A DNA stretch of 64,000 bases from Orbicella franksi (Eukaryota). Every line of letters begins with the position of its first letter. Position 1 is the stretch's first letter. Where the stretch lies: assembly GCA_964199315.1 (NCBI GenBank), contig OZ116700.1, positions 23,994,001-24,058,000 on the forward strand. Direction: 5' to 3'. The translations under genes and the position numbers were made by a program. Positions 1 through 64,000 of this stretch are shown one piece after another. A model generated the notes under the pieces. That model saw only the letters and a list, made by a program, of their open reading frames with translations. It did no database searches and had not been told where the DNA came from.

Positions 1-10548: not shown

Positions 10549-13500
10549 TCATGTTTCTGCGATCTTGATGTCACACGGGAGCACGTTCCAACCAAGACTT
10601 GCATCAGCTTGGAGATTAATTTTTCTGCTCTTGAAGTAAATTCTTCTTACACAGCCGGTAAAACCAGTATCAAACTTTCTGTAAGTCATTTCCACAATGT
10701 TGTCGCCTCCTCCTGTTGATAAACAGTCAAAAAAAATAATAATAATAATTACTTTTCTTTAATGATTTTAAAAAGGAAAAAAACAGCAGGAACAAAAAGC
10801 AGCAAAAGGAAACGTGTGCAGAATGAAAGTGACCCTTTTTGCAAATGATCGCTAAGAAACCCTTAACCTTGAATTGAGTACTCTCTTAATGTGCGTAGTT
10901 TCTACAAGAAAAAAACTTTTACTTAAGGTAAACAAACATAAAACTTTGTTGTTCTTTTCGGGATGGCTTTTAAAAGAGAAGGCGTCGTGCTGTACAAGGT
11001 CACTGTTCGACATGGCAACCCAGAGCGAGTTCCAATTCTAATGGCCGAGACAAATTGAGGTCGTGAAGAAACACAAGTATCGTAAGTTAAGTTGCACTTT
11101 TAAGTGCCGCTTTCCCGTATTCACCTATAAGTATGGGTCCCTTCACGTTCAATCCGAGGCTTCCGTCAGCTGATGTGCCGTTAACAGGCTCTGTATCATC
11201 CACCTTGAGAGAACCTTCTTTGAAACTCCTGACAATGGAATAAAGAGATAGAGAGACAAACGTGTTTTGTTTTGTTTTTTTGTTTTTGTTTTTGTTTTTT
11301 TCCTGGAAAAACTATCCTGCAGCACGATTCAAGTTTTCATTTTTGTCCAGATTGAGGGAAAGAAGGTTCACCCAAAAAAACACATAGAGCAAAATGATAA
11401 AAGGTGATACCTACAATAAACTTCGACAGTGAAAATAGTTAATACGAGATATATGTTTTCCTTTTCTCGTTCGAGTATTTATTTGAGGCGTTCCGTCACG
11501 ATATGAGGAACATAACTAACAGATTCGCCATTCTTTGTTCTTTTAATTCAGATGTGCAGTTCCTTACCTGAACACTTCAACAGTATGCCACTGACCGTCG
11601 TTGACTGGTAACGAGGAGAGGAGAACAGCGGGACCCGAGCCCAGCTCAAATCTACGAAGCGAAATAAAACATCAGCGCCTTTCGGAACAAAAAGCAGCAA
11701 GCATTGAATGTAAAGTTTTTCTATGTTACCTGAAGAGACACATATTGCGCGCGCCAAATAAAAAAGAATATAAAAGATCGACAACCTGGCATCTATCAAA
11801 ACTGACCTGAACTCCAAGAATCCCTCTCTTAAACCGATTGCGAAGTAGTCTCTTCTCTACAAAGAAAGTAGAAATCTGAGCTGGTTAACGTCTTAAAGAC
11901 AGTGATTAACGTTTATCGCGTCTTTGTACATTGCCTCTCAGTCAAGCTCGATATAATAACATCAAGGTAAAAAACGATATCGTAACGTCCAAGGTCTTTC
12001 AAGGTTCGCACTGACCGCATTTCACCATTTCTAGGAATCAGTTTTCTCATATCCCGAAAGACTCTAACTGGGCAGCAATGCAACTTTTCATAACGCGATT
12101 CCAAAAACCCTCTATTTTCAAACATAAAGTGTTTTAAAATACCACAGCGAAAACAAAATCGCTAACCTGGCCTTGCCATAAAATTACTCCATTTGGTGCG
12201 TCGGTTTTTATTTCGAGTGACATATAATCTGGCTTTACTACCCTGAAAACACACAAAATACATATATCAAAGATCTAAAGCGTTCAATTTCCTGATCTGT
12301 TCGACAAAGTAAAGGTTTCTAAATGATTTGGAGAACATTACACGAGGTTGATCAGTTGATTAATGAAAAAACGTTCAGAGTAAGCCACTCTAAACACGCA
12401 ATGAATTTGAACCGTAATTGGGAAGGTCGAGTTAGCGTTTTGTGGTCATACCTTGGCCCTCGCATCAGAGTTCCTGGGAACTGTAAGTAACCATCTCCAC
12501 TGAAGGAAGCGCTGTTGCCAAGTTGAACAACTACGACGAAAAAGATATAGTAAGTTAGCAGTAAGTGGGCTTGTCACCTTGTCGTGGTGGTAGAGCTTGC
12601 GTGTCTCAGTGACCCCAAGAGCTATGGCGGTGGGGACTTAGTCCCTGGTGGGTTCAACCGTGCCGGATTGGTCGAGGGATAGAGCCCTGACATAGGACAG
12701 CCCCTGGTCCTCCAGGTTAGGGGTTGGGCGTTAGGCTAATCACCTAACCTTGTACAAAAATGAATGATTACAGAAACCTTCCAGGCCCTATGTGCCAACT
12801 TGGCGCCAGGGGACAGGTGAAGGTGAAGTTAGCACAGGAAACAATCTTGGAAATAGCTGGAAACAATAGTTGCGAGCATAGAACAAGAATAATTCAGATT
12901 GTTCAAACGTTAGATTATTTAAAAAAAGATTTACCTTAATTACCAATCAAACTAAGAGATAAATACATGGAAAACTGTAAGCACGACCACTTCGGTGCTC
13001 AGATTTACTTTCCTCAACCTAGATCAGCATTGCAGTATTACCATTCTTATCTTACGGAGATTAATCTCTACCAAACTCTAGAATAAACGACATCTTCGTT
13101 TTTTTTTTCTTAAGGGACAAAAGAAACTGCAAAACGCCATATTATTGAGACACCTGCCTTGAGCAGAATCAAGGTGTGATCTGCATAGGCGATTTATTCA
13201 ACCAGCTACATAAGAAGACCCTCCCAACCCCACCCCCACCCCACGAAATAATGCGACGAAATGTAATATGAATGCCCGACGAAAGAATACCTTAGAACAA
13301 GCCTAACCTAGCTGTTTCGTTCTACTAGGAACTCGATATCACTCCGTAAAGCATAGTCGATAATGGGAGAAAGTTGTTATTTCTCCCACCTTAGTGATCC
13401 AACACATCTGGTGCACCTTGATGTATCTCTGAATACAAACGCACCAGTAGTCTTAGACTACTGTACAAGAATACTTACAACTCTCACAACGCTCTCCTCC

Positions 13501-16500
13501 ATATCCTAACCGGCACGCACATATCCTATCAGAGCTAGGGAAAGCTATTCCACTATTCAGACAAGTCTTGTTCTTTTCCGGTCCGACCATAGTGAACTCG
13601 CAATGTCGTCCTGTGTACCCTTGTGCGCAAGAACAAACATAAGCGGTTTTCCCTATCGGTATGCAAGTGGCATTGTTTAGACACGGTTTTATTTCACAAG
13701 GTAACAGGCATTCTGTACACTGTTTGATGTCACGCAATTTGAGGTTAGACATGATCAAGTTAATCTCTCTGTCGTCTACAGACACGGCAGATATACAGCC
13801 GACCAGTCCAGTGTCAACGCCAACTTTGCGAGTATCTATCGCTGTGAAGTTTTCCACGCCGCCTATGAACAAGTCTAAAGCGAGGTTCAATCCTTTTAAG
13901 CAGCACGGCGAGTAGTCTGAGACAGGTGGATCGCTATCGAATGTAAGCGAGCTCCAGTCAAGAACACGTTCCACTAAAACAGTGTGCCACATTCCTACGG
14001 TGATGTTTCTGGAGCTTCGCACAATACCAGGGCCGCTCCCTAGATTAAACATAAACACCACTTTACCGCCAATAATAGCTAGCGAGATAAAGTCTCCTCG
14101 TCTAGGGTAACTTCGCTGACCATTGTACAGCAGGAGCATGTTGCCTGACCTTTGAACCATAAATCTAACGGCGAGTTTTAATTGTTGAACAGCGCCTTCG
14201 ATACCGGGGAATGACATGAAGGAATTACCCTCGAACATGGGCCTGTCTATGAGAGTTCCTAAAGAAAGGGAGGAAAGAAATCGTAATGAATAACAAAGCT
14301 AAACGTTTGACAAGCAATGCATCGAACAAACAAAAATTATTGATATTTTCATCGCGATAAAAACCGAGAAGGGAGGAAAAGATTAAACCTCTTTCAAAAA
14401 TTATTCAGAAGAGAGAGAATTGGTTCGGGACTTGTGTGTTTACGCTATTACACTATTGTGATGCTGCGTGAATTTAAGTAACTGTAGCAATCTCTATTTT
14501 AGTAGAAAACTTCTAGAGCTCCTTTTTAGTTACAACACACCTTCTTCACACCTTTCTCCAGAATAGCCTGCAGGGCATATACATTTAAAACCGTCTTCAC
14601 CAACATTCTCGCAACGCCCTTCATTGCAAACTCCCGGAGAACATCGCTGACCAGCACCTTGACAAGTTCTTCCCGAGTAGCCAGGCCTGCAAATACAGAC
14701 AAAGCCCCAGGCTCCACTGACTTCCCTGCAGGAACCACCGTTCTTACAAGGCCTAGTTGCACAAACGTCACAATCTTCCAGGCCCACTCGGTTAACGGGA
14801 TCACCTATGTAAGGTAAAAATAATGCGGGTACAATATCTACAAAGTCAGTGATGGAATTAAGCTTTTTTAGATGTACCGACATGACTTGATAAAGCCGGG
14901 TTCAAAGATATACCTTGAAAACCCAGCACAAAGGCTGTACCGAGAGAATCTGATCGGGTAGAGGTCTTGACAGTGCGGACAGAGCGCAGCGAGTTTGTAC
15001 TAAAAGACCAAGGACCGATATCCTCCCAGTTCGGCCCAGCGTACGGCTTAGTAAATAAGATATTTATAACACGACTGAAACTATTTACCAGAAATGCCAC
15101 GATCACGGGCTGGGAAGGCACCGTAAGGTTCCAATACCCAATTCTAATAGAAAAGCCGACTAAGCGCATAGATACAACAGACGTTTTAAAACAAAAAGAA
15201 GGGCACGACAATTGGAGCGAAAAAAATTAAAAAAGCCATAAAACTACCAGAAAATTATCAAGCATCTTTTAGAACAGCACTTAGTCAAATATTTAGAAAG
15301 TACTTGACTGCTAATGATCGATTTTTTGTTATTGGCGTTCTGAACTGTTGACGCGTGTCTGTTCAGTAACAGATCACAGAACATTAGCGACACACCCGGC
15401 TATCGCCCCGTGTGTCATTTTTGTTGTTGTTCTTACCACATTTTGAAGTCATCCGTGATCAAATTCTGAAGAGACTCACGGCAACATGGAAAATGTTATC
15501 CATTAAACAGAAAGACGACCACTCGATCTGCGTACGCACTTGGTAATACGCTTCTCAAGAAATAATGATCACACGACGTTTGAATGAGAATTAAGTACAG
15601 TTAAATAGGGGTTTGAAATAGAAAACAATACGAAAAACTTACCCAGCTCAGCCACTTTGCCATCAATAACCAAGTAGCTCAAACAGCCAACGAACCCTGA
15701 TTCGAAACCTGACGAAGAACTTATGGAAGAAAAGTCAGGGACTCCCCCCACGAACAAATTTTGGTTCAAGTTCAGCCCAGTACTACCCCCCTTAGAAGTT
15801 CCTGTCACAGGTGGCTTGCTATCAACGGTCAGATTTCCCACTTTTTCGTCACGAGATAGAATAACAGTGTGCCACTCGAACCGACGCAGTGGCTGCTGGC
15901 TTCTGATGATTGCAGGCTCGAAGCCGAGGTTAAATCTGTAATTTAACGAAACATCCGTAGTAAATTGTTTATCTAGATTGTTGCAAGATATTGAAACACA
16001 AGGTTAACTCTATGACTTGATTATATAACGAGATTAAGCTCAATAGCATTTAATGAATTTGTGATACAGTGCCAAGATCCTAAGCCTGGAAGCGTTATCA
16101 CAGTGAATTTCTCGGTGGCCTTGTCGACGTAAGCCTCTTACGCACACGTTCTTTTGGCTTGCTGCGCGACGAGCCAAAAGATTGTCAGGGCATGAGGCTA
16201 CATCGAGTTTAAAAGCTGAAATGTTTGGAGAGTCCACGAAAGGTTTTCGCTCGTTTGACGGGCAGATGACGTCAACGTCCGCTCACTTATTCAACTGTTC
16301 TAACTGCAAATTGATGAAAGTCGATGAGAGTTGTCCTAGGCTCGTCTTTTCAACTGTTGTGTACTCTTGTACCAATTCGATTACGCATTCACGGGTCTCT
16401 CGGTAATCGCTTTAATTCTAAGTTGTTTTGATCTCTTTTACAAACTTAAAAGTAGCCGACAATAACAAATTACTAGTCAGATAAAATACTACCACAACGA

Positions 16501-16782
16501 TTTGAATTAACGCCAAATTTATTTGGAAGGTCACGAGAGGTTCCTTATAGTGGGACTGTTTACTTGATAAAGTCACGTACCTAAACTCGGCAAATCCATC
16601 TGACATTCCAAACGATATAAAATCTCCCACGGATCCTTTGGTGAGCTGATCGTTGTATAATATGAGGCCATTTGCCAGTTCTGGTGCGAACACGATCTCG
16701 ACAGTGAAATTAAGGGGCTCCTTAGTCAATGTTGGCAGGCTTAGATAGGACAGCGGCTGCTGAGTGAACTTTGGTACTGTTA
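10549..16782 (-). CDS. HSPG2: Perlecan domain V (endorepellin-like): LG1-EGF-EGF-LG2-EGF-EGF-LG3 (exons 49-58)
   Basis: LG motifs (NGLILYN...GDFISFG...[28 protein letters not shown]), EGF exon 14541-14804, LG2+EGF exon 13479-14258, and LG3 spread over six small exons ending ...[17 protein letters not shown] (stop 10549-10551). Confidence 0.92.
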
Positions 16783-18978
16783 CTAAAGGAAAAGGGTATA
16801 AGTATTAGTTGCAGTCGTTGGGGAAGGAAAGGACAATACTCCACTTGGGCAGAATCCGTGACATTTGAGAAAATTGATTGAAACTGCGGTTTACTTCAGA
16901 TATGCTGCTGACGTCAAACATTACGGAGTGTTCGCGAGTGACAGCGCTATACTTTTAATAGAGAGTGAAAACTAAAAGAGATTCTGAAGAGGGCGTTGGG
17001 TCGAGATCGATATGAAAGGAGGAAATTTCGAAAGGTGGAAGATCCTTGGAGATGTACTGATATTTTGCTACATTCATCTAACCCTAAGAGATCGAGTTTC
17101 GATAATTTACGGTCATAGCTTAGATTAACAAAGTGAAAATGTTAAAGTGAAGTTTAACTTTAAGGTACAGTTTGAGATGCATAGAAGAGAAGCTCTGTAC
17201 TCGGAACTTTTCTAGACAATGTCCTAATTCAATTTTTTACATGGTACCTTTAATTTCTAAAGTTCCGTTTCCTTCTGCTGTTCCTTCGACATTTGAAACT
17301 TCGCAGAAATAAATTCCAGCATCCTCTTGGGTCACGTTAGCTATCCTAAGTACTCCATCACGTACAGTGCTATTGACAGGAAGTGAACCGTTCAATTTAC
17401 GCCAAGTCAGTTGTGGTGAAGGCGAACCGCTGGCGATGCATGTTAACTCTGCAGGCTCACCTATCTTCACACGGGATTTTTGTGGTGTAACTGTGACTTT
17501 GGGAGCCTCTAAGAACAAGGAGAAAAGTTCGTTGTCGTTTTAGAATAACAAAGGGAATAAACTTAATCTAGATCAGCCACTGTCCTGAATGTTCATCGCA
17601 GAGTTTGAAAATTTTTTGAGGTTATTGATTGAGAAAAGTAGTTGACAAAAATACTTGCCTGTTTTGATTTGAAATGTTGCAACGTGGGAGAACATAGTCA
17701 ATAAGTTTGTTTTACAGCGCTTATAGGTGGTTTTGAAAGTGTTGTGTGACTGCTTTGAAATGACGGCTTAGAACGAGGCTTACTTAGTTTAACAACGAGT
17801 TTTATCCAAACCAACACGAACCTTGTACGAAGATAGCAACCTGTGATTGCACTGAGCCTACTCTGTTGGTCGCATCGCAAGCATACGCTCCGCCATGGGA
17901 ATGCTGGGCGTTGGTGATAACCAGAACTCCACCTTCGACAACTATTCCTTCTGGCAAGGGACTACCAACACGGGACCACGTAATTTCGGGTTTCGGGATT
18001 CCAGTCCCGCGACATTCAAGTGTCAGTGCCCCGCCGACAGGTACAGTTTTGACAGACGCTCCGCCAGTTATTGTCACACTGGGAAGATCTGAAAAGAAAA
18101 GCAAAAAACAAAAATCCTGGAATGTACTTCGGCCAAGAACGCTAGCAACGCCAAACTGTCCTAACTACTACAAACTGTTATAACTAGGTTTTCCTGTTTT
18201 CCGTCGAACGTATCTAGATGTGGTGCCAGTAAGAGTAGAATTGAAGGAAGGTTAAAGGAAGAAGACGTCCGCACACAGGCGAATGTTGATTTAGCTCAGG
18301 GAAAGGCTGGGCACATTCTGAGCACCAGACAAACTTTCTACTAAAGTCGAACTTCATATCAGCTGCACAAATGTCACGAATATATAGGACTCCGAAGATC
18401 GGGAGCAAGAGTGTGATTCGACTGCAGCATCAACAAGATAGACTTCGGTAAAACTTTGATGAAACAGATACCACAGGGACACCCCCCAGAAACTGGGACA
18501 CGAGTTCGACCGCTGTAACACTCCCAGGGGAGTTTTCTCGACGAAAACGAAGCAAAATATTTTCGACCACAGTAATGTTTCTGTCTTGGTTTCACCTGTC
18601 CACACTAATTCGCTTTTATTAGAAAACGCACACTTTTTGATAAGTCTCGCCTATCGTCCACACTAAAATGCCCGAAAACGCTGATGGAAACGACAGCATA
18701 TGACGCTTTATCGGCACCGTTTTCAAAAGCCTCCGTTTTCACCTATGCACACTAGAAAAGGAGCGTTTTCAAAAGGTTCCAGTTTTGAAACCGTTTTCGA
18801 AAGCCTCCGTATTCATCAGTGTTTTGGATCGTTTTAGCGTGGACGATAGGCGAAAACGCACTAAAAAGTATGCCTTTTCTTGCGAAAACGCGTTGGTGCG
18901 GGCCTCAGAAAAAGATATTCGATAAACGCCGCTTCCAAGGACATTCAACCCCCCCCCCAAAATAATAATAATGATAAA

Positions 18979-19009
<31 letters not shown>

Positions 19010-22000
19010 CAAAATGAAATCACAAACCTTCCACTGTGAGTGCGACAGGTTTCTGAGAAAATCCGGCCGCATTGGTAGCCGTGCATAGGTACCGTCCTTC
19101 ATCCAATCCCACAAGACCTGTCAGAGTTAAGACATCGTTTTCAACCAGGTGCCTTCTTGGAAGGATCATGCCTTCTTTTGTCCACGTGATCACAGGTTCT
19201 GGTATGCCGGATGCATTGCACTGGAAACTAACATTCGACCCAGGCGAGGCTACCAAGGCCACCGGGGAGACCGCTACTTGCGGCGCAACTACAAAAAATC
19301 GAAATAAATGATTCATTAACTAGAAACGGAAATTTTAGTTTTGCTTATTATTAGTTTTACTTCTTTTATTAACAAAAATACCTGAATTAACTGAAACTGC
19401 TATTACTGGATAGAGGAGATGAATTTCGAACCAAAGTGTTGCAGCATCATCTACAACCTTATTTTACAATTCAGAGTTGATATCAGGTAAATTTCCTGCC
19501 GATTTAGGTAAGGTAAAACACTTTGCTATCGCTGTCGCTTTTTAATTAAGGTTAAGGTGAAAGAAGAGTACATGAAAAACAGAAGCAGTGTTCAATATTG
19601 GGACCCATGAGCGTAACACGAAAGCAGAGTCCTTAGAACATAAAATATTGTTGCCTCTCTATGACTTCAGATAATCTTTTAATAACACAAAAGAAGCCTG
19701 AGAGATAAGATTTCTGAAAGATGGAACTCAGACCATCTATTTATGGTGGTGTCAGCGTTTAGAACGGATAGAATATTTAAGTTTACCTAATCTAAATATT
19801 ATCAAATTGGAAATCCTTACCAAACACTGTGACACTTGTAAAATTTTCACTAGAGCCAGCGGCATTGCTAGCGTGACAGCGGTACTTGCCCGTGTGTTCC
19901 ACTTCCACCTGGTCAACAATCAACGTTTCCTTGTCTTGCTTACTTCCGGCTGGGATACTTCCGTTAACTTTCGACCACTTGACCGGAAGAAGCGGTCTAA
20001 CGAAGCAAAAGAGGCGAAAGGAACTTCCATGATTCACGGAGAGCTGGGAAGGAGTAACTTCGACGTGAGGAGGAACTAGGATATAATACAAAGGCGATGT
20101 CAATATGATGGACAATATAGAGGAAAACTTCATCTCCGGCTTCACTTATCTCAATAAGAGTTGAATTCGAACAATTAAACTAGGATCCGATAGACTCAGT
20201 TGACTTTCGTATCATGTTATCAGTTAAACGAATGAAAGTAAACGTTTCCGTCCCTGTTGTGATCTCGTCAAAGCCGCGTGCCACGAATTTATCGTGATCG
20301 GTATGTCAAGGGACCAGCTCAGCATCTCAGTTGAGTTTCCGTTTCTCTGCTTCTCGACTTGTACTTTTGGGTTAAAGAAATAACGGAACTCTCTCTTCAG
20401 TAATACTAGAGGGCCTGCAAGGTAGTCTACAGAACGGAGCCACATAGTATGCAAACGATCCATGACAAGGTATTAAAATATTTTCAGAAGGAACACGGAA
20501 ACCACTGTGCGTTGCACTAGAAACTATCCAAAAGTACTGTTTATGGAACGATTTGTGTTAATTCGCTTGGGATCTGTTCTACGTCATGTTACATTTCCTT
20601 ACCTATGACCTCTAACTGGACATTAGCACTATCTTCTCCTTCGCTGTTGACAGCCTTGCAAGTGTATGTGCCCGCGTCTTCTGGGCCTGCAGACGGAATA
20701 GTCAGCAGACCATTCCTAGCAAGCGCACCGTTGGGTAGATCAGAGCCCAGTCTCTCCCAGGCGATGCTCGGAGTTGGTATCCCAGAAGCTTTACAGCGGA
20801 ACTCGGCCTTTTCACCTTCGATGACGGTTTCAGAAATAGATACCACCGCAACTTCTGGAGCTTCGTGAGCCACAGTAACTGTACAATAATCAAATTTGAT
20901 CTGACATAAATGGCCATTAAACTGGTAGTTTAAGTACTAGTAAACCACCTCAACTCAGTTGAGAGGGAAGTTATATTATTCGAAACACAAGAAACTTCAG
21001 ACGCTGGAGGCAATAATAATTCTATTCAGAGTACTTGCTACTAAACAACACACAACTGCAATTCCAATACGTCCATCGAGAAAAGTGCGACCGTTGATGA
21101 AATGTTCGAGTTTTGCGGCAGTCATCGAAAAGCTCTAACGTTCATATGATTTTTTTGTTCTGATGTCACCAAATTAGTATTTCGGAGTCCTTTTTCTTCA
21201 CGATAAAACATTTAGTCTATGCAACCTCTCTTTCTTTGTCCATATATTATGTATCTCTATCGAGGAATGCTTTTGTGCACCTTTACGGTGTACTTCTATT
21301 TTTAGCCCTGGTCCCAGTTGTTCGAAGGATGGATAACGTTATCCACCGGTAAAATCGCTATCCAGTGGTAAGTGATAACAAAACAAACCACGCCAACCAC
21401 TGGATAGTGATTTATCCGGTGGATAGTGTTGGTTTAAACGGCAACTGTTGCTTCGTGAATCAACTCATGTTACTGTTTTGGAGAGATTATTGACTATACC
21501 CAAAATTTCCTTCAGACTTCACTTAAAATCTTTGAAGACTATACAATGCTAAATTACCTATCAACTGAACACTTTCCCGCGCTGTCCCCACCAAGTTTCT
21601 AGCTTGGCACGTGTATGTACCCTCATCACTGGGCCTGGCGTCCTCGATGATCAGTTTGAACAAGCCAGACCTGCTTTCTACCTGCTGAAGATTGGATCGA
21701 GAATCCTCCGGTGCAATCCATTGAACAGACGGAGGGGGGTCACCTGCGGCAGCACATTCCAGAATCACCGTTCTACCAGCTGTTGCAGACACAGGACTGG
21801 AGGGACTAACTATGATGTTGGGTTCACCTGCGAAATAGATGTGGATAGTTCATCCCTTTTGACCTCAGATACTACATGAAATGTTGGTTTATGCCTAAGA
21901 AGACACCTAAGTCTCAGACCATTGACGTATTATACAATATACCCTATTAATTAACATGAAAATTATCATCAATTAACCTTTTGACTCGCGGTTCGTGCTC

Positions 22001-25000
22001 AGAATTTGCGGTAAACCAAGAAAACGCCTTTGACTCTTTTTAACCCTTTTGGAATTAAACGGTTACGAAACCTTCAGCCATTCTTCAAGATATTTTTAGC
22101 AACGAACTTAGTCAGGCAAAGACTGACAAAATCCTGCCAGATTGATAAATAAGCAAGCTTTAACAGACCTTTATATGGGTTATTGACCAGCCTGTACGGT
22201 CAAGATGGCTGGATATTGGCCAGCTTGTTCGGTCAAGACGGCTGGCTGGATATTGGCCAAGTTATCTTTTTGCGGTTTATTTTCCTCTGTTTCCTAGATC
22301 ATCGCAGGCGCTGGATTATCAGCTTTGATTTCACAACAGTAAACCAAGGTCCATAAACCAGCAAACAAAAAGGAACGAGGCCAATACCCAGCTATCTTGA
22401 CCGAACAAGCCTAGTCAGTAAAGGATTTCTGATAAGGCTTTCTGAGACATTTTTCTTGCGGGACACAGCTTGTAGTCCCGAGCGGGCAAAATAGCCCCAT
22501 CTTGCCAGCTCGGGTAGCCAATCACAGCGCAGGATTTAGTTCATCTTGCCCGCTCACGGACCTAGTAGCCATATAATAATGCAATTAAGCGCTTGCTATA
22601 TACAGTATTGCCCGCCTTTAGCGTTCCTGTGTACGGTGGATAATCGATTTAGGGAACATTGACTACCTTGAACGATAAGAAGAGCGACAGCCTCAGTGGA
22701 TCCCATGACGTTTGTTGCCTTGCAGATGTACTTCCCCTGGCTATCTCCCGAGGCTGGCGAAATCACCAAAACGCCATCGTTACTGCTGTTTAGCGGCTTA
22801 TTCTCCTCTGTTTCCCAGACCACCGCAGGCGGTGGATTACCAGCCTTGACTACGCAACGGAAAACAACCGTGTCCCCTCCAGTCACTGTTAGCTTTTTTG
22901 CAGGCATGATTTCTATCTTTGGCATCACCTGACCTAAAAGAGTTGTAATAAATGTTCTTACATTGTTCTTAGCTCGAAACCTTGTCGCGACTCTTGTTCT
23001 ACAGATTGCTTTGTAATCCTTGATTCTGTCTCCACGAAATTTCAACTCAAACTCAAGGAAGCTATGTACATCAACTGGGAAAAGCTCAGTTTAAATCAAA
23101 GGGTCCATCACGTAAATTTGACACTTACCCTGCAGGTATTGTTGTTGATATTCACGCCTTCTTTCTTTGTTTTTAATTTTATGTTAGTATTTGTAGTTAA
23201 TTATGCATGCGTCTCTGGGTCGTTACAATATCAAACGGTTTTCGAACACCTTTTACAACTGACGAAGATGTGACTCACAGCGAAATATGTTTTACAAATT
23301 AATAAAACATCATGATATTTAAAAAAATCGCGATTTATTTGCTGCTTTCTTGACCATACTGTTTTTACACGTTGTCACACTCTGCCATCCTGCCTTAGAA
23401 AAATCACTATAACCTAATTACAGTCCTCTCTACCTTTGACGATTCTGTTAACATCTTCATTTTGGTATTCTGGGAGCATTTTGTGTACAAATGAAGGTAC
23501 TTATATTTTCAGTAATGTTTTGATCAAAATTGCAGCAATATCGTCTTGATAGTGTCCCTTTAACTGTGCAAGGATCCTTTTCTCAAGCTTTAGATTTCTT
23601 TCTCGTCATCACTCACTTCTGACAATTACAATGCTTGTTGCTTGCTTGACTCCTTTCTTGTTTTGTGCGATACACACATACATTCCTTCGTCCTCTTTCG
23701 TCGCTTCCTGGATTTGCAACAATCCCTCGATAATCACGTGATTGTCTGTTAACTCATCACCAACCTTTTTCCACTCTATGGAGGGGTAAGGATCGCCCGA
23801 GACCTGGCACGTAAGAAATACCGAGGCGCCTTCGTCGACAGTTTGGTTTGCTGGTGATATGACCGCAGTTGGCGGTACTGAGGTGTCTGAGGGAAAACAA
23901 GATAGAAGCCGAGTGTCATCAGTATACTAGCCAGTCAAAGTACCTTCTCGTGGAACGTTTTACTTCTCATTAGGTTCATACAAGATTTGATTTGTCATTG
24001 GCCAGTGACAACACCGAAAGAGACGTTCTTTTTTTCATTCCTATCGAACTAAACATTGCACTCAGACAATTCCTCTTGGGTGAGGTTATATTGTAACACA
24101 ACATAATATATTATTACTTGTGGGTTTTCCAACTTTTAGGCAGTACACAGAAACCACCCACACATAGAATTTATCGAGGTTTGACTGCTTTTCCCCTTCC
24201 ACGTACCATAATAACTTGGATTACGATTGACCGAGTATTGTCCATATCAAAAAGAATGAAAAATGCTCTGGAGTGGGAAATTGTTGGGTTCCATAGTGGT
24301 TTTTTCACTATACCTCTTTCGACAGTGAGAGTGACTAAGACACCATCGGCTCCGATTGCATTAGCAGCTGTGCAAACATAAGCACCGCCGTCCTCAAGGT
24401 TTGTAGGGAAAATACTCAGTAAACCATTCTCTGAAGAAGAAAACGGAGGCAGCCGACCGTTCTGACGTGACCAGCGAATAGTTGGAGTCGGGTCCCCTTC
24501 TGCAGTGCACTCGAACAAGGCCTGGTCACCTTCTAAGACCGTGAGTGTGATGGGTGTGACGGAGATAACAGGTGCACTACCAGGAGCTACGAGAAAGATG
24601 AAATAAGAGGGAAAACATCAAGAGCGGAAAGGCTGTTGAAGCCAGAATGATAGAGTAGCAAGAAATGGTTAATAAAACGAAAGCAAGAGCGGAAAGGCTG
24701 TTGAAGCCAGAATGATAGAGTAGCAAGAAATGGTTAATAAAACGAATGCATTGCGGCAAAACGGAATCATTGCAATGCAGTAAATGTTCCTCTGAAGCCA
24801 TTAGGACGAGAACAAAATAGAGTCACTCGTTTGTTACTAATGGCTAAGAAATCTTCGAACTGATGAATTCACTATAACTTCCGGCTCTAGGTTCGTTACT
24901 GTGACTTAAGAATGTCTTTCTCGTAACAGTGGTAATTAAACATCGCATTTAGTTTAGCAGCAAATAGAAAACTCTTTCATTTTGCTGTATCATTATACAG

Positions 25001-40000: not shown

Positions 40001-43000
40001 TGGAAACTTCACGAAGACTGCAACGAAAAGGGAAACGAATGAAGACAGAACGAATAAATGACTGAATTAATAAATGAATGACTCATTTTTTCCTCAAGTA
40101 CAAGCTATAGATCGTACGTTGTTTGTAACATCCGGGTATCGTAGGAGGCCTTGATCAAAAGTGCCTCGATTTGATGCAGTGCCATAATAAATTGGTCACG
40201 AGAAATTTCTTGACCGTCGCTGCCAGTCCAAGAGAGCTGTAAGGAAGGAAATAATTTTGAAAGGTTTTCTTGTTATATATTTATTTAATATTTATCCAAA
40301 GTCATTTAAAAATATAAAGGTAATCTACAGGGTCGGTAGCAGCTCTCGTAAGAAATGAAACATGGGCCTCAAAACAATAACAGCTGCTAACAAGCAAAAG
40401 AATTACAAGCTTACGAGAGCTGCTACACTGTTGAGTTTACATAGGGCCGTGACATAAAAAAGAGTAATGATAAATAAAAATTTATAGAAACATCTTACGT
40501 GTAATTTGAAATAAAGTAAAGAAACAAATGGAAACACAACGTAAGGAACAAACCTCGTAAAGCTTGACTTGGTAAACGTTTTCCTCGCTACTGTCTGCAG
40601 GAGTTTCTTTAAAGTGGTAAATAGAGATGTCTTTTCCCTAAAGCATGTAAAAAAGACAAATTATCGTTACCAACTGGCATGTGAATAATTCCACCTGTTA
40701 TCTCTCGTTCTTCGTTAATTGCGAACTACAAGGGCTAAGAGGCGGCATGTTTTGGAGAAGATTGCTATCCCATAACGCTCTATAGAGTAGGTACTCGCCA
40801 TAGCTTCTTATAGTTTCCTAAAGATCTTGAAAGAAGGGTTGAAGACACGACATCAAGATCTAAATATTGCCAAGAAAAAATTTAAAAAGTAAAAAAATAT
40901 AGACATTCATTCGAAAGGAAGATTGTCTTACAGTTAATTCGTCGCAGTTTGAGTGAAACATAACTTCAATTGACAGTTGTTGTCCCGGATATATAATGCG
41001 TACATTCTTTGGTAAGTTGTACCAAAACCACACGTTTGGATGTTGAACGGATTACTGCATGTGTGTTAGTGAGTGGTTATTTTGTAACTTTTTACTCTTT
41101 AATACTTACAACCAAGATGATATCTGGCGCGCGTATTGACTGCCCGTCAGAACTGGCGACAAACGAAATCACGTGGCTTAGAATACCGCCATATGACGTA
41201 ACCTAAAAAAGAAATAAGCAAAATGATTTGATGAAGATGGTCATATTTTTCAAAATTTTTTTTAAAGATGTCGTTGTAAACCAACCTTGTTTCCAGTGTA
41301 TTCTTGTGGCAACTTCCAGTATAAGATCTTGTTTTGAACGTCCTCCACCACAAATGACTGAAACGTCAGGTCTTTGGTCAGTGGATTAACGAAGAGATCC
41401 GAAGAATTTACTGGACTGAGCTCTGATGTGACAAGTGAGAAATTCAACAGCTCATTGACAGAGAAGGTAGATCGAATCTGACAAAAAATAAAAATAAACA
41501 ACCAACTTGAAACTATTTCAAATTGTGTAAACCAGGTACTCAAGACTGGCTCTAAATTAAGAAAACAAACAAACGAACAAAAAAGATTCAGAACTCTGAT
41601 TTGTGCGCTTCCCAGCCAGGGGCATGGATTGTTAGGACATGTAGATATCAGAGGTTAATGTTTCACGAAATCTCATTGAAATTACATTCGTCTTTAATGG
41701 GAAGTCACAAACGACAAAAATCAGTAAAACACTTTAATACAGATGGTAGAAGGAGATTCATGAATTGTCGTAAAACCAAGACCAAAGTAATCATTCTAGT
41801 CAAGAGACCATGATTTTTCTATCAGTCTCTTACTCCAGCCAATCACAAAGGACGCAGACAATACAGCGAACCAATCAAAGCTTGAAGTAATTACATGTAG
41901 CTGACGCCAAGCGCGGGAAAACGTGTACGAAGCAGTGACGATTGGTTTTGGTTTCACTTCTGATTGGATGAAATAGTGGCGCGGGTGTTCTAAGCCAATC
42001 GTGTGGCGAAGTGACGCAAAATCAATTTCGTTTCGACACTCAAGTGAAAACCGATCTATCTTAAGTTTAAACAAAACCTGCACTTTATAAACTGACTTAA
42101 AATGTTGACTAGGCGCGTGTGTTATCAATATTTGCATGCGGTCAACGTCACAGTTTACCTGTGTCCTGTTGAGCAGAGCACTCTGGCAGCTGTCAGAAAC
42201 TCCATTACAGAAACATGGTGTACAACCCTGAGGATTGTCAGCTTGGAGATTGAAAAATCCTGGTTTACATGTACCACAACTCACACCACGAACATTGGGC
42301 TAAAAACAAGTAAAGAGGACAGTCGTTAAACTAAATTTCAAATTTCCGTTAACAGACTCTGTGAGCAAAAACAGTTCAGTAGTTTTCGGGGAGTACGGAG
42401 CGAAGCTAATCTTCTTCCGAATCCTACTTTTAATCACCACGATATCAAAAAGTTAGTACAGTATATTTCCTATCCATGTGCAATCAATCAGTCTTAGCAG
42501 CAAACAACAGACGGAAGCTTACCGCGCATTCTTCTTTAGCGAGCTCACTGCAACTCACATCCGATAGTTTTTCTTCCTTCAAACTCACGTCCACTAGCTA
42601 CTATAGCTATAGGCTTCGCTCTTGCTCAAGCTAGCACACGATGACGACGAAAACAACAACAACAGATATACAACAACAAATCTAAAACAAAGTAAAAGTC
42701 TGTTTCTTAACCTTGCACAAGCATTTCTCTGCTCCGTTGTCCGCCTTAAGGTTCAAGCTGCCGCGGGAATCACAAGTTTTTAGTCCTGAAACTACGAGAA
42801 ATGTAGTAAAAAATTACAAAGAGTGTTGCAACGCACAATGTGTATAGGAAACTGGATTTTGCAATGTTAGAAAGAAAGGATAACTGATTATGTTTAACAC
42901 TAAACGCGCAAACTTGCAAGATACCTGGTACTTCAGTCGCTAGTTCACATTTAGAATGGTGTATCATGGGATTTCCAGTGAAGTTCACCGAACAGCTGTC

Positions 43001-46000
43001 AAAAATACAATATTATTATAAGATAACCAATGTAAAATAATTGTGACGACAGAAAACATTAACCTAACGCAACGCGTGAAAACTTGTTCAGTTTCCACTC
43101 TTTCTTTATCGGTTATTTCAAAACCTCATTCCTCGGCAGTTTTAGAAAACTGCCGAGGAATGAGGTTTCTGTCTTTAATATTGAAACATTGTGTGTGCTT
43201 ACCAACCTGGAAAGTTTTGTTGAAAGTCAAATGGAACAGTACGTACTTTTCCGAAAAATCCGTTCGGAATTTGTGGACTTCTTTCACAGGTGCTCCTCAT
43301 TTTTCCGTTGAGAGTGGAAAGTAGGGAATTTCCATCTGCCATCATCAGGAAACAAATAACCGAAAACCTTTACCACTGTTCTACTGCCACTCCAACTCGC
43401 TCCTTCTGTATTTCTTAATGTTGTATTGCATTTCTTCACATGCTGAACATATTAAAGCACTAATGAAGCTCAAAACTTACAGCTCACAGTTTCGTCCGGC
43501 GTATCCTTCAGGGCACGCATCACATGTTGGAAGACCGTCATCCTCAAGAAAACACGTTGGGCTAAATCTTGAAAAAAAAAAAAAAAAAAAAAAAAAACCG
43601 CAGGACCTTATAAACAATAGACACAGTGTCTTCGTTCCATGTAACTGACAACTGTACGGTAGTTCACAAATTGTGAACTAGCATTGCATCGTAGTAAAAC
43701 AGAGTAGAAACTGCAGACAAAATAAAGTTAAAACTGTTTTAAGATACGTCAATAACCGTAATTCTAAATAAAACGCATAATAAGTGAAATGTTCTAGTTG
43801 TCATTTTTCTTTGGCACTTGACTACGACTTAATGTACTGCCAGACTGAGTTCTGTTATAATACACAATTCGCCATATTTGCCAAGTAACACGTTAAGGAC
43901 ACCACAATTAGATAATAACACTCGTATACAGACATACTGATTTGGCGGTATGGTCAGCGGACATGGACACGGTTGGCAGTCAGTTGGGGTACCCTCCAAG
44001 GCGTTTCCAAAGTAACCTGATTGACACCTGTCACAATGTAAACCCTCGGTGTTGTGATGGCAGTCCTAATTAAAATGAAAAATCTAGTCATTACAGAAAG
44101 TCTATATCCTTAAGAAAACTGCAAATTTTAATCATTGCGAAATCACGCGGTTTGTGTTTCATTCAGAAGCATCCGATACCTAATAAAGAGTTGGAAGACT
44201 TTCCATTTAAACAACCACTCCCTCTTAAAATCTGTAAATTGCTATAAGGAAAATATAGCAGAACATGCATAAAAGCCCAGTTTTAAAGAATATCGGAACT
44301 GTCAAGTGAATCTCGGTTATGCACGGAATTCTTCGGCGGACCATCAATCCTAGTTCTGATGAGTTAGTTGTATTCTTGAAAAAGCGAGAGCAGTGAAAAG
44401 AACTACTTTAAACACTGCTTTTAGTTGTGCTTTTAATAATATAAGAACAGAGAAACCTAAGCAACTCACGAGACAAGTGCCGTTCTCCTGGTCACAAATG
44501 TTGGAATGTTCATTGCACGAGCACTTTATACAATCAGGTCCATCACTTGACCGAGTGTAGCCTGGGGAACAGTACTAACGAAAACAAAATATTGAGTAAA
44601 GAGAGAGCAATAAAGGGATTTGAAATAATATCAAAAAAGAAAAGCGAATTGACTTAATTCTGTCCCATTTTTAAGTCACCCAATTTAATGAGCTCAAATT
44701 TTTATAACAATCAACAAGTCTTGAAAGACTAGAGGAAAAAAGTGTAGAAGATGTCAAAGTTTTACAGCTAAATGATGTTTGTTACCCTGCCTAATGGAAT
44801 GAAGACGAACGAACACATGATGCAGTAAAAGAGAGGCGACTAAAGGTTATGTTTTTCTTTTAATGGTTTGGTGGTCACCAACTGGAACTTTTCGTGGTAA
44901 ATAAGAATTTCGTTTTCAGAGCTTTTCTCATGAAGTTTGGAAGGGACCCTTACGAACAGATGGTAACGTTCTGGGAGCGAAGTTGGTCAAGTGAGAGTAC
45001 ATCGGAGTAGAACAAAATAATGCGCTTCATAAACCTGGGCCATCAACTTGTAACATCCATTGCTTACATCTTCAAGCTCTGCCATGATTCCTCATGACTA
45101 GAATGCTTGTTGAAGAGCAGCACAAATGTCCACAGCTGTATAATTGATGACAAACTTATGACTGACCTACGATGAACCCACAAGACCCCTTGATGTTATT
45201 GTGGCATTCGAATCTTTCATTCTCAACCACGATTAGCAAAAAATAAGTAATTTTTTCGACTAGATGAGTTGTATTAAAGTCCCACTCAATTTTTTGAAGT
45301 AGGACACATCGCGGTTTCAACTTAGAAACGAAAGGATGGATTACCTCACAAGATAGTCCACTATAGCCCACAGGGCATTCACACTGTTCCACTAACAAGG
45401 CCTTTCCAAAGCCTATGTTGTGTGGGGATGCCACGTCAAGGGAAATGTCTTTAATGCTGTAAAAAAAGTAAATCCCTAGTCAGCTAGGAGGAGGGTTTCA
45501 ATTTTTTATTTAGATATGAAAAGTTCTTCATGTACCTTAATGAAGTGGCACTGGGTCCATCACCATGCGAGGCCCTTACATAGATGGCCTGGACGTCCGA
45601 TAACACACTCATGAAAGTGTCCCTGGAAGCTGGCTCTCCGTTAGATGAACGCCATTTTGCCTGAATAACAAGAAGAGGGAGCGAACTGGGAAAAATGAGC
45701 GGTTTTTAATATGACACATTTTGTTGAGACGGCACTATAAACAGCACCTATCATGTACTGTACGGCATACCTCTGTGAGAGAGACCTCCATTGATGTTTG
45801 ATAACCCTTAGTACTTGGCGGTTCTTCACGATAAAATACCAAGGTCCCCTGTTTTCCCTGACAAACATACATTGATTCATAAGTGACTACAGGATATCAA
45901 CGCCTGGCACCACTGGAGTAATTCCTTTTCATTTGCTGGATATGTTCACTGTTAAGCTAGGAACATTTTCTAATGAAATTCACAACTATGTTTTTGATCT

Positions 46001-49000
46001 GGCTCGGCTTTTGCCACGGCCTAAAGGAGCAATGTCATGGACGACACCTTGCAAAATTCAATCTAAAATTTGTTCTTTTGTAATCCAACATATTCTTTTC
46101 CAGTGTTACCCATTCTAATTCATGTTCCTTTTTGCTTAACAGATGCCCAAGATGAATCTCTACTTTCGTAAATTATTATTTTAAAGATAGATGATGTCTT
46201 TGGTATCAGTTTAAAGAATTCTTGTAAAAGGACGAGCCTGTCTCCTTGACGATGCAATTGCAACTGAAAGCAAGAGAAAATTGTCTCATACAAGTATCTC
46301 TTCTAACTCTTTCATGCACTGATTCCTGTGACCGTGGTTGAATCTCTTCTTGAAATACTTCATATTTTATGGAGGAAATGTTACCACCATTTTGGACAGC
46401 GATCATTGTAGCGCGCGACTAATGATATTCTAAACAGCTTGCAAACCAAGGTTTAGTACCAAATGTTCAATAAAGACGCGCTGAAACAACTTTAGCTGTT
46501 TTCAGGCGTTCGGTTTGGAGACTCGGCTTCGCACTGCTCCCCAACCGTCTGAACGCCTCTCCAGAGTCTAAAAAAACGTGTAATGTAAGCCATTTCTACT
46601 AAAAAGAGAATCCATACCACCAATCGAACGGCTTCTATGACCTGACCAGGTGTGGGAGATGGCGTTGTTGTGGTTTGCGTAACAGCCGCAGTTGTTGTTG
46701 TTACATCTAAAAAAAGAGATGGCACAGTAAAGATGGTTAAACTGCCAGAGTTCTATTCTTGAGCTAGTCTATACATAAATGTAAAGTGCATATTAACTGC
46801 AACTCTTAGTGAGGAGGACGCTGTTTGCTGAACAAAAATTTACGACCGACATGACACCTTATTGCAGTTGCCTCTAAGAGGGATTATGTCCCTAAAGAAA
46901 CGTAATCACTATATTTGCTCTCATTCGACCTTGTAATAAGTTTATCCGAGCTCAACCAAATCTCTAAAATCTAATCATTTGACAGGAATGTTTCTAAAAT
47001 ACAAATACATCTTCACTTAGTAGATAGAACAGGACATAAAGATGTCACCCGCCTTGATCTCTAAAGATACATTTTTAAACAAACCTGGTGTAGTTGCTTC
47101 TGAAGTTACCGTTTTTCTCGACCTCGAAGACACACTGGTGGTTGCTGCAGAAGACGCATATGTCACTGTTGTCATTGTTTCAGAAAGAGGCTTTTCAGTG
47201 CTGTAAGATGGAAAAGGCTCTGTAGTAGTTACATCATGATCACCATCGGTCGATGTATCCGTTGTTGTGTACAACGTAGCTGATTTTGTTGTTACTGCTC
47301 CTGAAGCAGGCTTGTCAGTGCTGTAGGCTGAAGGAGGCTCTGTAGCGGTTATATCATCTTGATCATCGGTCGATGTATCCTTTGTTGTGTACAACGTAGC
47401 TGATTTTGTTGTTACTACTCCTGAAGCGGGCTTGTTAGTGCTGTAGGCTGACGGAAGCTCTGAAGTAGTTGTTTCATCATCACCATCGGTCGATGTATCC
47501 TTTGTTGTGTACAACGTAGCTGATTTTGTTGTTACTGCTCCTAAAGCAGGCTCGTCAGTGCTGTAGGCTGACGGAGGTTCTGTAGTAGTTGTTTCATCAT
47601 CACCATCGGTCGATGTATCCTTTGTTGTGTATAACGTAGCTGATTTTGTTGTTACTGCTCCTAAAGCAGGCTTGTCAGTGCTGTAGGCTGACGGAGGCTC
47701 TGTAGTAGTTATTTCATCATCACCATCGGTCGATGTATACTTTGTGGTGTACAACGTAGCTGATTTTGTTGTTACTGCTCCTAAAGCAGGCTTGTCAGTG
47801 CTGTAGGCTGACGGAGGCTCTGTAGTAGTTATTTCATCATCACCATCGGTCGATGAATCCTTTGTTGTGTACAACGCATCTGATTTTGTTGTTACTGCTC
47901 CTAAAGCAGGCTTGTCAGTGCTGTAGGCTGAAGGAGGCTCTGTAGCGGTTATATCATCTTGATCATTGGTCGATGTATCCTTTGTTGTGTATAACGCTTC
48001 TGATTTTGTTGTTACTGCTCCTGAAGCAGGCTTGTCAGTGCTGTAGGCTGACGGAGGCTCTGTAGCGGTTATATCATCTTGATCATCGGTCGATGCGTCT
48101 GTTTTTGTGTGTGTGCTTGGTATTGTTGTCGCTGTTCTAGATAATGGTACGTAAGTACTGTAGGCTGAAGAGGGCTCAGCAGTGGTTGTTTCATCTTGTA
48201 CGTCAGTGAATGCATCTTTTGTTGTGTAAAACGTTCCTGGTATTGTTGTCCATGGTGGAAAAGTTGGTGTTTGTGTGCTGTACGCTAGCAGAGGCCCAGT
48301 AGTAGGTGTGTCATCTCGACCATCAGTCGACGAACTCACAGGAGAAGATGAGGCTGACACCGATGTCACTTTCTCCGAAGTAGCCCCTTCAGTACTGTAG
48401 GCTGAAGATGGCGCAAAGGTGGTTTTCTCGTCTTGATCATCGGTCGATGCTTCCGTTGTCGTGTGAAACGTTTCAGGTATTGCTGTCAATGTTTCCGAAG
48501 TAAGCTTTTCGCTGCTGTAGACTGAAGAATGATCAGCAGTGGTTGTTTCTTCTTGCCCGTCAGTGAATGCGTCCTTCGTTGTGCGAGGCATATCTGGTAT
48601 TGTTGTTCCTGTTGGAATAGTTGGCTTGTCCGTGCTGTAGACTGATCGAGACTCACTAGTTGACGTTTTATCTCGACCATCAGTTGAAGAACTCACAGGA
48701 AAAGATGTAGCTGGTACCGATGTCACTAACTCCGAAGTAGGCCTCTCAGTACTGTAAGCTGGAGATGGCGAAAACGTGGTCTTTTCATCTTCATCATTGG
48801 TTGATGCTTCCATCGTCGTGTGAAACGTATCTAGTATTGTTATCACCGTTTCCGATGTTAGCTTTTCACTACTGTAGACTGAAGGATACTCAGTAGGGGT
48901 TGTTTCAACTTGATTGTCAATGAATGCATCCGTTGTTGAATGCAATGTATCTGGTATTGTTGTCCTTGTTGGAAAGGTTGATGTTTCAGTGCGGTAGGCC

Positions 49001-52000
49001 GAAAGAAGCTCAGTAGTGGTTGTTTCATCTCGGCCAACGATGATCGATGTGTCTGTTGTTGTAAAAACTTTGTCTGGCACTGTTGTCTCCGTGTCCGAAG
49101 TAGGGAGGTCAGTGCTGAAGACTGAAGAGGGCACAAAAGTGGCTGCCGCATCTTCACCATCGGTCGATGTATCCGTTGTCGTGTAGTATGTGACCGGTAT
49201 TGTTGTTACTGCGTCTGAAGCAGTTCTATTAGTGGGTTGTGCTGAAGACGGCTGAGTAATCGTTGTTTCATCTTCACCATCGGTTGCTGAATCCGTTGTT
49301 GCGGGGAAAGTGTCTGGTATTGTTGATACTGGGTCAGAAGTAGGCTTGTCAGTGCCGTGGGCTGAAGAAGGCTCAGCAAAGGGCGTTTTATCCTGAGCAT
49401 TAGCCGCTGTACCTCTTGTAGTGTACAACAAATCTGGTATTGTTGTTACTGTTTCTGGAGGCCTTTCAGTAGTGTAAACTGAAGAAGGCGCGAAAGTGGT
49501 TGTGGCGTAGTGACCATCGGTATCGGTGGTCCCGTAATTCGTATCTGGTATTGTTGCTACTGCGTCTGAAATAGGCTTCTGAGTGCTGTAGGCAGAAGAG
49601 GGCTCAGAAGTGGTTGTTTCATCTTGACTATCCATTGATGCAACTGGTATTGTACTGTAGGCTGAGGTAGGCTGAAATGTGGTTGCCTCATCTTGGCCGT
49701 CAGTAAATGTATTCGGTGTTGGCTGAAACGTATCTGGCACCTGTACCGTTTTCAAAATAAGGGTGTCCGTAGTGTAGGCTATGTTTGTTTCATCTTGACC
49801 ATCAGTAGATTCATTCCATATAAAGGAAGATCTCTCAGGTATTGTTGAAATTGCTACCGATTCAGGGCTATCAGTACTGTAGGCTGAAGAAGACACAAAT
49901 CTGGCTTCTTCATCTTGACCGTCAGTGAATGCATCCGGCGCTGTAAAGGACGCATCTGGTATCGTTGATGTTGTCTCTGAAGTAGGCCCGTCAGTACTCG
50001 AGCCTGGAGATAGCAGGAAAGTTGTTGTATCACCCTTACCGTTGGTAAATGCATCCTTTGCTGTGGAAAACACAACTGGTATCGTTGTCGTTGCTGTCGC
50101 TGTCGTTGCAGCAGTTGTTAGGTGTTCTGGTTTGGCACTAGCTGTACTCGGAACTCTCCCAGTGTGTTTATCTTGATCAATAACTAGTTCGATGTCTTCG
50201 TCGGGGCTTGCAGTAGTCATACTACCGATCTTTCCAGTTGTAAAAATTGCTTTACCATCAATAGTCGGTTGCTGTGGTGTCCCCGGTTTTTTGCTAGTGG
50301 AGAACACAGTGTGAATTGGAGTTGTAGGGCTTTTGGTAGAATGTTTAAAGTTATTAACCTGGAATGCAGTTTGCTCAGACTCTACCTTAGATCTAAATAT
50401 TTCCTTGTTAACTTCTGTGGAAACAGATGCGGAACTGGCAGCCAGCTTTACAACACGACTATTTGTAGACGGCGTATTGGGAGCAGAAGTCACTTCGTCC
50501 GAATCGCCCAAGGACGGATCATCAATTCCAGATGCATCAATGTCACCTATCTCTTCGTCGCGGACATTGTCAATGTTATAATTAGCTACAAAACCCCTGC
50601 TGTTCAGTATTTCACGTAAACTTCTAAGGTATCTGGATGGATTCTTTACAGAACGATCCGTTATCCTGTTACCACCGTGGTACTTGACAGTGTAGCGGAG
50701 CTTTCCACCATAACTTGATAGCTTTGATAACAAAAAATAGCAAGCCATTTTGTCAATAGATATCACCTACAGTAGTTACGCAAGCCATAATGGCATTACA
50801 TTGACTGGCTCGAGGTAACATATCTAAATTATCCGATTTATAAAACTGCTGTTGGTCCCCCCAAAAATGACTTCTCCTGAAATGTGCGTTCGATTTGAAA
50901 CATTCATGTTGACATTTTACCTAAAAGTCATTACCTAAAACGTGTCAGGAAAGAAAACCTTAAAAGAGACACAACTGTATGACTATCCAAAATACCTTGA
51001 TTCTTTTTCTCAACACAAACTACAGCGCTGGTCTAAACAAACCATTGAAAATTTCAGCGAAAAATACTTTTCTGAAGCCACGGAGTGAAAAATGGAAATC
51101 AAATCTTTACCTTGTTTCCTAAAAGTTCCTTTGGCAGGGTCCAGTAATACTGGTTTCCTTTAGACATGTTATGTGCCACAAGCGCATTGTTCAAGTGGTC
51201 AGCCGTGTAGGTAATACCGGGCACATCAGATCCATTCACATCAACCAAATGCATAATGGGACGGGTGCTCTCATTTTTGAGTTGTATTTCAAGCTGCAAT
51301 AAGCGAGACAAAGAAAAGAAGTTGTGACACAAGAAATGAGGGAAGCAAACTGCTTTGAATAACTCATAGGTAAAACGTTTGAAGACACGCTGCCCCTGTT
51401 TCACAGGAATTCTTGTAGAGTGTTTATGGTTCCCTATTTTTCCTTGCGTTTGTCGAGATCGTACTCATATTTCAACGGCCGCCATCTTGACCATCTTCGT
51501 TCCAGACGGCGAGTGCAATATCCGTTGCGCGTAACTGAATTGGTCCTATCCCACGATTGCTCTAGTCATCGGAAACCAAGATGGTTGCTATTTGAAGTAT
51601 GCATCAGATCCCGACGTAAATGTGGGACTGTAAATAGTCTTTTTGTCTTTGAAGCTCTACAGTTGAGTGGCGTAGTATTTTTTTAAGTTAGGACGAACGA
51701 AGGGAAACTGAGATCTCGTTACGTGACGTTCACACTCGGCGGATTTATTAACTGTAATCCAAGCCGCCACTTCGACTTGACCAACCTTACTGGAACTGGC
51801 CATTTATAAAGGATAAAGAGAATGACTACGCACTTAAGGAACAATGTTATCTATCGTTTTGCCCTAACGTCTGACTCTGCGCGCCACAAAAGACAGTTTT
51901 CAGGTCTTTTATCTCTATGACCTTTGGTTATAACAAGCATAAGTCAAATTAAGTAGGACGTAATGACTATTAAGATGAAGAGCAAAGCGGGAATAAGGAC

Positions 52001-55000
52001 TGTCTAGACGAACGGGAGAAATCGGGTTAAAACAGAGTAAAAGGTTTCTTACCACGATTTCGATCAGAAGGGTTCAGATTGGAGTTGACAAATTGGATTT
52101 TACCTACCCTGTCTCGGTACAAGTTTGCACTGCTGCAATTTTGTGAGCGTCCCATACAGTAGCACGACACACAGCGTTCCTGAACTGCATAGGGTTGCTC
52201 GTCTGGGCTACAAAAGCCATCTGATGGTAATAAAAATTTTCTTTTAAATATGATTAGAGGAAGAAACCTATTACGCAAAGTTGCACTATGCTCAATTTTT
52301 ACCTAGGGGCCTTTCTTAGATCGAGGAGGTCAGCAGCCAACACACCGGTACTTAAGCAACGGTTTTTATCCTCTTTTTGGTAAGCAGGACATAATTTGAC
52401 GGTCTGTAAGGGTGCAATGTTTGCACCACAAAACATACATTTCAGCCGAACTTCGCTTTTCTTGTGGGCCATTTAACCGACCCATTCCTTCGTGAGAATT
52501 GTTTTAAGGAAACTGTTCAACTCAGCTACAGTGGAACCTCGTTAATACGGTAACCAGCGGGCCACAAAAATCTGGCCGTATTAACGGGGTGGCCGTATTT
52601 AAGGGTTCTTTAAATAAGAATATGACTGACTCAGCTTTTGCTCGGGCCAGAATAAAGTGGCCGTAATAACGAGGTCGCCGTATTAACGGGGTGGTCGTAA
52701 GGCGGTGTTCCACTGTATTCTATTCAACGGGTTTATTCCAGGTTCAGGAAGTCAGAAACTGGTATCAGTCTGTGCATGACGAATGAAACGAGTAGACACA
52801 AAAAGCCCGGAATAAAAGTAAAACACCTTGCAGTGGTACTGACTACTACATTCAGTGCCATCGCTTCTCCCTCTCTCTTTCACGTTTAGGTATTTCCCAT
52901 ATACAACCATGGTTAGAAGTGTTTGATTATGTTCAGGCCTGTAGGTCAGGATAAGAAGCACAGTTACCTGGTCTTATGGGAGCACATTGACTATCAATAT
53001 GACACATCTGGTGGAGTTTTTGAATAACAGTCTCTGAAAGGGCACAATAGTAAATGTAAAACTCGTCAATGTATCCTGAGAGTTTAAACTCCAACGCCTC
53101 GTTGATTGAGTATTTGCCAATAGTAGTAAACTCACTCCACGCTACCTCCAGACGTTCACCATTGGACTCGCCTTGCAATATTTCCTTTCCATTAATAAAC
53201 ACTGAGGCTCGGTTTCTGCGTGCGTCATATTGCGCCACAATATGTGTCCACATATGGGGTGCTACAACTGGGTTTGGGCTTAACAGTGCAAAAGTCGCTC
53301 GTGGCGGACTCGTTTCAAAGTATAACCACGTCACATGACCTTGAGCAATCTCAAATCGAAGTTCACCAGTTTGCCCTTTTATGAGAAGAATCGGTTGAAT
53401 GCCAGAGGTGGTTTGCAAGTTAACCCAAACGGAAATGGTGATTGCATCGGTTACCTTTGCATATTTTGCACTCTTAAATTGCACGACTTCAACGTTCACG
53501 TTTGCAAAGTTGCTGCACGGCGCGTCGGCAATGTCGGCTATACGGGACTGGGCACGGCGTACGTCATGTTTGTCGTGTACTAAGTCAGCGGTTGCATTGT
53601 CAAATCCAAGGTGCAATTCGGGCGTGCAACATCCTGTCAAAGTAGAGAAACTTCTATGAAAAGAAACTAATTGATGGATTAAGGAAAGGGAATACAAGTT
53701 AGATTTTCCACTCTTGCCGCTTTTTTGGACGGTAATTCGGGGTGGGCATACTTCACAAAGTTTTTGGTAGGGGTATGTCTTGGGTTTCGCCAGAAATTTC
53801 AAGTGATTTCAGTTCATAACTCGATAGGTTTACAAATAAGTTGCAAAACTTTACCCCCTTTGTTTTTTTGCCTGTGTTTGCTTGCTTGTCTCAAAGTTAC
53901 CTGTTGGAAAATACGTGTCTTTTTTGTAGACAGCACAGACAAAGTGTGTCATTTTCTGCTATCCATAGCTACAGCTGCATTAGTTTGATTCTTATGGAAC
54001 ATGCTCTGACCAATTTAACAATGACAACAATATAATCGGTTCAGACGTTTCGTTTACTTGCTACTTAACGTTTTCGTTCATTTCTATTCCCACTCTCCTG
54101 AATTTTCATACGATTTTTGTTTGGGGCGAACGAAAAGGGCAGGCCCGGGGGGTGACCTAACAGATCTGGACGAGGATGTTTCGTGCCAAATTTTTCCGCA
54201 GCATTGCTACACGTGTGCAAGAAAAGCTGACAAATTTGATTGTGCTTTTCCAAAGATACTCTCTAACTCGGCAACGGGGAATCGGGAAATCGGAAAACAT
54301 AGAAAGGGGAACGGAGAACGGGGAACGTGGAATCCCTAAAAAGGGGAATCTCTAAAAGGGGGAATCTTGAAAACGGGAATCTCTAAAAGGGGGAATCTTG
54401 AAAACGGGAATCTCTAAAAGGGGGAATTTCTAAAACGGGAAATCTCTAAAAGGGGGAATCTCTAAAAGGAGGAATCTCTAAAACGGGGAATCTCTAAAAG
54501 GGGGAATCTCTCCCTGAACAATAGCTAATGATGTTAATCTCCCGCTACGATTTGCCGCGTTGGTCGCAATGAGAACATGCTGAGGTTAACAATCCCTCAT
54601 CGCTTCGTAAATCTGTTCCGCATATAAAAGCGAGGGAAGGTCGCATCGTTATCACTCTTTAAGAATCGATCAAGTTTTAATTTAAGTTTCAAATGAGGTA
54701 TGATCTCACAGGACATTTTAAAGGAATATCAAAAGGCTTCTGGAGTTTCTGGAGTTTATCAATGTTGTGAAGTTAAAAGTGTAACATAACACATTTATAA
54801 CTCTCGAGATTAATCCTGTCAACATACAACACGCCACAAACCTGGTGGTCTATTGCTTGCCGGAGGATTCTCATCTCGGATAGCTGACTCATAATGAATA
54901 CCTCTGTCATAAATTCCTTTGCTTTCCTCGGGCGAATTCCGCTTGTCAACCGATAAGCTATCTGGGAACTAGATAAGGAAAAAATTGAGACATTTAAAAA

Positions 55001-55987
55001 TGCGGAGAATGTTTACAAACCTTGTTAGCCAAGACGAAAATCTCTATAAAATTCTGTCTAATCCGATGCCTGGCCTAGTAAGAGCTGTGTTTTTTAAGCA
55101 GGCCGTGAAAGAAAGGGCAAGATTGGTTTGAAAATCAAAAGCTTTATCGTTCACAGCGTCTATATTATTCGGATGATTTTATCATTGACATAGTTTTGAT
55201 AAGACCTCCTTTGGGTGCCATATCGGTTTCTCCCGCGATTCAAAGGCTCAGTAAATAAATCATCAAAGGAATGTATTTGATCTGAGGCCTATGAAAACAA
55301 GGCAGCTACAGGTTGACGGTTTAAATAATATCTTGAATAATTTTCAAAGTAAAACCTCTGAAGAAAATTTGGTCCAAAATCAATGAAAAAGTAACTAAAT
55401 GCCTTCAGTTTCATTACCTTTTCTTATCGATGAGTCTTTCTTTGCAATACATCCGATTCGATTGAAATATTTCAAAATGTTTATTTATTTACTTTTCATG
55501 AATAGAATTGTAAGCACGCAGATAAGCACTGTACATAGCAAATTTCCATCTTCGATAAAATGTTCTGCGACTAATCTTCAAACAGGGTTTTTAGAATACA
55601 CCGTATATGCGTGATGTCCTCCGGGTGCCAGGCCCCACGGATACAATTTCAGATTTCGGTCTGTTCAAGTAGAGGAATATATCAGTCTTGCTAAACCCAG
55701 AGGCGTGCTTTGTATTGTAAGCCGAAACAGTGCAAAGGTAAAATAATTCTCTGGAGATGCGTGCACTACATTATTTTGGGAATCACGCTGCGAAATTCAA
55801 AAGTAGGCTTCGTGTACCCACAGGCTGGATCAAGTTCTTTTTCATTGTTGCCGCATCAACGAAAATTTCACGCTCATTCCTAACTGAAGTAAAAAACCCT
55901 CACCTGTAAAGATCGGCTGACAATAAACTGGAGCAGGACCAGGAAACCAAACACGCATGGTAACGTATGGGAATATCGAGGCCACAT
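10549..55987 (-). CDS. HSPG2: Perlecan / basement membrane heparan sulfate proteoglycan core protein, complete spliced CDS, 58 exons, ~4,419 aa
   Basis: Exons in transcript order: 55904-55987, 53855-53900, 52968-53633, 52108-52220, 51111-51293, 47085-50721, 46618-46706, 45771-45857, 45536-45660, 45345-45456, 44470-44574, 43938-44065, 43481-43567, 42925-42995, 42712-42785, 42159-42299, 41286-41477, 41110-41202, 40554-40637, 40118-40236, 39906-40017, 39433-39552, 39213-39340, 38998-39084, 38290-38345, 37940-38016, 32965-33105, 31932-32120, 31394-31486, 31040-31123, 30496-30614, 29417-29528, 28544-28657, 27919-28046, 27741-27827, 27253-27314, 26303-26572, 25521-25796, 25165-25437, 24314-24586, 23617-23886, 22667-22933, 21558-21827, 20603-20878, 19821-20075, 19028-19288, 17822-18088, 17248-17508, 16581-16782, 15643-15935, 14541-14804, 13479-14258, 12452-12530, 12167-12242, 11807-11856, 11568-11651, 11125-11228, 10549-10712. 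All introns are GT-AG, phases are compatible, and the total of 13,260 nt is divisible by 3. The order L4/LE x3, Ig x12, LG-EGF2-LG-EGF2-LG matches perlecan domains III-V. Motifs such as [24 protein letters not shown] and the Cys-reduced LE start TCDSRGS...KCLCK resemble vertebrate perlecan domain III as I recall it. Confidence 0.93.
12561..12825 (+). mobile_element. Short non-autonomous RTE-type retroposon (5' UTR fused to 3' tail) in a perlecan intron
   Basis: Flanked by a 9-bp direct repeat AAGTTAGCA (12552-12560 and 12826-12834). The 5' part resembles RTE 5' UTRs (ctggtcctccaggtt.ggggttgggcg..aggctaa). The 3' part ggccctatgtgcc... ends in (GGTGAA)2. Confidence 0.6.
17248..26572 (-). CDS. 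HSPG2: Perlecan domain IV: 12 I-set Ig domains, one per exon (exons 37-48)
   Basis: Twelve exons of 255-276 nt, all phase 1-1. Each has C-x-A/V-x-G-x-P-x-P...W and D-x-G-x-Y-x-C motifs. Eleven match ORF-track entries; 23617-23886 was found by manual translation. Confidence 0.92.
18588..18904. mobile_element. Harbinger-like MITE
   Basis: Repeated gtccacact/gaaaacg motifs and imperfect inverted ends. The family assignment is inference. Confidence 0.5.
18961..19008. repeat. (AAT)n microsatellite
   Basis: Directly visible. Confidence 0.9.
22171..22576. mobile_element. MITE-like interspersed repeat (ttatatgg...ccatataa)
   Basis: Short inverted termini. A second copy in opposite orientation at 29632-29940 shares caagatggctggatattggcc. 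Confidence 0.7.
24619..24746. repeat. Recent 65-bp-period tandem duplication in a perlecan intron
   Basis: caagagcggaaaggctgttgaagccagaatgatagagtagcaagaaatggttaataaaacgaa at 24619 and 24684, identical over 63 bp. Confidence 0.95.
27253..33105 (-). CDS. HSPG2: Perlecan domain III: third laminin IV(B) domain and final laminin-EGF repeats (exons 27-36)
   Basis: [114 protein letters not shown]. Confidence 0.9.
28983..29268. mobile_element. MITE with ~24-bp inverted termini; related copy at ~41820-42059, fragment at ~59720-59780
   Basis: tagagcggttttcatttgagtgtc ... gacactcaattgaaaactgctcta, with internal aaccaatca/gattggt motifs shared with the other copies. Confidence 0.75.
29632..29940. mobile_element. 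Second copy of the 22171-22576 repeat family, opposite orientation
   Basis: ggccaatatccagccatcttgacc...ttggtcaataaccc is the reverse complement of the 22175-22220 segment. Confidence 0.7.
33668..33834. mobile_element. Small GC-rich MITE
   Basis: cagaggcggatc ... gatccgtcactg inverted termini and G/C runs inside. Confidence 0.55.
35273..35338 (-). CDS. Candidate alternative first exon of perlecan: second signal peptide [22 protein letters not shown]
   Basis: Inside the 4.8-kb intron 33106-37939. Start context ACA-ATG, in-frame upstream stop, signal-peptide-like composition, strong donor CAG|GTAAGC in phase 0, which matches exon 27 (33105). Confidence 0.5.
37378..37743. mobile_element. Harbinger-like MITE in the large perlecan intron
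   Basis: aggccccatccac ... gtggaccctgcct imperfect inverted termini and tccacac/gaaaacg internal motifs like 18588-18904. Confidence 0.55.
37940..44574 (-). CDS. HSPG2: Perlecan domain III: laminin-EGF repeats, second laminin IV(B) domain, laminin-EGF repeats (exons 11-26)
   Basis: Cys-rich LE exons ([54 protein letters not shown]) and L4 exons ([60 protein letters not shown]). Confidence 0.9.
45345..52220 (-). CDS. HSPG2: Perlecan domain III, first laminin IV(B) domain, interrupted by the mucin-like insert
   Basis: Exons give [38 protein letters not shown], then the insert, then [35 protein letters not shown] and [16 protein letters not shown]. These are the conserved L4 motifs in order. 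Confidence 0.88.
47085..50721 (-). CDS. HSPG2: 3,637-nt exon encoding ~1,212 aa, mostly Thr/Ser/Asp/Pro-rich mucin-like repeats
   Basis: Uninterrupted ORF 47017-50766. Acceptor ttttgttatcaaag|CTA TCA AGT TAT GGT, donor CCA G|GTTTGT in phase 1, matching the next exon 46618-46706. Confidence 0.8.
47160..50110 (-). repeat. Coding tandem repeat, ~120-bp (40-aa) unit, roughly 25 copies
   Basis: Lines 47281, 47401, 47521, 47641, 47761, 47881 and 48001 are nearly identical at 120-bp spacing (unit [39 protein letters not shown]). Copies further upstream in the transcript are more diverged. Confidence 0.92.
52529..52715. mobile_element. TA-flanked MITE (Tc1/mariner/pogo-like)
   Basis: TA|CAGTGGAAC ... 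GTTCCACTG|TA terminal inverted repeats and internal ggccgtattaacggg repeats. Confidence 0.8.
52968..53633 (-). CDS. HSPG2: Perlecan exon 3: concanavalin A-like / LamG_3 (pentraxin-like) domain
   Basis: Within ORF 52933-53802. Motifs [17 protein letters not shown]...ASVFINGK and [14 protein letters not shown] are typical of LamG_3 folds. Acceptor ctttgacag, donor G|GTAAC, phase 1-1. Confidence 0.8.
53855..53900 (-). CDS. HSPG2: Perlecan exon 2: short basic linker [15 protein letters not shown]
   Basis: Acceptor attttccaacag, donor G|GTAAAG. Its 46 nt convert phase 0 to the phase 1 needed by the next exon. No homology support. Confidence 0.55.
54273..54511. repeat. Minisatellite of ~14-15-bp units (gggaatctctaaaag / gggaatcttgaaaac)
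   Basis: Directly visible tandem array in perlecan intron 1. Confidence 0.9.
55904..55987 (-). CDS. HSPG2: Perlecan exon 1: signal peptide [28 protein letters not shown]
   Basis: ATG at 55987, hydrophobic core [13 protein letters not shown], ends CAG|GTGAG in phase 0. The frame differs from the ORF-track call 55842-56069. Confidence 0.8.
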
Positions 55988-56364
55988 CACGTTGGAGAAG
56001 AGTTTGTTCCCTGAGTTGCCACTCGGCAGAGGGTACTAAGGAAACTGTATACTTGGATCTTTGCAGCAAACAGATACCAGCTTAATTATCTCGATAGCCT
56101 TATCTCCAACCTTGTAAGTGCAAAGAAAATAGCGAGCCCGAGGTCGCGTAGATGGTTAGTTGGCGGAAGTTGGATAATTGCGTTGAGAGGTTTACCCATC
56201 GCGACACCTAAGAACGCACTGCGATTGGTGGAGACGCTTGTATCTACTGCACAGCGCAACGCGACAGATGTAACACACAAAAAACATACTCTTCGCTATT
56301 TACCGCGAAAAGCTATAATAAAAGGATAAATGAGCGTTTGTTAGGATTGTATGCGTGGGAATGT

Positions 56365-56512
56365 AAAAGGTGAAAGATAAAGTCTGCATTAGGCCAAGTG
56401 GTCCCAAGTGGTCCATTCCGCCTGACTTTATTTCCGTGTTCCGTAGCATGAAGCGACTTGGAGTCCCAACTAGGAACATGTCTACTCCCTCCTAGATGGG
56501 ATACCAATCTAT
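56365..56512 (-). mobile_element. 3' fragment of a SINE-like repeat upstream of perlecan exon 1
   Basis: The minus strand reads gcgatag...tatcccatctaggagggagtag...gtcgcttcatgctacgg...ccacttggcctaatgcagacttt, which resembles marine-invertebrate SINE 3' regions (from recollection, not searched). Confidence 0.45.
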
Positions 56513-57967
56513 CGCAAACCTAGCAATGTATACTCCCATAAAAACAAGAACATTTTTAGGTATGAATTTCTCTCTTGAAAACTTCTTTTATCGCCTATTT
56601 AAACGTCCACTCTTATCAGCACGAATTTCTGTAACATTGCATGAGCAAATAAACAGATCGTTTCCTATCGATTTCAAGTGTTGCGTGTTTGACGTTATCT
56701 TCTAATCTAGCTGTCACTTGTCAAGGTTGCGTGTGGTGATAACACAACACAGATACCGCAGTCATCCCATTCCCTCTATGACCAGAAGCTTGAGCTGCGC
56801 CTAAACTCTCTTGCCTAAACTGTCATGGGTATACCAATACCAAGTATTCATTCAACTATCCTTCCTTTGTCTCCTTTTCATAGGGTTAATTGTTCTCTAT
56901 TTGTCATGACATCTTTTGTTACCGCTTTGGACGAGAGTTAATCATGGCAGATTTAATGTGATTTTTTCACTTAGAAAAGTAAACACATTCTTTGTACGTT
57001 ACTAAACGAATAAAGGAAAAGAATCACTGAAAAATATCGACTCTGACGAGTTATACACATCAATGCTTGCTTTTGCACCATAAAAAATACCCCCTTATGT
57101 CACTGAGAATTGCAAACAGGTTACATGACTGCGGCCACTGTTCTCTCATGTTTATTAAGGAGAACAAGAATGTATTTTTCGGTGTTAGAGTACAAGCTAT
57201 GCGGTGAAAAGAGTGTAAAGGTAAAACCTGTCATGCAATGAAACGGATACATGCAACCGCAATTTAATGAATGTCAACGACAGGAAGAACTTAACACGGA
57301 TCTCTATCGTCTGACGGCACCTTGCAGTCGCAACAAATCTCTTGTCGGTAAAGCCAATACGAACTCGGTTTACATTTCACGCCCACACCAAACGGGAACG
57401 AGAAACGTGGAAATGGCCGAACCAAATCTCTTTGGATCAGCATGTATATCGCAGGTCCACGAAGAATTTGAATGGCTTGCATAGATTGCTTCCATGAACA
57501 TAAAAAAGTTTACATATGGACCTTATAAACGAGAGACACTAAACAAAAAATTACACTCGGCACACACCGTCAACTAACATGATTCTAACAAGGCCCCCTG
57601 AAACTATACAAACACGTTTTGTCCATGAATATCAGTGGACTTCACTTTGGAACTAGAGACGTCACCTTTGTATGACATCCGAGACTGAGCTCGGAACAAC
57701 GCTCTCCAAAACCAACCATTTTGTCAGCATAAACATCCCCAAAGAACAGTTTTGAATGTTTTAGTAGATTTATGACTCAGAACAAATATTTTAGCTACGT
57801 GGATGTCGTTCGGGGTTTGGGGTGAGGGAATTAAACAGCTACTTTGCGCGAGGCTAGGTAAAATGATCTCTACTCTTGAGTGTTAAAACTTTATTCACGT
57901 ATTTAAAAATTCGTATGTAGGGCAAAGGCTAAATCATGTTGCAAGGCCATTTTTTCTTCAATCAGAA

Positions 57968-58256
57968 GGGCCGCGTGGTCGAGTGGTCATAGCGCCGGAC
58001 TTGAAATCCGGAGATCGCGGGTTGAAGTCTCGCCTCTTTCCGCTAAGGTTGTTTCTCGGTAGACCCCAGTTCAACTCCTCAGTCATTCTTGTACATAGCT
58101 AGCCAACTGGTCTGCTTCCCGCCAGTTGGGATTTTTAAGCCTATCATATTTAGTTGATAGATTTGTTTCTTTCAGTTTAAGTGGCATGCCTGTAATATCT
58201 AAGCGCAACAATACCAGCAACAACAACATCATCAACAACAACAACAACAACAACAA
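57968..58256 (+). mobile_element. tRNA-derived SINE with (AAC)n tail
   Basis: Head GGGCCGCGTGGTCGAGTGG (A box), GGA-CTTGAAA-TCC anticodon-like arm, degenerate B box GGGTTGAAGTCTC, unrelated body, (CAA)n tail. Confidence 0.75.
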
Positions 58257-58856
58257 AGTGATCGCTGCGGCGCGGATTTAAGTTGATCGTATGATCCTAC
58301 CCCTACACGCACCGAATCTCACTCATTTCCCCTTGGCTTAAAAAGGCATACAAAAGGGACAGGAGCCAAACTACCAGTGCCTTCAGACGAGAATAAATAC
58401 GAGTTTCCAAACTTAGCGCGCATGCTCCAGATCATCCCGTTACAGGCGTATCTCGTTTCCAGGACCTACGCCTCCACTGGACAAGAGCGAGTACACCACC
58501 TCTGGGAACGACATCGATTTAAAACCCGCATCATGCTCATATGAAGGTCCCATGCATATTCTAAGTTTGGGTCCAATTTTCGAATTTCCTCGCGACCACC
58601 AGTGATCAAATGGGACTGACTAGGCTTCAAGTAATAGTATCACTGACGAAAACCTGACATTAGGCACACAAATACCAGTGTGGTACATATTTGAATACTT
58701 CAACATATTTGATATTTCTCGTGCATTGCCTTCGAGTGCCTTTCGTGTAATTCTCTCTAAAACTACTATTGTGGTATGACCTAAATTCATTTGCAATTGC
58801 GGCTATAATAAGCCTCTTATTAGGAAAATTCTGTCAACATTTCAGCAGTTTTTTTT

Positions 58857-61800
58857 TCAGAGGAATTCCTCTATGTCCAGTTCAAGCACTGCGCATGGCA
58901 GATTCAATTCAAAGTTGTTGACGACTTCAGGATGTAGGACTCCCATGATTCCTATCGGCTTTCCGTTGGCGATAATTTGCGCACAACGACCAGGGAAGAA
59001 AGTTTCATCTGAAATAGAAATAAGTGAGCGAGTGAGTGAGTGCGTGACTGAGCGAGCGAGTTAGCGAATGAATGAGCGAACGAATAAATACACAATAAGA
59101 TATAATAAGTGAAGTCCATACATTACGCCGATGTATATATAGAGAGAGTTTCTGTAGGGGGGTACAGAAAAGAACGAAATGTCTGAAAATACAAGAGACA
59201 ACATTTCTGGGGAAGATTGCAAGCCAAATACTTTGCAAGAAATCTTTCAAACTGTGAAAGGAGCAGTAAGGGATACCTTCGTGCGCCTTCAAGTAATATC
59301 CGTGTACAGATGTCTTATCTTCCGAGTACGGTACTTCAAGAAGCTGCATGGTGCGGTCCAACAAACCATGAATGACCTGAAATAAGCAAAACAACATTGT
59401 TTGGAGATGGGCTTGGAAAGTGAGAAACTAAACCGAACACACGCTGCTTAAGAATCACAAATCTATAAAGAACAGAAGTAATACTACCAACTGGAGTAAA
59501 CATTGGTACAGTGAAGCAAAGTCTTGGTTTTTATATCGATCTGCCTCCAAGAAGATTACCAAACGCGCAGTCGCTCGAGACGCAACTCCCGCTATGCGCT
59601 TGCTACAGTAACAAGCGCTCTATCTGTAGAACCGCAAGCAACCTTTTTTTTCCTTAGAGGAACGGTTTTGCAGAGATTGCGATAAAACCAGAAAAAAAGT
59701 AACCACTAAAAGACACCAAGTCCAGTGAACCAATCAGAACTGGGAACGAAAGAATTCAACCGCCGCCAAGCACAGGGCGTAAGCTTAGTCATGTTATCAG
59801 ATTTAGTGCTTACTAATTTACGATTTTATTTTTTACCACGAGATCTGCACGAGTAAAACCAAAGCAAGATTTCAACACAGGACGTCCTTTGACGCGAGTT
59901 TGTTGGATCAAACGCAGGGCACTATTTATTCTTGAGTCCATGTGTAATAATTGTCAGCGGTGACAGTAATACCAGTCTAAACGCTTTTTTCACTCACCTC
60001 AAATCCCGGAGTCTTGTTGTAATTCACGGCACAGAAACGGCGATGATTCCGAGCTCCGACATCTGAAGGAAACATTGGTTGTGTTATGGCAACTTGAATT
60101 TGAATTGAAAAGCTGAAGAGGCGTCGCCTGCGGTGCAGCCGGAAAAGACTCGTATCCGGGTCATGTTATGGGAAAAGGTGGGAAAAAATAACGACGCTAT
60201 CTTTCCTTTGACCCTTCTAATGACACCCCTCGCGCCTTAATTCAGCCTGGTAACCAATTTTCTCTTCCCAAAAACACAAAAATATCGACTGGGTGCGAGT
60301 CTGCAGCCGGACGTCACTCTAAAATCAGTCGATATAATGGCTGGCGGCGTAGACTGCAGGCTTCAGGGTATTTATGTACGACCGATTGATACACACAATG
60401 CAGGTTACAGTCATCCACACTGAGAAAACGATACCGGATCCGGTACTTACAAGTAAAAAACAGGTTAAGTTTTCTGCGTTCAAGTGAAAGGACTAGTCTC
60501 TTTCGAGGATCACGTAAGAGGACGCAAATTACTAGCTACAGTTACGTTTCATAGTCTGTGAATTCAAACTTTACCTTTCTTGTCATCACTGTGTACCACA
60601 TCGGAGATTTCAAACAGTTTCATTGGAAGCGGCATCTTTTTGTTACAACTAACAGTCTTCAGAAGACCGGGAATGAGTGTTGTCCTGGCAACCTACAGCA
60701 CAGCATCACTATGGTTACTGACATTGCTTTCTTCATATTAAACATGCTTTCACTGAATAGTCAAAATAGTCAAGAAAAGAGACGTAATTGGCTAATAATC
60801 CTTCATGTTACAAAGAGCCTCCTACTCTCATAACTTGATAAGAAATATTCCACACACGCCAATAATTACCACATGTATATGAACTTGTTATCAAGAAACG
60901 TCAGGTTACTTAGCAACAGTGCTAACGAAACCGGGGGTTCACCCACACCCTTCAGCCGAGAGGTTCTTGACTCTCGACCCACAACAGAAGATGTGAAAAA
61001 GGATTTCCTAGCAACAGCACTGTATATTTTAAGCAACAATAGATAGCACTTAACCCTTACACAAAACTCTTTTCCTTAATAATCTTTCTACATTCCCTTT
61101 ACCAAAGGTTGGATGACTAGGCATTGCTTCAAACGCGATCAGTTTTCTTATTGTTATAACACATGCCTATCAGCTATGTGCGGCTACGCAACGATATTAG
61201 ATACATTATGTCCGTGTTGAGAAACGATGGAGGCTTCACTTGCTTTCGAAGACATTTAATGTCTAAGTTATACATGTAACAAGGGTGCCTTACTTGGAAT
61301 TCCAGTGTTTTTGGATTTGCTATGTGTACAGCTTTGGATGACGATAACGGCTTCTTGAGTTTCTCTGACACATCATCCCGTGAATACTGTGGAAAACATG
61401 AACATGACTGTATCTAAAATTTGATCGGCTACAAACCAGAACTTTACGAACTCTATTTCAATAGCGGTTACCTCTGTATATCGCAGGTTTTATGTACATA
61501 ACAAAGACATTATTCTAATCTGCAGATACATTTTGTGTATTGCTAGAGGAAAGTGGTCGCTAAAGAGGAGGGCTTAAGGAGGTAGTTAACCCTTATTTTG
61601 AGAAAAAAGTCGAACATTTCATAAAAACTACTTTGAGCCCCCCTAAGACCCCTATCTATTCAATTTTTATAATCCGCATTTATTTTTTGAAAAATTTGAA
61701 AATCCCGCCTAAAACGGCTAATTAATTGAGAAGCGGTCAATTATTTATGCATAGCAACCGTCTGTTTACACTTTGTTTATTTTGGTTGTCATGGGACTTT

Positions 61801-63433
61801 CTGTTCCGCGTTAGGTCAAAAGTCCCCTAAAAGTCGTTTCCACAATCCTTAGAAGCCAAATTTCACAGAGTCCAGTCCAGATTTTCACTTGCAGTAACCA
61901 TAATGCAGCGCGGTGGTCAAAGATTCGAAGTTGTGATTTTCTCGAAAGCGTGGTGTGGTGAAGTCAGATTGTTTTCTCGAGTATTTTTACTTTTTGTGCT
62001 TCATGAGATGGTCGAACCTGGAAAAAGGAAATTCAGATCGGTTAGGAGAAAAAAAAGAAAAGGTTTTTGTGGCCATAATGGGGCAAACAAACGGCCAAAG
62101 CTGACAAAGGAAGCAGATCAAGATGGCGCCGTGGAAGGTGAAGTCAAAGCCGGAGGCGAGAGTGACCTCAGTGAAGCCGAAGATTTGCCGGTGAGAGCCA
62201 ATGTTTCTGCCTCAAAACTTCAGAATTCTTCCTTTTCGAGGTATGAAGAGCGAGAAGGCATCCTGACCCGAAAGAAGACGATCAGCGTTGGGCTCGGAGC
62301 TACATCAGCAGATGTTGACCAAGTTGCAAGCGGATTTAAATTGCAAGATGCCACTCTGTTGAGTGAGTGTATTGCCTCAGCAGCAATTTGCAGCTCTTGT
62401 CGCAAATCCCAATCAAGTCTCAAACTCTATCAGCGAGATTATCAGAGGGAAGGACTTGCTGAATGTCTTTTTCTCAAATGCTCAATTTGTGGTCATGAGA
62501 CTGACTTGAAAACTAGCAAGAAACTTGGAGGTGTTGGTGGAGGTGCTCATGAAGTCAACAGGAGGTCAGTGTTGGCTTCCCAGAAACTTGGCCAGGCTGG
62601 ATTGACAGATTTTTGTGCCAGGATGAATCTGCCCCCACCAGTAACCAAGAAATCTTTCAATGAACACTTAATTCAAATTGAAAAGGCTGCTGTAGAACAT
62701 GCTAGAACATGCTATTGCTAGAGGAAAGTGGTCGCTAAAGAGGAGGGCTTAAATGTAATTCCAAAACCTCATTTGGACGAATTAAAACTAGCTCCCCAAT
62801 GAATCTAAAGAAACAGACAGCAACAGTAGGGACAAAACACAACACTACAACAACTTGCAAAGTTACACTACATCTAATTACACTTACAAACTGTCCAAAC
62901 TCTATCGTCAATCGGAAATAAAAGAACATGTGTTTTACACTCTACGACCAAATAATCATTTTTTCCCTTCCTTTGGTGGAGGCAGCGTGGCCGAGTGGCG
63001 CTGGTGTTGTAATCCAGAGGTTCCGGTCTGGTCTGCCTCCTGCCAGTTGGGATTTTTAACTATGTTATATTTTTTCCGTTGTTTCAGTGGCATGCCTGTA
63101 AACTACATGTAGCTAAGATTAGTGTTTGTATAGCTACGTGCATGACCTCTATAAATAAGATTTACATTTACAGTTATATTACATGGTAACACAGAGGCGA
63201 CAAGCGATAATTGCCAATGAAATCATTTTACCAACAGAGGTCTTGTTCATTTTTCAATCATGCAAAAACTGAATCCTAACACTGATCGATTCCAATAACA
63301 AAACCCAGATAATCCTAAAGATCTTTAAGTGTTGCATGTATAAATTTCTCACCAAAGCGAAAGTAAGGACTTCAGTGAATCCAGCCTGGGCTATTTCTTG
63401 TCTCAGCAGATCACAAAGTGTATTTAGCTTGAA
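58857..63433 (-). CDS. FARSB: Phenylalanine--tRNA ligase beta subunit, last six coding exons (5' part lies beyond the window)
   Basis: Exons 63353-63433 ([27 protein letters not shown]), 61294-61386 ([10 protein letters not shown]...[13 protein letters not shown]), 60575-60692 ([33 protein letters not shown]), 59998-60062 ([21 protein letters not shown]), 59277-59376 ([16 protein letters not shown]), 58857-59008 ([10 protein letters not shown]...[31 protein letters not shown]). These are recognisable eukaryotic PheRS-beta C-terminal motifs with compatible GT-AG phases. Confidence 0.95.
61578..62712 (+). mobile_element. 5' part of a Kolobok(P)-like DNA transposon in a FARSB intron, truncated transposase
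   Basis: Starts right after TTAA with GGAGG. ORF 61903-62721 (likely start ATG 62008) has a basic RRKKRKGF start, CSSC...[15 protein letters not shown]...TSKK...EVNRRSV...[16 protein letters not shown], the N-terminal Cys region of 'Mutator-like'/Kolobok transposases. It ends before any DDE core. Confidence 0.65.
62978..63180 (+). mobile_element. Internally deleted copy of the same or a related tRNA-derived SINE
   Basis: A-box head GGCAGCGTGGCCGAGTGG joined directly to ctggtctgcctcctgccagttgggattttt...agtggcatgcctgtaa, shared with 58107-58195. Confidence 0.65.
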
Positions 63434-64000
63434 CTGCAAAAGAAAGCTTTGATTAACGATAGTTTTCCCTCAAACTTACCTCAGTTGGGATAATATGGTT
63501 TCCTAGCAAACTAGCAGCAATAGAAAGAGCAAAGAAACAAAGCAATGGCTCTTTATACACTTGCTCATCATTAACTGTTACGTAAGGGGCAAGTCGGACC
63601 AGGTAGAGTTGGCATTTGCTGGAAAATTGACAATATAAAAAAGGAAAAAACAAACAAGAAGTTCCAGGTAGACAATATACTTTAATAATCATATGAAAAA
63701 AACAAACAAACAAACAAACAAACAAACAAAATTGAGGTCTGGAGGGCAAACTATTACCATAATGATGAATGAGAACTCACCTGATTTCCAATAGTATTGG
63801 TTGGAGGTATCCTCTTCACAATGTTGTTAAATCCATGAGAAATGGCTACATCCTCAATAATATCACACTCATGAATAATGTTTGTAAAATGTCAAGGAAA
63901 GATCTTCAAAATAAACATAACCACTACACTACAAAGTTTAAACTGGGCGGTTTAAAATTGCTTTTCTGCTAAAAAAAAAAACATGACTTACAATTTATGT

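Follow-up and report, generated by a model that had tools for sequence, protein, structure and literature searches.

A probable mucin-like loop of about 1,200 residues in the first laminin-IV domain of a perlecan-like coral gene

Perlecan is one of the four core components of basement membranes, and to our knowledge its domain III has no settled function. A perlecan-like gene on the minus strand of Orbicella franksi contig OZ116700.1 (assembly GCA_964199315.1; the 64,000 nt analysed here are termed the window) raises the question of what a 3.6-kb stop-free, repeat-rich tract is doing in the middle of the first laminin-IV domain (L4-1). We consider it likely that the tract is protein-coding and part of the host gene, as an in-frame expansion of the L4-1 hairpin loop that follows the SYGG strand, because it comprises 1,212 stop-free codons, its frame is continuous with L4 at both ends, its site is conserved and its indels are in frame.

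The host gene is organized as a series of modules resembling human perlecan (HSPG2): three cassettes of L4 and laminin-EGF (LE) sequence (approximately 45.3–51.3 kb, 39.9–41.7 kb and 30.4–32.2 kb; domain III), then some 13 Ig-like exons lying between 26591 and 17240 (domain IV; the two scanned match Ig_3/I-set with E 2e-15 and 4e-14), then Laminin_G modules with EGF at 15572–16003 and 13456–14298 (domain V). The likeness to domain III extends to the L4 sequence itself, where the SYGG motif as well as the C-terminal block matches the Laminin_B profile PF00052. Unlike HSPG2, the coral gene has a Laminin_G_3 (LamG_3) domain at its N terminus (E 7e-18), no SEA module was noticed among the modules identified in the window, and tblastn with the single LDLa exon of an orthologue (L002; LDLa match E 2.5e-12) found no counterpart there. 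The proposal that the host is perlecan therefore stands for the three cassettes, the I-set run and the LamG-EGF-LamG end, and not for the SEA and LDLa modules; ‘perlecan’ is used here as an architectural label only.

Reading of splice sites and comparison with other corals gives the following exons for L4-1, in the order of the gene.

51111–51293, minus strand: first exon of L4-1, 61 aa, phase 0 to 0, acceptor ttattgcag/CTT, donor AAG/gtaaag
47085–50721, minus strand: giant exon of 3,637 nt, equal to 1,212 codons and a single base, with an L4 strand followed by the mucin-like tract
50673–50721, minus strand: conserved L4 β-strand part of the giant exon, PF00052 positions 8–31
46707–47084, minus strand: phase-1 intron close to the tract's 3′ end, 378 nt, gtttgt...tttttttag
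46618–46706, minus strand: small exon, 89 nt, end of the tract and closing L4 strand, ending ...QVIEAVRLV
45771–45857, minus strand: L4-1 exon, 29 aa
45536–45660, minus strand: L4-1 exon, 41 aa, splice sites read, PF00052 positions 74–116
45345–45456, minus strand: end of L4-1 and return to the host laminin-EGF module

A six-frame profile search of the genome placed PF00052 on both sides of the insert. Profile positions 8–31 match 50665–50736 with 19.6 bits, which is below the cut-off by itself, and positions 74–116 match 45535–45663 with 35 bits (E 4e-6), as they do at the equivalent places in cassettes 2 and 3; Pfam run on individual L4-1 exons gave no match. L4-1 is nested within laminin-EGF sequence as expected of domain III, with a Cys-rich LE-like exon upstream (approximately 52030–52302) and a Cys-rich half-module directly after it, and a Laminin EGF match also lies ahead of cassette 2. 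Individual exons have clear counterparts in other corals: the first ends in ...FWALPKEFLGNK in L002, SYGGKLR at the start of the giant exon is invariant in four orthologues, the small exon corresponds to ...PVSRITDTVLMV at the end of the giant exon of another contig (L016), the 29-aa exon reads GKDATLVFHHELRSNSDNSQVTMEVPVTE in L016, and the last exon is 86% identical to that of L016.

In cassettes 2 and 3, as the sequence-only reading described, the counterpart of the tract-bearing segment is one exon of 93 nt (41202–41110 and 31486–31394, phase 0 at both ends, 31 aa each). In cassette 1 the stop-free frame spans 47017–50766 (1,249 aa), and the giant exon has no in-frame stop, against 48–110 stops in each of the five other frames. 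Its acceptor is ttatcaaag/CTA at 50721 (phase 0) and its donor CCAG/gtttgt after 47085 (phase 1); the small exon follows with acceptor tttttttag/AT at 46706 and donor GTG/gtatgg after 46618 (phase 0). The 1,242 residues claimed for the segment are recovered by adding to these 1,212 codons the one that the intron splits and another 29 from the small exon. L002 has a homologous phase-1 donor (CAAG/gttgtg), and L016 has no intron at this place. A second phase-1 donor, GCGG/gtgaca, lies 36 nt downstream of 47085 and, as a minor uncertainty in the exon end, could be used instead.

In L016 a single exon carries the SYGG strand together with the tract and the closing strand ...ITDTVLMV/gt, and it splices to GKDATLVF..., which supports an in-frame insert into the ancestral 93-nt exon. 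A structural model of moderate quality would place the insert in a surface loop, another element of the original proposal. In an L4 encoded by a single exon at another locus of the same genome (L003; shallow alignment, pLDDT 64.6), the position of the insert corresponds to a variable hairpin loop that joins strands 42–55 and 66–70, so that the insert would replace a β-hairpin loop of L4-1. The best PDB matches of this model are perlecan region 3 (9i5a/9i5b; probability 1.0, TM approximately 0.43), and the same L4 matches human perlecan region 3 by sequence with E 6.5e-5; a single-sequence AlphaFold model of an L4 reached a pLDDT of 42. The loop after the ELRFTV strand measures about 15 residues in human perlecan, about 10 in coral cassettes 2 and 3, and about 1,220 in coral L4-1.

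The tract itself is divided into a non-repetitive head and a repeat array.

49888–50672, minus strand: non-repetitive head, approximately 262–280 aa, mixed charge, with RxxR motifs and an acidic SG motif
50518–50544, minus strand: DIDASGIDD, acidic Ser-Gly motif found in all orthologues, candidate glycosaminoglycan (GAG) attachment site
47086–49887, minus strand: array of about 23 copies of an approximately 40-aa repeat

Its composition is that of a mucin-like PTS domain, rich in Ser, Thr and Pro, Cys-free and tandemly repeated (T 22.6%, S 13.0%, D 9.3%, P 7.6%; S+T 35.6%, S+T+P 43%, D+E 15%; net charge approximately −100), and the tract is probably O-glycosylated. TRF resolves arrays at 47184–48095 (120 nt × 7.6 copies, 92% identity, no indels) and 48156–48980 (357 nt × 2.3 copies); each repeat has conserved Tyr positions, and the same repeat type is present in L002 and L016. 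GAG attachment sites typically have acidic residues beside Ser-Gly. The pattern D-[AG]-S-G-[IT]-[DE]-[DE] occurs in the window, L001, L002 and L016, and I61, D62, S64 and G65 are invariant in the alignment of four lineages (A2), making DIDASGIDD a candidate GAG site. A repeat element or satellite is ruled out by a search of the 497-Mb assembly, in which the tract is single-copy, and an assembly artefact by an independent contig (L022) that is 98.3% identical without indels and by genomic sequencing runs, which contain 0.8–0.9 of the tract words.

Alignment with other cnidarians, which had been suggested as a way to date the insert, located the tract in the equivalent position of five further coral contigs; together with the window these represent at least three deep lineages. 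Nucleotide identity to the window is 98% for L022, 89% for L023 and 85.5% for L001, and L002 and L016 are deeply diverged. The gene context is shared as well, with LamG_3 and L4 exons upstream of the tract in L002 and L4 and LE exons downstream in L016. The frame is open in L022, L002 and L016, and in L023 it continues through 848 codons although repeat units have been inserted or deleted; L001 has one in-frame TAG (L001 871–873) in place of an AAG in the window and is otherwise open. The window and L001 differ by six indels in the exon, each with a length divisible by three (9, 3, 6, 12, 3 and 3), against indels of 8, 1 and 1 in the adjoining intron. In the three more diverged comparisons (the window with L023, the window with L001, and L023 with L001), dN/dS is 0.55–0.64 in frame and 0.73–1.03 in shifted frames, consistent with weak purifying selection on the tract residues; the window and L022 are too close for this ratio to be informative. 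The alignments indicate that the insert is older than the divergence of these coral lineages, at least three of them deep, and that repeat units have since been gained and lost, always in frame. Other hits to the tract were set aside as unrelated low-complexity matches: a bacterial STAND/WD40 protein (P0004), a C-type lectin with a Ser/Thr region (P0006) and a match in a different gene context (P0007). P0002 looks like a bisulfite-converted copy.

RNA coverage, proposed earlier as a check, does not show splicing: in two Logan contig sets (45500–51450) the tract is covered, but so are the introns, and no splice joints appear. The metatranscriptomic contigs contain the flanking introns in unspliced form, with no joint of either kind. 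In the same RNA runs, a 4.6-kb control intron (33200–37800) is contained about as well as the tract (0.39 versus 0.49 in X1, 0.39 versus 0.41 in X2), and we therefore do not count these runs as evidence of expression. The sole hint of expression comes from two poly-A runs and from three cDNA runs belonging to a single study, which contain 0.22–0.34 of the tract and are absent among the intron matches listed (0.19 or more). Contigs from RNA libraries show a 6-nt indel in the tract and no stop-creating SNP. Searches of protein databases, covering entries of up to 2,100 aa, gave nothing beyond ORF calls from genomic sequence and L4s of paralogues, and neither they nor an exhaustive representative search yielded a spliced, transcript-derived product or a full-length annotated model. 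Several points count against the coding assignment: no spliced transcript was seen in these data, L001 has its TAG, the long-form donor GTTTGT is not a strong consensus, four of the six sequences have an internal phase-1 donor, and purifying selection on the residues is weak.

The alternative that deserves most weight, which we regard as rather unlikely but compatible with the coding reading, makes the tract an optional cassette. It relies on a further splice site within the giant exon.

50671–50672, minus strand: GT of an internal phase-1 donor, GGTG/gtaaca, which could skip the tract to give a 46-aa short form

An exon ending at 50673 would join 46706 and leave a loop of about 25 residues, with tissues choosing between the forms; either donor keeps the frame, since those at 50673 and 47085 are both phase 1. 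GTAACA is nearer the donor consensus than GTTTGT, and four of the six sequences (the window, L022, L023 and L002) share the internal GT at this position. However, it has become GCT in L001 (AGTGCTAACA), and L016 has lost the segment entirely; skipping there would need an exitron because the tract has no 3′ intron. The GT also belongs to codons for Gly-Asn, so that conservation of these residues may be enough to explain it, and splice joints of neither kind were seen. The same internal donor would be required if the tract were a non-coding, repeat-rich intron, open by chance, with L4-1 assembled from a 49-nt and an 89-nt exon, and its loss in L016 and L001 counts against that model. Repeating a unit that has no stop lengthens an open frame at little cost, L001 does contain a stop, and RNA offers no spliced evidence for inclusion of the tract, but the non-repetitive head (approximately 280 aa) and many diverged repeats are stop-free too. 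With the frame open, but for the L001 TAG, in six sequences that represent at least three deep lineages, indels confined to multiples of three only inside the tract and dN/dS below the shifted-frame controls, we judge the intron model very improbable.

We give equally little credence to an alternative terminal exon or nested gene, in which a truncated, secreted LamG_3-LE-half-L4-mucin protein would stop at 47017. The frame does run 22 codons beyond the 47085 donor to that stop, and a downstream joint was not observed, yet half an L4 sandwich would not fold, the T-rich sequence continues in frame into the exon at 46706–46618, and in L016 the exon that encodes the tract goes on, in frame, into the closing L4 strand. 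Before the tract there is neither a conserved start codon nor a signal peptide, and the lack of the former argues against a stand-alone gene.

For the preferred reading, a coding tract within L4-1, the gene would encode the core of a basement-membrane proteoglycan in which both ends of a disordered loop of about 1,200 residues are fixed in L4-1, so that the loop is closed; it would be Thr/Ser/Pro-rich and strongly acidic. Its approximately 40-aa repeats would be densely O-glycosylated like a mucin PTS domain, forming a stiff, hydrated, polyanionic bottle-brush near the N terminus. The conserved D-A-S-G-I-D-D motif of the head may carry a GAG chain, standing in for the SEA/SGD domain I.

Mucin regions of agrin and α-dystroglycan are linear linkers between domains. 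The coral tract resembles the Ser/Thr-rich regions of agrin, the mucin domain of α-dystroglycan and the mucin-like insertion predicted in a Nematostella collagen XVIII-like protein: it is a repetitive spacer without Cys, rich in Thr, Ser and Pro and presumably O-glycosylated. It must, however, form a closed loop because it starts and ends in neighbouring strands of one compact domain; it is also unusually acidic and has conserved Tyr positions in each repeat. Vertebrate perlecan domain I, with its SEA module and three acidic SGD heparan-sulfate sites, is likewise an N-terminal polyanionic, glycan-bearing region, as predicted for the coral tract, whose DASGIDD fits the GAG consensus. The coral tract is not homologous to domain I, however, lies inside an L4 loop and not at the N terminus, and has one conserved SG instead of three. 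Nematostella perlecan was reported without domain I and without O-glycosylation sites upstream of domain II (PMC4398486), and a study of the Nematostella matrisome mentions a predicted mucin-like insertion in a ColXVIII-like protein (PMC12549020). The claim of novelty held up in our literature searches, which found no mucin tract described in any perlecan, nor this layout of a mucin-like loop in a perlecan L4.

We tentatively suggest, as a possibility and no firmer, that stony corals rebuilt the GAG-bearing, hydrating role of vertebrate domain I as an acidic, O-glycosylated L4-1 loop with a conserved GAG site, in which repeat number, varying by species, tunes hydration and cation binding of basement membrane or mesoglea. 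The result would be a mucin within a jelly-roll domain, itself nested in an EGF-like domain, and RxxR motifs conserved close to where the loop is rooted might even permit cleavage by a convertase, with the L4 sandwich joining the two chains. Because an in-frame internal donor is available, gene predictors could call the tract an intron. If real, the loop would show how large a nested disordered insert a compact extracellular domain tolerates and would offer a candidate place for coral perlecan glycans, and its species-variable repeat array could alter the physical properties of basement membrane and mesoglea.

The threonine- and serine-rich acidic tract of about 1,200 residues in the first laminin-IV domain (L4-1) lies in a stop-free frame that runs along the minus strand from 50766 to 47017 (1,249 aa). 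Splice signals, read straight from the DNA sequence, place the tract in a giant exon between the other exons of L4-1 (a slash marks each junction, with exon letters in capitals):

51293-51111, minus strand: L4-1 exon
50721, minus strand: start of the giant exon, acceptor ttatcaaag/CTA, phase 0
47085, minus strand: end of the giant exon, donor CCAG/gtttgt, phase 1
46707-47084, minus strand: intron behind the giant exon, 378 nt, ending tttttttag, phase 1
46706-46618, minus strand: small exon, 89 nt, whose donor GTG/gtatgg brings back phase 0
45857-45771, minus strand: L4-1 exon
45660-45536, minus strand: L4-1 exon
45456-45345, minus strand: L4-1 exon that re-enters a laminin-EGF (LE) half-module

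The 1,212 codons of the giant exon include no stop, whereas the five alternative frames of this DNA contain 48-110 stops. The sequence-only reading had given the interrupted segment as 1,242 aa, and the exons and splice sites agree with that length; likewise, the equivalent segment in cassettes 2 and 3 is a single 93-nt exon (41202-41110 and 31486-31394) in phase 0 on either side. When the assembly of the window was searched in six frames, Laminin_B (PF00052) matched where the giant exon begins (profile 8-31) and again in the 45535-45663 exon (profile 74-116, E 4e-6), with equivalent matches in cassettes 2 and 3.

The first 280 or so residues of the tract form a non-repetitive head, followed by about 23 copies of a unit of about 40 aa (SAYSTDKP....VTTIPDT.YTTTD.STDG.DETTT.EP.), the youngest of which form a 120-nt array of 7.6 copies with 92% identity and no indels. 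It comprises 22.6% T, 13% S, 9.3% D and 7.6% P and no cysteine, and D+E (15%) outweigh K+R (6.5%) for a net charge of about -103. The 497-Mb assembly contains one copy. In a database protein of 133 aa (P0002), 55% identical to the head, S/T/P/A/R residues are systematically changed to F/I/L/V/C; its source seems to be bisulfite-converted reads on which an ORF was called.

Exhaustive searching with HMMER, together with a pattern scan, found the tract on five other coral contigs. L022 is 98.3% identical to the window in nucleotides with no indels, and its frame is open for 462 codons, up to the contig end; L023 is about 89% identical, with 848 open codons, and L001 is 85.5% identical. L002 and L016 are deeply diverged Tara scaffolds. 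The clearest case among these relatives, as read from the DNA, is L016, in which a single exon begins ITSYGGKLRFTVK..., continues through about 870 mucin-like codons and terminates ...PVSRITDTVLMV at the donor gtttgt. This exon contains one scaffold gap; with the frame read on either side of it, the SYGG strand (the L4 beta-strand that opens the giant exon) and the closing L4 strand are each in open frame with the adjoining tract. Splicing joins it to GKDATLVFHHE..., and the rest of L4 and LE exons come after. In L002, a LamG_3 exon, an LDL-receptor class A (LDLa) exon and an LE exon precede an L4 exon ending ...FWALPKEFLGNK, followed by an acceptor, the L4 strand and some 1,300 T/S-rich codons free of stops, which are broken by one scaffold gap and close at a phase-1 donor resembling that of the window. 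Near its 3′ end the tract is interrupted by a phase-1 intron in the window (46707-47084) and L002 (12185) but not in L016 (3049), which points to intron gain or loss within the mucin-coding repeat.

The six exon indels that separate the window from L001 each have a length divisible by three (9, 3, 6, 12, 3 and 3); those in the adjacent intron are 8, 1 and 1. Bigger differences among the relatives are entire repeat units that keep the frame. Against L023 and L001, the window shows in-frame indels the size of roughly one repeat unit (43-47 codons), so repeat number differs between species. In the three more diverged comparisons, dN/dS was 0.55-0.64 in frame and 0.73-1.03 in shifted frames, which indicates weak purifying selection, as expected of a disordered glycosylated region. 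Upstream of the tract there is no conserved start codon. L001 carries a single in-frame TAG at 871-873 (AAG in the window, at about 50041-50043), after which 350 further codons are open; possible causes are an error of assembly, allelic variation and a nonsense change of recent origin.

Transcript coverage, which the sequence-only reading had proposed as a check, gave no direct support. Contigs of two runs labelled metatranscriptomic span the tract at a depth of about 6.5, but they also cover the flanking introns unspliced, and no splice joints occur among them over the tract and these introns. A 4.6-kb control intron of the same gene (33200-37800), searched in the same runs, was present in shares like those of the tract (X1, 0.39 for the intron against 0.49 for the tract; X2, 0.39 against 0.41). 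Because of these similar shares and the unspliced introns, the libraries carry genomic DNA or pre-mRNA and are worthless as proof of expression. Across X1, X2, X8, X10 and X13, all labelled metatranscriptomic RNA, the gene's introns are as complete as its exons, which makes these runs unfit as expression evidence for this genome. Two raw poly-A runs yielded 0 aligned reads and are uninformative either way. The sole hint of expression comes from three cDNA runs belonging to a single study, plus two poly-A runs, which contain 0.22-0.34 of the tract stretch and are absent from the list of intron-containing runs (threshold 0.19 or more).

The comparative evidence for coding is strong, and we consider it very likely that the perlecan-like gene includes the tract in its coding sequence. 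It could also be an optional cassette, removed to a meaningful extent through an internal donor, GGTG/gtaaca (exon end 50673), which is also in phase 1, would yield a 46-aa short form and is present in the window, L022, L023 and L002. However, this donor no longer exists in L001, where it is destroyed, or in L016, where it is deleted and skipping would take an exitron; such use seems unlikely to us.

That the gene is perlecan-like is judged by its architecture: a Laminin_G_3 exon lies upstream, and about 13 Ig I-set exons and then LamG-EGF-LamG follow downstream. The perlecan identity proposed earlier is supported by the cassettes, the Ig run and LamG-EGF-LamG, but not by LDLa, for which tblastn found no exon in the window, or by a SEA module, of which none was seen there. 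L002 has an LDLa exon at 7073-7219 (Pfam E 2.5e-12), between LamG_3 and the first LE exon; because the window has none (51500-53000 region, and tblastn of the whole window), the lineage of the window appears either to have lost the module or never to have gained it. In the intron that follows the LamG_3 exon are two adjoining copies of one translated repeat (52529-52723, minus strand), probably a short interspersed element.

To place the tract in the L4 fold, we modelled L003, an L4 encoded by one exon elsewhere in this genome, in place of the spliced L4-1. L003 matches Laminin_B (1.7e-26) and, by sequence, human perlecan region 3 (9i5a/9i5b). Its shallow-alignment model (pLDDT 64.6) finds 9i5a/9i5b as best fold matches with probability 1.0 and a TM of only about 0.43. 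In this model, a hairpin of about 10 residues links the SYGG strand (42-55) to the AVRLVG-equivalent strand (66-70), and HMMER sets an indel against human perlecan at the same hairpin. In this approximate mapping, the tract would take the place of the hairpin, and therefore both its ends must meet. The proposed surface-loop site is retained, with the tract as a putative closed loop, not a linear stalk. RxxR motifs stand at the loop base in every lineage (RYLR/RSLR in the window, at 50605-50640, tract residues about 28-39; RQVR in L002; RVVR in L016). As motifs, they fit a minimal proprotein-convertase site, and cleavage there, if it happens, would leave two chains joined by the L4 sandwich.

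Full-text literature searches yielded no description of a mucin tract in perlecan of any animal, in keeping with the novelty claimed for it. What comes nearest is the prediction of a mucin-like insertion for a Nematostella collagen XVIII-like protein (PMC12549020). Databases may already contain the tract, unnoticed, among automatically annotated coral models.

The sequences show a conserved, in-frame, cysteine-free, PTS-rich acidic repeat array, probably occupying an L4 loop. From what is generally known of mucin domains and the GAG-attachment consensus, dense O-glycosylation would stiffen the repeats into a bottle-brush of the order of 10^2 nm, and the Ser-Gly of an acidic motif in the head (DASGIDD), whose S and G are invariant across the aligned lineages, is a candidate site for a GAG chain. 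Roles in Ca2+ binding or the skeleton are speculation. Cnidarian perlecan has been reported without domain I (PMC4398486). Whereas vertebrate perlecan takes its hydrated polyanionic character from that domain, in our proposal the bottle-brush tract and the Ser-Gly site together would give coral perlecan a hydrated polyanionic N-terminal part.
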